From: Candidatus Poribacteria bacterium
Lineage (GTDB): Bacteria; Poribacteria; WGA-4E; WGA-3G
Assembly: GCA_022819945.1 (NCBI GenBank)
Contig: JAJEGI010000031.1
Location: 27,792-91,791 of the forward strand
Direction: 5' to 3'
Length of the DNA: 64,000 bases
The notes beneath the pieces are model-generated. The model made no database searches, was not told the origin of the DNA, and saw only the letters and a list, made by a program, of their open reading frames with translations. Shown here piece after piece: positions 1 to 64,000 of this stretch (position 1 is its first letter; each line of letters starts with the position of its first letter). The position numbers were made by a program, and so were the translations under genes.

Positions 1-246
1 GCTGAAAGAGCCGTTTTGGAAAACCTCGGTGGTGGATGTCAAGTGCCGATCGGTGCTTATGCTAAACATGTTGATGGTGAACTCTCCCTCATCGGCGTAG
101 TTTGTCACCCAGAGGGTACGCTGCGTATTGTCGAAAGGGCAAAAGGGGAACTCAGTGCTGCGCAGCATTTAGGCGAAGTTGTTGCCGAGAAACTCCGAGA
201 GAGTGGCGCAACCGGACTGTTGACGGTACAAGGTGACTTGCAATGA
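1..246 (+). CDS. hemC: Hydroxymethylbilane synthase (porphobilinogen deaminase), C-terminal part; gene starts upstream of window
   Basis: Open frame from nt 1 reads AERAVLENLGGGCQVPIGAYA, matching the conserved LEGGCQVPIG block of HemC domain 3. Its stop overlaps the next start (ATGA at 243-246). Confidence 0.85.
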   Translation, partial: AERAVLENLGGGCQVPIGAYAKHVDGELSLIGVVCHPEGTLRIVERAKGELSAAQHLGEVVAEKLRESGATGLLTVQGDLQ

Positions 247-1769
247 ATCCATCTCCGAACAAACCCGCCACTGGTATCGTTTACATCGTAGGTGCCGGCC
301 CCGGCGATAAAAAACTCATTACGCTCAAAGGGGTAGAATGCCTTCAGCACGCCGATGTCGTTATCTATGACCTTCTGCTGAACAATGTATTGCTGGAACA
401 TTGCCCGCCGCACACCGAAAAAATCCAAGCACCCGACCCAAGAATTCGAGCCACTCGACAGGATGAACTCAATCGGCTACTGGTTGAGCATGCGAAAGCC
501 GGTAAAGTGGTTGTTCGCCTTAAGGGGGGAGATCCCTATATCTTTGGACGTGGTGGCGAAGAAGCGGTCGCGCTGACCGAAGCGGATATTCCGTTTGAGA
601 TCGTTCCAGGGATTACTTCTGCGATTGCTGCGTCGGCTTATGCTGGCATCCCCGTTACACACCGAGACTACGCCTCGTCGGTCGCTTTTGTTACAGGACA
701 TTCCGCTGCGCTGCGACCCGATTCAAACATCAATTGGGCACAACTCGCCACTGCAGTAGATACACTGGTTGTCTACATGGGGGTTGCACACCTCCGCCAG
801 ATTATCGAGCGGTTGATAGCACACGGAAGGGATCCACAAACACCTGTCAGTTTAGTCCGCGTCGGTACAACCCCACAACAGCAGGTTGTCCAAGGCACGC
901 TTGACACCATTGTCCAAGAGGTGGAAGCAGTCCAACTCGAAAGTCCCGCTGTCATCGTTGTCGGGGAAGTGAATGAACTACGTCAGCAACTTCGATGGTT
1001 CGACACCAAACCGCTTTTCGGGAAACGCATCCTTGTCACACGCGCCCGTGCACAGGCGAGCGAATTCGCAGATCTCTTGGAGACAAACGGTGCCGAGGTC
1101 ATCCAATTTCCCACGATAAAGACTCAACCTATTGAGAATGTAGACATACCGCCTCTCGACAAATACGATTGGGTTATCTTTACGAGTGTCAATGCTGTTG
1201 AAATCTTCTATGAACGTTTACGAGAAAATGGGGCAGATGTCCGAGCGTTCGGTACAAACAAAGTCTGTGCAGTTGGACCAAAAACAGTTGAGGCACTCAA
1301 CCGCATCGGTATTCAGCCCGACTTTGTGCCAACGTCCTCCCGCGGCAGTGCTATTGCTGCTGATATAGAGGGCGTAAGCGGGAAGAGGATCCTGCTGCCA
1401 CGTGCAAAGATCGCCACTGCCGATCTCCCAGACGGCTTGCGAGAAAGAGGCGCGCATGTGGATGCTGTCCCCCTTTACGATACTATCAAAGTGGCAAGCG
1501 GTAGCGATAAAGGGCGAGATGAAATTGAAGCAGATCTCTTAAACGGCAGGATCAATCTCGTTACATTCACGAGTTCCTCAACGGTTACTAACTTCTTGGA
1601 GATGTTCCCCGCACATACACCTGATGTCTTGTTGGCAGATGTACAAGTCGCGGTCATCGGCCCCACAACACAGCAAACGGCGATAGAACACGGTGTCCGC
1701 GTTGATATGGTTGCAAAGAAAGCAACAATAGAGAACCTTGTAGAAGCGATTCTCGCGTTCACTTTGTAG
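243..1769 (+). CDS. cobA/hemD: Bifunctional uroporphyrinogen-III C-methyltransferase / uroporphyrinogen-III synthase
   Basis: N-terminal half has the SUMT signature VYIVGAGPGDKKLITLKG...VVIYDLL...RLKGGDPYIFGRGGEE. C-terminal half (KRILVTRARAQASEFADLLETNGAEVIQFPTI ... VTFTSSSTV) is HemD-like. Sits directly after hemC. Confidence 0.9.
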   Translation: MNPSPNKPATGIVYIVGAGPGDKKLITLKGVECLQHADVVIYDLLLNNVLLEHCPPHTEKIQAPDPRIRATRQDELNRLLVEHAKAGKVVVRLKGGDPYIFGRGGEEAVALTEADIPFEIVPGITSAIAASAYAGIPVTHRDYASSVAFVTGHSAALRPDSNINWAQLATAVDTLVVYMGVAHLRQIIERLIAHGRDPQTPVSLVRVGTTPQQQVVQGTLDTIVQEVEAVQLESPAVIVVGEVNELRQQLRWFDTKPLFGKRILVTRARAQASEFADLLETNGAEVIQFPTIKTQPIENVDIPPLDKYDWVIFTSVNAVEIFYERLRENGADVRAFGTNKVCAVGPKTVEALNRIGIQPDFVPTSSRGSAIAADIEGVSGKRILLPRAKIATADLPDGLRERGAHVDAVPLYDTIKVASGSDKGRDEIEADLLNGRINLVTFTSSSTVTNFLEMFPAHTPDVLLADVQVAVIGPTTQQTAIEHGVRVDMVAKKATIENLVEAILAFTL

Positions 1770-1788
1770 GAGGGGTTTGGAACCCCGA
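1764..1788. repeat. 25-nt hairpin repeat TTGTAGGAGGGGTTTGGAACCCCGA (copy 1), at a convergent gene junction
   Basis: 24/25 identical to the reverse complement of 8344..8368. Contains a GGGGTT/AACCCC stem. Confidence 0.7.
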
Positions 1789-1796
1789 AACCTTAT

Positions 1797-3317
1797 CTAT
1801 CCGAAAATTCGGAAAACATAAGGCACAAGCACTTTTTGCCAGACAGTAACCGTCCCGAAGACCGAGTAGAACCCCGCACACAACACCAACCCAATCTGCT
1901 TCCACATAGGGGGCTGTATCTCCGGTGGTAAGAATTTCCGGTTGACATAAAGCGTATGCAACGCCGTAATCACTAACAGATAGCCACCGATCGTTGCGGA
2001 TACGAGGATCATAAAGAACGGTTTGGCGAAATACATTGCGATAACACCCCACAGGATATAGATACCGAGAATCGGATAATAGATCCATTTCGCGTTGTGT
2101 TCTCCCAAGTTTCGCGCACGCTTCAAGCCCGTCCATATAATATCCGTATAGGTGCGAGGCACACCATCCACACCGCCGAGTTGGGTCGAGAACAGCACCC
2201 AGAAACCGCACAGTAGTGTGAGATACCACATCACTCTACCACCTTTTGCCGCGAGTCCATCGGCTTGGAACCCTGCTGCCGACCACTGGTCCATCTCCTG
2301 CCCAGCAGGCACAAATGCTATCGTGAGCATCGCAGGCAACGCGATACCGATGAAGCATCCGAGCATCCAGATACCGTACTGCTCGAAACGGACGTATTTC
2401 CACCACTCCTTGAACCGTTTGAGGTTTTCTGGTGAAATGCGAAATACTTTGCCCCAATGTGAGAGGGTTACATTTTGTCCACCGATCATTGATGGAATCG
2501 CGCCAACGAGACTGCTCATGCCCCACCCTTTGTCGCGCACATAATTAGTGATCGTGACATTACCTAAGCCACCACTTCCTGCGTAAGCCGCGAAAGCCCC
2601 AAGCAATACCCAATCGACCTGTTGTCCACTCTGTCCTTGAGACTGAAGGGCTTCAACACCGAGAAACCCTTTGATGGTCGTCCACCACACACTCGCTGGC
2701 ACCATAAACAGATCAATGACGACAAGGTAACTGATAATCCAGATGACCATGAAGAGTTGCACTTTCTCAAGGGCGTTATAAATCTTTCCACCGAACAGCA
2801 CAATCCCTAAACAGAGGAAGAAGATAATGTATGCAAACACACGCACCGTTCCCTCATCTCCTTTCACCAACTCAGTTGATTCTTGCGGCATATAGCCAAG
2901 CCATATCGCAGCGAGCGCTGTTGCAGCAGTCATCGCCCAACCGGGCCAAATCCCGAAAAAGTTAATGCCCGAATAGAAAGATGCCCAAAAAGGTGCACCG
3001 GGCTTACAGCGCATGTAGCCACTCAACATCGGTTCACCGGTATAAAGCGTATAGCGGATCGCCTCTGTATTGAGAATTACCTGAAGCAGGATAGCGATCG
3101 TTGCTACCCAGAGCAACGTCCCCCCGTATTGTGCAGTGATTGCGGGACCCAGGAGCCATTCTCCACTGCCGATTGAGCCACCTAACGCGATAATACCTGG
3201 ACCTAAGATGCTTCGGAACGCTTTGCTAAATTGATATTTCGGCGGTTCGGGAAGGTCGGTTACCTCCCAATCTGGTAGTGCACCACCTGCTACACGTTCA
3301 TCATTAGTATCTGCCAT
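1797..3317 (-). CDS. Nramp-family-like polytopic membrane transporter
   Basis: 506 aa and highly hydrophobic. N-terminal GPGIIALGGSIGSGEWLLGPAITAQYGG resembles the Nramp/MntH GPG...G motif region. RBS GAGGAAG lies upstream of the ATG. Confidence 0.55.
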   Translation of the reverse strand: MADTNDERVAGGALPDWEVTDLPEPPKYQFSKAFRSILGPGIIALGGSIGSGEWLLGPAITAQYGGTLLWVATIAILLQVILNTEAIRYTLYTGEPMLSGYMRCKPGAPFWASFYSGINFFGIWPGWAMTAATALAAIWLGYMPQESTELVKGDEGTVRVFAYIIFFLCLGIVLFGGKIYNALEKVQLFMVIWIISYLVVIDLFMVPASVWWTTIKGFLGVEALQSQGQSGQQVDWVLLGAFAAYAGSGGLGNVTITNYVRDKGWGMSSLVGAIPSMIGGQNVTLSHWGKVFRISPENLKRFKEWWKYVRFEQYGIWMLGCFIGIALPAMLTIAFVPAGQEMDQWSAAGFQADGLAAKGGRVMWYLTLLCGFWVLFSTQLGGVDGVPRTYTDIIWTGLKRARNLGEHNAKWIYYPILGIYILWGVIAMYFAKPFFMILVSATIGGYLLVITALHTLYVNRKFLPPEIQPPMWKQIGLVLCAGFYSVFGTVTVWQKVLVPYVFRIFG

Positions 3318-3343
3318 ATCTTCCTCTTATTTTTTTATGTTTC

Positions 3344-4372
3344 CTACCATTCCCAACAGATCGGGACACCTAATTTCTCGGCAATGCCAGCAAGTCCTCG
3401 TAAATGATCCACATGGATCGGAATACCGTTTTCAAGGTAATTGTCGTAGTTGTTCCATTCGATTTCGCCGGGGAGATAGGCTTGTTCCACGCCTTCTGCT
3501 GTTTTTGAGGCGTGAATTTTGCTGATACCTTGCTGAATCTCTTCAACGTAGCCATCATAATCGGTGAAACTTGCAATGTTCAGTGCGAAAAAGAAATGTT
3601 CAGAAGGATCATCGGATTTGTTACACGCCATCAAACCACCGCTCAGCGGACCCGCAAGAATACCCATGATGAGTGCTAAGCCGTAACCACGGGGGCCCGC
3701 TGCGGGTGCTAAGAACCGCCCTTTATCCGGATCGCTGGTCGGTTGTCCGGTATCGTCTATGAGCCATCCTTCTGGAATCGGTTTGCCGTACATCCGTAGC
3801 GTGCCGATCTTCCCCCATGCGGAAACACCACACGCCATATCCAGAACAATCGGATGTCCATCGCCAGTGGGCAAGGCATAACTCATGGCATTGTTGGCAA
3901 CTACAGCCGCTGCACCACCGGGTGCTACAATAGAGGCACCGCCTGTGTTCGTCGTCGAAAACCCGACCATCTGGTTTGATGCCGCCATGATCGAGTAACA
4001 TGCAGCCGCACCGAAATGTCCCGCATTGCATACCCCCGCCGCCGCTATACCCGTCGCCTTCGCTTTCGCTATTGCTGTCTCCATTGCGAGTGTACTTGCG
4101 AGATGTCCCATGCCGTTGTCACCGTCAACGACAACGAAACTCGGTCCCTCTGTCCCGATGCGGAGTTCAGGTTTCGGGTTCATCTTGCCATCAAGGATAA
4201 GGTTGAGGTAACCCGGTAAGGCGCGCGTGCCGTGTGAATGCACACCCCGCAAATCCGTCTGCACCTGAAGGGTCGCCATCTGTTCAGCATCTTTCGAGCG
4301 CAGTCCTGCTTTTTCGCAAAGCGTCCGAACGAAATCGTGTAACCGCGCTGAATCTACCACAATTTCCTGCAT
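3344..4372 (-). CDS. Ldh_2 family (malate/L-lactate/sulfolactate dehydrogenase-like) oxidoreductase
   Basis: LRGVHSHGTRALPGYLNLILDG and NAGHFGAAACY blocks are typical of the Ldh_2 family. Start moved to the internal ATG at 4372, which has GGAGAG 7 nt upstream; the ORF extends to 4399. Confidence 0.8.
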   Translation of the reverse strand: MQEIVVDSARLHDFVRTLCEKAGLRSKDAEQMATLQVQTDLRGVHSHGTRALPGYLNLILDGKMNPKPELRIGTEGPSFVVVDGDNGMGHLASTLAMETAIAKAKATGIAAAGVCNAGHFGAAACYSIMAASNQMVGFSTTNTGGASIVAPGGAAAVVANNAMSYALPTGDGHPIVLDMACGVSAWGKIGTLRMYGKPIPEGWLIDDTGQPTSDPDKGRFLAPAAGPRGYGLALIMGILAGPLSGGLMACNKSDDPSEHFFFALNIASFTDYDGYVEEIQQGISKIHASKTAEGVEQAYLPGEIEWNNYDNYLENGIPIHVDHLRGLAGIAEKLGVPICWEW

Positions 4373-4503
4373 ACCATTTCTCTCCAAACATGAATTCACT
4401 GCGTATTTTAGCAGAGGCGGGTTTCCATATCAAGTACAATCCAGATTTTTCAATTGATCTCAACGTTTCTTTGGACAAACCTATTCGATTAACGTTAAAA
4501 TTT

Positions 4504-5076
4504 ATGGAAAAAAAGAAGATGGAAGGAATACACATGCGTCAACATAACACCTTTCAAACCGACACAAAAACGCGCTGCTTGTCTTTTATGCTGATGTTCA
4601 CCTGTCTGGTGCTTTCTTCGTGCGCGGGCAATCCATTGCTACCCGTCAGTAGCGAGGAAGAACAACGGATAAAAGCGGAACTGAATGATCGCTCATTCCG
4701 CCAATTTGACCCCTCCAAAGATGCTGACAAGAGAAAAGGTGTTATCATCGACTTCTTTAACGGTGTCAGTCTCTGGGCGCAGTATGCTGAAGGTATGTAT
4801 GCCCTTAACGAGTGGGAGATTTTAGCCGACGATTATCGGATTGAAAAAGCCGGTTCGGAATACAGGGTTTATTTTGAGGCACCACGTTCCCGACAAATAC
4901 TTCCCACACCGTGCGACAATTGCATTGAAACTTCGGGCATCTCAATCTCAATCCAGAACCTTTTCGATAGCGAGAAGATTAGATTCAAATTAAATATCAG
5001 CAATGACAATTTTCCGAGACCCTTCCCTATCTTTGAATCGTGGACAAAGTTTAATGAAGATGAATATTTTGATTGA
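4504..5076 (+). CDS. Hypothetical lipoprotein
   Basis: ORF 4234..5076 overlaps the divergent gene upstream, so an internal Met at 4504 or 4534 is more plausible. Signal peptide ends in the lipobox LSSC. No recognised domain. Confidence 0.5.
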   Translation: MEKKKMEGIHMRQHNTFQTDTKTRCLSFMLMFTCLVLSSCAGNPLLPVSSEEEQRIKAELNDRSFRQFDPSKDADKRKGVIIDFFNGVSLWAQYAEGMYALNEWEILADDYRIEKAGSEYRVYFEAPRSRQILPTPCDNCIETSGISISIQNLFDSEKIRFKLNISNDNFPRPFPIFESWTKFNEDEYFD

Positions 5077-5229
5077 GTTGTTGAATTGTCGTACTCCGTC
5101 TTAAGCAAGGTTAGGTCCGATTTTCAACTGCACTTTTCAGTCTCATAGGGGGGCATGTGTATAAGCCAAAAGTAAACCAAAGGTTCGGCCTATGCATTGC
5201 AAAAGATGTGACAGACATTATAAAAAATA

Positions 5230-5238
5230 TGGTATAAT
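5230..5238 (+). promoter_or_regulatory. Extended -10 promoter element TGGTATAAT upstream of the Phd-like/HNH bicistron
   Basis: TGnTATAAT lies 38 nt upstream of ATG 5276. AGGAG RBS at 5263-5267. Confidence 0.4.
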
Positions 5239-5275
5239 AGTAATTGAAAGTGCTACTTAAAAAGGAGATTGACCT

Positions 5276-5695
5276 ATGAGTAAAACGATCTCATTGGACC
5301 AGCTTCCACGTCAAATTGAAAACTTACTGCGGGCGAGTTGGGAAGGCCATGAGAGTCTGGTCCTTGAACACAATGGAAAGCCCGTAGCAGCGATTGTCCC
5401 GATGGATGAGTATCGCAGATGGCATCCAGATGAAAGTGAAAACGCTTTCGACTACGAACTTCCTATGGATCTGCTTGAGGTATATCATAAATTGTTAGAT
5501 AAGAAGTTCTCTACTGGCTTAACGCCTCAAGAGGAAGTTGAGTTGACTCAGTTGGATCAGCAGCTTAACGATGCAGAAGCAGCACAACCGCTCATACAAT
5601 CGATGCAGAAGCGAGAGGCTTTGCAAGATGAAAATTGGAAACAGAAATTTGAGGAAGTTGTTACCAAACTGCGTGAATTAAAGGAATTGATGTGA
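5276..5695 (+). CDS. Phd/YefM-like antitoxin-fold protein with helical C-terminal extension
   Basis: N-terminus LVLEHNGKPVAAIVPMDEYRRW matches the Phd/YefM core (..G.PVAVL.S..EYE.L). Acidic coiled-coil-like tail. Stop overlaps the downstream start (ATGA). Confidence 0.6.
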   Translation: MSKTISLDQLPRQIENLLRASWEGHESLVLEHNGKPVAAIVPMDEYRRWHPDESENAFDYELPMDLLEVYHKLLDKKFSTGLTPQEEVELTQLDQQLNDAEAAQPLIQSMQKREALQDENWKQKFEEVVTKLRELKELM

Positions 5696-6339
5696 ACCAA
5701 AGAACATCACCTCGTATCCGGCGACAAGCATCACCGCCTGTGATGCAAGGCAGAATGGGATATCGGAACGCTGAGCCTTATCTCCGCAGGGACTTTGGTT
5801 TCCGTTGTGCTTATTGTGGTGTTCACGAACAAATAAAGGGCGGTCCCCAAGCCTTTTGCATTGACCATTTCAAACCACGAAGTAAAGGCGGCCCTGTCAA
5901 CGACTATACCAACCTATATTGGGTCTGTATCCCGTGCAATATGATAAAACATAACAAATGGCTGACAAGCGAGCAACTTCGCCGTGGGTATCGCTTTGCA
6001 GATCCGTGTCGTGAACAAGATGCCGGTATTCATTTCATTGAATCCGACGACGGTTTACTTCAACCGCTTACACCCTGCGGTGAATACCATATTTCGACAC
6101 TCCGCCTCAATCGCGCATGGCTGCAGCAACACCGTCGCGACCGGACTCAGAAGTGGATACGTTTCAATGAAGCTTATCAATTGCAGATAGAACTTGAACG
6201 CGCCATTGAGGCGCGACCGGTAGACGATGTTACTCGGATGATGCAACGCTTGCTCTCTTTTCTTTCTCAAGAGATTGGAGCCTTGCGAAGCGAGTTAGCC
6301 GTAACTATCCCGATATGGCAATCTGAAGAAAACGTATAA
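5692..6339 (+). CDS. HNH endonuclease domain protein
   Basis: CAYCG...IDHFKPRSKGG...NLYWVCIPCNMIKHNKW gives the CxxC ... DH ... N ... CxxC ... H layout of the HNH beta-beta-alpha-metal finger. Confidence 0.8.
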   Translation: MNQRTSPRIRRQASPPVMQGRMGYRNAEPYLRRDFGFRCAYCGVHEQIKGGPQAFCIDHFKPRSKGGPVNDYTNLYWVCIPCNMIKHNKWLTSEQLRRGYRFADPCREQDAGIHFIESDDGLLQPLTPCGEYHISTLRLNRAWLQQHRRDRTQKWIRFNEAYQLQIELERAIEARPVDDVTRMMQRLLSFLSQEIGALRSELAVTIPIWQSEENV

Positions 6340-6626
6340 TAGCATTTGAAAATAGCAATTGAGATGTTAAGAAATTGATAGACGGTTATAGTTTTCACAG
6401 ACATCCAACTACACACTATACTGCTAAAACATAAAGAAACGCTTGATTTCAAGTGCCATTTCAGGCTAAAATGAGCGGTGGAGGATAAATAACTATGTTC
6501 CGAGAGGGATTATCGTTCACCGTTTTTTTATCGTTTTGGTTAGCGTGGCATCAGCTGCTGTCGCACAAACACCCAGAGATTTCTGTACCCGCGGTATGAA
6601 AACTGTACATCAAGAGGCAGATAGAG

Positions 6627-7025
6627 ATGAACAACGTAGAAAACGCAGTTGAACGCCACTATTGGAGAGCCGTCACTTTTCTTGTGATCCTAATTTTAGC
6701 GGGGGCAGGCTTTTGGGGCGTGCGGCGGTTCGCACCCGCGGTATTTCTCGGCAAACCCGATCTGATCGCTGTACCGATGGATGAACAGCCGCAAAATCGA
6801 ACGACAAAGCAGGCAGTCGCAAATAAACCAGCACTTCTTAACATCAATACTGCTTCTGTTGAGGAACTCCAAACGCTCCCGAACATCGGTGAAGCGACGG
6901 CACAACGGATTATCGACTACCGGACACAACACGGGGACTTTGCCAGTGTAGATGCCCTCCAGAACGTCAGAGGTATCGGTCCAAAGACGCTCGAAAAACT
7001 AAGACCCTTCATTGATACCAAGTAA
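6627..7025 (+). CDS. comEA: ComEA-family helix-hairpin-helix DNA-binding protein
   Basis: N-terminal TM helix, then [55 protein letters not shown], the canonical ComEA HhH pair. Confidence 0.85.
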
Positions 7026-7592
7026 CTAAATATCTATCCTATCGGTCTCGGTAAAAATGTGTTGAACAGGTACATCCCACGCTTGGGGGAATGTGTTTTC
7101 CACAACCTGTATCCGATACGCCAGTCCGATGCCGATAGCGTGTGGACACTCTGTAAGGAATCTGTCGTAGAAACCTTTACCGTATCCGAGGCGATACCCT
7201 TTGCAATCGAAGGCGATGCCGGGAACAATGATGAGTTGAAGTTGGGCAAGGGGAAAGATGGGGCATGTATGCTTAGGTTCCAACATACCGTAACGGTGAC
7301 GGACTAACTCGGTTTTTGATCCCTGAATTCGCCGTGGTGTCAGTCGGTTCTGATCTGTATCCACGACAGGCGCGCAGATCTGTTTGCCTGTCTGGAGCAA
7401 TCCTTCAAGAAGACCGTCGGTTTCAACCTCGCTCCGCATACTCAGGTAGAGCATCACGGCATCGAAACCCTCACTTTGTACCCAACGCACGACGGAATCG
7501 GCAATCTGTTGGCTGAATGTAACACGAACTTCCGGTGCGAGTTCATCGCGCTGGCGAAGCACTTCAACACGGAGCCGTTCCCGTTCCATCAT
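7026..7592 (-). CDS. 5-formyltetrahydrofolate cyclo-ligase
   Basis: C-terminal hallmark GYRLGYGKGFYDRFL and typical size of 188 aa. Confidence 0.85.
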   Translation of the reverse strand: MMERERLRVEVLRQRDELAPEVRVTFSQQIADSVVRWVQSEGFDAVMLYLSMRSEVETDGLLEGLLQTGKQICAPVVDTDQNRLTPRRIQGSKTELVRHRYGMLEPKHTCPIFPLAQLQLIIVPGIAFDCKGYRLGYGKGFYDRFLTECPHAIGIGLAYRIQVVENTFPQAWDVPVQHIFTETDRIDI

Positions 7593-7623
7593 TTTGTTCC
7601 TTTGTAGGCGCGTCGGACTGTTC

Positions 7624-7911
7624 CTATTTTTGATACCGAACTTTTCCAGCGACCTCTACAGTATCAACAATCGCCATGATGACAGCATCGACCGGTTTGT
7701 TCCCTGTAACATGCGTCTGCCGGGCAGAACTCCCCGTTGCGACGAGAACAATCTCGCCAATACCTGCACCAACTGCATCCACAGCAACTGTATATTTTCG
7801 GTCGACTTCTCCATTTAGATCCACATCTTGGACAACCATCAACTTACTTCCGATGAGCTTTTCATCTTTCTGTGTCGCGACGACTGTCCCTGTGACTTTT
7901 CCAAGGATCAT
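7624..7911 (-). CDS. EutN/CcmL-family bacterial microcompartment vertex (BMC-P) protein
   Basis: MILGKVTGTVVATQKDEKLIGSKLMVVQ...VAVDAVGAGIGEIVLVATGSSAR at 95 aa is a typical EutN/CcmL sequence. Confidence 0.85.
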   Translation of the reverse strand: MILGKVTGTVVATQKDEKLIGSKLMVVQDVDLNGEVDRKYTVAVDAVGAGIGEIVLVATGSSARQTHVTGNKPVDAVIMAIVDTVEVAGKVRYQK

Positions 7912-8145
7912 TTAATTAAAACCTTTCTTATGGGGTGAGGCCTCTGTTCCGCGCTACTTTTCCGCCACCGCCGAGTTTGAAACGATTCACTTTACCCCGT
8001 TTGTATATGTAAAATTATACACGAAACTTGTTGAAATTTCAAGCGACAATCTACAAAGTGCATCCAAAAATGTGTATAAACAGCGTTGCTACACAATACC
8101 GAAAACTAATCCGTGCGATCCGTAATTCAGACAACGGACGACTGA

Positions 8146-8272
8146 CATTTATAGTAAAGCCCGAAGATATGTGAACACTCTCGGAAACACAGAACCCTTG
8201 TTTCTTGCAGGCGGGGTTTTTAACCCCGCCATTCTTTCGGTGTTCAAGTAATTAGGGGCTTTACTATAAATG
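8146..8272. mobile_element. MITE-like element A (127 bp) with perfect 17-bp terminal inverted repeats CATTTATAGTAAAGCCC
   Basis: 8146..8162 is the exact reverse complement of 8256..8272. The interior carries the hairpin GGCGGGG-TTTTTAA-CCCCGCC followed by ATTCTTT. Related copies at 29303..29454 and 61183..61198. Confidence 0.65.
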
Positions 8273-8343
8273 CCTCAGAGCCATTCAGTTTCGGTTTTCT
8301 GAGTGCATTATCGGGTATAGATATGCGTAGCTATCCGCAGGAA

Positions 8344-8368
8344 TCGGGGTTACAAACCCCTCCTACAA
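8344..8368. repeat. 25-nt hairpin repeat (copy 2, inverted orientation)
   Basis: Reverse complement TTGTAGGAGGGGTTTGTAACCCCGA is 24/25 identical to 1764..1788. Confidence 0.7.
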
Positions 8369-8403
8369 GAATGATGCGTGACAATTGAACGCCTTAAGCC
8401 AGA

Positions 8404-8433
8404 TTGACAAACGACCAACTAATGTGCTAAACT
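8404..8433 (+). promoter_or_regulatory. Candidate sigma-70 promoter (TTGACA, 18-nt spacer, TAAACT) for the thiO-like gene
   Basis: TTGACA at 8404-8409 and TAAACT at 8428-8433, about 15-45 nt upstream of the candidate start codons. Confidence 0.45.
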
Positions 8434-8448
8434 ATCTGTAACTTGTAG

Positions 8449-9588
8449 TTGTTGCGATTTTCTGATAAAGTGGAGGACAACTTGAACCGAAATCATGCGG
8501 ATGTCATTGTTATCGGCGGGGGGATTATCGGATGTGCAATCGCTTACAATCTTGCCAAACGCGGCGTAAAACCGCTGCTGATTGACAAAGCACCAGCTGT
8601 TGGTACAGAAGCCTCTTGGGCTGGTGCAGGGATTCTGATCTCACACGCCTCAACCCATGAACCGTATCCGACACTATGCCGCGCGAGCCTCGCCCTTTAC
8701 CCGACGTTAGCAGAAGAACTTCGAGCAGAAACTCAGATAGATATTGAATTCATTCAGTCTGGCACACTGTCGGTTTTTTTCAACGAAACTGAAGCCGCAG
8801 GGTTAATTGGACTCGCAGACCGGCGCGTAAAACGCGGCTTTTCAACCGAAGTCTTGACTGCTGAGCAGGCGTGGCAATTAGAACCGACCCTCTCAAAATC
8901 TATTGTTGGGGCAGTGTTGTTTCCTGAAGATGCCCAAGTGCGTAATCCGAAGATGGTGACAGCACTTGCAAAGGGGGCTGCGAAACTCGGTGCGAAATTC
9001 CAATTGGGCAATCCCGCCACTAATTTTATCCGAGAGAGCGAACGCGTCATCGGTGTCGTCGTGAATGGCGAAACCTTGTACGCTGACACCTTCGTGATTG
9101 CTGCCGGGTGCTGGGCAGGGGCATTGATGGCGCAACTTGATGTTCCGATACAGATTGAACCTGCGAAAGGACAGATTGTTCTCGTTGAAGCGATGCCGCC
9201 GCCTTTTCAGCACATTATTGATGGGTTGGGTATCTACATCGTACCGAGAGCAGATGGCAAAATTCTACTCGGTGCGACTGTGGAATACGTCGGCTACGAC
9301 AAAACCGCGACCGTAGACGGTGCGAAGCAGATGATTGACGCTGGAATCGCCATTGCCCCCCAACTTACACGCAGTACTTTCGTGCAAACGTGGGCAGGTT
9401 TGCGTCCTTATACAAAAAAAGGTCCGCTTCTCGGCTATCTGCCCGGGTATGATAACGTCGTCTTGGCATCCGGACATTTCAAAAATGGTATACTGCTCGC
9501 GCCGATCACAGGGCAGCTTGTTGCTGAACTGATCACGAGCGGGCAGCCTTCATTGCCATTAGAGCCGTTCCAGCCAGCAGTGATGTAA
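8449..9588 (+). CDS. FAD-dependent oxidoreductase, glycine oxidase ThiO-like (DAO family)
   Basis: Dinucleotide-binding motif DVIVIGGGIIGCAIAYNLAKRG and C-terminal GHFKNGILLAP are typical of glycine/D-amino-acid oxidases. Start is non-ATG (TTG at 8449 or 8481), so it is uncertain. Confidence 0.75.
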   Translation: MLRFSDKVEDNLNRNHADVIVIGGGIIGCAIAYNLAKRGVKPLLIDKAPAVGTEASWAGAGILISHASTHEPYPTLCRASLALYPTLAEELRAETQIDIEFIQSGTLSVFFNETEAAGLIGLADRRVKRGFSTEVLTAEQAWQLEPTLSKSIVGAVLFPEDAQVRNPKMVTALAKGAAKLGAKFQLGNPATNFIRESERVIGVVVNGETLYADTFVIAAGCWAGALMAQLDVPIQIEPAKGQIVLVEAMPPPFQHIIDGLGIYIVPRADGKILLGATVEYVGYDKTATVDGAKQMIDAGIAIAPQLTRSTFVQTWAGLRPYTKKGPLLGYLPGYDNVVLASGHFKNGILLAPITGQLVAELITSGQPSLPLEPFQPAVM

Positions 9589-10042
9589 GGAAAACCAAGG
9601 TTAAAAATAAAAATATAATTTTTTTTCAATTTTAAATGAATTGTTTCAAAATGTATGGATTAAACTATTAAGAGTTTTTTTATACTCAGAAAAAAGGGGA
9701 TTAAATATCACCCCTGTCTAATGACTAACCTAATAGGAGGGTTATAGTAATGTATCAAAGTGTTTTGTGTTTAACAACGGCACCGTCTCAGATTTGGGCG
9801 GTTGGCAAGAGTGTATGGAATAGCGGTAGTAGAGGTAACAATAGGGATTGCGCTTTAGGAGAGCGCACCTCAAGAAAGGCACGGGCATCTAAAACTGCCG
9901 ACGTGCACCGTTGTTGGACTACGACTCGATTATGGAGAAGGCACAGGCCAAGGAGCGAACAAGCAGGCAGCTTCCTATACCTTGGAATGGAAGGAGGGTT
10001 ACGCGCCTTCGCTTGAAACGCTCCTCGTTTGAGGAGACAAGC

Positions 10043-10633
10043 ATGATACACACTGACGAGCAGTTGATGCTCTCTGTCAAGGATGGAAACAGAGACGCAT
10101 TCCGAATTTTAACCGAACGGCATTATACAAACACTTTAAACTTTATCTATCGGTTTGTCAAAAATCGAACACTTGCGGAAGACCTCTGTCAGGAAACATT
10201 CTTACGGTTATGGTGCTGCGTCCCATCGTACCGACCCATTGCCAAATTTAGAACATTTCTTTACCATATCGCCAAGAACGTCTGTTTGAAACAGTTGGCG
10301 AAAGAGCAGAGGAACCCTCAGGTTGAATCATTGGATACACATTACGGAGATGATGATGAATACTCTCCCCCAATTACTGTTGCTATAGCGGATACACGTT
10401 ACTCCCCGGAGGGACTAATCATTGCCAAAGAAACTTACGAGGCGATTCAGACCGCAATCGCTAAGTTATCAAAGGAACATCAAGTGGTGTTCCGCTTGAC
10501 AGAAGTTCAGGGAATGTCGTATCAGGAGGTCGCGACTATCCTTGAATGTCCGATTGGTACCGTTGCCTCACGAAAAAACGCAGCGATTCAACAACTCCGG
10601 AAATTTTTAGCACCCTATAGAGCAAACTTATAA
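10043..10633 (+). CDS. ECF-type RNA polymerase sigma-70 family factor
   Basis: Region 2 (DAFRILTERHY...FIYRFV...AEDLCQETFLRLW) and region 4 HTH (LSKEHQVVFRLTEVQGMSYQEVATILECPIGTVASRKNAAIQQLR). Start set at ATG 10043 with GAGGAG 7 nt upstream. Confidence 0.85.
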   Translation: MIHTDEQLMLSVKDGNRDAFRILTERHYTNTLNFIYRFVKNRTLAEDLCQETFLRLWCCVPSYRPIAKFRTFLYHIAKNVCLKQLAKEQRNPQVESLDTHYGDDDEYSPPITVAIADTRYSPEGLIIAKETYEAIQTAIAKLSKEHQVVFRLTEVQGMSYQEVATILECPIGTVASRKNAAIQQLRKFLAPYRANL

Positions 10634-10661
10634 TATCGAAGGCTTTGGACTTCACATGTCT

Positions 10662-10699
10662 AAACCGTTTCGCACTCTGGCGTACACCCCTGCGTCAGA
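10662..10699 (+). terminator. Rho-independent terminator after the sigma factor gene
   Basis: 8-bp stem GCACTCTG/CAGAGTGC followed by TTTTTT. Confidence 0.6.
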
Positions 10700-10885
10700 G
10701 TGCTTTTTTAGTGGATTTTCACAACGAAATCGGATATGCTATTCTTAGCCAACTGACAACTGTAAATCTCTAAATTCAATGGACAATCAGAACAGGTTAG
10801 TGTATGATGTGAATTAGGGTAAAAAAAGAAATGAGACCCCTTCTTGGCAAATTTAAGCGAACGCGAATCGGAAGGATATAAAACC

Positions 10886-11611
10886 ATGCAAAACGCACGT
10901 TCCAAAATCAAAGCACTCACCTTTGATGTCTTCGGGACAGTTGTGGACTGGTACAGTTCAATCGTTGCCGAAGGCGAAAAACTTGGCGATACCCACGGTA
11001 TTGATATCGATTGGGCGCAGTTCGCCTTGAAATGGCGTGCCGGATATGGACCCGCAATGGACAAGGTTCGGCGTGGCGAATTACCATGGCAGAACATTGA
11101 TGCGCTGCACCGACTTATCTTGGAGCGTCTGCTTGACGAATTCAAAATCGTCGGCTTGAGTGAAGCCGATAAAGATCATCTAAACCGAGGCTGGCATCGA
11201 CTCAAACCGTGGCCCGACGCTGTCAGCGGATTAAAACGGCTGCGAAAGCGGTATATCGTCGCAACACTCTCTAACGGCAACATTGCACTATTGACGAACA
11301 TGGCAAAATTCGCAGGACTGCCGTGGGATTGTATCTTATCTGCCGAGTTAACACGGCATTACAAACCGGATCCCGAAGTTTACGAAACCGCCGCTGCGTT
11401 GCTCGGTTTATCACCAAATGAAGTTATGATGGTCGCCGCGCACCCTGGCGATCTTCGCGCCTCACAGGCTGTCGGTTTTCAGACAGCACTCGTGCCGCGT
11501 CCTTTGGAATATGGACCCAGCAGCGTTCGAGAAGTAAATGCACATCCGTCTGACCTTGTCGCCACTGATTTTAATGCGTTGGCAAACGCATTGGAGAGGA
11601 ATGAAAAATGA
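10886..11611 (+). CDS. Haloacid dehalogenase type II (HAD superfamily)
   Basis: Motif I ALTFDVFGTVVDW, a later SNGN block and KPDPEVY. Start at ATG 10886 with a GGAAGGA RBS. Confidence 0.8.
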   Translation: MQNARSKIKALTFDVFGTVVDWYSSIVAEGEKLGDTHGIDIDWAQFALKWRAGYGPAMDKVRRGELPWQNIDALHRLILERLLDEFKIVGLSEADKDHLNRGWHRLKPWPDAVSGLKRLRKRYIVATLSNGNIALLTNMAKFAGLPWDCILSAELTRHYKPDPEVYETAAALLGLSPNEVMMVAAHPGDLRASQAVGFQTALVPRPLEYGPSSVREVNAHPSDLVATDFNALANALERNEK

Positions 11612-12174
11612 ATGTACACGAAGTCTCCCGAGTCGCTCAAGAAATACCCTTACCGGAACACACCACCATGACCCTGGAGGAATTTCTGGCAAGCGATATA
11701 GAAGGGTATGAATACGCTAAAGGAGAATTAGTCCCCATGGCAGCACCGTCACTCGGACACGCTAAAATTAGTGCAAGAATCACACATTATTTGTTCACGC
11801 ATGTCAGTGAAAATGATTTGGGTGAGGTGTATGTAGAAGCGGGATTTCAGGTAGGAGAACGCGGAATGAAACCGGATGTCGCGTTTATTTCTACAGCACG
11901 CTTGCCTGAAGATGAAAGCAAAGGCTCCCCAATTCCACCTGATTTCGCTGTTGAAGTGCTCTCACCCACAGATATTCATTGGCGCGTTGCCGAAAAGATA
12001 CAAGCCTATCTAAAAGCGGGGACCCAGATGGTATGGGTTGTTGAATCTGTCATGAAGACGGTGACAGTGTATCGTTCCGTAACAGACATTAAAGTGTTCA
12101 CCGCCAACGACACGCTCACAGGTGAGGATGTTGTGCCGGGGTTCTCTTGTCAAGTTACACAACTTTTTGAGTAG
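11608..12174 (+). CDS. Uma2-family (DUF820) putative restriction-endonuclease-like protein
   Basis: EYAKGELVPMAAPSLGHAKIS ... KPDVAFIS ... PDFAVEVLSPTD follows the PD-(D/E)xK Uma2 pattern. Start overlaps the HAD stop (ATGA). Confidence 0.8.
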   Translation: MNVHEVSRVAQEIPLPEHTTMTLEEFLASDIEGYEYAKGELVPMAAPSLGHAKISARITHYLFTHVSENDLGEVYVEAGFQVGERGMKPDVAFISTARLPEDESKGSPIPPDFAVEVLSPTDIHWRVAEKIQAYLKAGTQMVWVVESVMKTVTVYRSVTDIKVFTANDTLTGEDVVPGFSCQVTQLFE

Positions 12175-12210
12175 GAACCTCATTCCTAAACGCGAAGGAG
12201 AGAAGACACT

Positions 12211-13230
12211 ATGGACAAAATCCGAATCGCATTTATCGGTTGTGGCCCTATGTCCACGCAATTGCAACAGTGCATACCGATGATACCAGAATTTGAATTT
12301 GTTGCCACTTGCGACCTCGTTGAAGAGAAAGCAGCATCGAACGCTCGAAGGTTTGGCGCGCTTCGTCATTACACCGATTACAACGAGATGTTCAAAAATG
12401 AAGACCTCTACGCCGTGGCTGTCGTGGGTAGACCGGAGGACAAACTGCATCGCGACATCGGTATTGAATGCCTCAAGCAAGGGTATCACATCTACACCGA
12501 AAAACCGCCCGCGACCACCGCTGAAGGCGCAAAGATGCTCGTTGATGCGTCCATTGAGACTGGCAAAACAGGTATGGTCGGTACAATGTGGCGACATGCA
12601 CCCGCACATCAGATTGCCAAACAGTTGATGGACGAAGATGCGTTCGGTGAAGCCTGTCAATACCATACCCGATACCTCGCTCCGGGGCCGCGGCTTCAAG
12701 ACGCAGGATCGCCTTTTGCGTGGCCCTTCATGCTCGATCAAGTGATTCATCCGACCGATTGTATGCGTTTCTTTATGGGGCAGGTCAGCGAGGTCTACGC
12801 GACAGGCACAGTTGACGCAGTATCCAGTACGGTCTCAATCTCTGTTAATCTACGTTACGAGAACGGCGGCATGGGCACGATGACACTCGGCACGGGCCCG
12901 GTTTTAGAAGCGATGGTTTTCGTCAAAGGCACCGGCAATCAAGCGATTCAGGTGTTGGAGACGCGTAAGTTACGCCTTTATCGTAATCCGACATGGCTCG
13001 GCTTCGGCGGCGGTTATGCCGATACACCCACTGAAGAATGGGATCTCAACACGGCATACCACGGTATCGGCAGGCCCGGTTACCTCGAAGAGATGCAGCA
13101 TTGGGCACAGTCGTTGAAAGCTGGGACACAACCCCATTCAAGCCTCGAAGATGCCTACCAGAACATGCGCGTTTTGGAGGCGATTAGCCGTAGCGTTGAA
13201 ACCGGAGAGGTCGTTCAAATTCCTGCGTAA
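12211..13230 (+). CDS. Gfo/Idh/MocA family oxidoreductase
   Basis: N-terminal Rossmann IRIAFIGCGPMS and the EKPPA motif (YTEKPPATT). Confidence 0.85.
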   Translation: MDKIRIAFIGCGPMSTQLQQCIPMIPEFEFVATCDLVEEKAASNARRFGALRHYTDYNEMFKNEDLYAVAVVGRPEDKLHRDIGIECLKQGYHIYTEKPPATTAEGAKMLVDASIETGKTGMVGTMWRHAPAHQIAKQLMDEDAFGEACQYHTRYLAPGPRLQDAGSPFAWPFMLDQVIHPTDCMRFFMGQVSEVYATGTVDAVSSTVSISVNLRYENGGMGTMTLGTGPVLEAMVFVKGTGNQAIQVLETRKLRLYRNPTWLGFGGGYADTPTEEWDLNTAYHGIGRPGYLEEMQHWAQSLKAGTQPHSSLEDAYQNMRVLEAISRSVETGEVVQIPA

Positions 13231-13299
13231 CCTGTAGAATGGATAGAGAGGTTTAGTGATTTCAATCCTATTTGAACTTTTTTTTAATGGAGGCTAGCA

Positions 13300-13506
13300 A
13301 TGAGACAAGTCGTGATTTATCCGGGTGAGAATGGCTATTGGGTTGCAGAATGTCCCAGTCTACCTGGTTGCATCAGTCAAGCTGAAACGAAACAAGAGCT
13401 CATCAACAATATCAAAGAGGCGATTGATGGATATATTATAGCACTGAAAGAGGATGGGCTGCCGGTTCCTGACGAGCACTTTGAGGCATTACTGTTAGTT
13501 GTATGA
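13300..13506 (+). CDS. hicB: HicB-family antitoxin (UPF0150)
   Basis: YWVAECPSLPGCISQAETKQELINNIKEAIDGYI is typical of the HicB N-terminal domain. Overlaps hicA by ATGA. Confidence 0.85.
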   Translation: MRQVVIYPGENGYWVAECPSLPGCISQAETKQELINNIKEAIDGYIIALKEDGLPVPDEHFEALLLVV

Positions 13507-13730
13507 GTCGGTTACCGCGAATCTCAGGGCAGGAGTGTATGAAAACGCTTGCCAAAGTTGGCTTTTATCTAAAGCGGCAGCGGGGTAGTCATCTGATTTT
13601 GCGGCGTGATGATCCGTTTGCACAGGTCGTTGTGCCTGCTCACAAGGAACTTGATAAAGGGACCTTACGGGGTATTATCAGGCAAGCGCATCTTGGAGTC
13701 GATGAATTCATGGCGTTGCATTCATCTTGA
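13503..13730 (+). CDS. hicA: HicA-family mRNA interferase toxin
   Basis: GFYLKRQRGSHLILRR...VVPAHKELDKGTLRGIIRQA is the YcfA/HicA signature. Confidence 0.85.
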   Translation: MSRLPRISGQECMKTLAKVGFYLKRQRGSHLILRRDDPFAQVVVPAHKELDKGTLRGIIRQAHLGVDEFMALHSS

Positions 13731-13784
13731 TAACTTGGCGTTCATTGTGGAAAATGTATTACAAAAGGAAATGACAGAATCACT

Positions 13785-14678
13785 ATGGACTGGTCACCGC
13801 GTGTAAAACCCATCAAAATCCGTCGGCTTTACCGATACACTCGGCTCGGCATCTATGATGATTTATTGTTACACGATGTCGGTTGGGAACTTTACGCGCG
13901 TTGTATGGATATTGCCAAAGTTGCCGATGTTTTCCGAGAAGGACGGGTGCCTTGTCCAAAGTGTAACACGAAAATAACGCGACGGATTGACCCGCTCTTT
14001 AGTACCGGTGAAGGGGGAACGCACGAGCATTGGTTTCGCTGTACACACTGCGGCGAACGGTTACTCTGGCAAGATTGCCGACAGACTCTCCGTAACACGC
14101 CGCGATGCTTTGAATGTCGTGAGGTTTTGCAAAAAGCAGACGAATTAGCGTGTACCTGTGGCAAAACTTGGTCTCAGGAAGCCTATAATCAGTCTGTGAG
14201 AACCCGTGTCCGCCTACCGTGTCCACACTGTCTTAACCTCGTCCGTAGACCTGCGGTCCCTAAAATTCGGGCTACCAGAGGTCGACAATCTAACCCCGAA
14301 CTGCAATGCCCTAAGTGCCAAGCGGTCGCGCGCCATCAGCACGGCAATATCGAGTGTACAATCTGCGGTTACAAACGCCGCTGGCGAGATTACCGCAAGC
14401 ATCTAAAAAAGAAAGATGAAAAACTCGAATGTCCGGATTGCGGATATACTTTCAGATGGCAGGCGTGGCGGAAAAGTGCCCGTTCATTGAGAACCGGCAA
14501 TCCGAGACCGGCGCGTGAATTCATTAAAAGATGGCTCAGATGCTACACGCCGCAACAGCGTATGATACAGATTGATACCTTACTTCAAACCTTACACGGT
14601 AGAGGTCCCTTAGCGCCACTGTTTATTGATAGCGGTGAACACAACATCCGCCAGATGCTCGACGATTTGGCATCATAG
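13785..14678 (+). CDS. Basic, cysteine-rich protein with seven CxxC pairs (multiple zinc-ribbon-like units); function unknown
   Basis: CPKC, CTHC, CFEC, CPHC, CPKC, CTIC and CPDC pairs are regularly spaced. Rich in Arg and Lys. No recognised catalytic motif. Confidence 0.5.
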   Translation: MDWSPRVKPIKIRRLYRYTRLGIYDDLLLHDVGWELYARCMDIAKVADVFREGRVPCPKCNTKITRRIDPLFSTGEGGTHEHWFRCTHCGERLLWQDCRQTLRNTPRCFECREVLQKADELACTCGKTWSQEAYNQSVRTRVRLPCPHCLNLVRRPAVPKIRATRGRQSNPELQCPKCQAVARHQHGNIECTICGYKRRWRDYRKHLKKKDEKLECPDCGYTFRWQAWRKSARSLRTGNPRPAREFIKRWLRCYTPQQRMIQIDTLLQTLHGRGPLAPLFIDSGEHNIRQMLDDLAS

Positions 14679-14744
14679 GTGGACGTAAGCCGGACCCAGA
14701 AATAAACGATTGCTAATCAAGATTAACGATTTAGGGGGAACACC

Positions 14745-15502
14745 ATGAAAGTTCTGTTTTTTATAATACTCGTTATCGGTTTGGTAATACCCGGCACACT
14801 TGGGGCGAAAAATATGGCACTCGAATTAGATGGCAAAACCGCTATCGAAGTCCCAAACAGTGACAGCTTGAATCCCAAAGATGCGATAACGATAGAAGCC
14901 TGGATGAATATGAGTAAGCCTGTCGGTGAATGCCTCGCAAAGGACTGGGGGGCAAAAGGGATTACATCTTTCCAGAGATTGTCCAAAATGGAAACGGATT
15001 ACGGTTTGTCCTCTGGCCCGGCACAAAAATTCTTGATGTCCCTGGATTGAAGCCGAATGAATGGCAGCATGTCGCAGGGGTCTGGGACGGTAAAGAGATG
15101 CGCACCTATATTGATGGCAATGAAAAGGGTGCCCTCGCTTTTGAAGCAAAGGAATTAGCAGCAACTGAGGCTTCGCTGTATATCGGGGTCGGCGATAGCC
15201 AAAATTGGTTCTGCACAGGTTCCATCGATGAAGTCCGTATCTGGGAAGTCGCTCGGACCGAAGAAGAGATTAATGAATTCATGATGAAGGTGCTCAACGG
15301 CGATGAAAACGGCTTGAACGCACACTACACTTTTGATGAAGGCAACGCCAACGATAATACCAAAAACGGAAACGATGGCAAGGGTGGGTTCGGAAAGCCG
15401 AACTATATTGATGTCACCAAAGACCTTGACCTCACGCCACTTGCTGTTGAACCGGGAGATAAACTGACAACAACATGGGCATGGGTGAAAAAGACCCGAT
15501 AA
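14745..15502 (+). pseudogene. LamG (concanavalin-A-like lectin) domain protein, reading frame broken at a G6 run
   Basis: ORFs 14745..15050 and 14930..15502 are the N- and C-terminal halves of one LamG domain (signal peptide, LELDGKTAIEVPNSDSLNP..ITIEAWM / ..WQHVAGVWDGKEMRTYIDG..GSIDEVRIWEVARTEEEI). One extra G in the run at 14947..14952 would join them. Total length is 758 nt, which is 3n+2. Confidence 0.7.
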
Positions 15503-15579
15503 TCGGTTTCGGAATATGTTGCAAGTCCCCCTGATAAGGGGTGTTTTTGCTGGGGTGTTTCTTATAGGGGGTTTCTTGG

Positions 15580-16401
15580 TTGTATCAATTTTCGGATGAG
15601 ATTCTTTCGTTCTATAGACAGACGCAAGAATCTAAAAGACTTACAAAGGATGTCAGGGGACAGATAGAATTTGCGCGTACCCAAGAAATTATCACGCGCT
15701 ATTTACCCGAACCGCCCGCAGTCGTTTTGGACATCGGTGGTGGGTCGGGTCCGTATGCCTGTTGGTTAGCAAAGGCAGGCTATGAGGTCCATCTCGTTGA
15801 TCCAGTAGATTTACATATTGAACAGGCAAAAAAAGCTTCAAATCAACAACCAGAACACCCGATTGCCAGTATATCGCTTGGCGACGCGCGGACACTCCGT
15901 TTTTCGTCAGCCTCTGTGGATGCTGTTCTGCTATTGGGACCGCTCTATCATCTGGTTGATAAAAGTGAACGACTGCTGGCATTGAAAGAAGCACATCGTG
16001 TCTTGCGAAATGGGGGCGTTATGGTTGCTGCCGGTATCTCGCGGTTCGCCTCTCTACTCGATTTTTTCCGCAAGGACCGATTGGGCGACTCTATATACAG
16101 AGGTATTGTTCAAAACGACCTCGAAACGGGTTATCATCGGAACCCAACGGAGAATTTGGAATTTTTTACCGATGCGTATCTTCACCGTCCAGAAGTGTTC
16201 AATTCTGAAGTCGTCGAAGCCGGTTTTCAACATCAGGCGACGCTTGCTGTACAAGGACCGACGTGGCTTTTTGAGTCGGTTGAAAATTATTGGTCAGATC
16301 CTGAACAGCGTGCCGCGGTTTTAGATTTAATTCGGAAAGTCGAAGCAGAACCTTCGATACTCGGCATGAGTGCACATATCCTGGCGATAGGAACGAAATA
16401 A
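15580..16401 (+). CDS. Class I SAM-dependent methyltransferase
   Basis: Motif I VLDIGGGSGPYACWLAKAGYEVHLVD, then VDAVLLLGPLYHL. TTG start, so the exact start is uncertain. Confidence 0.8.
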   Translation: MYQFSDEILSFYRQTQESKRLTKDVRGQIEFARTQEIITRYLPEPPAVVLDIGGGSGPYACWLAKAGYEVHLVDPVDLHIEQAKKASNQQPEHPIASISLGDARTLRFSSASVDAVLLLGPLYHLVDKSERLLALKEAHRVLRNGGVMVAAGISRFASLLDFFRKDRLGDSIYRGIVQNDLETGYHRNPTENLEFFTDAYLHRPEVFNSEVVEAGFQHQATLAVQGPTWLFESVENYWSDPEQRAAVLDLIRKVEAEPSILGMSAHILAIGTK

Positions 16402-16414
16402 AGGGTGACTGATA

Positions 16415-17239
16415 ATGCCTGAAGGTCAAGTGGTTCAAAAGACAGAAACACTCGCCACAGTGGAATCGCTGCAGGCGGATTTTGAGGCACTCGGTATTGA
16501 AAAGGGGATGGTCTTACTCGTCCATTCATCATTGAGCGCTATGGGATGGGTCTGCGGCGGTGCTGTCGCAGTCATCATTGCACTTCAAGAGGTCTTAGGT
16601 AAGACTGGTACACTTGTGGTGCCGACCCATTCAACCGACCTCAGCGATCCGAGTCAGTGGGAAAATCCGCCTGTCCCCGAATCGTGGTGGCAAACAATAC
16701 GCGAGACGATGCCTGCCTACGATCCCGATTTAACGCCTACCCGTTCAATGGGCAAAATTGCTGAAACCTTCCGAAAACAGAGCGGAGTTCTCCGCAGTGC
16801 ACATCCACAGAGTTCGTTTTCTGCCCGCGGTCATCAAGCATCAGACATCATAGACAACCACTCCTTGGCTTACGGCATGGGTGAACACTCACCACTTGCC
16901 AGAATCTACGATTTACACGGTTCTGTCCTGCTCCTCGGTGTCGGGCATTCAAGCAATACGTCCATACACCTCGCAGAATACCGAGCGGACTTCCCAACCA
17001 AACGCATTGTACAGGACGGTGCCCCGATCTCACAGGCGGGTTCAAGGTCATGGACTACCTTTGAAGATATTGACGTAGACGATTCAGATTTTGATCGCCT
17101 TGGCGAAGATTTTCTGCGTTCTGATGCTGGCAAGGTAGTTCAGCGTGGCAAGGTCGGCATCGCAAACTGCCAACTCATGCCACAACGCGCTGTCGTTGAC
17201 TTCGCCATTGATTGGCTTGGGAAAAATAGAGGACAATAA
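16415..17239 (+). CDS. Aminoglycoside N(3)-acetyltransferase family (AAC(3)/Antibiotic_NAT) protein
   Basis: LLVHSSLSAMGWVCGGAVAVIIALQEVLGKTGTLVVPTHS...RSAHPQSSFSARG...SPLARIYDLHGSVLLLGVGHSSNTSIHLAEY matches AAC(3) family blocks. Confidence 0.8.
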   Translation: MPEGQVVQKTETLATVESLQADFEALGIEKGMVLLVHSSLSAMGWVCGGAVAVIIALQEVLGKTGTLVVPTHSTDLSDPSQWENPPVPESWWQTIRETMPAYDPDLTPTRSMGKIAETFRKQSGVLRSAHPQSSFSARGHQASDIIDNHSLAYGMGEHSPLARIYDLHGSVLLLGVGHSSNTSIHLAEYRADFPTKRIVQDGAPISQAGSRSWTTFEDIDVDDSDFDRLGEDFLRSDAGKVVQRGKVGIANCQLMPQRAVVDFAIDWLGKNRGQ

Positions 17240-17374
17240 ATTAGAAGACATAGGTTTAACGGACTACTGACCGCCGATAGCTGTTAAAAAATTGAATTTT
17301 TCATTACGTATGTGTTATATTATAAATATCCAAAGTTGCGACCCAAATAGAAAGAAAAACATAGAAGGCGGTCT

Positions 17375-17806
17375 ATGGAAAAAAAACGGGGATCCTTATT
17401 CACTGTCCGAGACGCGGAAAGTGCAATCATTACCTATACAGTATTAGGACTTCTTTACATTATTGGAATATGTCTCCACGAACTTATCACCGGATGGAAT
17501 GGTATGTTGGAGATGTTAGGAAAGTTAGATGCAATGTCCCCGACGTTTAATCGAACCGCAATTGCGTTTATTATCTTCAAAGAAGGAGCGGATATCATGT
17601 TAAGACGTTTTAACGAGTGGCGGGCTGAACATGCACAAAGCCTTGAAAAAGCCAAAGAACAAGGTATTGAACAAGGTATTGAACAGGGGCGTGCAGAAGC
17701 ATACCAAGCCATTGACGCTTGGAATAAACGCAGACTCGCAGCCGAGGCGAAAGGCATCCCCTTCAATGAACCGCCTCCGTCACAGAACGGAGACGAGCAC
17801 GGATAG
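17375..17806 (+). CDS. Hypothetical membrane protein with EQGIEQGIEQG repeat
   Basis: Hydrophobic N-terminal half and a charged helical C-terminal half. No recognised domain. Confidence 0.4.
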   Translation: MEKKRGSLFTVRDAESAIITYTVLGLLYIIGICLHELITGWNGMLEMLGKLDAMSPTFNRTAIAFIIFKEGADIMLRRFNEWRAEHAQSLEKAKEQGIEQGIEQGRAEAYQAIDAWNKRRLAAEAKGIPFNEPPPSQNGDEHG

Positions 17807-17824
17807 ATACAAGGAGAAAGTCAG

Positions 17825-18868
17825 ATGCAGACATTAAAAGAACTTCGCGTCTCAAATGATGCGATGAATGATCCGGAAGAATTGCGTCACCGGATTTCGG
17901 AAGAGGGGTATCTCTTCTTCAAGCAGCTGCAAGATCCTGACAAACTCTGGGCATTGCGGCGAGAGATGCTAACAACAATGCAAAAAGGTGGTTGGCTCGT
18001 CGCGGGGACCAACCCGATGGACGGCATCGCCGATATTTCTACCCAGTGTACCGAAGGCGATCCCGAATACACGGATGTATACCACGAAGTCTATAAATTA
18101 CAAGCGTTCCACCGTTCCGGACACTGGCACGAAGTCGTGGATATGGTGGAGAAAATTGTCGGTAGAGAGGTGCTACCGCATCCACAGAAGATTGCGCGTC
18201 TCTGGTTCCCTAAGTATACAGCACATACCACACCGATACACCAAGACTTCGTCCACTTCCAAGGGAATTTCCAAACCTATACCTGTTGGGCACCCGTCGG
18301 GGATTGCCCAATTGAGTTGGGAGGCTTGGCAGTCCTGCCCGGTTCACATAAAGTCAATAAGGTTATGGAGCACCACTTTTCGCTCGGTGCTGGCAGTCTC
18401 TGCGTTAATGAGGACGAGTTGTCCGGTGAATGGCATTCCACGAACTACGAAGTTGGCGATACGCTCATTTTCCCTGCTTTGACGATTCATAAGGCACTGC
18501 CGAATTTGACCGAGGATCGGCTGCGCGTGTCGCTCGACAACCGCTATCAAGCTGTCGATGACCCGATCGCTGAGCACATGCTTGAACCGCACCTGAACAT
18601 CTTTAACTCCCTTCAGTGGGAAGATGTCTACCGCAATTGGGAATCCGATGAACTTCAGTATTACTGGAAAGACCATGACCTGACGGTGCTGCCAAGGGAT
18701 TTCAGCTACGGAAACAAAGGGTTTGAGGAAGCATTGGCGTTGGCGAAAGACGGGGATGAACGCGCCATCATACACTTGAATCGGGCGATCAAACGGGACG
18801 CTACAACTGAATTGGCACAGCGAGCCGCAGCAGTTTTGCAGGAAATCAATGTCGGGGCTGCGCAATAA
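17825..18868 (+). CDS. Phytanoyl-CoA dioxygenase (PhyH) family Fe(II)/2-oxoglutarate oxygenase
   Basis: HxD motif in TTPIHQDFVHF and distal His in LTIHKALPN. AAGGAG RBS. Confidence 0.8.
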   Translation: MQTLKELRVSNDAMNDPEELRHRISEEGYLFFKQLQDPDKLWALRREMLTTMQKGGWLVAGTNPMDGIADISTQCTEGDPEYTDVYHEVYKLQAFHRSGHWHEVVDMVEKIVGREVLPHPQKIARLWFPKYTAHTTPIHQDFVHFQGNFQTYTCWAPVGDCPIELGGLAVLPGSHKVNKVMEHHFSLGAGSLCVNEDELSGEWHSTNYEVGDTLIFPALTIHKALPNLTEDRLRVSLDNRYQAVDDPIAEHMLEPHLNIFNSLQWEDVYRNWESDELQYYWKDHDLTVLPRDFSYGNKGFEEALALAKDGDERAIIHLNRAIKRDATTELAQRAAAVLQEINVGAAQ

Positions 18869-19551
18869 TGGATTTCCATTACAAAGACATCGTGCCGTGG
18901 GGTAGATCCTTCGATGAATACCTTGATATGTTCAACCTTTCTGAGGACGACTTGGCGCGGAATATTGTGGGTGTAGGCGACGGTCCCGCGTCGTTCAATA
19001 CCTGGATGCATCAACGTGGCACGCCGATGGTCTCGGTGGATCCGGTTTATCGGTATTCGGAAACGGAGTTGCGCCAGCGAATTCAGGATACCTACGCCGA
19101 TGTCATCGCACAAGCCCGTCAAAATGAGGATAAATTCGTCTGGACAAAATTTGCGTCTGTTGATGAATTAGCAGAAATCAGGATGCGAGCGATGGACGAA
19201 TTCTGTCAGGATTTCGAGAGCGGCAAGCAACAAGGACGCTACATAGACGCATCACTCCCTAACTTACCTTTCCCAGACGGTCATTTTGACCTCGTGCTTT
19301 CCGCGCATCTCCTCTTTTTCTACTCAGCCAACAGAGACCTCGCATTTCACCTTGATGCAGTCCGAGAACTGCTCCGTATCGGGACTGAAGTGAGAATTTT
19401 TCCCATCGTTGATGTCAACAGCAACCCTTCCCCTTTCTTATCACCTGTTATTAATGAACTTGAAAAGGACGGAATTACTTGCTCGGTTGAACGTGTTCCA
19501 TATCATTTCCAAAAAACAGGGAATGAAATGTTAGTGGCAATGAATGCCTAA
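18868..19551 (+). CDS. SAM-dependent methyltransferase-like protein
   Basis: VGVGDGPASFN (motif I-like) and FDLVLSAHLLFFY. Start overlaps the PhyH stop (TAATG). Confidence 0.6.
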   Translation: MDFHYKDIVPWGRSFDEYLDMFNLSEDDLARNIVGVGDGPASFNTWMHQRGTPMVSVDPVYRYSETELRQRIQDTYADVIAQARQNEDKFVWTKFASVDELAEIRMRAMDEFCQDFESGKQQGRYIDASLPNLPFPDGHFDLVLSAHLLFFYSANRDLAFHLDAVRELLRIGTEVRIFPIVDVNSNPSPFLSPVINELEKDGITCSVERVPYHFQKTGNEMLVAMNA

Positions 19552-19585
19552 TAACAATGGGAAACTTATCTATAAAGGACAGCCA

Positions 19586-20383
19586 ATGAAAATTAAAGCA
19601 GTGTTATTTACGATAATATTTGGAACGGTAATTGGACTTATTGGCTGTGGTCCTAAGTTAATAGATTGCCCAGATAATTCGGGTGGGCCGGCCACTATTA
19701 AAGTCGGTAGGGCGGAAAACGGGATGCTATATGAATTTGGCGTGGTGGCAGTGCGGTACGACGAAGCAACGCAACAAGAAACTGATCTTACAGATGGTGT
19801 CCCCTCGGATGCCGTGAATGCGTTTTTTGTTGAAAACGGGTATACACCAAAAGTTGAAGGTTTGATTATAGATTACGAGGTCATTTCTTTCGACAGGAAC
19901 GTTGATCCGTATCCGATGTTAAAAAAATTAGGGAATATCCCAGGTGTTATGGAGACAGATTTGCATGTTTTCCATAAAACTTCTGAATTGCTGTATGCAT
20001 CTTCTTTAGATTATATTGAAGAGGAAGCGGATAGAGATATGCCATCGGTTAGGCGTGCAATAGTTGATGTCGGCAAGATGGAAGACGGATCGTTATATGA
20101 GTTCGGCGTGGTGCTGATACAGTATGATTGGATGCACACAACAGAGCCTACGCCTGTGAAAGCCGTGAATGCGTTCTTTGTTAGTAAAGGATATACACCG
20201 AAAACCTTAAATTCATTCTCCGATTTTGTAGTTATAGAGATCGGAGAGTGCGTTGATATCGCCCCAATGCTGAGCGATATTGAAGCCATCCCTGGCGTTA
20301 TCCGTGCGCGACTCAACCTATTACACACCACCCTTGAAGTCATACGCGGCGAGATAGATGTTCCCGGCATGTCCATGTTCTGA
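19586..20383 (+). CDS. Hypothetical lipoprotein with internally duplicated ~100-aa domain
   Basis: Signal peptide with lipobox LIGC. Two homologous halves (GRAENGMLYEFGVVAVRYD..AVNAFFVENGYTPK..IPGV / GKMEDGSLYEFGVVLIQYD..AVNAFFVSKGYTPK..IPGV). Confidence 0.55.
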   Translation: MKIKAVLFTIIFGTVIGLIGCGPKLIDCPDNSGGPATIKVGRAENGMLYEFGVVAVRYDEATQQETDLTDGVPSDAVNAFFVENGYTPKVEGLIIDYEVISFDRNVDPYPMLKKLGNIPGVMETDLHVFHKTSELLYASSLDYIEEEADRDMPSVRRAIVDVGKMEDGSLYEFGVVLIQYDWMHTTEPTPVKAVNAFFVSKGYTPKTLNSFSDFVVIEIGECVDIAPMLSDIEAIPGVIRARLNLLHTTLEVIRGEIDVPGMSMF

Positions 20384-20407
20384 TGCTTATGGTATCGAAA
20401 TCACGGA

Positions 20408-21322
20408 TTACCATTTGTGTGTTGACGTTTCGGAGAGGTTTCTGACGAACTCGTATGTCCAATCTACAGTCCGATAACCGCAGTTGCTGTAAAAGAGGAA
20501 GGCGCGGTGGTTATCCCAGGCAGTACTAATCGCTGCGTGCCGGTATCCGATTTTCTGCATCTCTTGAAGGGCGTATTGGAGTAGGTAGCGTCCTAACCCT
20601 TGTCCCCGAAACTCGTCTTCAACACCGAGCCAGACCGTATGAAGCCAGTCTTGTGCATCAGGATGACTTGAAAATTCACCCCCGCAGACGGATTCACAGA
20701 TGCCGACCTCTTCACTGTTTTGGTGGGCACGCACGGTGCAGTTGGGGAGTTGTCCACGTCCATCCTTCCAGTCGGTAGAAAGCGTTACGGGTAGACTTGA
20801 AGGGACCGGCGTGACAGAATAGTTCTCCCAATCCAGAAAAACCTCGCCTTCAGAACGTTTGTATCCGTTGAACCCCAAGAGTGCTTGCACCTGATCCAAG
20901 GCATCCGATAGATAGGCGTGTTCAAAATGATAGAAACGATACCGATAATCTTGCCAAAAGGCGGAGATATGGGAAATGTCATAAGTTTTCAGATAGGCTT
21001 CCGCTTTTTCAAGCACGGCTTGTCCAGCACGCCGGGCACCACGTTCGTAGCCCAAAAACCGAATGACACCATCTACTCTTTCTTCTCTCTCGATCCCAAC
21101 GTGAATAAACGCCTGCACAGCACCGTTCACCATTACAACAAAGGCAGCTTCGGAATCAACGCCACCCTCCTTTTTATCGGCTTCACCAGTGGTAACCCCG
21201 CGTATCGCAGTAGCAAACTCTTCCGCTTTCACCGGATAGCAGTGCGGTACGTCAGCGGTCAGACGATTGTAAAATTGTGTTACGGGTGCTTGCATATCAG
21301 GAGTATATTGAACTATTTCCAT
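20408..21322 (-). CDS. GNAT family N-acetyltransferase (two-lobed, ~300 aa)
   Basis: Acetyl-CoA motif A RGQGLGRYLLQYALQEMQKIGY...FYSNCGYR. AAGGAG RBS. Confidence 0.8.
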   Translation of the reverse strand: MEIVQYTPDMQAPVTQFYNRLTADVPHCYPVKAEEFATAIRGVTTGEADKKEGGVDSEAAFVVMVNGAVQAFIHVGIEREERVDGVIRFLGYERGARRAGQAVLEKAEAYLKTYDISHISAFWQDYRYRFYHFEHAYLSDALDQVQALLGFNGYKRSEGEVFLDWENYSVTPVPSSLPVTLSTDWKDGRGQLPNCTVRAHQNSEEVGICESVCGGEFSSHPDAQDWLHTVWLGVEDEFRGQGLGRYLLQYALQEMQKIGYRHAAISTAWDNHRAFLFYSNCGYRTVDWTYEFVRNLSETSTHKW

Positions 21323-21341
21323 CTATTGTCTCTATTCTCCT

Positions 21342-23192
21342 TTATTGAACTTCCCACAGCAGAATTGTTCCGTCATCGCTGCTGCTGGCAAGTGTGCGAC
21401 CATCCGGGGAGAATACAACTGACTTAACAGGCAGTGTGTGTCCTTCAAGTATTTGTTTATTTACTTCCATCTTTGTATCCCACAACCGAATATTTCCATC
21501 TTCGCCTCCAATGGCAAGGATATCACCTTTTGGGGAGTATGCTACGAAAAGCATCATAAGATCTATATTCTGTCCTAATATCTCTTTATGTTGTTTTGTT
21601 TTTATATCCCATAATTGGACACCCGAACCTCCACTTGCGAGTGTCTTTCCATCCGGAGCTTACGCTATTGAGACGACAGTATCTGTATGCTCTGAAAGGG
21701 TCGATTTGTATGCTCCAGTCACTGTATGCCAGAATCGGATTGTTCCATCACTGCTTCCACTCGCGAGCGTTTGTCCATCTGGTGAATAGGCTACAGAGTA
21801 AACAGATTCCTCATGTCCGAGAAGCGTCTGAATCTGTTTTCCCGTATTCACATGCCACAAACGGACGGTTCCGTCATTACTCCCGCTCGCCAGGGTCCAA
21901 CCTTCTGGCGAAAACATTATGGATCGGATATCACCCGTATGTCCTTCAAGTGTCAACTTGTGTTTTCCGGTCTCCGTATCCCACAATTGGATCATACCGT
22001 CCCAACTTCCACTCGCGACTGTACGATTGTCCGATGAATATACCACAGAAGTTATACCACTTCTATATCCCTCAAGCGTCAACTTGTGCTGTCTGGCATC
22101 TACGTCCCATAACCAAATCGCGTCGTGACATCCACTCGCTAACGTTTTTCCATTTGGTGAGAAAGCCAAAGCAGAGACAGATCCTGTATACCCAGAAATA
22201 GTAGCTTTATGTTGGCCGGTGCCAACATTCCACAACCGAACCGTCTCGTCCCAACTCGCGCTTACAAGCGTTTTTCCATCGGAAGAAAATGCAATCGAAT
22301 AGACTTTATCTGTATGCCCAGAAAACGCCTGTTCCTGCTGTCCCGTGTGTGCGTCCCACAATCGGACCGTTTTGTCACCACCGCTGCTCGCGAGTATGCG
22401 ACCATCTGGCGAAAAAGCGACAGCCTCCACACCGCCGGCGTGCCCAGCAAGTGTCGGTTTGTATTGTCCCGTTTTAATATCCCAGAACCTAATGCTCAGA
22501 TCGTCACCGCCACTCGCCAGCATTTTACCGTCGGGTGAGAATGCAACTGAATTAACCTTATTCGTATGCCCTAAAAAGGTATCTTTATGTTCTCCGGTGT
22601 CAACATCCCACAACCGAATCGTTTGGTCCGAACTCCCACTCGCGACTGTTTTACTATCTGGAGAAAACGCAACTGAATGGACTGCACTTGTATGACCGGA
22701 AAGCGTTCGTTTCAGTTGCTCGTTCATAGTATCCCACAATCGAACCGTCCCATCACTACTCCCACTCGCGAGTGTCCCTCCGTCTGGAGAGAACGCTAAG
22801 GAACGCACATTAGAGGTATGCCCAGAAAGGAGCGCTTTCTGTTCTTTTGTGCTGCTATCCCACAACCGAATTGTGTAATCTTCTCTGAAACCTCCGCCAC
22901 TTGCAAGGGTCGTCCCATCGGGTGAAAATGCAACAGCGCGGATTAAACCTATATCGCCTCTGAGAAGCGCGACTTCGGTACCCGTATACGTGTCATAGAG
23001 CCAAATCCCTGCACCAGTTGCCACTGCCAGTGTCTTACCATCCGGCGCATAAGCGATATTCTCTATGAATCCTTTACCAAGACGCGCTTTAGCACCTTCA
23101 GGTAAACTCAGTTGGGTATAATCTTGAGCAGCGGCATCCGGCGGAAACGATACAAAAAGGAAGGATAAGGTAATAACAAATATTGTTTTCAT
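21342..23192 (-). pseudogene. Secreted WD40-repeat protein interrupted by a single in-frame TAA
   Basis: ORFs 21660..23249 and 21342..21557 are in the same frame. The stretch between them translates as a normal WD40 blade (APDGKTLASGGSGVQLWD). The TAA at 21660..21662 sits where paralogous blades have an aromatic residue (SVA[FY]SPDG). Signal peptide MKTIFVITLSFLFVSFPPDAAAQ from ATG 23192. Confidence 0.75.
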
Positions 23193-23264
23193 CTGTCTAT
23201 CTTTGAAGGCGCGCTTGCGAAGCGCGCCTACTGAGTGAATCAAATCCAAAAAATGGATGAGTCT

Positions 23265-25889
23265 TCATCGTCTCTGGACTTGGAAACTGGCATCTAACGC
23301 CTTCGCGACCCGGACTTGCGATTCTTCGAGGTGTGCCAAACTATAATCATCAAGTCTACCTTGTGCATTTTGAAGCACACCTTGTATTTCGCTGTTGATC
23401 TGTCCGAGATGGTGACGTGCAAGCGACCGTGCGTCTTCAGGCGTTCCGCTGTCTGCCTCTAACACTAGTTTGATAAGCTGCTTCAGGTGTTCACGTTGCA
23501 GTGCACGACGAAAACTGGAGATGAACGCATCCGAGTTCGACCACTGTTTTTCTCCGACATTCCGATCCAGTTCTGTCCAAACCGCATCCGTAATGCCTGA
23601 GAAAAGTTCCGGCAATGTGAACGCATCCTCACCCTTCGGAAACTTTAACTCTGTGTCCTGAATCCGTGCGAGGACGTTCGGGTAGAGCAAGCGTCCCAAG
23701 ATGCGCGTCTGGTTGCTTAAAATCACATTATGCACGGGATAATCCAGACGTGTAGAATTCCAGCTGTCTGAACCCCAATCACTCCAACGCGTGACAGCGA
23801 GGCTATTGAGTAGGTCCGCTGGAAAATCGAAAGCACTGTCCGAGAGCGCATGTTCTTTGAGGAATTGGAGGGCTTCGCGCTGTTTCGCTGCGGGGACAGG
23901 TACAAACGGTAAACGACCATTCTCATCGCCACGGTGATCGCGGTGGTGGTACTGCCCGCCGATATATCGGCTTGCAAGATACATGGAATAACCGTATTCA
24001 CCGAGCAGCGACCCAAAGGCACGCCTGACACGCTGATAACCCATTCCCTCTTTTGTAACCTTGTCTGCAATCTTGTCCCAGAGTTCGACGACAATCTCGC
24101 GACGTTGTTTGGCAAATTCAAGCGGATCAGCACCGAGATCCCACCGATTAACCAGCGGATCTAAATCCCTGTACTGATACGTGGACGCATCGCCGTCTGT
24201 GCCGTACGTCAGTCCCGGCGTTGCGACACGGGAAGCGACTTCGCCTAATGCCTTTAATTCACCTTCAGGGTTGCCTGCATCGATCGATTTATAAGCATAC
24301 TCAATCACCCAATAGTCCCAGGGACCAATGGTCGGTGTGTAGTAATGCCCCTGCTTCTCCCCTTTGGATGCGATATTCACAGCATCGTATTCCATGACGG
24401 AACCGTGGATGGCTTCACCTTTTTTCTTATTTAGTTCGTCGAGCGAAAATATCGTGCTCGCTTTAAAGTTATGCCGCAATCCCAACGTATGTCCGACTTC
24501 GTGCATCGTTAGCGATTTAAGTGCCTGACCGATAAACTCTTCCGGCAACTCGCCGTCTTCATCGACCACGCCACGCGCCTGTAGGACGCTCGCCATGAAT
24601 CCCATCTGGCGTGCCAACCCGGAGGCCATCTGACAATTGAACCGTGAATCGTGATCCATCGGGTGATCGCGTTCATGATCAAGTTCATCAAAGAATGTCG
24701 TATATTCGCGCTGCCACGATCTGATGAAGACATCGCTGATAAGGATATCCGCGTCCAATATCTGACCCGTCAATGGATTCACGCGAGAGGGACCAATAGC
24801 GAAACCTGCGTCAACGACCCAGCGAATTGTGTTATAGCGGGCATCTTCCGGGTCCCAGTCCTCATAATCTTGCTGAATCCGTGCTTCAATCGCGTCAACA
24901 AAACCTGCCTTTTCAAATGCCTTATTCCATTCCAGAATCCCTTGGCGGATGTAAGGACGGAAACGATGTGGCACTGTTTTCTCAATATAGAAGATAATCG
25001 GATCCATCGGTGGTGAGAATTTCGCCTTCTTGTCTGCTTTTTCCAAATGCCACCTGTTGACATACCGGACATAGGGTGCATCACTGGTTTGGAGTGAGTA
25101 GTCTTTAACCACTGTCATGAAGTGCCCGACACGGTCATCAGCCAATCGAGGGCGATAGTTGTTTTCTGGAAGTTTCGCGAGACTATAGTGCAGGGTCAAC
25201 TGGATGCCACGACTGTCAGGAACTGTTTCTCTACTGCCACTCGCTGCATACACCGCTTGAACCCGCAGCTCAACGTTCTTCGGGAACGCCTTGATTGTCC
25301 CCCAAGTGCTACGCGTTTTGTCGAATCGGGCACCGCCGCCGATCCTACCCGCCATCGGTGGTAGATCGGACATAAAGACAGGTGAGACATTCACCAAGAG
25401 GCTCCGCCGTTGCGGATGTATACTCTCAATCTTCAGAGAAAATAGGACAGAGTCGCTATAACTGTAATCAACCGCCTGCGCGGTCGGTGTCCCTTTATCC
25501 GCACGGAAACGCACATTTTTCCGCACGAGATGCACACGGTCCCCTACACGTCGCCAGACAAGCAGCCACTCGTCCAACGTCATCCCTGAAATGAGAAACC
25601 CTCTGCCCAGACCGCGTGAGAGACTAATCATACATAGAAAAGGTTGCTCTAATTGTGAGGGTTGAATTTCGCAATAGAGATTCTCTTTTTTCTCGTAGAA
25701 CCTAAAGAAACCTTGGTAGCTTTTACTATCTTCAGTGACTTTAGAAAAATCTTCAAACTCTTTTTTCTTTTTCGCGGATGCTGCCTGTGCTTCAGGTTTC
25801 GCGGGTTGCGCTGCTTCCTGTGCAGACACCGACAGGCAATAACCGCTTATTAAGATTAAACCGATCCCGAAAATCAATAAGTATCGCAT
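23265..25889 (-). CDS. Secreted zinc-dependent metalloprotease (zincin, large DUF5117/DUF4953-type)
   Basis: Signal peptide and an HEVGHTLGLRHNF zincin motif in an 874-aa protein. Confidence 0.85.
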   Translation of the reverse strand: MRYLLIFGIGLILISGYCLSVSAQEAAQPAKPEAQAASAKKKKEFEDFSKVTEDSKSYQGFFRFYEKKENLYCEIQPSQLEQPFLCMISLSRGLGRGFLISGMTLDEWLLVWRRVGDRVHLVRKNVRFRADKGTPTAQAVDYSYSDSVLFSLKIESIHPQRRSLLVNVSPVFMSDLPPMAGRIGGGARFDKTRSTWGTIKAFPKNVELRVQAVYAASGSRETVPDSRGIQLTLHYSLAKLPENNYRPRLADDRVGHFMTVVKDYSLQTSDAPYVRYVNRWHLEKADKKAKFSPPMDPIIFYIEKTVPHRFRPYIRQGILEWNKAFEKAGFVDAIEARIQQDYEDWDPEDARYNTIRWVVDAGFAIGPSRVNPLTGQILDADILISDVFIRSWQREYTTFFDELDHERDHPMDHDSRFNCQMASGLARQMGFMASVLQARGVVDEDGELPEEFIGQALKSLTMHEVGHTLGLRHNFKASTIFSLDELNKKKGEAIHGSVMEYDAVNIASKGEKQGHYYTPTIGPWDYWVIEYAYKSIDAGNPEGELKALGEVASRVATPGLTYGTDGDASTYQYRDLDPLVNRWDLGADPLEFAKQRREIVVELWDKIADKVTKEGMGYQRVRRAFGSLLGEYGYSMYLASRYIGGQYHHRDHRGDENGRLPFVPVPAAKQREALQFLKEHALSDSAFDFPADLLNSLAVTRWSDWGSDSWNSTRLDYPVHNVILSNQTRILGRLLYPNVLARIQDTELKFPKGEDAFTLPELFSGITDAVWTELDRNVGEKQWSNSDAFISSFRRALQREHLKQLIKLVLEADSGTPEDARSLARHHLGQINSEIQGVLQNAQGRLDDYSLAHLEESQVRVAKALDASFQVQRR

Positions 25890-26093
25890 TGTCTCTGCTC
25901 CTTGTTTCGGTGGAACTTTCAGATTTCCAAAATGTATTATCAGAAATACCGTAGTTTGCTATTATTTAAAAGTAGCACTTTGATTTGATATATCTCATCG
26001 CAAATCGCTGCATTTTCATTCAATTTTATGTATTGCGCTGACTTAAACAAGTATATCATTTTTCTATTCTCTCTACCACATAAGTTTCTTGAT

Positions 26094-26849
26094 TTAGTGA
26101 TAATGAATCCGCCGACTGCCGTCAAATGAAATGCGAGGCCAATCCCGTTCCCAGTTTTCGGAATGGTAGGGGATATAGTGACACGCCAACGCATGCCTAC
26201 GGGTGCCGGGTTTCAAAATTTTCGCGCCACCGTGAATTAGTTTCCCGTCAAACAGGATGACATCTCCTGGGTTCACCATAACCTCAATTACTTCGGTGCC
26301 GTTTTCGCGAACGAGCTGTTCAACGGCTGGAAAATAGCGGTTGTGCTGTTGCAACTCGTATGTTTCTCCGGGCAGTAGCGTCATAGGCACATCACTTTTC
26401 GTGATTAACCGCCCCCTATTTGAACCGGGCTGGACGATGAGCGGCCCGTTGTTCTCATCTACCTTGACCATCGCAATCCACGCTGACATACAATCCGGTA
26501 AATAATATTGATCTTGGTGAAACGGATGCTCCGACCCTTCATAAAAATGCATCGTCTGGACACCCTCCGGTTCGTCTCCAAAACAGTCCACAAGCGGATT
26601 ATGTAAGCGGACATCGATAAGTAAATCCAATACGCGCGGGTCGTAGAGATGCTGATTGAACGTACGAGATCCGTACTTGTCCTGCTGAAAGAACCCGTCA
26701 AGCTGTTTACGTCCTGCGTGGAGGTCTTCAAGGTGTTCAACGAAGCTTTGGCATTCATCTACAGCGAAGACGCTTTCAAGGATGAGATACCCGTTCTCTC
26801 GATAGAATCTTTTTTCTCCAGGTGTCAAACCTGTCTGTTCAGATGTCAT
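26094..26849 (-). CDS. Phytanoyl-CoA dioxygenase (PhyH) family protein
   Basis: FYRENGYLILESVF N-terminus, HPFHQDQYY (HxD) and LIHGGAKI. Confidence 0.85.
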   Translation of the reverse strand: MTSEQTGLTPGEKRFYRENGYLILESVFAVDECQSFVEHLEDLHAGRKQLDGFFQQDKYGSRTFNQHLYDPRVLDLLIDVRLHNPLVDCFGDEPEGVQTMHFYEGSEHPFHQDQYYLPDCMSAWIAMVKVDENNGPLIVQPGSNRGRLITKSDVPMTLLPGETYELQQHNRYFPAVEQLVRENGTEVIEVMVNPGDVILFDGKLIHGGAKILKPGTRRHALACHYIPYHSENWERDWPRISFDGSRRIHYH

Positions 26850-26897
26850 CTTTTCCTTTCTAAACTTCCTTTTTCAACATTTTGAACGTCTGTAACG

Positions 26898-27758
26898 CTA
26901 AAATTTTGTTTTCAATGCGCCCCACACTGTTGGCAATTTTCCTGCAGGTTCAATCTTGTAAGCCGTTCTTGCTTCAAAATTCTGGATCACCTCACCCGCT
27001 GTGAGCGGACGCTCGTAAAAACGGACTTCATCAATCATACCCATGAAGTGACTTGTTGATTTTCCAGGAAATTTTCTCGCACCAAGGGTTACAGGTGCTG
27101 TAAATGGCGAAAATGCTCTGTTCCCCCAAAATTCATGGAGGCTCGTAGAAATGGACACACCGTCTATATAGATAATTATTGTACCATTTACGCCGACTCC
27201 TTCATTTAGCATAGAGTCATTTGTATAAACAATGTGATGCCATTCTCCATCAAAGATAACCACACCACCTCCACCACTAACGGTGCCACATCCTCTTGCA
27301 CCTCCAACGCTAAAGTGATCATAAAGAGTTCCCTCATTAATCTCAAGTGCATCTCTTTTATGAGTCCCGTTGAGTTCTATCCCCCAATAAGGACATTCCG
27401 CGCCATGCGTATTGATGAGAGTCATCCAATCAGTCTTGTTAGTAGTTTTGATCCATGCTTCAAACGAAGATGTACCAATCTGTCTGCCAAAATCTCCAAG
27501 CGTGGTTAGGTTTACAAAATCGCCAGCACCGTCAAATTCAAGTGCATCTCCTACCTGACCGGGAACAACTTTAGGATTCCCAATGATCTTACCGTTGTTG
27601 TCACCCCAAACATCTTTTACATTTTTATTAACAATGGAACCTTTATCAAAGGTCCAATAACTTACAAGTCCATCTGTTACAATAGATGCCGGTGCCGTAT
27701 TTAGCGAGAAAACACCGATGATTATCGTAAATGCCGTAAGGTAGATTCCGCTTTTCAT
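26898..27758 (-). CDS. Secreted LamG domain protein
   Basis: Signal peptide, LVSYWTFDKGS...DALEFDGAGDFVNL...WHHIVYT...GMIDEVRFYERPLTAGEV (Laminin_G_3 pattern). Start set at the internal ATG 27758. Confidence 0.75.
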   Translation of the reverse strand: MKSGIYLTAFTIIIGVFSLNTAPASIVTDGLVSYWTFDKGSIVNKNVKDVWGDNNGKIIGNPKVVPGQVGDALEFDGAGDFVNLTTLGDFGRQIGTSSFEAWIKTTNKTDWMTLINTHGAECPYWGIELNGTHKRDALEINEGTLYDHFSVGGARGCGTVSGGGGVVIFDGEWHHIVYTNDSMLNEGVGVNGTIIIYIDGVSISTSLHEFWGNRAFSPFTAPVTLGARKFPGKSTSHFMGMIDEVRFYERPLTAGEVIQNFEARTAYKIEPAGKLPTVWGALKTKF

Positions 27759-28245
27759 TGTGATTGCTCCTATTGAAATAGTGCTAACATAATTCAACTT
27801 GCCACCCATAACTTTTATGGTGGAAGCAATTGGCGTTGAACTTTAAGTAGCAAGTTCTGTGCCAATCTGAGCAATACTATACTGACGGAGTTTTCTACAA
27901 AACGTAAAGAAGGCACTACACAAAATAGGGCATCCTTTAGACGCTACTGTAAGAAGGCATCAAGGAGCAGATTGAAATTATTGGACATTATCGGACATTT
28001 ATTGGACAATTGAATGTCTCTGCTGAGGCTACCTATAATCCTTTAGGTAACAACCTGGGCTTTGTTAGAATAATACCATATTGCGCAGAATTTGTCAAAA
28101 AAGACAGCGTGGATTGCATTAATTTTCCGTTGATGATTTTGATTGTATATGCTATGGTATTAACACATTTTTCAAGGAGGTAAGTCCATTCTCTTCGCGG
28201 CAAAATCCTGCCTTGTCAGGTATCCGAAGTTTGGACAAAATAGAT

Positions 28246-29268
28246 ATGGAAGTAGCAGCAATGTTTGGTGATCAAAAAGGCGGCGTAGTTGAGAAACCGG
28301 ATCCTAAGGCAGCAGGGGATGTCGCTGTCGTCAAAATCCATGCCGTCCCGATGTGTACGGAGTATAAAGGGTTCATACATGGTGGCACGGGTGAAAGTTT
28401 TGGCCACGAAGCCGCTGGCGAAGTCGTCGAAGTCGCACAACCCGGTCGTGTCCAAGTAGGGGACCGTGTAGTGGTGCAACCACAGAACGCCTGTGGTAAA
28501 TGTCAGATGTGTGTCATCGGTGAACATATCCACTGTATGAGAGGTCGTCGTCCAAGTATAGGGGAACTTGTCGGCACAGATGTGGCTTCGGCAACCTATG
28601 CACAGTATATGCACAAAATGGAAGATATGTTATTTCCAATTCCAGAGGGTGTCAGTTATGAACACGCTGGAATGGCATGTTGTGGACTCGGACCGACGTT
28701 TGGCGCGATGGAGCAGATGCAAGTCAATTCGTTGGATACCGTCATGGTTACCGGCTTAGGTCCCGTCGGGTTAGGTGGAATTATCAATGCCCATTATCGT
28801 GGTGCACGTGTCATCGGTGTAGAGAGTCACCCCTATCGTGCTGAACTCGCGAAAAAGTTAGGCGCGGAAGCCGTCTTGAACCCAAATGACGAAGATATTC
28901 TCGATCAAATTCAGGATTTAACAGACGGTGTTGGGATCGACAAAGCCGTGGACTGCTCAGGCGCATCGGCGGCACATCGGTTGATGGTCGATGCAGCCCA
29001 AAGAAAAGGGCAGGTTACTTTCGTCGGGGAAGGCGGCGAATTTCCGCTTGCAGCGAGTCGGGACATGATTCGGAAAGGCTTAGTCCTACGCGGGAATTGG
29101 CACTACAATCTCGGTGTTTATCCGAAATTAATGCAGGTCATCCAAAGTTCACCTGAAGTTTTAGACACATTTATCACGCACACTTTCCCGATGCGTGATG
29201 TACAGAAGGCGTGGGAACTACAGGCGACCGGAGAATGTGGTAAAGTCATATTGCATCCGTGGGAGTAG
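28246..29268 (+). CDS. Zinc-binding medium-chain alcohol dehydrogenase family protein
   Basis: GHEAAGEVVEV, structural-zinc Cys cluster CGKCQMCVIGEHIHC, and Rossmann VTGLGPVGLGG. Confidence 0.85.
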   Translation: MEVAAMFGDQKGGVVEKPDPKAAGDVAVVKIHAVPMCTEYKGFIHGGTGESFGHEAAGEVVEVAQPGRVQVGDRVVVQPQNACGKCQMCVIGEHIHCMRGRRPSIGELVGTDVASATYAQYMHKMEDMLFPIPEGVSYEHAGMACCGLGPTFGAMEQMQVNSLDTVMVTGLGPVGLGGIINAHYRGARVIGVESHPYRAELAKKLGAEAVLNPNDEDILDQIQDLTDGVGIDKAVDCSGASAAHRLMVDAAQRKGQVTFVGEGGEFPLAASRDMIRKGLVLRGNWHYNLGVYPKLMQVIQSSPEVLDTFITHTFPMRDVQKAWELQATGECGKVILHPWE

Positions 29269-29302
29269 TCGATTCTCAGAGGGTTGCGTCTTAGAGACGA
29301 CG

Positions 29303-29454
29303 GAGTTTATAGTAAAATCCGAAAATAAATTTACAGTTCATCAAGGAACAAATACCCTACCACCGCCGGCGAGGGAGTTTTTGCTGGGTGTTTCTTCTTA
29401 GTATCCTCGCCATTTTTTCAGTGTATAGGTAATTACGGGTTTTACTATAAATTC
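29303..29454. mobile_element. MITE-like element B (152 bp), same family as 8146..8272
   Basis: TIRs GAGTTTATAGTAAAATCC (29303..29320) and the reverse complement of 29437..29454 match 16/18. Interior hairpin GGCGAGG...CCTCGCC is followed by ATTTTTT, and the sub-terminal GTAATTA block is shared with element A. Confidence 0.6.
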
Positions 29455-29464
29455 AGAATGTTAT

Positions 29465-30043
29465 TCAAGCGTCAATTCCATAGGTTCTCTCGTATGCTGC
29501 GCGTGTGATTTCAAAGTCCAACATCTTTCCGTCGTCCACTTCTCTTGACACAGTTAGTCCAAGCGACCGCCACAACGCTTGTGAGCGGATGTTATCCACA
29601 GGCACATCCACTGGACAGAACCGATCGATTTTCAGCTTTCCAAACGCATGTGCCATCAAGCGCCGCACGACCTCTTTGCCATAGCCTTTACCCCACAAGG
29701 TTTTGTCCCAAATCCCGATGGGGAGACGCATGATTTTTTCGCCTTCAATTTTCGCCCGATCCAAATTCATCCACTGCAAACAAACCTCACCAATAGTGCG
29801 TCCACTCGCCTTTTCCACAATTGCAAACAGAAATCCGCTATCCCTCATGAATTTACCCGCCTTTTTGAGATACTCCTTTGTTATCGGTTTGTCAGGTGGT
29901 GAGTCCTCAATTGCATTTAGGAATTCAGGGTCTCTGTAAAACTGGACTGCGGTATCAAAATCGGTATCCTTAAAGGGCCGCAGTTTCAGACGTTCAGTCT
30001 CTAAGTGAATATTGTGGCATGCAAAGTTCCCTGTTTGTATCAT
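29465..30043 (-). CDS. GNAT family N-acetyltransferase (RimJ/RimL-like)
   Basis: LETERLKLRPF opening and WGKGYGKEVVRRLMAHAF motif A. Start at the internal ATG 30043. Confidence 0.8.
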   Translation of the reverse strand: MIQTGNFACHNIHLETERLKLRPFKDTDFDTAVQFYRDPEFLNAIEDSPPDKPITKEYLKKAGKFMRDSGFLFAIVEKASGRTIGEVCLQWMNLDRAKIEGEKIMRLPIGIWDKTLWGKGYGKEVVRRLMAHAFGKLKIDRFCPVDVPVDNIRSQALWRSLGLTVSREVDDGKMLDFEITRAAYERTYGIDA

Positions 30044-30399
30044 ATCTATGAATTCCCTTAAATTTTGGAAATATGCTTCGTTTTGATATCCACAGTTACA
30101 GCCGAGTTGAGTGTGGAATGTCAAAACCGAATGCACGTATGATATTCAGAAGGTTGAACGAGGTTAAAAGTCTAATACGGGGGGCCTTAACGCACCTCAA
30201 ATCCAATATGCCGCCGTATGAATTTAAAAAAAGGCGTAAACCCAACTTCATAATACGACATAAGAGGTGTTAAGTTTCACTGAGTATCGCTTTAATGTGT
30301 AGAAATAAAAGGATATTCTTCAGTAATTTTGGGGTTTGCACTGGCACCTGTTCAACCGAACCGACATATACATGAATCCTACGCTTTGATGGGCCCACA

Positions 30400-32553
30400 C
30401 TATAAACTGAAAAGGTAGGTAAATTTACTCAACACTGTCCAATTGTGTGCTTGGAAACCGTCGGATGTATCCCACGACTGATCGTATACGAGGTAAAAAT
30501 CGCTTCCCGGACGATAGATGTAATTAAGCAAGAAATTCGCGCTTGCCCGTTCCGCATTATCGTTCCATTGCGTGTACAGTTTGGTAAAGAAACGGGTATT
30601 TAGGGCATAACTCACACGTGCTCCGACAACGTTTGTCGTGAACAGATCCGTTTCGGGCAGGTTAATCCAGTTGCGTTGGTATCGTGTCTCAATCGCGAGT
30701 TGATAAGTCATCCGCCACTGACTGTCAATGTTAACACTCACGCGATTGCCGTGAAAATAATCGGCATAATCCACACCACTGAATACAGCAAACGGACGGC
30801 TGCTTTCGGTGAAAACATTTAACCTAACTTCGTTCATCTCGTAGGCACCAACCGGAATTTCAGCGTCACCGATATTGAAGGATTCATCAACACGGTCAAA
30901 AGACCGTCGGAAATCAAGATTGATCCCATCGTCGGAGTCCCAAATTATATCTCCTGCGATCCCCACGTCCCAACCGATGAGCCTATTATCGTGATCCAGT
31001 AAATAACTGCCGGAGAAGCCCGCTCCGACATCTCGTATACCGTACCGGCTGACTTGAACTTCGTAATTGGTGTTCAACACCAGTGAGCGGATATCCCTCC
31101 GATGCATGAACCCCATTTTACTCGTGAATTCGGAACCGATGTCGAGGTAGGAAGCATTAACGCGAAAATGCTTGTTTCGCCAGTTATTTGAGAAGTACCA
31201 CGCCATATCGCGTTCTTCTGGATCTGGCGACCAACTTCCAACTGTCATCGCTCGTATCCGCCACTGATCGTGTGGTCGAAAAAACAGGTCTATCCCGCCG
31301 TTGCGATGGTAGTCGCTACCGAAGTCGCCTTGCCGATTGGTGAGAATGAAACCGACGGTTGAATCGCTAAGAATATCACGTTGCATTCTTAGCACAGAGA
31401 AGTTCGTCATAGGAATTTCCCCGGAAGCAGCGGTCGTCATGTTGAGCGCACCTACACTGTAAGCACCGACCTTTCCCGTCAGTTTACCGCCACCGAGCAG
31501 CCGGACCTCCCTTTCATCTTCAATCCCAATGCTACGACTATAGAAAATCGACAACGGCGGTGGCCCGAAACCTCCGATACCTGCACCAAAGGCAAATAGT
31601 CCACTACCCTCAAGAAAAAAATCACGCCGCTCTGGAAAATAAAGACTAAATCGTGTGAGGTTGACCTCTTCCTGGTCCGCTTCCACTTGTGCGAAATCGG
31701 TGTTCAGTGTTAAGTCCAACGTTAGATTCGACGTGATACCGTATTTCATATCCAGTCCAGCATCGCGTTCAGTGGTCCGCTGCCAGTCTCCATCTTCGAA
31801 ATTCCTCGCCAAACCGCCGAGGAGATACGGTTTAACATCAAAATAGGATGGCGACACGATACCTTGTAACCCTGTGAGTTTACCTTGATATATCGGATGA
31901 TATGTCCCTGGCCAACTCTGACTTCGCGGCACCTGAATCCACTGCGTTGTTTCGTTCGTACGTTGAATATTACGTCCAAAATTCACACCCCACACCATCG
32001 AATCTTTCTTCTTAAACCGGAGTTGATTAAACGGAATCGCAATTTCGACTGTCCACCCTTTTTCGTGTTGCCGTCCCGCAGCTTCCCAGATACAGTCCCA
32101 ACTTCCGTTGAGGTTTTCGCCGCCATCAGTGACAGCAGTGTCTGACAGCGCGCCGAGTGCATTCGTCCGAAAGAAGAAGCATTGTCGCTTATCACCATAA
32201 GTATCAAGCATGATATAAACGTTGTCGTTTTGCCAGAGCATCCCGTCGCGCCGCATTTCGTTCGCAACAATCTTATCAGGTTCGGAGTCGTAACACTCAA
32301 ACCCAATATACAGCCTTTCCGTGTCGTACAACACGCGAACCTCTGTACGTTCGGTACTCGGTTGTCCTTCATCAGGGGATTGTTGGGTAAAATCGTCAAT
32401 AACTTCTGCCTGTGCCCAATCTGCCTCGTTGAGATGTCCGTCAATCTCGATTGCTTCTTGGGTGAACAAGGGCCTGATTTCTTTCCTGACTTCGGCATTC
32501 AGGTCCACTGCAGCAATCGTTGCGAATATCAAAAGAACGACTCCGTAACGCAT
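30400..32553 (-). CDS. DUF5916 / CBM9-like domain outer-membrane-type protein
   Basis: Signal peptide and N-terminal IDGHLNEADWAQAEVIDDFTQQSPDEGQPSTERTEVRVLYDTERLYIGFECYD, typical of the CBM9-like/DUF5916 family. The long beta-rich C-terminal region ends in an aromatic-rich strand (FTYLFSL). Confidence 0.65.
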   Translation of the reverse strand: MRYGVVLLIFATIAAVDLNAEVRKEIRPLFTQEAIEIDGHLNEADWAQAEVIDDFTQQSPDEGQPSTERTEVRVLYDTERLYIGFECYDSEPDKIVANEMRRDGMLWQNDNVYIMLDTYGDKRQCFFFRTNALGALSDTAVTDGGENLNGSWDCIWEAAGRQHEKGWTVEIAIPFNQLRFKKKDSMVWGVNFGRNIQRTNETTQWIQVPRSQSWPGTYHPIYQGKLTGLQGIVSPSYFDVKPYLLGGLARNFEDGDWQRTTERDAGLDMKYGITSNLTLDLTLNTDFAQVEADQEEVNLTRFSLYFPERRDFFLEGSGLFAFGAGIGGFGPPPLSIFYSRSIGIEDEREVRLLGGGKLTGKVGAYSVGALNMTTAASGEIPMTNFSVLRMQRDILSDSTVGFILTNRQGDFGSDYHRNGGIDLFFRPHDQWRIRAMTVGSWSPDPEERDMAWYFSNNWRNKHFRVNASYLDIGSEFTSKMGFMHRRDIRSLVLNTNYEVQVSRYGIRDVGAGFSGSYLLDHDNRLIGWDVGIAGDIIWDSDDGINLDFRRSFDRVDESFNIGDAEIPVGAYEMNEVRLNVFTESSRPFAVFSGVDYADYFHGNRVSVNIDSQWRMTYQLAIETRYQRNWINLPETDLFTTNVVGARVSYALNTRFFTKLYTQWNDNAERASANFLLNYIYRPGSDFYLVYDQSWDTSDGFQAHNWTVLSKFTYLFSL

Positions 32554-32948
32554 CTTTTTTCCTCATTTAAGGTTTTGCTTGCTTAAATTGTCGATTAAAA
32601 AAGAAACACCCTCGCCGAGACCGTATTTTGTGACGTTCAGCAATGGGCGTTGTATTATATAACTCAGAAAACGTTTTATTCTTCAATTATTCGCCCACCA
32701 CTGCACGGTACATGGCAATACCAACCAGCACGGCACCAAGACCGATGAACGCGCAGCGGCAATTTTTATGTATCAGTGTGATAGACGAAAAATAAAACAT
32801 CCGAGAGTCCTGTTTAGAATTCATGTATGTTAAGTATTATAATATATCTTAGGGGCGATGTCAAATCTTTCTTCAAGAAAAGCAAATCAGTTCACAACTA
32901 AAGATGAGAATGAAACAACGGCATCTCGGTTTTACAACTTCGGGAAAC

Positions 32949-32977
32949 TTGACGAGACAACGGATGTAGGATATAAT
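32949..32977 (+). promoter_or_regulatory. Candidate sigma-70 promoter (TTGACG, 17-nt spacer, TATAAT)
   Basis: TTGACG at 32949-32954 and TATAAT at 32972-32977, 55 nt upstream of ATG 33032. Confidence 0.55.
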
Positions 32978-33031
32978 AAATAGTAACATCTGCTAAAATC
33001 AAGATAGAAAAATAAAGAGAGGTATCTTTTC

Positions 33032-34216
33032 ATGAAAGATTTGATAGCGCGAAGGCTCATTTTTAGTGTGTTTATGACACTCATGTTAGCATTTAGCATC
33101 CAAAGCATTACCGAGGCACAGGTTCCTGAGATTATCGTTCCCCAAAAGATAGAACCGCAAACGTCGGAATCGTCCCACGAAGATGATACCGTTTCAATAG
33201 CGACACGGTTCGATATCGCCATCAGTGAGATTATGTACGCCACCAACCCCGACAAACTTCCGCAGTGGATTGAACTCCACACCAGAAGTGAACGGAAAAT
33301 CAGCCTTGAAGGATGGGAAGTTACAATTAAGAACCATCCGGAAGATAAGTCCGTACTCGCCACCACGGTCACCTTCACTTTAGGCGCGAAGGTCCTTGAT
33401 AGAAACCAAGTGCTGCTACTCGTGACTGAGCAGGGACCCAACTCAGGCGTTGGCACTGCAAAAGGAGACATCCCAGCAGACCATGCTATCATCCTAAAAG
33501 ACCTTATTGGCGGCACACCCGGCTATCGCCTCTTGAGCCAAACCGCCTTCAAAATCACTCTCAAGGCACCTGTTGGAAAGAAAACCTCTCGCAAGGTGGT
33601 AAGCGACACCGCGGGCAACCTCGAAGCAGTGCCCGAATGGAAACTTCCGCTTATTGAGGGAAACCAACGGAGTTCTATTACCCGAGCGTATGAAGGTATC
33701 AACGCAACGGGAGAGCCGTATGATGGTGATGGCACGGCAGCAGACGGATGGGAACTTACCGGCAAAAAAGGTACCCAGTATATAACACGGCATACCACCT
33801 ACTACGGGCACAGCAGCGATCATGGCACGCCGGGGTATCGTACGCGTGAACCTTTACTTGTGGGTCCCTCACATTTGCTTGTGAAACTCTCGAAGTTTCG
33901 TCCCGAGCGAAAAAAATCCACCGGTGAAGTCGTTATCAAATGGATAACCGAAGCTGAGATGAACAACGCAGGCTTCCACATCAAACGAAGCAGCACCAGA
34001 GACGGTGAGTTCAAGATCATCGCCATGATCCCCGGCGCAGGCACAACCGACAAAAGGCAGATCTATACCTACACCGACAAGACCGCAAAACCGAATGTCG
34101 TCTACTATTACCAGATTGAATGTGTTTCCATAGATGGCACCCGTCAAATACTCCGCAGGACCCACCTCAGAGGGTCTATTGTTCCTAAAAGCCGAGGAGG
34201 TCCCTTGATCTTGTAA
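33032..34216 (+). CDS. Secreted lamin-tail-domain (LTD) protein
   Basis: Signal peptide and ISEIMYATNPDKLPQWIELHTRSERKISLEGWEVTI, which is the LTD signature (NEIMY...EWIEL.N....L.GW). C-terminal beta-sandwich-like block GFHIKRS..YTYTD..YYYQIE. Confidence 0.65.
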   Translation: MKDLIARRLIFSVFMTLMLAFSIQSITEAQVPEIIVPQKIEPQTSESSHEDDTVSIATRFDIAISEIMYATNPDKLPQWIELHTRSERKISLEGWEVTIKNHPEDKSVLATTVTFTLGAKVLDRNQVLLLVTEQGPNSGVGTAKGDIPADHAIILKDLIGGTPGYRLLSQTAFKITLKAPVGKKTSRKVVSDTAGNLEAVPEWKLPLIEGNQRSSITRAYEGINATGEPYDGDGTAADGWELTGKKGTQYITRHTTYYGHSSDHGTPGYRTREPLLVGPSHLLVKLSKFRPERKKSTGEVVIKWITEAEMNNAGFHIKRSSTRDGEFKIIAMIPGAGTTDKRQIYTYTDKTAKPNVVYYYQIECVSIDGTRQILRRTHLRGSIVPKSRGGPLIL

Positions 34217-34329
34217 TAAAACGAGTAGATATCCAAACTGTACGCCTCCTAATGTGCTTCTAACACTATACCTATGGTGAAATATATCTATAGCAGTATC
34301 CTTCCCTTTATCTTCTAAGGTTCCATTGT

Positions 34330-35886
34330 ATGAAAGCGAGCAGAATATCTTTACTCAGTTTGCTAACTATAGTAGTTCTGTTTTCATGCGCGCGATCTCC
34401 CCAACAGGTTGCTGAAGGTCCCGTGGTCGGTTCAACACTTGAAGCAGGAAGCCGTTTTACTGTCGTCCGTGTAGAAGGTAGACATGGGGCTGCGAGCGGA
34501 TTTTTTGTGGAACCTGATAAAATCGCAACGAATATTCACGTCGTCGCGCACCCTGGCCCCATCTTCATAAAATCCGCTGACAAAAAGAAAATCTGGACTG
34601 TAGAAGGTGTCACGGCGTTTGATGTGAAAAATGATCTCGCTATCTTAAAGATTATAGGTGAAGACGGCACCCCCTCTCTGCTTGGCGACAGCGATGCTGT
34701 TACGGTAGGGGACCCGGTTAGTACCACAGGTTACCCGGGTGGAGCGTATAAGGTTACGAAGGGGGTCATCCATCGTGTACGCAATAACGATAAATGGATC
34801 CAGATGGAAATCGCGCTTTCGGGTGGCAGCAGCGGCAGCCCTGTACAAGACAGTAAAGGTCAGATTATAGGGATCGTTTCTGCTGTAGAAGCCCCCTACA
34901 GTTATGTCATCCCGTCAAACGCGCTACGGACATTGATTGCCCAATCGGGACCTGTGGAGCCTTTGACACAATGGCGTAAACGAGCACCTATTCGTGCCTA
35001 TATATACTCCGTTCGCGGGCAACGTAAATACAATGCAAATCACCATGACGATGCCATAGCAGATTTTGATAAAGCCATTAAACTGTACCCGCAGAAGGCG
35101 GATGCCTACTACAATCGAGGGCTTGCGAAATTCACGATTGGAGACCTTGAATTCGCGCAAGGCAATCTGGAGGCAGCTTGGCGGCTATATGAAGCTGGTA
35201 TTGAAGATAGCACACAAGCCATCAAACTTAACCCTGAAAATGCTTATGCATACCACAATCGCGCAGGTGGAAAGTTCCGACTCGGTCAATCTAAATTAAA
35301 TCAAGGAGATACAGCAAAAGGGCAGCGGTATTATCAAGGTGCCATCCAAGATTGGACACACGTTATCGAACTCAATCCAGAGCTTGCGGATCCGTATAAC
35401 AATCGCGGAATAGCAAGGGCATCCCTGGGTGAATCTAAAGCGGAGCACGGAGACATAGCAGGTGCACAGGAATTATATGCGGCAGCGATTGAGGACTGCA
35501 CACAAACTATACGATTAAACCCGATGTATACTGAACCATACATCAATCGTGGATATGCACAATTCCGACTCGGTCAAACGAAAGCGGATCACGGAGACAT
35601 GTCAAGTGCACGGAAATTATATGCAGCCGCCGTTCAAGACTTCACCGAAGCGATACAATTGGACTCAGAGAGTGCCTATGCTTACGGTAATCGAGGTGTT
35701 GCCAAAGCGGCACTTGGTGACGCTGAAGGCGCGATAAAGGATTTTGATGCAGCGATCCGAATTAACCCAGAATACGCTGAAATCTACTACGATCGCGGGC
35801 GTGCCAAAAAGACACTTGGACAACACGAAGCGGCTAAAGCGGATTTTGAGAAGGCGAAAGCACTCAATCCGATGGTCGAAAAATGA
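34330..35886 (+). CDS. Lipoprotein: trypsin-like serine protease module + TPR array (1 module)
   Basis: Lipobox LFSC. GFFVEPDKIATNIHVV (His), KNDLAILKI (Asp), GGSSGSPV (Ser), then TPR units (AYYNRG, AYHNRAG, PYNNRG ...). Confidence 0.8.
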   Translation: MKASRISLLSLLTIVVLFSCARSPQQVAEGPVVGSTLEAGSRFTVVRVEGRHGAASGFFVEPDKIATNIHVVAHPGPIFIKSADKKKIWTVEGVTAFDVKNDLAILKIIGEDGTPSLLGDSDAVTVGDPVSTTGYPGGAYKVTKGVIHRVRNNDKWIQMEIALSGGSSGSPVQDSKGQIIGIVSAVEAPYSYVIPSNALRTLIAQSGPVEPLTQWRKRAPIRAYIYSVRGQRKYNANHHDDAIADFDKAIKLYPQKADAYYNRGLAKFTIGDLEFAQGNLEAAWRLYEAGIEDSTQAIKLNPENAYAYHNRAGGKFRLGQSKLNQGDTAKGQRYYQGAIQDWTHVIELNPELADPYNNRGIARASLGESKAEHGDIAGAQELYAAAIEDCTQTIRLNPMYTEPYINRGYAQFRLGQTKADHGDMSSARKLYAAAVQDFTEAIQLDSESAYAYGNRGVAKAALGDAEGAIKDFDAAIRINPEYAEIYYDRGRAKKTLGQHEAAKADFEKAKALNPMVEK

Positions 35887-35918
35887 ATACAGAGAATAAC
35901 ATTTAGAGGTATCCATTC

Positions 35919-38072
35919 ATGAAACAGCACAACAAATGTTTACTGGTCTTACTGGCATTAGGGATCCTGCTCTCCTGTGCGCGGGCACCCCGGCAACTGG
36001 TTTTCCAACACCCGGTCGGACTGATAGAATCCGTAAACGATTCTATCGTTTGGATTGAGAGTGAAACCGAGTCGGGTACGGGCTTCTTTGTGGCCCCTGA
36101 CAAGATTGTGACGAATACTCACCTCGTCGCATTCCCCGGCCCCATTGTCGCGAAATCCCCCGACAAGGAGACAACTTGGAAGATAGAAGGTGTTGTTGGG
36201 TTTGATGCGAAAAACAGCCTCGTTCTCCTAAAAGTTGTCGGTGAAGGCACCCTGCTGCCCTTAGCGGATAGTGATGCAGTTCAAGGCGGTGAAGCTGTCT
36301 CTATCGTGGGGTATCCCAACGGCATATACAAAGTCACAAAGGCAAATATACTATATAACATTCGGAATAGCAATGGGTGGCTCCGAATGAGAGCCACAAC
36401 TGCTCAAGAAAGCAGTGGCGGTCCCGTACTAAACTCGGAGAAACGCGTTATCGGCGTTACCATGCGGTACGGCAACGATTCCTTCGGTTATGCGATTCCT
36501 TCAAACACGCTCAAAGGGCTGCTTGCCCGGTCTATGCCTGTGGAGCCTTTAGAAGCGTGGCAGCAGCGGAAACCTGTCCGCGCCGAGGCACACTACAGTT
36601 TCGGTGAACGGAAATTCGCTGTCAAAGATTATGCCGGCGCGATCCTTGACTTTGATAAAGCGATTGAACTCAATCCTACGTATCACCGGGCCTACTACGA
36701 GCGCGGAAAAGTTCAAAGTCACCTTGGGGACATCGAATCCGCGCGGGGTGATGTAGAGAAAGCACAGCGGCTGTACCACCAAGGCATCACTAACTTCGAT
36801 AAATACCTCCAATTGAAGAACAATCCAGAGGAGGCTAATAGTCAGACAGCGGACTCGAAAGTCACAAAATCTAGAGCGTCTATAGTACTCGTAATGGGTT
36901 GGAATGGAACCTCAAGCACTTTTTTCGGTGGTAGCGGTTTCTTTGTGGACGAAGACAAGATCGCAACGAATATCCACAATGTTGCCTGGTCCGGGCCTGT
37001 TTTTGCCAAACTCAGTGACAAAAAGACCATCTGTGCAATTGAGGGTGTCACGGCGTATGATGTGGAAAACGATCTCGTCGTCCTAAAAATCGCGGGTGAA
37101 GGCACGCCGCTGCGCTTAGCGGATAGCAATACGGTTCAAAGCGGTGAACGAATCACTGCTATGGGATACCCGAACATAAAATACAAAGTCGCGCAAGGAA
37201 CTATACAGAATATTCAGAATACCGATAAATGGCTCCGCGTGAAAGTGGAACTTGGTGGTGGTAGCAGTGGGAGTCCTGTGCTAAATAGGAGTGGACAGGT
37301 TATAGGGATTAATGCTTGGGCCAGTGAGCGTTACCGGTGCGCTATCCCCTCAAATGTGTTGAAGGTGTTACTCGCCGAGACGAAACCAACGGAGCCTTTG
37401 GCAGCGTGGCGGCAGCGAGACCCTATCCGTGCCTACGCCTACCACGTTCAGGGAAAATTTAAATACGATGCAGGGCACTATCAGGAGGCGATCGCCGATT
37501 TTGATAAAGCCGTTCAGCTAAACCCTGAGACGCTCTATACCTACCACAAACGTGGGGAAGCAAAAGCTGCTCTTGGCGAACACGAAGCGGCGATAGCCGA
37601 TTTTGATAAGGCGATCCAACTTGATCCAGAATTTGCTGACTCCTACGCGCGTAAGCGTGCGGTAAAAGCTCTTAAGGAAAAAGAAGCCGCAAAAAAAGCA
37701 CGCAACCCGCGGAACCTCCCTGATTACATCACGCGTGCAAAGCAGCGGTTCAGCCTTGGCGAATTTCAAGCCGCTCGCGGAAATGCGGAAAAGTCACAAG
37801 AACTCTTGACGGCGGCAATTGAGGACTGGACACACGTCATTAAGTCCACTCCGGAGGATGCCGAAGCATATAGCAGTCGGGGCCTCGCAAAACTGATTCT
37901 CGGTGACGCGGAAGGCGCAATCACCGACTTTGATAAAGCCATTGAGATAAACCCAGAGTCTGCAGAAGCCTACTACAATCGCGGGCGATCAAAAGAGGCA
38001 CTTGGGCAACACGAAGCAGCAAAAGCAGATTTTCAAAAAGCTAAAGAACTAAATCCAAATGTTGGAAAGTAA
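35919..38072 (+). CDS. Lipoprotein: two trypsin-like protease + TPR modules
   Basis: Lipobox LLSC. Module 1 has TNTHLV / KNSLVLLK / ESSGGPV, module 2 has TNIHNV / ENDLVVLK / GGSSGSPV, each followed by TPRs. Confidence 0.8.
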   Translation: MKQHNKCLLVLLALGILLSCARAPRQLVFQHPVGLIESVNDSIVWIESETESGTGFFVAPDKIVTNTHLVAFPGPIVAKSPDKETTWKIEGVVGFDAKNSLVLLKVVGEGTLLPLADSDAVQGGEAVSIVGYPNGIYKVTKANILYNIRNSNGWLRMRATTAQESSGGPVLNSEKRVIGVTMRYGNDSFGYAIPSNTLKGLLARSMPVEPLEAWQQRKPVRAEAHYSFGERKFAVKDYAGAILDFDKAIELNPTYHRAYYERGKVQSHLGDIESARGDVEKAQRLYHQGITNFDKYLQLKNNPEEANSQTADSKVTKSRASIVLVMGWNGTSSTFFGGSGFFVDEDKIATNIHNVAWSGPVFAKLSDKKTICAIEGVTAYDVENDLVVLKIAGEGTPLRLADSNTVQSGERITAMGYPNIKYKVAQGTIQNIQNTDKWLRVKVELGGGSSGSPVLNRSGQVIGINAWASERYRCAIPSNVLKVLLAETKPTEPLAAWRQRDPIRAYAYHVQGKFKYDAGHYQEAIADFDKAVQLNPETLYTYHKRGEAKAALGEHEAAIADFDKAIQLDPEFADSYARKRAVKALKEKEAAKKARNPRNLPDYITRAKQRFSLGEFQAARGNAEKSQELLTAAIEDWTHVIKSTPEDAEAYSSRGLAKLILGDAEGAITDFDKAIEINPESAEAYYNRGRSKEALGQHEAAKADFQKAKELNPNVGK

Positions 38073-38102
38073 CTGTGAATAATAAGTGGGAGGCAACGAT
38101 TG

Positions 38103-41100
38103 ATGAAACAAAACATCAAATTTTTATTGGTTTTACTCACATTAGGTCTTTTTATCTCTTGTGCGCAGGCACCGCAGCAGCTGATTTCTGAGAAACCCAT
38201 CGCGCCGCCTATGGACTTAACGTCAGAAAAAATAAAAGATGCCATCGTCATGATTGAGAGTGAGAACGGATCTGGGACAGGGTTCTTCGTTGCGCCAGAT
38301 AAGATTGCAACGAACAGCCATATCGTTGCTCACACGGGGCCTATTTTTGTAAAGTCTCCTGACACGGAGAAAAATTGGGCGATAGAAGGTGTTATTGCGT
38401 ATGATGCCCAAAACAGCCTTGTCCTTCTAAAAATCGCCGGTGAAGGCACGCCGTTACCCTTAGGAAAAATCGAAGCAGTTCAAATCGGTCCGTCTGTCTC
38501 TATCCCAGGCTATCGCGATGGCGAATTCAAAGTCGTGGAAGGCAAGATACAAAGCATCGGAAAAAATAATAAATGGCTCCGGATAAAAGCAACGAAAGAG
38601 ACTGCCGGGAGTCCCGTGCTTAACAACAACGGACAAGTCATCGGGGTTATTGTGCCGTATGGTAGTTACGCGGTGCCTTCCAGCGCGCTTGCGGCATTGC
38701 TTGACTCGTCTATGCCAATAACACCTTTGGCGGAGTGGCAGCAGCGGGAACAGGTCCGTGCTGCGGCATACTACAGTTTAGGTGAAGAAAAATTAGGTGC
38801 CGAAGATTATACTGGCGCGATCATTCACTTTAATAAAGCGATTGAATTCAACCCTGAGTATGCTCGTGCCTACTATGAACGCGGGAGAGCACAAGCTTAT
38901 TTTGGTAACTATGACAGTGCGATAGCCTCCTGTACGCAAGCTATTAAAATAGATCCAGATGCGCCAGATGCTTACTTCCTCCGTGGAAGTGTGAAGGCTC
39001 GACTTGGTGACTATGCTGCTGCGATCATTGAACTTGATAAAGCCATTGAACTTGATACCCAGCATGCCGATGCTTACAGTAATCGAGGTGGTATAAAATA
39101 CAGATTGGGAGAGTCCGAATCTGCACGCGGGAATGCTGAGAAAGCACAGCGTTTATATGAAGCAGCGATAGCCGATTGCGATAAAGCGATCCAGATTGAT
39201 CCAGAGTATGCCCATACCTATAATTTTCGCGGGATGGCGAAATTGAAGGTTGATGATTATGAAGGTGCGGTACTTGATTTAAATACAGCCATTGAGATTG
39301 ACCCAGAGCAGGCTGATTACTACAACAATCGCGGATTGGCAAAATTCAAGCTTGGCGAATCCGAGAACGCACGCGAGAATACTAAAGAAGCACAGCGTTT
39401 GTATGAAGCAGCGATTGAAGATTTTACGCAAGCCATCAAGGTAAATCCAGAGGATGTTGATTTCTATCGTAACCGTGGTGTCGTGAAGTTGGCTTTTGGT
39501 GAATTAGAATTGGCCCGCGGCACTCCTGAGAAAACAGAAGCGTTATATGAAGCAGCGATTGAAGATTTTACGCAAGCCATCAAGGTAAATCCAGAGGATG
39601 ACTCAGCCTACAACCATCGAGGATTAATGAAGTTCAGGCTTGGTAAACCCGAGGCTGCTCGCGGAGATACTGAGAAAGCAATGGACCTCTACAAATCAGC
39701 GATCGTTGACTATACCCAAGCCATCAAGTCCAATGCAGATAATAACTTAGCCTATGACAATCGTGGGCTTGCGAAATCCGCCCTTGGTGACCTGGAATCC
39801 ACCCGTGGAGATGCTGAGAAAGCAATGGATCTCTACGAATCAGCTATCGTTGATTACACCCAAGCCACCCAGATTAACCCAAAGTATGCGGATGCCCATA
39901 GCAATCGGGCAATAGTGAAGTGTAAACTTGGAGACATTGAATCCACACGTGGTGAGGTAGAGAACGCACAAAGGTTGTATCACGAGGGCATCACGGATTA
40001 CGATAAATCCGTCCAACTGGGCACACCGGAGAATATTGATACCCTGACAGCGGACCGGGTACCCGAAAAAGCCAGAGATTCAACTGTGCACGTGATGGGT
40101 TGGGTTGGAGCTTCAAGCAGCTTTTATGGCGGTAGCGGTTTTTTTGTGGATACGGACAAAATTGCGACGAACATCCATGTCGTTGCCCAATCCGGTCCCG
40201 TTTTCGTCAAACTCAAGGATAAAAAGAAAATCTGTGCAGTTGAGGAAGTCGCTGCTTTTGATGCGGAAAATGATCTCGTCATCCTAAAGATTGCGGGTGA
40301 AGGCATACCGCTCTCCCTTGGTGATAGTGAAACGATTCAAGAGGGTGAACCTGTTGTTGTTGTCGGATATCCTAACAAAAAATACAAAGTCATCAAAGGA
40401 GAGATACATAGTGCTCCCAATAGTGGTGAATGGCTCCGGCTGAATGCTAATATTGGTAGTGGTGGTAGCGGCAGTCCTACGCTAAATAGTAGTGGTGGAC
40501 AAGTCGTTGGGGTTCATGCTGCTGGAAATGAGCATTACGGTTACGCGATCCCCTCAAATGTACTTAAGGCGTTACTTGCGCAGTCGAAACCAATGGAACC
40601 TTTGATGCAGTGGCACAAGCGAGAACTTATCCGTGCGTATGCCTTATTTGTTCAAGGACAGATGAAATATAATGCTGAGCATTACCATGAAGCGATAGTC
40701 GATTTTGATAAAGCCATAAATATAAACGCTCAATTTTTTTATCCTTACCACAAACGCGGAGACGCTCAATTTGCCCTTGGCAACTATGAAGCAGCGATAG
40801 CCGATTATGATAAAGCCAGAGAAATAAATGAGGGAATTTTCAATATTTACTTCGATCTCGGATTAGCGAAGTCCAAACTTGGGGATTACAAAGCGGCGAT
40901 AACTGATTATGATAAAGCTATTGAGATTGATCCAGAACATACTAAGGCATATAGTAATCGGAGCTGGACGAAGTTTAGACTTGGCGAATCCGAGACTGCC
41001 CGCGGGAATGCTGAGGAAGCGGAGCGTTTGTATGAAGCAGCGATAGAAGACGCTACGCAAGCGATCCAGATTAACCCAAAACATGCGGATGCATATAGTA

Positions 41101-41831
41101 ATCGAGGCACAGCAAAGTTTGGTCTTGGCGACCTTGAAGGCGCAATACTTGATTATAACAAAGCCATCCAAATCAATCCAGAGCATGCCAATGCTTATAG
41201 TAATCGGGGCTGGGTAAAGTTTAGACTTGGCAATCCTAAAGGGGGGGTACTTGATTTCAATAAAGCGATCCAGATTAACCCAGAGCATGCTGGTGCCTAC
41301 AAAAATCGGGCAAAAGCGAAGTTCAGACTTGGGGAATCCAAATTAGCACAGCGAGATATAGCAGGGACGCTTCAACTCTACGAATCGGTGGTTGAAGACT
41401 GTTCTCAGGCGATACAATTGATTCCAAGGGATGCTAATGCCTATAGCGATCGAGGAGGGACAAAGTTAGCAATCGGTGAACTGGAGTCTACCCGCGGGAA
41501 TACCGAAAAAGCCCAAAACTCGTATGAGGCTGCAATTGAAGACTTGACTCAAGCTGTCAAGATTACGCCGAAGTTTGCTTATGCTTACAAAAATCTTGGG
41601 AAGGCGAAATTCAGACTTGGGGAATCCGAGTCCTCTCACGGAAATGCAGAGAAAGCAGAAAAGTTATATCAGGCATCTATTGCGGACATGACCCAAGCCA
41701 TTAAGTTAGTTCCTGAGTATGCCGAAGCCTACTATCTGCGTGCGCAAGCAAAGGAGGCACTTGGACAAAAGGAAGCCGCAAAAGCAGACTTTGAGAAGGC
41801 TAAGGAACTAGATCCAGACGTCGGACAGTAA
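38103..41831 (+). CDS. Lipoprotein: two trypsin-like protease modules each with long TPR arrays
   Basis: Lipobox FISC. Module 1 has TNSHIV / QNSLVLLK / ETAGSPV, module 2 has TNIHVV / ENDLVILK / GGSGSPT. More than 20 TPR-like units. GGGAGG RBS before ATG 38103. Confidence 0.8.
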   Translation: MKQNIKFLLVLLTLGLFISCAQAPQQLISEKPIAPPMDLTSEKIKDAIVMIESENGSGTGFFVAPDKIATNSHIVAHTGPIFVKSPDTEKNWAIEGVIAYDAQNSLVLLKIAGEGTPLPLGKIEAVQIGPSVSIPGYRDGEFKVVEGKIQSIGKNNKWLRIKATKETAGSPVLNNNGQVIGVIVPYGSYAVPSSALAALLDSSMPITPLAEWQQREQVRAAAYYSLGEEKLGAEDYTGAIIHFNKAIEFNPEYARAYYERGRAQAYFGNYDSAIASCTQAIKIDPDAPDAYFLRGSVKARLGDYAAAIIELDKAIELDTQHADAYSNRGGIKYRLGESESARGNAEKAQRLYEAAIADCDKAIQIDPEYAHTYNFRGMAKLKVDDYEGAVLDLNTAIEIDPEQADYYNNRGLAKFKLGESENARENTKEAQRLYEAAIEDFTQAIKVNPEDVDFYRNRGVVKLAFGELELARGTPEKTEALYEAAIEDFTQAIKVNPEDDSAYNHRGLMKFRLGKPEAARGDTEKAMDLYKSAIVDYTQAIKSNADNNLAYDNRGLAKSALGDLESTRGDAEKAMDLYESAIVDYTQATQINPKYADAHSNRAIVKCKLGDIESTRGEVENAQRLYHEGITDYDKSVQLGTPENIDTLTADRVPEKARDSTVHVMGWVGASSSFYGGSGFFVDTDKIATNIHVVAQSGPVFVKLKDKKKICAVEEVAAFDAENDLVILKIAGEGIPLSLGDSETIQEGEPVVVVGYPNKKYKVIKGEIHSAPNSGEWLRLNANIGSGGSGSPTLNSSGGQVVGVHAAGNEHYGYAIPSNVLKALLAQSKPMEPLMQWHKRELIRAYALFVQGQMKYNAEHYHEAIVDFDKAININAQFFYPYHKRGDAQFALGNYEAAIADYDKAREINEGIFNIYFDLGLAKSKLGDYKAAITDYDKAIEIDPEHTKAYSNRSWTKFRLGESETARGNAEEAERLYEAAIEDATQAIQINPKHADAYSNRGTAKFGLGDLEGAILDYNKAIQINPEHANAYSNRGWVKFRLGNPKGGVLDFNKAIQINPEHAGAYKNRAKAKFRLGESKLAQRDIAGTLQLYESVVEDCSQAIQLIPRDANAYSDRGGTKLAIGELESTRGNTEKAQNSYEAAIEDLTQAVKITPKFAYAYKNLGKAKFRLGESESSHGNAEKAEKLYQASIADMTQAIKLVPEYAEAYYLRAQAKEALGQKEAAKADFEKAKELDPDVGQ

Positions 41832-42008
41832 CGCTGGACAATAAAATTAGAGGTATCCATTATGGCTTTGTATCCAAACGCCCAATGGTACAAGGAAAAT
41901 AGGCTTTTGGAGTAAAGGTGGGTAAAATGGAACGTCTTGCATACGGAAACACCGGACTCGAAATCTCCCGGTTTCTACCTTGAGGTGGGCCCTCCCAATA
42001 AGGTAATC

Positions 42009-43148
42009 TTATTCGTTAAGACTCTGTGGGTCCATATCGAGGGGATTATCTGCCTCAAATACACGCTGTGCCGCAGCGGGTAGTTTTCCTTGGGCCGCGG
42101 CCTGTTCCACCCAATGGGTCGGAATGCCATTTGTCCATTTGGCTGGATCTGCTTCTGAGTCGGGCGTTCGATACGCCATAAGCAGTCCCCATCGGGTCGG
42201 CATCCCTGGCTTCCGATAGCCAACATAATGCGGCATGTGATGGACAAACGAAACCATGCTTCCGGGCGGTAGTGAGAGGTGTACGATTTCCAACGGCTTC
42301 CCTGTGAAAGCGTGAATTTTGCCTTTCAGCCAGCCCGCTTTCATGGCAGCGTCATCATCGGGTCGTTCCGTGCTCCATTTGTACGGAATCCGATAAAGAT
42401 GTGCACCGGGGATAATCGCAAGTTCGCCGCCATCCTCAATAGTTGCACCTTCTGGATAGCACAGCGTCCGAATACACTGCCGTTGTAGAAAATCAGGGGT
42501 AAAGGCGTGTCCAGTCCCAATCGGGTCCTCAACTTCGTACTGTCCCTCCCGATACTGGTGTGCATGCCACCGGCGCCCTTTTGAACCCGGTGCCCGGTTG
42601 AGCATGAAGCAGTGATCGAGTATAAATCGGTCTCCGAAAAGTTTCCTGAAGAGTGCCACCATCTGCGGATGAGCAGACGTCACATCCATTATAAAGTCGT
42701 CGTATCCTGCAGGAAAGTATTCCGGCATGACACCTTGTGACTTGAACCCATGTGTGACCAACGCGTTGCCCGGTCCGAACAGCCCCTGAGTATGCATATA
42801 TTGACGCAACTCAGCGGTTCTGAGGAAACTGGGCATTTGCTCTGAACCACCGCAGCACGCCGACAAAAACGCTGGCGCAATTTGTTCTGGCAAAGGCTGC
42901 GGAAACCCCCGTGCCTCAAAGTCGATAGCATTCCACTCCGTATCCATGAGGATCGCATCGTTCATCTGTTGTAACTTCTGTAAGCTGGCTGTCCACTGCT
43001 TACGGGCAGCATCCGTTAGTATCCCTTCCCACACCCAATATCCATCGTGCTCAAACGCAGTCCGGTCAAACGCTTCAAGGACTTCCAACTTCAACAGGTT
43101 GTCCACACGATTTTCCGGGGACTCGTTGTGTGTCGATAAAGTATCCAT
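42009..43148 (-). CDS. PhyH-like Fe(II)/2-oxoglutarate oxygenase superfamily protein (divergent)
   Basis: Overall PhyH-like layout (ILDHCFMLNRAPGSKGRRWHAHQY ... GSMVSFVHHMPHYV), but the usual WHxD reads WHAH. Call is tentative. Confidence 0.5.
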   Translation of the reverse strand: MDTLSTHNESPENRVDNLLKLEVLEAFDRTAFEHDGYWVWEGILTDAARKQWTASLQKLQQMNDAILMDTEWNAIDFEARGFPQPLPEQIAPAFLSACCGGSEQMPSFLRTAELRQYMHTQGLFGPGNALVTHGFKSQGVMPEYFPAGYDDFIMDVTSAHPQMVALFRKLFGDRFILDHCFMLNRAPGSKGRRWHAHQYREGQYEVEDPIGTGHAFTPDFLQRQCIRTLCYPEGATIEDGGELAIIPGAHLYRIPYKWSTERPDDDAAMKAGWLKGKIHAFTGKPLEIVHLSLPPGSMVSFVHHMPHYVGYRKPGMPTRWGLLMAYRTPDSEADPAKWTNGIPTHWVEQAAAQGKLPAAAQRVFEADNPLDMDPQSLNE

Positions 43149-43197
43149 TCACTTCTCCTTTGGCACAGAAGATGATATTTTAACGCAAGTGTCATTA

Positions 43198-44739
43198 TTA
43201 GGAGTTTACTCCTACTCGGAACGCGTATAGTTTTGCTCGATTCAGGACAAAACGGAGTCGCAGGGGTTGTGTGGCATCCGCTAATGTCGCCGATTTCCAT
43301 CGCACTGAGTGTCGGACATTATCTCCCGTCAACAGCACACAATCATCAATCGAAAATCCAGGTTGAACCTGTCCATCCGCCGTTAGCACTTCAACACCGA
43401 TTTGACCTCCGCTCGCATCTGCGTTAATTTCAAACCCCCCGTCCGGAAGCTGCAACGGGACGGTTTCAACGACACCTTCCTCCGCCTCAGCATCAAGTGA
43501 GACGAAACCGTCTAACCGCCATTTCGCAAGCCCAATTGCCTTGTGTCTGTCCCTCATTTGGGCACCGTGGGTGTGTTCCGTTCCTGTATAGTACCAGCGA
43601 ATTTCATCGTCAGTGATAACCGGTTCGATGGCAGTTCCCATAACCATACCAGTATCGAATGTGCCGCGCTCACCGCGTGGAATAATCGGGGTTCGGTCCG
43701 AATCCGGATACTCCCAATTGAATCCGTCCCGACTACAAACGAGTTGTGCATCAATCGGTCCATCAACCGGGATTTCATGTTCCGCTGCACCCGGTCCCGT
43801 CACATACAACACACCGGGGATACCGATGTAGATGTTGTGATAGAGGAAGCCTGACATGTTGTGGATTTCAGCACGATCTGCACCGTATCTCTGGACACCA
43901 ACTGCGTCATCCGCATCCGTTGCACCGAACATCGGTTCGAGCGGTTTCCAGGGTCCCTCAAGACGCGGACTTTCGGTATATGCAATCATACGTCGTGCGT
44001 CTTTATCGTTTCCACGTATGAGGGCATACGCGCGGAATAGGTCTGTTTTGTTATCATAGATGACGTTGAACGCCCCTTCGTTTTCCCGATCTGCAATCGG
44101 TTCAAGGAAATCTGAGTCGTCCCATCGGATGCCATCGGGTGACATGAGCAGGAAGATGTTGCGATACCGTCTACAAAAACCGATCATTTTATACCGTCTC
44201 TGCGGATCCGATTCGTCGTCATCGCGGAAGACACACGCGCCGTGTAAGTCCCACACAATATTGTTATTTGGGTTTCCGTTGAATTCAAAGAGACCGAGGT
44301 TCGGTTTCGTCCATGTCAAGCCATCATCGCTCTCTGCATAGCAAGTGAGATCGCCGCGATCGTTCTCAACAAATTTCCGTCCGTAAGCATCGTGCGTTTG
44401 TCCTCTATATGTTGACGGATTTCGATCAGGACGTGGGACATAGAGTCCCGGAATCTCGTTCGCTTCAAACCGCCAATGCGGTCCCATCCGACACATGTAC
44501 CACATCCGATATTTTCCGTACGCTGCATCGTACAGCGTGGTGCCGTAGAGGTGTACGCGTCTGGACTGGTCGGGTCCGCCGTGTTCCCACGGATTATCGG
44601 GATCCGGTTCAAGGACGGGGACATCGTGCTTCACACACTGATGCAGGGTGCGCGTCACGCCGCGTTTAGAAGCAATTAGCAGGTCGTCAACGAACAACTC
44701 TGTGCCGGTGTCAAGTGTATGGAGAGTATTTGAATTCAC
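43198..44739 (-). CDS. Beta-propeller glycoside-hydrolase-like protein (GH32/43/130-type fold)
   Basis: Recurrent blade-like blocks (YRMWYM, AESDDGLTWTKP, LLMSPDGIRWDD, VCSRDGFNWEY, IRWYYTG) are typical of five-bladed propeller hydrolases. Family not resolved. Confidence 0.45.
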   Translation of the reverse strand: MNSNTLHTLDTGTELFVDDLLIASKRGVTRTLHQCVKHDVPVLEPDPDNPWEHGGPDQSRRVHLYGTTLYDAAYGKYRMWYMCRMGPHWRFEANEIPGLYVPRPDRNPSTYRGQTHDAYGRKFVENDRGDLTCYAESDDGLTWTKPNLGLFEFNGNPNNNIVWDLHGACVFRDDDESDPQRRYKMIGFCRRYRNIFLLMSPDGIRWDDSDFLEPIADRENEGAFNVIYDNKTDLFRAYALIRGNDKDARRMIAYTESPRLEGPWKPLEPMFGATDADDAVGVQRYGADRAEIHNMSGFLYHNIYIGIPGVLYVTGPGAAEHEIPVDGPIDAQLVCSRDGFNWEYPDSDRTPIIPRGERGTFDTGMVMGTAIEPVITDDEIRWYYTGTEHTHGAQMRDRHKAIGLAKWRLDGFVSLDAEAEEGVVETVPLQLPDGGFEINADASGGQIGVEVLTADGQVQPGFSIDDCVLLTGDNVRHSVRWKSATLADATQPLRLRFVLNRAKLYAFRVGVNS

Positions 44740-44814
44740 GCTATTTTCCTCTATTAGGGTGTAGTTAGCACTATCTGTAGAACAGGTTATACTTTTCGTG
44801 TTAAATAATTCGTC

Positions 44815-46656
44815 TTAATCGCCTGCCCATAACTTCCGCATCTCTTCGGAGGCAGCGAGCAGTTCGTCCAACGTTCCGACTGCTTCAACGCGACCCTCTT
44901 TTAGAACAACGATCTGATCCGCTCGTCGCAGCGCAGGTCGTCGATGCGAAACAACGAGACAGGTTGTCCGTCTTGTCTCAAAAAGGCGTTCCCACAAAAT
45001 CTGTTCCGTCTCCACATCGAGTCCAGATGAAAGATCATCGAAAACGAGTAATTCCGAGTCTCGGACAAACATTCGGGCCGCTGCGGTGCGCTGCATCTGC
45101 CCGCCTGACAACTTGACCCCACGCGGACCAACAACCGTTTCAAGACCGTCTTCAAGCGTCGGTAGGTCTTTCTCCATAACACCGAGCCGAATCGCCCGAT
45201 TCAGGTCGTCCCAGTTCCACGGCGTACCCATGAGAATGTTAGCACTCAGTTTTTCGCTGAAAAGTTTCGGTGTTTGCGGTGTATACGCGCAACGCGGCGG
45301 AACGAAAAACGATTTCGGATCCTCAACAATTTCGCCATTCCAGCGGATCTCGCCTGCCTGTTTCGGCAGGACACCTAAGAGTGTTTGCACCAGTGTCGTT
45401 TTGCCTGAGCCGATCTGTCCCGTAACAACGGTGAACGAACCCGCTGGAATTTTCAAATCTATGTCAGCAATCCCCACTGTTTCGCTATCGTAGCGGTAGG
45501 TGAGTCCAGAAACGGTAAGTTCATCCAACCGATCTGTCTCGGTCCGTTGCGGGATAACGAGCGGTGGTTGATTCTCTCGCAGATATACCGGTGTGTGTTC
45601 AACTAATTTCTCCTCCGGCATCTCATCAACAGTCTGTTCCATACGCGAGAACGAAACCTCTGCCCGTTTGTGCTGTGCCATTATACTGCCGACGAGCGAT
45701 CCGCTTCTCGCAACCTCGCCGATATACGTCGTAAAAAGCGCGAAATCTCCGACTGAAAACGCGCCTGCCTTCATCTGTTCAGCAATCAGAATTAAAACAA
45801 TACCTGTCGCGAGGGTGTTGATATTGAAACTAATGGATCTCAAGACTTGATTAAACACGTTATCCACCACAGTCGCCTTGCGGCGCGCATGGTTGAGTTT
45901 CTGAAAATGGGTGATCACATTCGACTCTGTTCGCGCAACCTTCACCGCCAAGATCGACTGGAACAGTTCGTTAACGAAGTTCGTTGACTGTTCTGTCGTG
46001 ATACGCTGTGCCGTACGATACCGCTGAATGAATCGCCTTGACACATTGACAACCGTGATAATCAGAATAGATGGGATCACCGTGATTACTGTCACCGCTA
46101 CATTGATCCGAGCCATCCAGGTGATTGCCAAAATCGCGAAGATAAGATTGCCCCATAGGTGGATGTACTGTTCCAGATAACTCAAAATCGCCTGAACGTC
46201 GTCTCGCAGCCGATTCGTCACTTCGCCAGAAGCGGTTGAGACCTTATGCGGTGCCGACATGTTCATGATCGCTGTCATCAGGTTTTTTCGGAGCAGCGTT
46301 GAAACAGCATAACGCCAGCGCGCCCATACGAATGCTGACGAGATGAGAACCCCTCTATCACTAAGATGCGCGACAACGAAGAGGGCAACAAAGGTCCAAG
46401 GATTCAGTCCCGCACCTGGACCGCCAGTGACAGGATCAAGCGTATCAAAGAATGCCTTCCGAATAGGGCCGTCAGCGAACGGTATTAGGTCGTCTAATGC
46501 CCAACCCGCGACAGGATCAAGCGCATCAAAAAACGCTTTCCGAATAAGTCCATCAGCGAACGGCATTAGGTCGTCCAACCCTCGAAAAAAAATAGTGCCC
46601 AGGAAAAGGAGTGGACGGTAACGGATGAGGCGAATTGAGGCTTGGCCTGTTGTCAT
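44815..46656 (-). CDS. ABC exporter, fused permease/ATPase subunit (heterodimer partner 2)
   Basis: Walker [10 protein letters not shown], signature LSGGQMQR and Walker B LLVFDD. Six-TM-type N-terminal half containing a 27-aa tandem duplication. Confidence 0.9.
46429..46590 (-). repeat. 81-nt in-frame tandem duplication (2 copies) inside the ABC exporter gene
   Basis: Units starting at 46429 and 46510 are highly similar at nt level. They encode [27 protein letters not shown] and [27 protein letters not shown]. Confidence 0.8.
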
Positions 46657-48395
46657 TCGGTCATCTCCTCCAAACCCGTTTTCAGCAGTTGCGAGAAGAC
46701 AGAATCAGGGTCTTGAACAAGCCGATTTCGTTCACCGTGTTCCCGAATCTCACCGTCGGCAAGCACCATAATTTCGTCTACCTGTTGAACCGTTCCGAGT
46801 CGATGCGCAATGATGATACTCGTCCGTCCCCTCAATAACCGTTGCACCGCGCTGTCAATGCGTTGCTCTGTCGCAGGGTCGAGTCTTGAAGAGGGTTCAT
46901 CGAGGATAATGATCTTCGGATCTTTGAGGAAAACCCTGGCAAATGCCAGCAACTGCGCCTCTCCCGCAGAAAGACCGGTGCCTTCAAGCAGTGTGTCAAG
47001 CCCGTTCGGCAGCGATTGATACCACTCGGATAAGCCCAATTCTTCAATAACTGACAGAATCCGGTTGTCGGTGATTTCGGCATCAAAAAGCGTTAAATTC
47101 TCACGCACCGTTGCGTTGAAAAGCTGCACATCCTGTGTAACCATACCGATCCGGTTCCGTAAATCGTCTAACCGAATCCGCTCAATCGGCTGCCCCTCAA
47201 CGCGAATCTGTCCATTATTAATCTCATACAACCGAAATAGGAGACGGGTGATCGTTGTCTTACCGCTACCTGTCCGTCCGAGCAACCCCAATGATTTCCC
47301 CGGCTGCAATTGGAATGAAACATCTTTCAGCACCGTTTCGTCTTCAGTGTAACCAAATGTGACATGATCGAATTCAATACCGAGCGCGCTTGATGCCGGA
47401 AGTGTCTCTGTCCCATCCGCAATACTTGGCGTGATGCGATAGAGTTCTTCAATCCGTTTGAACCCCGCCGTTGCGCGCTGCAGTTCATTAATCTGCCGAC
47501 TAATCGCAATCAAGGGACCTCGGAGCATCGCCGTATAATGAATGACGAGGTAGACAGTCCCGATTGTGAACGCCCCTATCTGATACAGGTAAATACCCAT
47601 CACCATCGTCAGCGCAACGCCCAAAGCAAAAAGCACACCGCTGATTGTTTGGAGTACTTCTCCCATCACGTGTGCTTTTACGGCGCGACCGTATACATCC
47701 CGATTCACATCGTAGAACCGATCCATGGTATAGCCGATACCGCCGTTTGTGCGGAGGTCTTCGATACCTGTTAACCGTTCCTCAAGAAACCCGAACAGTC
47801 TGGAATAGCCTTCTCGCTCCGCTGTGTAGACGGGAACGGCGATGTTCCGAGTGAGATTGTAAACGAAGATGGAAATCGCCACGAAACCCGTCAACGCGAT
47901 ACCGATACGCCAGTCTTCAAGGGTAATCACAATTAGGATGCCACCAAGCAGCAACAGGCTACCTGCTACCTGAAGTATAAACTCAGAGAAAAAGTTTGAC
48001 AGTGCTGCCGTATCGCCATCAACGCGCTCGACCATCTCGCCAGGCGTGTGTTCATGGTGGAAGGACATGTCGAGTTGTAGACAGTGGTGCGCAAGATCGC
48101 CGCGCATCCAATTCGTTGCTCGCCAGCCAATATCCTGCCCTAAATAGGTGTTGACTAACATCAGCACCTGTCCAAGGAGTCCGATTGCGAAAAACGCACA
48201 GCCAGCGATGATCAGGTTTCGCGTCTCACCGCCCGCTTTTGCGGTATCAATGAAGTAACGAAGGATTTGGGGGTTGAGTAGTGTTAAACCTATTCCAATG
48301 AACATGGAGACAGCGAGGAGGGTCACCCGTATCCACTGTGGTCTAAGATACTGTGAAAGGAGTGCAGCATACTGCCTGAAAGGGACTCTTTCCAA
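46653..48395 (-). CDS. ABC exporter, fused permease/ATPase subunit (heterodimer partner 1)
   Basis: Walker [10 protein letters not shown], signature LSAGEAQL and Walker [10 protein letters not shown]. 4-nt overlap with the downstream partner. Confidence 0.9.
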
Positions 48396-48574
48396 ATTGC
48401 GCCTATCCTAATTCTCACTACAAAAATATAGTGAAAGATGCTATACTTTAAGCCAGTGAAGGAGCGTTTCTCTGTCATCCGTTATGATACACCAAGACAA
48501 GATTTCGTGCAAGAAAAATCGCACGTCTCACGTTTGTGTGAAGTATCGTCGACTAAATACTTGGGAACATTTGA

Positions 48575-48853
48575 ATGATTGACTCCGAAAGTTATCCCAT
48601 TATCGTACTCGGTGTCGAGCGCAGCGGGACATCTGTCGTTACCTTTGCACCTAATGATCAATATTACACCTATTTGATAGAAATAGGCACACAAGAGGTG
48701 TCTTTAGGAAGTGACCCTGAACTGAAAGGGAATCAGATTCTGGTGGACATCGCGTGGATATGCATAAACGAGCTCACAGAACGAGATAGAGTCTTTCTAT
48801 GGACTGCTGGTTTGTTGACAATTCCCGAATTTTCTGAGGAGATTTGTTGCTAA
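48575..48853 (+). CDS. Hypothetical protein (weak call)
   Basis: Only ORF in a 500-nt gap. No clear RBS and no recognised motif. Confidence 0.25.
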   Translation: MIDSESYPIIVLGVERSGTSVVTFAPNDQYYTYLIEIGTQEVSLGSDPELKGNQILVDIAWICINELTERDRVFLWTAGLLTIPEFSEEICC

Positions 48854-48904
48854 CCAAAAAGACATCGCATTCAGATATCCTATCACTTACGGAAAGGAAA
48901 CCGT

Positions 48905-50071
48905 ATGAATATTAAAGACATTCGCGTCGTAGAAATCGAACTTAACCCAAAACCAACAACAACGCCGCGCACTCCGAGTCGATCCAGAACATATCACTTG
49001 AACCGACCTATTACGCGTTATCCGTCATTCAATAGAAAAGAGGGACATGTCTCCTATTCAGAATGGAAACGTCCGGCATGCATTGTGACAGCAGAAGACG
49101 GGACATGGGGCTTCGGTCTCTCGCTTTACGGGGGCCCCGTAACCCGAATCATCTCAGATCATTTTGCGCCCTTCCTCGTTGGCGAAAATTGCATGGCAAC
49201 TGAGAAATTGTGGGATATGATGGTGCGATTGTCAGCCGCCTTTGGCGCGACCGGTTTGACGAGTTACGCCATTAGTGCAGTTGATTGCGCCCTCTGGGAC
49301 CTCAAAGGCAAAATCCTAAAAAGACCTGTCTACGAACTCCTCGGTGGCCCCCAAAAAGAAAAGATTTTCTGCTACGCCTCCGGTTTCGATCATGAATGGT
49401 ATATGGAACTCGGATTCAAAGCCACAAAACTCTTCACACCGTGGGGTCCAGAGCAAGGGAAAGAAGGCTTAGGTAAACTTGAAGAATTGGTGGCAACGAC
49501 ACGGGAAGCGATTGGCGATAAGGTCGACTTGATGTTGGACGCTTGGACGGGGTTTGATATAGAACATACCGTCCGCGTTTGCGAGACCATGAAGCCTTAC
49601 GGTCTGAAATGGATGGAAGATTATATTCCCGCCGATGATTTTGTTGGCTACGAAACGGTGCGTCAACGTATTCCTTGGCAAACGCTTGCCACCGGAGAAC
49701 ACTGGTATCTGCCAACCGTCTTTGCGGCGGCAGCAGGACGGCGGTTGGTTGACATCTTCCAACCGGACGTTTTGTGGTGTGGCGGTATTACATCAGCGGC
49801 AAAAATCTGCCACATTGCAGAGGCGAATGGGATTAACGTAATCACGCACGGCGGCATGAACTACCCCTACGGTCAACATCTCGCGTTTGCGATGCCCGCT
49901 ATTACGTGGGGTGAACGTTCTGAGGGCGTTTCTTCCCCCGGTGTCCCCCTCGAAGAGATGGCCAAGTTACCCGGCACTTCCGTCATCAAAGACGGCTATG
50001 TCGCACCGTCAGATGCTCCCGGTTTCGGTCTCGAAATTGATGAGGCATGGATAGAAAGTGTGATGGTATAA
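48905..50071 (+). CDS. Enolase-superfamily enzyme (mandelate racemase/muconate lactonizing family, acid-sugar dehydratase-like)
   Basis: AISAVDCALWDLKGK, LMLDAW...WMED and the ATGEH block match MR/MLE metal-ligand spacing. Confidence 0.8.
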   Translation: MNIKDIRVVEIELNPKPTTTPRTPSRSRTYHLNRPITRYPSFNRKEGHVSYSEWKRPACIVTAEDGTWGFGLSLYGGPVTRIISDHFAPFLVGENCMATEKLWDMMVRLSAAFGATGLTSYAISAVDCALWDLKGKILKRPVYELLGGPQKEKIFCYASGFDHEWYMELGFKATKLFTPWGPEQGKEGLGKLEELVATTREAIGDKVDLMLDAWTGFDIEHTVRVCETMKPYGLKWMEDYIPADDFVGYETVRQRIPWQTLATGEHWYLPTVFAAAAGRRLVDIFQPDVLWCGGITSAAKICHIAEANGINVITHGGMNYPYGQHLAFAMPAITWGERSEGVSSPGVPLEEMAKLPGTSVIKDGYVAPSDAPGFGLEIDEAWIESVMV

Positions 50072-50077
50072 ATCGAA

Positions 50078-50851
50078 ATGAATGACGAAATTACGATTGC
50101 CAATCAAGCACATTGGGAAGCCGAAGTCTTAAAAAAGAACGGCTTTACCGTGCCGTGGCTCGACCTCAATAGAGACGATATTCTAAAGTATGCTGAAGGT
50201 GAACTTACCCCAATTCCCTATCACTTTTATCAAATCTACCCTGCATATCTACTCAGAGATGTTGCGGATAAGGATGTGTTGTGCCTCGCAGCAGGTGGCG
50301 GACAGCAGTCAGCAGTGTTCGGTCTGCTCGGTGCCCGAGTGACTGTGATTGATTTCACACAAGGTCAACTTAACGGCGATATTACTGCCGCGAAGCATTA
50401 CGGCTACCCAGTCGAGACAATTTTCGCCAACATCCGCGATTTGTCCGAGGTTCGAGATGCGTCGTATGATCTCATCTATCAAGGACCTTCCATGAGTTGG
50501 GTACCCTCCGTTCATGAAATCTATAGAGGCGTATCAAGAATCGTCCGGTCCGGGGGTCGGTATCGTGTAGATTTTGGCAACCCCGCTAATCATTTTTGGG
50601 AATGGGATGGTGAATACTATCGCGTCACCGAACCGTATTCTGAGCGCGTTTTCAGGTATTCAGATGGAGCGTTTGATTTTCGACATTACCTTAGCGATAT
50701 ATTCAACGGACTTGTGGACAACGGCTTTCAGATTGAGCGGGTTGAGGAACGGGCTTGGACCCAGCCAGATATTGAGGCGACACCGGGAAGTTGGGCGCAT
50801 GAAATGGCTTACAATGTGAGTTTTGCCGTTGTTGCGAAGAAAGAGATATAG
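50078..50851 (+). CDS. Class I SAM-dependent methyltransferase
   Basis: Motif I VLCLAAGGGQQSAVFGLLGARVTVIDFT and post-I YDLIYQG. Confidence 0.7.
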   Translation: MNDEITIANQAHWEAEVLKKNGFTVPWLDLNRDDILKYAEGELTPIPYHFYQIYPAYLLRDVADKDVLCLAAGGGQQSAVFGLLGARVTVIDFTQGQLNGDITAAKHYGYPVETIFANIRDLSEVRDASYDLIYQGPSMSWVPSVHEIYRGVSRIVRSGGRYRVDFGNPANHFWEWDGEYYRVTEPYSERVFRYSDGAFDFRHYLSDIFNGLVDNGFQIERVEERAWTQPDIEATPGSWAHEMAYNVSFAVVAKKEI

Positions 50852-50874
50852 GTCTGAAAGGTGGAGGTTTTACC

Positions 50875-51324
50875 GTGGAGGAGGTAAGTCTTCGCAAGGC
50901 ACACGCAAACGACAGTGAATTCGTTTTTACCGTAAAGAAGGCAGCGTTCCAAGAATATGTGGAACAGGTCTGGGGTTGGGACGATAGTTATCAAAGGGAA
51001 CTGCACAATAGACGGTTCGCTGCACAGGATGTTTGCATTATCCAGTTTTGTGGGGTGGATGTCGGTTTTTTGGCAATATCTCATACTTCAGGCATGCTCA
51101 AGGTCAATCAACTCTTTATTCTTCCTGAATATCAGGGGAGAGGCATCGGTTCCGCGTGCATGCCCCGTATTATTGATAATGCCAATCTTGAGGGGAAGTC
51201 TGTGGTACTTCAAGTCCTAAAGGTCAATACCCGTGGTATCATCTTTTATCAACGGCTGGGATTCACAATCGTCAGTGAAAGTGCTACACACGTTCAGATG
51301 GAAAAGTTGCCTGAATTGAGTTAG
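50875..51324 (+). CDS. GNAT family N-acetyltransferase
   Basis: Motif A YQGRGIGSACMPRIIDNA...FYQRLGF. GTG start with a GGTGGAGG RBS. Confidence 0.8.
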   Translation: MEEVSLRKAHANDSEFVFTVKKAAFQEYVEQVWGWDDSYQRELHNRRFAAQDVCIIQFCGVDVGFLAISHTSGMLKVNQLFILPEYQGRGIGSACMPRIIDNANLEGKSVVLQVLKVNTRGIIFYQRLGFTIVSESATHVQMEKLPELS

Positions 51325-51327
51325 TAG

Positions 51328-51954
51328 ATGAGTGATTTCAAGAATCGCCCCATTCCGAGAGAAGTTGCGGTGGAAAATTTATCACCAGAGGAGATTGAGC
51401 GCATCACGCAAACCGTGTTTGTCGCGCCTGAGTCCCAACTCGTTGATTTCCTTTTTATCTTTGGGACTTCCACTATTGATAATGAAATTTTAGAATCTGT
51501 GGCACGTGACTATCAAAAAGGTCGCTTTCCAAAAGTCATGGTCACCGGTTTGAGTGGACGGCTCTATTCCGAAACAGGCAAACCTGTAGCACATATAATG
51601 CGTGATGAGCTCATAGCACGCGGTGTTCCATCAGAGGTAATCCTCGTTCAGGACAGATCAACGAACACGCTTGAGGATGTTGCCTTCAGTCTTGATGTCT
51701 TAGAAAAGCATAGCATTTCTCCCGATAGTATCGCATTTCTGTGCAAGGCGCACCATAGCGGTCGCTGCCTGCGAACCTTGCGGAAATTCTTCCCTTCTCA
51801 AATACTTTCACCTGTTACATATCTTGCTGAATATGAAGGTGTCAAAATATCCAAAGAAGATTGGTATCAGCACGAGGTATCGAGAGGTCGCGTGTATGGT
51901 GAATATCTGCGTATCATCGAATATACAAGGAGGGGCGACATTGCTCATCTTTAA
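51328..51954 (+). CDS. YdcF/DUF218 family protein
   Basis: FIFGTS...VMVTG...DRSTNTLEDV pattern of DUF218. Confidence 0.75.
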   Translation: MSDFKNRPIPREVAVENLSPEEIERITQTVFVAPESQLVDFLFIFGTSTIDNEILESVARDYQKGRFPKVMVTGLSGRLYSETGKPVAHIMRDELIARGVPSEVILVQDRSTNTLEDVAFSLDVLEKHSISPDSIAFLCKAHHSGRCLRTLRKFFPSQILSPVTYLAEYEGVKISKEDWYQHEVSRGRVYGEYLRIIEYTRRGDIAHL

Positions 51955-51998
51955 AGTGGCAGGCACACGCTGTGTGCCGTATTTGGAGCATGTTCACA

Positions 51999-52958
51999 AT
52001 GTCTATTGATTTCATTGAAGCACTCTCCACAGATAACTTAACGGCTATAAAAGCATCTCCTAAAACTGACGTTCACTGTCATGCGTTTTTCAGTGCTCGA
52101 CGGGAAAGCGTAGAACGTTGGCTCGGACAACCCCTAACCAAACCGCCCCCGAAAATGAAAGGCGTTGAGGGGATGATGGCATACGCAGACGCGGTCTTGG
52201 CACCTCACATAAAACATCGCGAAGGTTTCGAGTTCGTTGCTGTGTCAGCGATGAACGATGCAGTTCAAGATGGTGTTGTTATGCTTGAGATGAGCTTTGA
52301 CATTCGGTTGGCAGAGTTCTATTCCGGTGGAATAACGGAACTATGTGCGTTTATTGAGGCATTGGTTGAGCGATATAATAGACAGGCAGAGCTACGTCCA
52401 GAACTCGGCTTTTCGCGTGGAAATGCTGAGGACCCAAAACTGATGGCGTTAGCACAAGAAGCAGTAGAAATGGGTGTGTTCCAATCAATTGATCTCTATA
52501 GCCGTCAAGAGGTATGTCCACCAGAGGTTATGAAGCCGTTGTTTACGAAGGCACGCGCAGCCGAAATGAAACTCAAAGCACACGTTGGAGAATTTGAGGA
52601 TGCAGATGAAGTCCGGCGGACGGTCGAAGTTCTTGACTTAGACGAGGTCCAACACGGTATCGCCGCCGCAGAATCGGTTGAAGTGATGCGATGGCTTTCC
52701 GAGCATCACATTCAGTTAAACGTGTGTCCAACGAGCAATGTGATGCTGGACGGTGTGCCGGAGCTTGCCGCGCATCCTATCCGCGTCTTATTTGACAACG
52801 GTGTACCGGTGACAATTAACACAGACGATCTGATGATATTCGGTCAGAGCGTTTCTGAAGAGTATCGTAACCTCTACCAAGCGGGTGTCTTCAGTGCTGA
52901 TGAGTTAGACAATATCCGCCGCGCATCCCTCGTAGGAGTGACCGCTCAGTCGCGATAG
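51999..52958 (+). CDS. Adenosine/AMP deaminase family metallo-hydrolase
   Basis: KTDVHCHAF (HxH), KAHVGEF and INTDDLMIF blocks. Start at ATG 51999, with GGAG 10 nt upstream; the ORF opens at 51972. Confidence 0.75.
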   Translation: MSIDFIEALSTDNLTAIKASPKTDVHCHAFFSARRESVERWLGQPLTKPPPKMKGVEGMMAYADAVLAPHIKHREGFEFVAVSAMNDAVQDGVVMLEMSFDIRLAEFYSGGITELCAFIEALVERYNRQAELRPELGFSRGNAEDPKLMALAQEAVEMGVFQSIDLYSRQEVCPPEVMKPLFTKARAAEMKLKAHVGEFEDADEVRRTVEVLDLDEVQHGIAAAESVEVMRWLSEHHIQLNVCPTSNVMLDGVPELAAHPIRVLFDNGVPVTINTDDLMIFGQSVSEEYRNLYQAGVFSADELDNIRRASLVGVTAQSR

Positions 52959-52972
52959 CTCGCGTGCTGCAA

Positions 52973-54052
52973 TTAATCGACCCGCGGTTGTCTCGCCGTT
53001 GGATTTCTTTGTAAACGGACTTTTGAGTCTTTCAATGGTAGCTCAATACGTGCGCCGTTGTGTAGATGCGATTCAATTATCCCAAAAATCAGTTCAGTGC
53101 TGGCATACGCACACCGGACACCGCCTCGGGTCGGTTCCCCTGTATCTAACGCGTGAACAAGGTCTTTAATCAGGTTTGCTGTGCTACTGGTATGTTCAAA
53201 TGCTGGGAAGGTTTCAGGTACCTGACATGCCCGCCATCCGGGTATATCTTGCTGTTTACGGAGATGCCACTGCCAACCGTTGTTCCAGCATGTGACGGTT
53301 CCACTATCACAAATTGCCTCCCATTCACTACCACGTGGCGTTAGCAGCGCATGTGCCGTCACACCATTTTCAAACTGGATTGTTCCGCCACCAGACGGAT
53401 CCGCTCGCAGCTCATCCCCATCAAAAACCGAATCGCCTTGTGGAAGATAACCTGTGACCCAACTCGCAGGCACATCGCTATTCAGACGTAAAATCAGGTC
53501 GAGATGATGGCTGGCTGAGTTGAAAAGTGTACTGTTTGAATAGATGATTAAGGTACGCAGTTTACCAATTTCACCGCTGTCAATGATCTCCTTCATCTTG
53601 TCAAAACCTGTATGCCAGCGGCGATTTGTACCGAGATTAAAGGCGACATTGTTTTCTTCTACTGCAGACACCATTGCTGCGGCTTCGTCCATGGAAGCTG
53701 CCATCGCCTTTTCTGCATAGATGGCTTTCACACCGTGCGTCGCTGCGTAAACAACAATTTCTGCGCGATGCTCCGGTTGTGTGGCGACACTGACGATATC
53801 CGGCTGCTCTTTTTCAAGCATTTCACGGTAATCGGTGTATTGGTTCGCTTTTGGGACATTGTACCGGTTTCCAAAATGTTCCATGACATCTGGACGCAGA
53901 TCGGCACACGCGATAAGATCCGTTCGTTCTTCGGCAAAAAAGCCTGCAGCATGGGAATAAGGCAACTTAATCGCTGCGTAATCGGGGACTTCGTTATCAA
54001 TAAATGCGCCCATCCGGCTGCAACCGATAACAGCGGCACGATACGTTTTCAT
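52973..54052 (-). CDS. Gfo/Idh/MocA family oxidoreductase
   Basis: YRAAVIGCSRMG Rossmann N-terminus and YAEKAMA (EKP-like) motif. Confidence 0.85.
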   Translation of the reverse strand: MKTYRAAVIGCSRMGAFIDNEVPDYAAIKLPYSHAAGFFAEERTDLIACADLRPDVMEHFGNRYNVPKANQYTDYREMLEKEQPDIVSVATQPEHRAEIVVYAATHGVKAIYAEKAMAASMDEAAAMVSAVEENNVAFNLGTNRRWHTGFDKMKEIIDSGEIGKLRTLIIYSNSTLFNSASHHLDLILRLNSDVPASWVTGYLPQGDSVFDGDELRADPSGGGTIQFENGVTAHALLTPRGSEWEAICDSGTVTCWNNGWQWHLRKQQDIPGWRACQVPETFPAFEHTSSTANLIKDLVHALDTGEPTRGGVRCAYASTELIFGIIESHLHNGARIELPLKDSKVRLQRNPTARQPRVD

Positions 54053-54191
54053 CTGTATTCTCCTTCTCCGTAATAAAATAGTTCAATCGGACCTTCTACC
54101 GCATTCGATCAATTGTTCACTCATTGAAAGAATAACTAATTTTGTAAAACACGTCAAGAAAAAACCTATCTGACCTATCAATCTTTTCCGA

Positions 54192-54219
54192 TTGACACAC
54201 CCCAAATTTGTGATACAAT
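54192..54219 (+). promoter_or_regulatory. Candidate sigma-70 promoter (TTGACA, 16-nt spacer, TGATACAAT extended -10)
   Basis: TTGACA at 54192-54197 and TACAAT at 54214-54219, preceded by TGA. Confidence 0.45.
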
Positions 54220-54327
54220 TATTGACACGAATGGTCCCCAAGTTGCTATCTGTTTTCAAGCCATTAGGAGGAATAGCCCGTGCGACAATTGATAAATCGT
54301 GAAAATAACATTCCCAGGAAAAAGAGA

Positions 54328-56619
54328 ATGAGCAGCCAATTGCGTTGCCTGTTCATCGGCTGGATGTTGCTCTCAGTTCTTATTTCCGTAGGTTTCACCG
54401 ATGAACTTGGACTCGTCACTGAGGTGGAATTTCAACCTTTAGCATCAGCAACCGAACGACTCATTGAGGCGTTGGATTATCTCGGCTCACCCCTATCCGA
54501 AGCCGACCTTTCAGCAATCAAGACGGCGTTGGTGTCCGAAGACCATAAACAAGCTGTTGTTGATATTCAAAAAATTCTTGATGCGCACTGTATGGCTGGT
54601 GTCAATATCAACCCTGAGAGCCGTGTGAAGGTTAAAGAAGGTCCCGTAAATAAGGAACTGATGCAACAGGGTTGGCGCACCTTTTTGGTAAAAGTGCACA
54701 ACGAGGCGGGTGTGACGGCACCCTTAGCCGCAGAGAGTGAGAATGCTGCCCCATTGTATAAGCGTTCCAGCGGAAGTCCCGACCCAGAGATGACTGTACG
54801 CAAAAGCGATATTCCACATCGGTTTCTGGACATTGATGTCTATGCGAACCCTCCCTTGAAAGCAGATTTGTCGGGATTGGAATTGGAATATCGTATCGTC
54901 CAACTCTACAGCCGTGATGCAGGGAAACGGGAGGCGATGCTCGGTTTCAACGTCGGTCAAGGGACGCAGGACATCGGATTCCGCAGTGAAGTGCCTATCC
55001 TATTCGATTGTGTGCCAGCGGTAAAGGTCGCCTTAGAGGTATTGGATTTTGATGGAAAGCCGACAACAGCGTCTTTTATTATTCGCGACGAACTGAACCG
55101 AGTGTACCCGTCGCGTGGACGTAGACTTGCACCCGATTTCTTCTTCCACAATCAAATCTATCGGCACAGTGGCGAATCCGTTCTCCTGCCGCCGGGTGAG
55201 TATACCGTTGAATACACACGCGGACCAGAATATAAAATAAAAACACAAACCATCACTGTTCCGAACGCCGAGACGCATCAAGAGACCTTTCATCTCGAAA
55301 GATGGATCCATATCGCGGCGGAAGGCTGGCGTTCTGGCGATCACCATGTACACGCCGCGGGGTGTGCGCACTACGAAAGTCCGACCGAGGGTGTTACCCC
55401 AGAGGACATGATGCGCCATATTCTCGGCGAAGACCTCAATGTAGGGTGTGTACTCTCGTGGGGACCCTGCTGGTATTTTCAGAAGCAGTTTTTTGATGGC
55501 AAAGTTCATGAACTCTCGACCGATGACTACGTGATGCGCTATGATGTAGAGGTTTCGGGGTTCCCTTCCTCGCATGCTGGACACCTCTCGATATTAGGGC
55601 TTACAGAGGACGACTACAGAGGAACTGAGCGGATTGAAGAGTGGCCGAGTTGGGATCTACCCGTGCTTCAGTGGGCAAAGGAACAGGGTGCAGTAACGGG
55701 GTTCAGCCACAGCGGTTGGGGTTTGAAAGTGGATGGCGACGAACTCCCCAATTACAACATGCCGCCTTTCGATGGTATCGGTGCAAACGAATATATCGTA
55801 GATGTTGTTCATGACGCTGTTGATTTCATCTCCACAGTGGACACGCCTGCTGTTTGGGAACTGAATATCTGGTATCACACCCTGAATTGCGGTTTCCGCA
55901 CGCGAATCAGCGGCGAGACGGATTTCCCTTGCATTTACGGTGAGCGCGTCGGATTGGGTCGCATCTATGTGAAAATGCCCCCCGGTGCTCTTGACTTTGA
56001 CGCATGGGCAGCAGGATTGAAAGATGGTCGTTCTTATGTCGGAGATGGCAAAAGCCATCTGTTGGACTTTATCGTGGGTGGTGTACTGGTTGGGGAAAAG
56101 GCACCCACTGGAGAGCTGAGCCAGTTGGATTTGGAAGCACCCAGCACGATAAAGATTACGGCTCGTATCGCTGCACGGCTTGGTGAAACGCCGAACTTTG
56201 AAATAAAGAACCGATCTCTGGATCAGCAGCCGTATTGGGATATTGAACGTGCGCGTATTGCGGAAAGCCAGAAGGTGCCTGTTGAGCTTATTGTCAACGG
56301 TCAAGCAGTTGAGACGCAAGAAGTTGTCGCTGATGGTAAAGTCGTCCCTATTCAATTTGAGGCACCTATTGACAGATCGAGTTGGGTTGCGTTACGTATT
56401 TTCCCATCGTCTCATACGAATCCTGTTTTTGTCATTGTAGACGACAAGCCGATCCGGGCGAGTCGCAGAAGTGCACAGTGGTGTTTAGATGCAGTGGAGG
56501 TCTGCTGGAACGAAAAGGTTAATCGCATCCGAGAGGAGGAACGCGATGCCGCTCGCAAAGCATACAACGTCGCATCACACACATATCAAAAGATTCTTGA
56601 AGAATCTGATGTAGATTGA
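54328..56619 (+). CDS. CehA/McbA-family (PHP-domain) metallohydrolase, secreted
   Basis: Signal peptide and GWRSGDHHVHAAGCAHY, a PHP-type His cluster typical of CehA/McbA proteins. Start set at ATG 54328; the ORF opens with GTG at 54280. Confidence 0.7.
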   Translation: MSSQLRCLFIGWMLLSVLISVGFTDELGLVTEVEFQPLASATERLIEALDYLGSPLSEADLSAIKTALVSEDHKQAVVDIQKILDAHCMAGVNINPESRVKVKEGPVNKELMQQGWRTFLVKVHNEAGVTAPLAAESENAAPLYKRSSGSPDPEMTVRKSDIPHRFLDIDVYANPPLKADLSGLELEYRIVQLYSRDAGKREAMLGFNVGQGTQDIGFRSEVPILFDCVPAVKVALEVLDFDGKPTTASFIIRDELNRVYPSRGRRLAPDFFFHNQIYRHSGESVLLPPGEYTVEYTRGPEYKIKTQTITVPNAETHQETFHLERWIHIAAEGWRSGDHHVHAAGCAHYESPTEGVTPEDMMRHILGEDLNVGCVLSWGPCWYFQKQFFDGKVHELSTDDYVMRYDVEVSGFPSSHAGHLSILGLTEDDYRGTERIEEWPSWDLPVLQWAKEQGAVTGFSHSGWGLKVDGDELPNYNMPPFDGIGANEYIVDVVHDAVDFISTVDTPAVWELNIWYHTLNCGFRTRISGETDFPCIYGERVGLGRIYVKMPPGALDFDAWAAGLKDGRSYVGDGKSHLLDFIVGGVLVGEKAPTGELSQLDLEAPSTIKITARIAARLGETPNFEIKNRSLDQQPYWDIERARIAESQKVPVELIVNGQAVETQEVVADGKVVPIQFEAPIDRSSWVALRIFPSSHTNPVFVIVDDKPIRASRRSAQWCLDAVEVCWNEKVNRIREEERDAARKAYNVASHTYQKILEESDVD

Positions 56620-56668
56620 AACTGAAGTCTTTTGAGAAGAACAACCCTTTAACCTGGAGATGACCCCG

Positions 56669-57562
56669 ATGCAATACGACAAAAACAGATTCAAAATACA
56701 TGCCCTACCTCACCCCCTTGTCTTACACTGGGTATTGAACCCAATGATAATGTTCAACGAACTGGTTTTCGGACAACGACTTCCCAAAGTCACATTGATT
56801 GATAAAAAGAGTGATAAACCTCAGTTGGAAGGCTCTTACATTCCCTGCCCGCACTGTGAAACGCTGAATGACAGCCGTTTGTGGGCAAAAGGCAACGCTT
56901 TTGAGCATTGGTTCGGCTTTGCTTGTCCAAGTTGCCATGAAATCATTCCGTGTCTATGGAACATTTTTAGTCTCGCTATATTGGCGATTACTTTTCCGCT
57001 GTGGTATTTCCCGGTACGGTTCTTCCGCCGAAGATGGCTTGAGAAAGAAAAAGAGAGATTGGCAAAGGTCCTTGAACGCCCTCTAATTCAAGCAAAGTCC
57101 ATAAATTGGCTTTTGATAGACGTTTGCAGTTACGGTGTATCTATAGCGGTGGCGGGGGTGCTGTGGGTGATTTGCTGGGTTCTGTTGGACGTTTGGAACG
57201 GAAGAGAATGGGATTTGAGAGCAGTGATGTTTGAGGCGTTGTCATTCTGTTTGATGTTAGGCGTTGTATGGAGTTTAGTCCGGTATGGTTCATCGATAGA
57301 GAAAGATGAAAAAAGATTGGCGAGTGCTCTTGAACGTCACCTGGCAAAGTCCATAAATTGGTTTGAGCCCATAAAGTGGTTTGTTAGAGGCACCTTTTAC
57401 GGTGGATTCCTATGGGTGGCTTACGAGGTTTTGAGGGTTTTGGAGGGAGGAGACTGGGATTTGAGATGGATGTTTGATGGATTGCCAGGTTGGTTGTTCG
57501 CAGGATGGATATTGGGAGCATTCATGCATGTTTTGACGAATCTAAAGGGAAGAAAAACCTGA
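56669..57562 (+). CDS. Zinc-ribbon membrane protein, paralog A (duplicated C-terminal module)
   Basis: CPHC...CPSC zinc-ribbon pair followed by TM helices. The N-terminal ~130 aa are near-identical to the next gene. Confidence 0.55.
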   Translation: MQYDKNRFKIHALPHPLVLHWVLNPMIMFNELVFGQRLPKVTLIDKKSDKPQLEGSYIPCPHCETLNDSRLWAKGNAFEHWFGFACPSCHEIIPCLWNIFSLAILAITFPLWYFPVRFFRRRWLEKEKERLAKVLERPLIQAKSINWLLIDVCSYGVSIAVAGVLWVICWVLLDVWNGREWDLRAVMFEALSFCLMLGVVWSLVRYGSSIEKDEKRLASALERHLAKSINWFEPIKWFVRGTFYGGFLWVAYEVLRVLEGGDWDLRWMFDGLPGWLFAGWILGAFMHVLTNLKGRKT

Positions 57563-57622
57563 ATCTGACTAATGTATGAAGTCTCTTAAGAAAAACAACC
57601 GTTTGAAATGGAGATAAACCTG

Positions 57623-58282
57623 ATGCAATACGACAAAAACAGATTTGAAATATGGGCACTACCTCACCCCCTTGTCTCATTCTGTGTACTGAATCCAGCA
57701 ATAATGTTCAACGAACTGATTCTCGGACAACGACTTCCCAAAGTCACATTGATTGATGAAAAGAGTGATAGACCCTTTTTTGAACGTTGTTACATCCCCT
57801 GTCCACACTGCAAGACGCTGAATGATAACCGTTTGTGGGGAAAACGAAATACCTTTGGACATTGGTTCGGCCTTGTTTGTCCAAGTTGCCATCAAATCAT
57901 TCCGTGTCTATGGAACATTTTTAGTCTCGCCGTATTGGCGATTACTTTCCCGTTGTGGTATTTTCCCGCACGGTTCTTCCGCCGAAGATGGCTTGAGATA
58001 GAAAAAAAGAGATTGGCGAGTGTTCTTGAAGGCCCCTTGACGCAAGCAGGAGACATAAATTGGTTTTTAAGAGGCATCTTCTTTTTCGGTGGACTTATAT
58101 GGGTGATCCTCGATATTATTCCACAGGTATGGGAGGTTTTGAATGGCGGAAAATGGAATTTGATAATGATGTTTATTGCGTTCCCAATTTGGTTGTTCCC
58201 GGGCTTTGTGTGTGGCTTATTATGGATGAATCGTTGGATGAATCGAAAAGGGAAAAAGGCGGACAGACATGAATCTGATTAA
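57623..58282 (+). CDS. Zinc-ribbon membrane protein, paralog B
   Basis: MQYDKNRFEIWALPHPLV...CPHCKTLND...CPSCHQIIPCLWNIFSLAVLAITFPLWYFP parallels paralog A. Confidence 0.55.
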   Translation: MQYDKNRFEIWALPHPLVSFCVLNPAIMFNELILGQRLPKVTLIDEKSDRPFFERCYIPCPHCKTLNDNRLWGKRNTFGHWFGLVCPSCHQIIPCLWNIFSLAVLAITFPLWYFPARFFRRRWLEIEKKRLASVLEGPLTQAGDINWFLRGIFFFGGLIWVILDIIPQVWEVLNGGKWNLIMMFIAFPIWLFPGFVCGLLWMNRWMNRKGKKADRHESD

Positions 58283-58306
58283 AAATCTACTATAAGGAGC
58301 AGTGTT

Positions 58307-59074
58307 ATGAAACTTATGCCTCAAGAGGTCGAGCAATTCAAGCGCGTAGGCTATCTCAAAATCGATGGACGCGTCATTGATGACGAACACCTCACCGTGC
58401 TACGTGAACATTACGATGCCCAATTTTCACAGAGACGTGGCACAATCGGTGAAGGGTTGCGTAATCTTGCAGTCGTCGGAGAATCCGAAAGCGATGAAGA
58501 CGCTGATCGTGAAGAAGAAATGTTACAGATTATGGAGATGTGGCGTTTGGATGAGGAATATCGGAAGTTACTCTACCACGAACCGCTGTTAGATATTGTC
58601 GAGAGTTTAATCGGATCCGATATCCAGCTGTTTCACGATCAGGCACTCTACAAACCCGCCTATCACGGCGGTGAAGTGTATTGGCATCAGGACAATGCGT
58701 ACTGGCAGTGTGTCCCGCCCAATCTTGTGAGTATCTGGTTAGCACTCGATGATGCCGACGAAGAGAACGGGTGTATGAACGTTATCCCCGGCAGTTATCT
58801 GGAAGGATTGGCGGCGCACGGACGTGCCGAGTCAGAGAAAGGTAAATTGCCAGCGTTGTTAGAGGTGGATGCTGATGTGGATCGTGCTGTACCCGTGCCA
58901 GTTAAAGCCGGATGCGTAATGGTGCATCACTGTATGACCCTCCACCAAACGAATCCGAACCGCTCACCCCGAGACCGTCGGGCGATGGCAATCCATTACA
59001 TGCCATCCGGTACACGGAATCGCGATGGCGAGGTGATGAAAGACAACCCGTTGCTACGTGGCAAGTTGGCGTAG
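58307..59074 (+). CDS. Phytanoyl-CoA dioxygenase (PhyH) family protein
   Basis: FKRVGYLKIDG, WHQDNAYW (HxD) and HHCMTLHQTNPN. AAGGAG RBS. Confidence 0.85.
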   Translation: MKLMPQEVEQFKRVGYLKIDGRVIDDEHLTVLREHYDAQFSQRRGTIGEGLRNLAVVGESESDEDADREEEMLQIMEMWRLDEEYRKLLYHEPLLDIVESLIGSDIQLFHDQALYKPAYHGGEVYWHQDNAYWQCVPPNLVSIWLALDDADEENGCMNVIPGSYLEGLAAHGRAESEKGKLPALLEVDADVDRAVPVPVKAGCVMVHHCMTLHQTNPNRSPRDRRAMAIHYMPSGTRNRDGEVMKDNPLLRGKLA

Positions 59075-59122
59075 AGATGGAGCAGCACCAATCGGGCGAA
59101 AGGTATGTAAACGAAATCTATT

Positions 59123-59881
59123 ATGCCAAACACCAAACTCAAGACCACCTTCAATACCGCTGCAGTGCTTTATGAGGATATACGACCCGGCTACCCTAAA
59201 GAACTGATACAGGATATCGTGGAACTCTCTGGGATTAACGATCGCAGTAGAATCCTTGAAGTCGGCTGTGGCACTGGAAAAGCAACCCGACCCTTTGCAG
59301 AACACGGATATGAAGTGCTCTGTCTGGACATCGGTGCCGACCTGATCGCCGTTGCGAAGGAGAAATTGAAGACGTTCCCAAATGTTTCTTTTGTAGCGCA
59401 AGGATTTGAGAAATGGGAATCAGACCGAGAGTTTGACCTGATTATTTCTGCCACTGCTTTTCATTGGGTAGATCCAAAAGTGAGGTATTTGAAGGCATCC
59501 AAGGTGCTTAAATCAAATGGTTTCCTTGCTATTTTCTCCAATCAACATGTCAGAAAGGACGAAGGATTCTTTGCGGAAAGCCAGAGTCTTTACGATAAAT
59601 ACTACCTTCCACTGACCGTTGATCGCCCTCCTACCCACGCCACAAACTTTCCGGGTGTAGAAGCCTTTGAAGAGCCAATTAAACGCGTCTATCCATGGAC
59701 ACAAACATATTCATCCGCGCAGTATATCAAACTCTTGGGTACTTATTCAGGACACATCGCGTTGTCGGACGAGAATAGAGATCGTCTGTTTGAAGGGATC
59801 GTCAATCTCATTGAGACAAAGTACGATGGTCAGGTAACCAAACACTACGAGGCCGTACTTGACCTTCGGAAAGTAAGATGA
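59123..59881 (+). CDS. Class I SAM-dependent methyltransferase
   Basis: Motif I ILEVGCGTGKATRPFAEHGYEVLCLD and FDLIISATAFHW. Confidence 0.8.
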   Translation: MPNTKLKTTFNTAAVLYEDIRPGYPKELIQDIVELSGINDRSRILEVGCGTGKATRPFAEHGYEVLCLDIGADLIAVAKEKLKTFPNVSFVAQGFEKWESDREFDLIISATAFHWVDPKVRYLKASKVLKSNGFLAIFSNQHVRKDEGFFAESQSLYDKYYLPLTVDRPPTHATNFPGVEAFEEPIKRVYPWTQTYSSAQYIKLLGTYSGHIALSDENRDRLFEGIVNLIETKYDGQVTKHYEAVLDLRKVR

Positions 59882-59893
59882 AAGGGGACAGCA

Positions 59894-60970
59894 ATGAAAA
59901 TCACGAGGGTTGAAACATTCCAGATTGAGACACCGCGCTATTACGGTCACATATCAGGGCATGTTATCGTCAAAGTCCATGTGGACGACGGTCCCGTCGG
60001 GTTAGGCGAAGCCTCGGACAGCAAGGCAGACGATTTAGGCGCAATAACTAAACGCTACAACGATTTGCTCATCGGACGTGATGCGACCCGTATCACAGAA
60101 ATTAACGAGTTCCTACGGACGCAGAATTTCGGTAGCACGGTTAGCAATGCACACCTCGCTTCCGCCATTGACCTCGCACTTTATGACCTGAACGGCAAGG
60201 TCCAAGGCGTACCGGCTTACCAAATGCTCGGCGGTAAGATGCGAGACAGCGTCTATTGCTGCTACCCAATCTTCGGATGGCAGGTACGGGAGGACTTTGA
60301 GAAAACCGCTGGTTATCTGCAACGGTTGATAGATCTCGGACACCATCTCTTCCGCTATTATATATCCGGCGACAGTGACTTGGATGATAAGTTTTTGACT
60401 GAGATGAAGTCCAGATTTGGCGAGCAAATTAAACTCAAACAACTCGACTGCTCCGGTCGCTTCAACGACTGGGAGACCGCGCTGCGTTATGCCGATGTCC
60501 TGCGCTATCACGCACCCTACCATTTTGAACAACCCTCACGAGACCTACAAGTGTGTGCGGAGTTCACCAAACGTATGGATTTGCCTGTGAGTCTGCACGT
60601 CGGTAATTTGGAGTACGGGTATGCGGCAGCCGAACGCGGTGCTTGTACTGTCTTCAATGTCGCGTGTGTTGCCGGAGGTCCGACCCATATCCGTCGTCTG
60701 TTTGCGTTGGCAGAAGCAGCAGGACTTGAATGCCTGATTGGCACGGATCAGGAATCGACGCTTGGGACAGCGGCACAAATCCACGTCGGCGTTTCAATGC
60801 CGAACCTTACCCTACCGTGTGATCCGATGGGCCCCGTCCTCTACACGGCATCTCCAGCAACGGCACGCATCCGAGCAGAAGCCAGCCACCTTTATCCACC
60901 TGAAGGCCCCGGACTCGGTGTCGAATTGGATGCAGATAAGTTGAAAGAATTAACGGTTGCATCTGCATAG
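59894..60970 (+). CDS. Enolase-superfamily enzyme (MR/MLE family)
   Basis: MKITRVETFQIETP, GLGEASD and AIDLALYDLNGK follow the MR/MLE N-terminal capping and barrel pattern. Confidence 0.8.
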   Translation: MKITRVETFQIETPRYYGHISGHVIVKVHVDDGPVGLGEASDSKADDLGAITKRYNDLLIGRDATRITEINEFLRTQNFGSTVSNAHLASAIDLALYDLNGKVQGVPAYQMLGGKMRDSVYCCYPIFGWQVREDFEKTAGYLQRLIDLGHHLFRYYISGDSDLDDKFLTEMKSRFGEQIKLKQLDCSGRFNDWETALRYADVLRYHAPYHFEQPSRDLQVCAEFTKRMDLPVSLHVGNLEYGYAAAERGACTVFNVACVAGGPTHIRRLFALAEAAGLECLIGTDQESTLGTAAQIHVGVSMPNLTLPCDPMGPVLYTASPATARIRAEASHLYPPEGPGLGVELDADKLKELTVASA

Positions 60971-61125
60971 AATTTCAACTTCAGGGCTATTTAGTTTTCC
61001 ATTTTTTTTAGCCGAATTTTTCAGCCCCAAACCCGGTAGGTTGGGTTTCCTAACCGAACCGGATTCGTAAAAGGGGCACGAAAAAATAAATGGACATATT
61101 GGTAGCATAAACTTTTAGTTTGTGC

Positions 61126-61162
61126 CAGTCTGAATGTCCTCAATGGGCATTCAGACTGTTTG
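61126..61162 (+). terminator. Terminator-like hairpin (11-bp perfect stem) followed by TTTG
   Basis: CAGTCTGAATG (61126-61136) pairs with CATTCAGACTG (61148-61158). Lies 155 nt downstream of the MR/MLE gene, within a repeat-rich spacer. Confidence 0.5.
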
Positions 61163-61182
61163 AGAGTACACAATTAATTATA

Positions 61183-61198
61183 GGATTTACTATAAATG
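61183..61198. repeat. Solo right-end TIR of the MITE-like family (GGATTTACTATAAATG)
   Basis: 15/16 identical to the right TIR of element A, and the preceding AATTA block is also shared. No matching left TIR was found in 60971..61180. Confidence 0.5.
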
Positions 61199-61312
61199 AC
61201 CCTGATTTCAACTTTGAACTTGATTGACATCTATCCTTAATTATGATAGGCTAATGTGAGTTCGGTACCAGGATGCCGTAATCGGAAAAAAATTATTAAT
61301 AGGAGGAAAAGT

Positions 61313-61633
61313 ATGTTTGTTATCATAGCCCCAATTCAGATTAAAGAAGGTCATAGGGAAGCATTCATCGAAGCCATGATAGACGACGCGAAAGGCTCTG
61401 TCGCGGATGAACCCGGCTGTCTAAGATTTGATATAATTCAGGACGGTGCCGATCCAAATCGTATCTGGCTTTATGAAGTTTATACAGACGAGGATGCATT
61501 CCAAGAGCATCTGAAAGCCCCTCACTTCATCAAGTGGCGAGATACCGTCAAAGACTGGTTCGCTGAGAGCGATTTTAAAGGCGCAGGCGGCGGAAGTTCC
61601 AACATCTACCCACCAGACGACGCGTGGGAGTAG
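61313..61633 (+). CDS. Antibiotic-biosynthesis-monooxygenase (ABM/DUF-Dabb) domain protein
   Basis: MFVIIAPIQIKEGHREAFIEAM...EPGCLRFDIIQD...IWLYEVYTDEDAFQEHLKAPHF is the classic ABM fold pattern. AGGAGG RBS before ATG 61313. Confidence 0.8.
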   Translation: MFVIIAPIQIKEGHREAFIEAMIDDAKGSVADEPGCLRFDIIQDGADPNRIWLYEVYTDEDAFQEHLKAPHFIKWRDTVKDWFAESDFKGAGGGSSNIYPPDDAWE

Positions 61634-61640
61634 CGCAATT

Positions 61641-62030
61641 TTGATAGTTGACGCATTGTCTATAGTATCACCGTCCGTACAGCGCATTGTTGCCGGAAAA
61701 AAGGTCGTTGAGATACGACGGTGGCTGCCGCCGGAGATTCCGTTTCTCAATCTCGTGCTTGTGGAGAATGAGATTTACCTGACCGAAGACGGACAAGAAG
61801 ACCCGAACGGATTGGCACGCGCAGTCGTGGACATTGTAGGTGTTCACGACTGGACACGCGAAGAGGCGGAATCGCAAGGTGTCGCCTGGATTTCTAACTA
61901 TATTTGTTGGGAACTCTCAAATGTGCGGCGCATAGAACCCCCTATCCCGTGTGTCGCACGACGGAAAATTTACAAAATTGACATTGACACGACTTCAACA
62001 TTTCTCAAGGCGTTTGAACCGACATTTTGA
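61641..62030 (+). CDS. ASCH-domain-like protein
   Basis: ALSIVSPSVQRIVAGKKVVEIRRW resembles the ASCH opening (ALSI.QPWA..I..G.K..E.R.W). Non-ATG start, so it is uncertain. Confidence 0.55.
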   Translation: MIVDALSIVSPSVQRIVAGKKVVEIRRWLPPEIPFLNLVLVENEIYLTEDGQEDPNGLARAVVDIVGVHDWTREEAESQGVAWISNYICWELSNVRRIEPPIPCVARRKIYKIDIDTTSTFLKAFEPTF

Positions 62031-62044
62031 TATGGAGGTACGAA

Positions 62045-62815
62045 ATGAGATGGATAGTTTCCTATATTCTAATTGCTACATTCATTTTCACGTTTTCCCT
62101 CGTGAGCGAAGCAATTCAGGACGACGCAATGGTCCTTTACTATTCGTTTGATGCAGGAAAGGGAAAGGAGGTCGAAGACCTGAGCGGCAAAGGGAATCAC
62201 GGCACGCTCGAAGCCAATGCCAAATGGGAGAAAGACGGGAAGATCAATTCAGGCGTGTTTTTTGATGAACAGATTCAGAAAGGTGTCGTCGCTGCTCCAG
62301 CGTCTGATAGTCTGGCGATTACCAAGAATTTGACGATGGAGGTATGGGTATACCCAGAAAGTGTCGGCGATTATCGCAATGTACGCGGACAAGCAGGCCC
62401 CCACACGTATTATCTGAGTATCCATCAAGGCAAGCCATCTGTGTGGATGGGATGTCCCGGTGCTGGTGGACGCACATGGAACAGCGCAAAAAACGAGATT
62501 CCGACCGATAAATGGTCGCACGTCGCTGCAGTCTACGAGTTTGATAAGGAACTCCGACTTTATATCAACGGCAAACTTGATAATACCTATAAAGTGCAAG
62601 GCGAAATTCCGACTTCTCCAGCGGATCACTGGTTCGGCAATCGCTTGGATGGTCCGTGGCCCTATGGCGGAAAACTTGATGAATTCGTCATCTATAACCG
62701 TGTGTTGACCGAAGATGAGATTCGGCAAGATATGGAGCAGGTCCTGAGTGTGTCGCCGTTAGATAAAGCCGCGACGACTTGGGGGCTACTCAAAAGAGAT
62801 AGAGATGTTGACTAA
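62045..62815 (+). CDS. Secreted LamG domain protein
   Basis: Signal peptide, MVLYYSFDAGKG..DLSGKGNHGTL...WSHVAAVYE...GKLDEFVIYNRVLTEDEI. GGAGG RBS before ATG 62045. Confidence 0.75.
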   Translation: MRWIVSYILIATFIFTFSLVSEAIQDDAMVLYYSFDAGKGKEVEDLSGKGNHGTLEANAKWEKDGKINSGVFFDEQIQKGVVAAPASDSLAITKNLTMEVWVYPESVGDYRNVRGQAGPHTYYLSIHQGKPSVWMGCPGAGGRTWNSAKNEIPTDKWSHVAAVYEFDKELRLYINGKLDNTYKVQGEIPTSPADHWFGNRLDGPWPYGGKLDEFVIYNRVLTEDEIRQDMEQVLSVSPLDKAATTWGLLKRDRDVD

Positions 62816-63044
62816 ACTGATGCCGCAGCTGTTCACTTGGGTGGAAGTTCACGGTGCGTCGCGGAATCAAGCATACAACTGGAATAGCTTTTTAGTGCAA
62901 GACGAGAGCGACAGTGTCCGAGCATTGATAGATCCGCTCCCACTCTCAGCGGATGAAATTCAGCAGATTGATAAACTTGGCGGTCCGACACATCTAATGC
63001 TAAGAGGCACTAAGACGATCAGCACCCTGAATGTTAGCAGATAG
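62805..63044 (+). pseudogene. Possible truncated remnant of an MBL-fold hydrolase-like gene (79 codons)
   Basis: VEVHGASRNQAYNWNSFLV...ALIDPLPLSADEIQQIDKLGGPTHLML looks like the N-terminal third of an MBL-fold protein and stops just before the expected His-rich motif. Recognition is from memory only. Confidence 0.3.
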
Positions 63045-63074
63045 CGCGCAATAACTAACACAAAAAGGATTGCT

Positions 63075-63767
63075 ATGACACAACCGTCACTTCCAGTTGG
63101 AAATATCGTCCAATCTACTGCTCCTGTTGGTTTACCTCAAAGGATAGATTACGAAGGTAAATTCATTAGGCTATCACCTGTCAACCCACAAGAAGATGTG
63201 ACGGATCTCTACGCGTGTTCTCATGGTTCGGATATCAAGGAGCAGATATGGACCTACATGAGTTACGGTCCCTTTGATGGCACAAACGGCATGCAGAAGT
63301 GGCTTGAGGAAAAAACGAAATCAGAGGATCCACGCTTCTTTACCGTCCATCATCTTGAATCAAAGCAACGCGTCGGGATGGTGAGTTTTCTCAACATAGT
63401 TTCGGATATGCGACGATTGGAACTCGGACATATCTGGTATTCGCCAAATTCTCAGAGATCCAACGTGAACACGGAAGCCATATACCTCATGCTCTGTGAG
63501 GCTTTTGATAGGTTAAAATACCGCCGTGTCGAATGGAAATGCGATTCTCTGAATGAACGTTCTCGGTCAGCGGCATTGCGACTCGGTTTTAAGTTTGAAG
63601 GTATCTTCAGACAACATATAATCGTAAAAGGTCGAAATAGGGATACAGCTTGGTATTCAATGTTGGACAGCGAGTGGGCTGCTATCAAGAAGAACATGGA
63701 GATATGGTTGTATCAGGCCCCTGACCGAAAGTTGTCCTTAACAGTGCTCAATAGTGGTAGGTTTTGA
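63075..63767 (+). CDS. GNAT family N-acetyltransferase (RimJ/RimL-like)
   Basis: RLELGHIWYSP...NTEAIYLMLCEAFDRLKYRRVEWKCDSLNERSRSAALRLGFKFEG is the Acetyltransf_3 pattern. Confidence 0.8.
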   Translation: MTQPSLPVGNIVQSTAPVGLPQRIDYEGKFIRLSPVNPQEDVTDLYACSHGSDIKEQIWTYMSYGPFDGTNGMQKWLEEKTKSEDPRFFTVHHLESKQRVGMVSFLNIVSDMRRLELGHIWYSPNSQRSNVNTEAIYLMLCEAFDRLKYRRVEWKCDSLNERSRSAALRLGFKFEGIFRQHIIVKGRNRDTAWYSMLDSEWAAIKKNMEIWLYQAPDRKLSLTVLNSGRF

Positions 63768-63910
63768 AATAATAAGGTTGATCCAATTTCAAGGTTTAGA
63801 GTCATTCAATCTGATATATCTCCTCTGGCACGAATTCAGGGCGTGATAAGTTTCCACACTCCAGCGGAGTGCTATGTATAGAAAGTCTAACTAACGGAAG
63901 AAAGAAAACG

Positions 63911-64000
63911 ATGAGTAACTTAAAACAGTACGTTGAAAAACGTAAAGCCAGAGACCCTGAATTTGCCGAGAATTACGAGACTGGTTATTTGGAATTCAAG
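63911..64000 (+). CDS. 5' end of a small HTH (XRE/HigA-like) protein; continues beyond the window
   Basis: MSNLKQYVEKRKARDPEFAENYETGYLEFK resembles the opening of antitoxin-type HTH proteins (..DPEF...YE....EF.). Only 30 codons are visible. Confidence 0.3.
   Translation, partial: MSNLKQYVEKRKARDPEFAENYETGYLEFK

Follow-up and report, generated by a model that had tools for sequence, protein, structure and literature searches.

The locus described here raises the question of why two of three adjacent lipoprotein genes should each carry a protease-like module lacking catalytic residues in front of a second module that retains them. It lies in a 64,000-nt stretch of DNA from an uncultured sponge symbiont, Candidatus Poribacteria (GCA_022819945.1, contig JAJEGI010000031.1, positions 27,792 to 91,791), hereafter called the window, and all positions are counted from its first letter. 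The initial annotation had described three co-directional genes for lipoproteins combining protease and tetratricopeptide repeat (TPR) regions, with five protease modules in all, and the ORFs, lipoboxes, protease modules and TPR arrays were all as claimed. The array is arranged as follows:

34330..35886, + strand: gene 1, lipoprotein of 518 aa with one intact S1C module and a TPR array
35887..35918, + strand: inter-paralog junction of 32 nt with an AGAGGT ribosome-binding site
35919..38072, + strand: gene 2, lipoprotein of 717 aa with pseudoprotease, short TPR1, live protease and TPR2
38103..41831, + strand: gene 3, lipoprotein of 1242 aa with pseudoprotease, long TPR1, live protease and long TPR2
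39394..39664, + strand: 144-bp tandem DNA repeat in gene 3, encoding two 48-residue TPR units

The gaps between the three ORFs are 32 and 30 nt, and the sequence of the junction between genes 1 and 2 was found again between paralogs of other genomes and 3' of gene 3. Gene 3 has another possible start, a TTG at 38100. In a second, independent assembly from ENA, the scaffold of this DNA matches the window, which is without any N, at 100% identity save for a 100-N gap at window positions 39457–39545. Because this gap sits inside the tandem repeat of gene 3, the repeat count there is assembly-dependent; an assembly artefact was otherwise rejected, the protease modules being unaffected.

Profile searches with Pfam detected five stretches of Trypsin_2 (PF13365), a single one in gene 1 and a pair in each of genes 2 and 3, and every match exceeded the gathering score (77.4 bits for gene 1, 135.7 for the two stretches of gene 2 and 122.4 for the two stretches of gene 3; cut-off 27.6). 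The same searches detected many TPR families (e.g. TPR_11 at 112, 118 and 352 bits). Pairwise identity among the five modules is 44–61%. Triad columns were set by aligning the five-module profile to HtrA1, HtrA2 and RsgI9. Every motif on which the original triad calls had been based was present as written and fell on a catalytic column: Asp is replaced by Ser in both N-terminal modules and the nucleophile Ser by Ala in that of gene 3. A family-wide HMM alignment returned the same columns, and this concordance ruled out a chance or misaligned triad. The modules, with N and C denoting the first and second module of a gene, are:

34417..34998, + strand: G1 module, residues 30–223; H70, D102, G166 and S168 intact
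36018..36584, + strand: G2N degenerate module, residues 34–222; H68, S100 (Asp position), E164 (Gly193 position), S166 kept
36843..37433, + strand: G2C intact module, residues 309–505; H353, D385, G448, S450
38214..38762, + strand: G3N degenerate module, residues 38–220; H73, S105 (Asp position), E166 (Gly193 position), A168 (Ser position)
40044..40637, + strand: G3C intact module, residues 648–845; H692, D724, G787, S789

The His-Asp-Ser triad and the oxyanion-hole Gly193 are thus complete in G1, G2C and G3C and incomplete in G2N and G3N, which are S1C members by fold and homology only. The replacement of the chymotrypsin Gly193 equivalent by Glu in G2N (E164) and G3N (E166) is a third lesion, absent from the initial annotation. 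Across the family this position is Gly in 99% of the 126 intact modules and Glu or Lys in the degenerate ones. Structural work has established that Gly193 is required for the active conformation of the L1 loop, that any residue other than glycine makes this conformation strongly unfavourable, and that Glu193 disables MamO. The His is retained in at least 95% of the degenerate modules and the nucleophile Ser in those of the HSS and HNS types, which leaves room for residual or different chemistry.

The three proteins share one layout, comprising a signal peptide with Cys at residue 20, a flexible tether, a chymotrypsin-fold module, a conserved P-x-E-P-L-x-x-W-x-x-R junction and a TPR array. The lipoboxes (LFSC, LLSC and FISC in genes 1, 2 and 3, respectively) are each preceded by a hydrophobic stretch and satisfy the pattern [LVI][ASTVIFL][GAS]C, so that lipidation is predicted for all three. 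Dissection of the repeats gave TPR units of 34 aa and a 48-aa variant; the array of gene 1 consists of one 34-aa, four 48-aa and two 34-aa units, and TPR1 and TPR2 of gene 3 contain about 10 units each. No PDZ domain was detected in the three proteins by a Pfam scan at E ≤ 0.01. In the full-length AF2 model of the gene 2 protein (pLDDT 83.1, pTM 0.68), residues 3–19 form a helix and residues 19–36 a disordered tether, and paired helices extend across the TPR regions. G3N is modelled as an intact HtrA fold (pLDDT 89.3), with RsgI9, HtrA1, MarP and Deg5 as top structural matches and MucD matched as well. A whole-protein fold search of the PDB returned single-domain matches only, no chain covering more than one domain.

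Comparison with known systems sets the family apart. With HtrA, DegP and DegS (MEROPS S1C; PF13365) the array modules share the chymotrypsin fold, the His-Asp-Ser triad, the G-x-S-G-x-P loop and an extracytoplasmic location (predicted for the array proteins), and their sequence or fold matches reach HtrA1, HtrA2, DegP, DegQ, MucD, Deg5 and MarP. However, in canonical HtrA proteins the protease is followed by PDZ, whereas in the array proteins it is followed by TPR, and canonical members are either soluble or held by a transmembrane helix, not by the lipid anchor predicted here from the lipobox. Scores with the NCBIfam model for canonical HtrA/DegP (TIGR02037) were 66.6, 100.9 and 79.5 bits for genes 1, 2 and 3, against a cut-off of 416.2. 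Membership of the DegP, DegS, DegQ, MarP, HhoA, MamE, NlpI, Tgl and PilW families was likewise rejected, all scores lying under the NCBIfam curated cut-offs (by a wide margin for DegS, DegQ, MarP and HhoA; 37–43 bits against 800 for MamE; 53.7, 52.6 and 127.1 bits against 250 for NlpI, NF008391, reflecting generic TPR similarity only). A borderline match of gene 3 to MamA (201.2 bits against 200) reflects summed TPR similarity, and this assignment was also rejected.

The closest parallels to the pairing of dead and live domains are found in two other systems. Plant and fungal DEG7 (and yeast Nma111), like genes 2 and 3, combines an active and a degenerate HtrA domain in one polypeptide, the degenerate domain being kept without catalysis, in DEG7 for trimerisation. 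DEG7, however, is eukaryotic, has four PDZ domains and no TPR or lipid anchor, and its second domain is the degenerate one, whereas the array proteins have the dead module in front and the live one at the end; DEG7/Nma111 is of independent origin, an analogue and not the same family. In MamO, a pseudo-HtrA of magnetotactic bacteria, the L1 loop is degenerate, with Glu193 and a replaced nucleophile, and the protein enhances the activity of its live HtrA partner. It has Gly193 to Glu in common with G2N and G3N, and its nucleophile replacement recurs in G3N (A168), whereas G2N keeps Ser166; by alignment, the MamO-type degeneration of L1 is therefore full in G3N and half in G2N. MamO and MamE are separate proteins, whereas the dead and live domains of the array are fused and predicted to be lipid-anchored; moreover, MamO binds metal via a di-His motif, and neither MamO nor MamE has a TPR fusion, the TPR protein MamA being separate. 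The protease domain of MamO also carries a fused TauE-like transporter domain, and a Pfam scan found no such domain in the array proteins. MamO, too, is an analogue of the array pseudoproteases and not a member of their family. The earlier statement that no characterised system has this architecture thus holds for the combination of S1C and TPR, but not for a chain with degenerate and active HtrA domains (DEG7) or for a pseudo-HtrA helper (MamO).

Two further comparisons concern the separate parts. The S1C-like domain of RsgI9 from Clostridium thermocellum (PDB 7sjy), the best PDB match (sequence E = 4e-21, Foldseek rank 1), is a protease-like domain serving ligand binding, with Glu at 193 and Thr as nucleophile in its loop K-E-S-T-G-G-P. 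However, this domain belongs to an anti-sigma factor that also contains an NTF2 domain; RsgI9 is a cellulose binder from a Gram-positive organism and has neither TPR nor a paired live protease. BepA combines an M48 metalloprotease and TPR in one protein, and NlpI-Prc consists of a TPR lipoprotein adaptor and an S41 protease; in both, the TPR recruits or positions envelope proteins of the cell itself for the protease. These are M48 and S41 enzymes, not S1C, without a pseudoprotease, and NlpI is not joined to Prc in one chain; the array proteins do not belong to either family.

A survey of homologous loci showed that the dead-then-live order recurs, with 70 of the 71 related loci named Candidatus Poribacteria. 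Among 132 complete multi-module relatives (108 with a lipobox), 117 were dead-live, 12 live-live, 2 dead-dead-live and 1 dead-live-live; the last module was dead in none of them, and the reverse order was never seen. With more than 100 homologous proteins showing it, this pattern lies well outside what chance would produce. Orthologs of gene 1 (511–524 aa, HDS) stand first in the array at about 25 Poribacteria loci, those of gene 2 are 713–725 aa long with 78–91% identity, and the nearest ortholog of gene 3 is at 15228–18302 of locus L002. Database annotation of the relatives is 'tetratricopeptide repeat protein' only; we found no description of the family in the literature on Poribacteria proteases or TPR proteins or on HtrA-TPR pseudoproteases, and no mention of its proteins in the Poribacteria transcriptome and metaproteome papers checked. 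On the sequences collected, the family is restricted to the phylum Poribacteria and previously uncharacterised.

In a tree of the modules, N-modules group together and C-modules group together, which rules out a separate internal duplication within genes 2 and 3. Forty of the 41 degenerate modules fell in a single clade without an intact member, with modest support (bootstrap 24/40, 60%), and the HSS sub-clade, which includes G2N, was recovered in 40/40 replicates. The segment preceding the C-module of gene 3 aligns to the mature N-terminus of a single-module lipoprotein, P0011 (score 46 versus 18 ± 3.4 for shuffles). Given this resemblance and the N and C clades, the two-module gene most likely originated once, by fusion of neighbouring tandem paralogs, with whole-gene duplications following later. 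The 'whole-module duplication' proposed in the initial annotation therefore holds only in a loose sense.

We consider it probable that the array encodes a Poribacteria-restricted set of lipid-anchored extracytoplasmic S1C proteases, in which TPR stands in for PDZ and the dead N-module is paired with the live one in a non-catalytic role. In this model, i) the lipobox would anchor the proteins at the membrane, facing outside the cytoplasm, ii) the TPR arrays would take the role of PDZ in binding partner proteins, iii) the live modules would cleave the proteins so recruited, whether from the envelope or host-derived, and iv) the dead N-module might, like the degenerate domain of DEG7, offer a surface for assembly or oligomerisation, or it might activate the live module or, as in MamO/MamE, hold substrates. 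A single fusion of paralogs, followed by repeated whole-gene duplication and loss, would have given rise to arrays of 1–5 genes between conserved flanks. A more specific version, in which the dead N-domain acts within the molecule as a MamO-like partner, capturing or presenting substrates for the live protease or switching it on allosterically, and the array faces the host, its fast-evolving TPRs recognising sponge proteins, is doubtful.

An alternative that is possible, if not likely, is a host-directed system of 'eukaryote-like proteins', with TPRs that bind to proteins of sponges or corals and a live protease that processes host factors, for example in evasion of phagocytosis. All related loci come from sponge- or coral-associated Poribacteria MAGs, and TPR proteins are the most abundant class of eukaryote-like repeats in Poribacteria and have been proposed in the literature to mediate host interaction. 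Such a role would also fit the variation of the arrays, which range from 1 to 5 genes between flanks that are 85–98% identical, and their rate of evolution: dN/dS is 0.03–0.08 for the flanking genes and, at 0.3–0.6, 5–10 times higher for the modules, and divergence is greatest in the TPR regions (TPR1 of gene 3 is 58–67% identical). However, the lipobox would hold the proteins on the bacterial membrane, scans with Pfam and NCBIfam found no secretion-system signal, dN/dS is less than 1 in every region of the array, and BepA and NlpI-Prc, the TPR-guided proteases mentioned above, act on the cell's own envelope. This alternative concerns the targets and is compatible with the pseudoprotease reading.

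It is improbable that the N-modules, or at least those of the HSS (G2N) and HNS types, are still hydrolases with a Ser-His dyad or an unconventional triad and an altered specificity or a low, regulated activity. Every HSS and HNS module examined retains both His and the nucleophile Ser, and the Ser at the Asp position, invariant throughout the HSS clade, could reflect function beyond descent. Nevertheless, the Gly193 position is occupied by Glu, as in the disabled MamO, in 100% of the HSS and 75% of the HNS modules, and in the sister G3-type N-modules, which belong to the same clade, N, D or A may stand in for the nucleophile and S, G, K or N may occupy the Asp position, a freedom which argues that catalysis was already dispensable in the common ancestor.

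The reading of the N-modules as non-catalytic partners is consistent with the selection acting on them. The dN/dS ratios are 0.49–0.62 for G2N versus 0.44–0.70 for G2C and 0.29–0.32 for G3N versus 0.28–0.45 for G3C, with 0.13–0.24 for the G1 module, and the amino acid identity of N-modules equals or exceeds that of C-modules (86–94% versus 73–85%). As judged from these ratios, the dead modules are under purifying selection, as the live ones are, and the constraint on the array modules is real but loose. That the degenerate modules are functionless relics of duplication, decaying neutrally and kept as spacers only, is very improbable in spite of the wide variation of the G3-type triad positions and the fairly high dN/dS of G2N (0.5–0.6), since these ratios are below 1 and no higher than in live modules, the N-modules are at least as conserved as the C-modules, every module class keeps about 30 core positions together with the module-TPR junction, no frameshifts or truncations occur across more than 100 family proteins, and the predicted fold is confident; neutral decay was rejected on these grounds. 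The initial proposal of a dead and an apparently live protease paired on a TPR scaffold is thereby strengthened.

These proteins would represent a third way, beside DEG7 and MamO/MamE, for an HtrA-type domain to be retired from catalysis yet kept under selection, the new features being the fusion of the dead domain upstream of a live copy and the replacement of PDZ by TPR arrays. Glu replaces Gly193 in MamO, in RsgI9 and in the array family alike, which points to a shared path towards an L1 loop that is stably 'off'. Genes formerly counted merely as 'TPR eukaryote-like proteins' would be lipid-anchored proteases in a fast-evolving island of variable copy number, and this identity and setting make them concrete candidates for a role in remodelling the envelope or interacting with the host, in a phylum that is abundant yet uncultured. 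If the host-facing, MamO-like version were true, the array would be a Poribacteria-specific symbiosis factor and a natural fused pseudoenzyme-enzyme pair on a repeat scaffold. Since the domains are small and soluble, these predictions can be tested with recombinant protein.

Three elements adjoin the array:

32949..32977, + strand: candidate sigma-70-type promoter (TTGACG-17-TATAAT, 11/12, consensus match only), upstream of the LTD-like gene
33032..34216, + strand: gene for an LTD-like secreted protein of 394 aa, directly upstream of and co-directional with the array
41832..42008, no strand: conserved spacer of 177 nt, closing the array

The candidate promoter may drive an operon of the LTD-like gene and genes 1 to 3; the 113-nt gap between the LTD-like gene and gene 1 contains no comparable promoter and no convincing terminator. 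The suggestion that the locus sits in a cell-surface cluster fared less well, as the LTD match (32.2 bits) is below the Pfam cut-off of 34.3, the gene (61–82% identity, dN/dS 0.25–0.40) is present in most syntenic loci but missing from several, and the rest of the flanking genes serve metabolism or transport. NCBIfam and Pfam scans gave nothing useful for the LTD-like gene or for the 379-aa and 513-aa neighbours. The 177-nt spacer has no Rfam match and showed no covariation; it begins with the inter-paralog junction sequence and is 94–98% identical in nucleotide sequence across six other genomes.

Each of the three tandem ORFs, here G1 to G3, has the coordinates, shared direction, lipobox and number of protease modules given in the initial annotation:

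34330-35886, + strand, G1, ORF of 518 aa
35919-38072, + strand, G2, ORF of 717 aa
38103-41831, + strand, G3, ORF of 1242 aa

The deduced proteins start with a hydrophobic signal sequence leading to LFSC, LLSC and FISC, respectively, with the Cys at residue 20. Pfam searches detected one Trypsin_2 (PF13365) domain in G1 and a pair in each of G2 and G3, all well over the gathering score, along with numerous TPR family matches; no PDZ domain was found in G1 to G3, and no further family members were found inside the window. The five protease modules are mutually 44–61% identical, with 57% identity between the N-terminal modules of G2 and G3 (G2N and G3N) and 61% between the C-terminal ones (G2C and G3C). 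An independent scaffold of this DNA in ENA (sample ERZ23491202; KELL22-1 scaffold_663) is 100% identical except for one 100-N gap, which corresponds to window 39457-39545, lies within a 144-bp tandem repeat that codes for two of the TPR units in G3, and causes gene callers to split G3 into two products. Since the gap is confined to this repeat, the protease modules are assembly-independent and the TPR count is uncertain only in the gap stretch. Two repeat lengths occur in the TPR arrays, the canonical one of 34 residues and a 48-residue variant in which 14 residues (consensus ES-x-SARGN-x-EKAQ-x-L) are inserted between helices A and B (examples at 35104-35679, 39072-39215, 39360-39893, 40947-41090 and 41295-41726). 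In the AlphaFold2 model of G2, the 48-residue units are hairpins, each made of a pair of long helices ~20 residues in length (H256-275/H279-300 and H600-619/H623-643).

To read the catalytic positions, the five-module profile was aligned with HMMER to HtrA2, HtrA1 and RsgI9. TN-x-H, N-D-L-x-x-L-K and G-x-S-G-x-P coincide with the columns of the catalytic His, Asp and Ser, so that the triad assigned earlier from motifs is correct.

Residues at the catalytic columns (chymotrypsin numbering)
G1 module: His57 = H70, Asp102 = D102, Gly193 = G166, Ser195 = S168
G2C module: His57 = H353, Asp102 = D385, Gly193 = G448, Ser195 = S450
G3C module: His57 = H692, Asp102 = D724, Gly193 = G787, Ser195 = S789
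G2N module: His57 = H68, Asp102 = S100, Gly193 = E164, Ser195 = S166
G3N module: His57 = H73, Asp102 = S105, Gly193 = E166, Ser195 = A168

We found that the oxyanion-hole Gly (chymotrypsin Gly193) is replaced by Glu in both G2N and G3N, a change overlooked in the initial annotation. According to the MamO crystal-structure paper, a non-glycine residue at 193 strongly disfavours the active L1 conformation, and Glu193 blocks oxyanion-hole formation in the pseudoprotease MamO. The replacement weighs most for G2N, since this module keeps its His and Ser.

Searching 1.84 billion representative proteins with a profile yielded 187 representatives at E ≤ 1e-30, many with two, three or four matched stretches, and scanning a single genome for each GTDB species yielded 71 loci, 70 named Candidatus Poribacteria and 1 named "uncultured bacterium". 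Their names in public records are limited to "tetratricopeptide repeat protein", "hypothetical protein" and "trypsin-like peptidase domain-containing protein". The catalytic columns were read in all fetched proteins, which include 132 complete multi-module proteins (108 with a lipobox). With modules scored as dead (catalytic residues lost) or live (His, Asp and Ser kept), their orders from the N-terminus are:

dead, live: 117 of 132
live, live: 12 of 132
dead, dead, live: 2 of 132
dead, live, live: 1 of 132

In none of the 132, whatever the order, was the last module dead. Intact modules from the loci (n = 126) conserve Asp in 99%, Gly193 in 99% and Ser in 100%. The degenerate modules retain His in at least 95% and, named by the residues at their triad columns, comprise three sub-types:

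HSS: G2 orthologs of about 720 aa
H-[S/G/K/N]-[N/D/A]: G3 type, 950–1260 aa
HNS: proteins of 800–1060 aa at other loci

Position 193 is Glu in 100% of the HSS type and 75% of the HNS type, and Lys, Glu or Arg in the G3N type.

Loss of catalytic residues has left the predicted fold in place. The AlphaFold2 model of G3N (43-sequence alignment) has a mean pLDDT of 89.3 and a pTM of 0.85, its best PDB matches being the RsgI9 S1C-like domain, HtrA1, Rv3671c/MarP, Deg5 and MucD. In the full-length G2 model (pLDDT 83.1, pTM 0.68), a signal helix (3–19) and a disordered tether (19–36) precede two beta-barrel modules, and the TPR segments are helical.

dN/dS against the closest orthologs (Nei-Gojobori)
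G1 protease: 0.13–0.24
G2N: 0.49–0.62
G2C: 0.44–0.70
G3N: 0.29–0.32
G3C: 0.28–0.45

As the N-modules are on a par with the C-modules in dN/dS, and equal or higher in amino-acid identity (86–94% vs 73–85%), the dead modules are as constrained as the live ones. Every array gene is looser than the flanking ADH, DUF5916 and 513-aa genes (dN/dS 0.03–0.08). The G2 protease modules (window 36018-37433, compared with loci L007, L009, L010, L020 and L026) have an unusually low dS of 0.10–0.27; dS is 0.31–0.45 in the second TPR region of G2 and up to 1.1 in flanking genes of the same genomes. The low values suggest recent inter-lineage exchange, gene conversion or synonymous constraint.

A neighbour-joining tree built from 166 modules places 40 of the 41 degenerate ones in one clade without an intact member (bootstrap 24/40), within which the HSS sub-clade is supported in 40/40; the C-modules fall in separate clades. 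G2 and G3 have homologous junctions ahead of the C-module, and the one in G3 can be aligned with the mature N-terminus of a lipoprotein that has a single module (score 46, vs 18 ± 3.4 for shuffles). The simplest history consistent with these sequences is that i) a single fusion of adjacent paralogs, with loss of a stop codon and of the second signal peptide, gave the two-module gene, ii) its first module then degenerated, and iii) whole-gene duplications followed. For the live-live proteins (~825 aa; L009, L019 and L020), a separate fusion would be simplest. The array is flanked by genes whose proteins are 85–98% identical (ADH, GNAT and DUF5916 upstream; 379-aa, 513-aa and ABC genes downstream), between which its size ranges from one gene (L017, L018, L021–L023) to five (L002). 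Syntenic loci (L002, L009, L010, L013, L020 and L026) hold 1–5 paralogs at the same site across Poribacteria, including ~825-aa live-live fusions and ~347-aa single-module genes that are both absent from the window; presence of the LTD-like gene upstream of G1 varies among them.

Each protein combines a lipoprotein signal, a tether, an S1C module and a TPR array, and the dead-then-live order is conserved family-wide. G1 to G3 would be membrane-tethered extracytoplasmic proteases that bind partners through TPR arrays rather than PDZ domains, with the dead N-module probably acting as a non-catalytic partner of the live one. Such a role is plausible by analogy with three precedents: DEG7, in which a degenerate protease domain of the same chain, there second in order, mediates trimerisation; MamO, a pseudo-HtrA protein promoting proteolysis that depends on MamE; and RsgI9, which uses an S1C-like domain as its ligand-binding sensor and has the same Glu193 signature as the N-modules. 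In cellulose-binding RsgI9 (PDB 7sjy) the loop reads K-E-S-T-G-G-P, with Glu at 193 and Thr in place of the nucleophile, and an L1-loop lesion of the kind common to RsgI9, MamO and the N-modules may be a way in which pseudo-HtrA domains arise repeatedly. The targets could be envelope proteins of the bacterium itself, a role to which the lipid anchor and the analogues BepA and NlpI-Prc point. Host proteins are the other candidate targets; a host-facing role is favoured by the fast evolution of the array, its variation in copy number and its setting in a sponge symbiont.

S1C proteases, TPRs and lipoproteins are known as parts, and pseudo-HtrA domains have precedents. The novelty lies in how they are combined, in the conserved dead-first order, in a distribution restricted to Poribacteria and in the variable tandem array. 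No solved structure spanning more than one domain of G2 was found, no curated NCBIfam family scored above cut-off save a borderline, repeat-driven MamA score for G3, and the literature searched held no description of these Poribacteria proteins. The result is a clean, testable finding at the family level, drawn wholly from sequence in an uncultured phylum.

Features flanking the array genes are:

32864-32836, - strand, candidate promoter, 12/12 consensus
32949-32977, + strand, candidate promoter, 11/12 consensus, upstream of the LTD-like gene
41832-42008, 177-nt spacer between the convergent ends of G3 and the 379-aa gene
42009-43148, - strand, 379-aa gene without Pfam or NCBIfam match

The two candidate promoters, of near-consensus sigma-70 type, are divergent in the DUF5916/LTD intergenic region (window 32836-32977). 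Short spacers (32 nt between G1 and G2, 30 nt between G2 and G3) with ribosome-binding sites (AGAGGT and GGGAGG), the candidate promoter ahead of the LTD-like gene, close to consensus, and the lack of convincing terminators suggest that the LTD-like gene and G1 to G3 constitute one putative operon. The 177-nt spacer shows 94–98% nucleotide identity in six other Poribacteria genomes, far exceeding the conservation of synonymous sites in nearby genes (dS 0.4–1.1). It starts with a ~25-nt junction and ribosome-binding site also found between array paralogs, contains a 17-codon ORF that is frameshifted in L006, and has no Rfam match; a stable fold was predicted, without covariation. The adjacent 379-aa gene has a dS of just 0.07–0.09 against L003, L010 and L020, compared with 0.54–0.83 for the neighbouring 513-aa gene in the same genomes, which could reflect a sweep specific to this gene, recombination or constraint at the nucleotide level.
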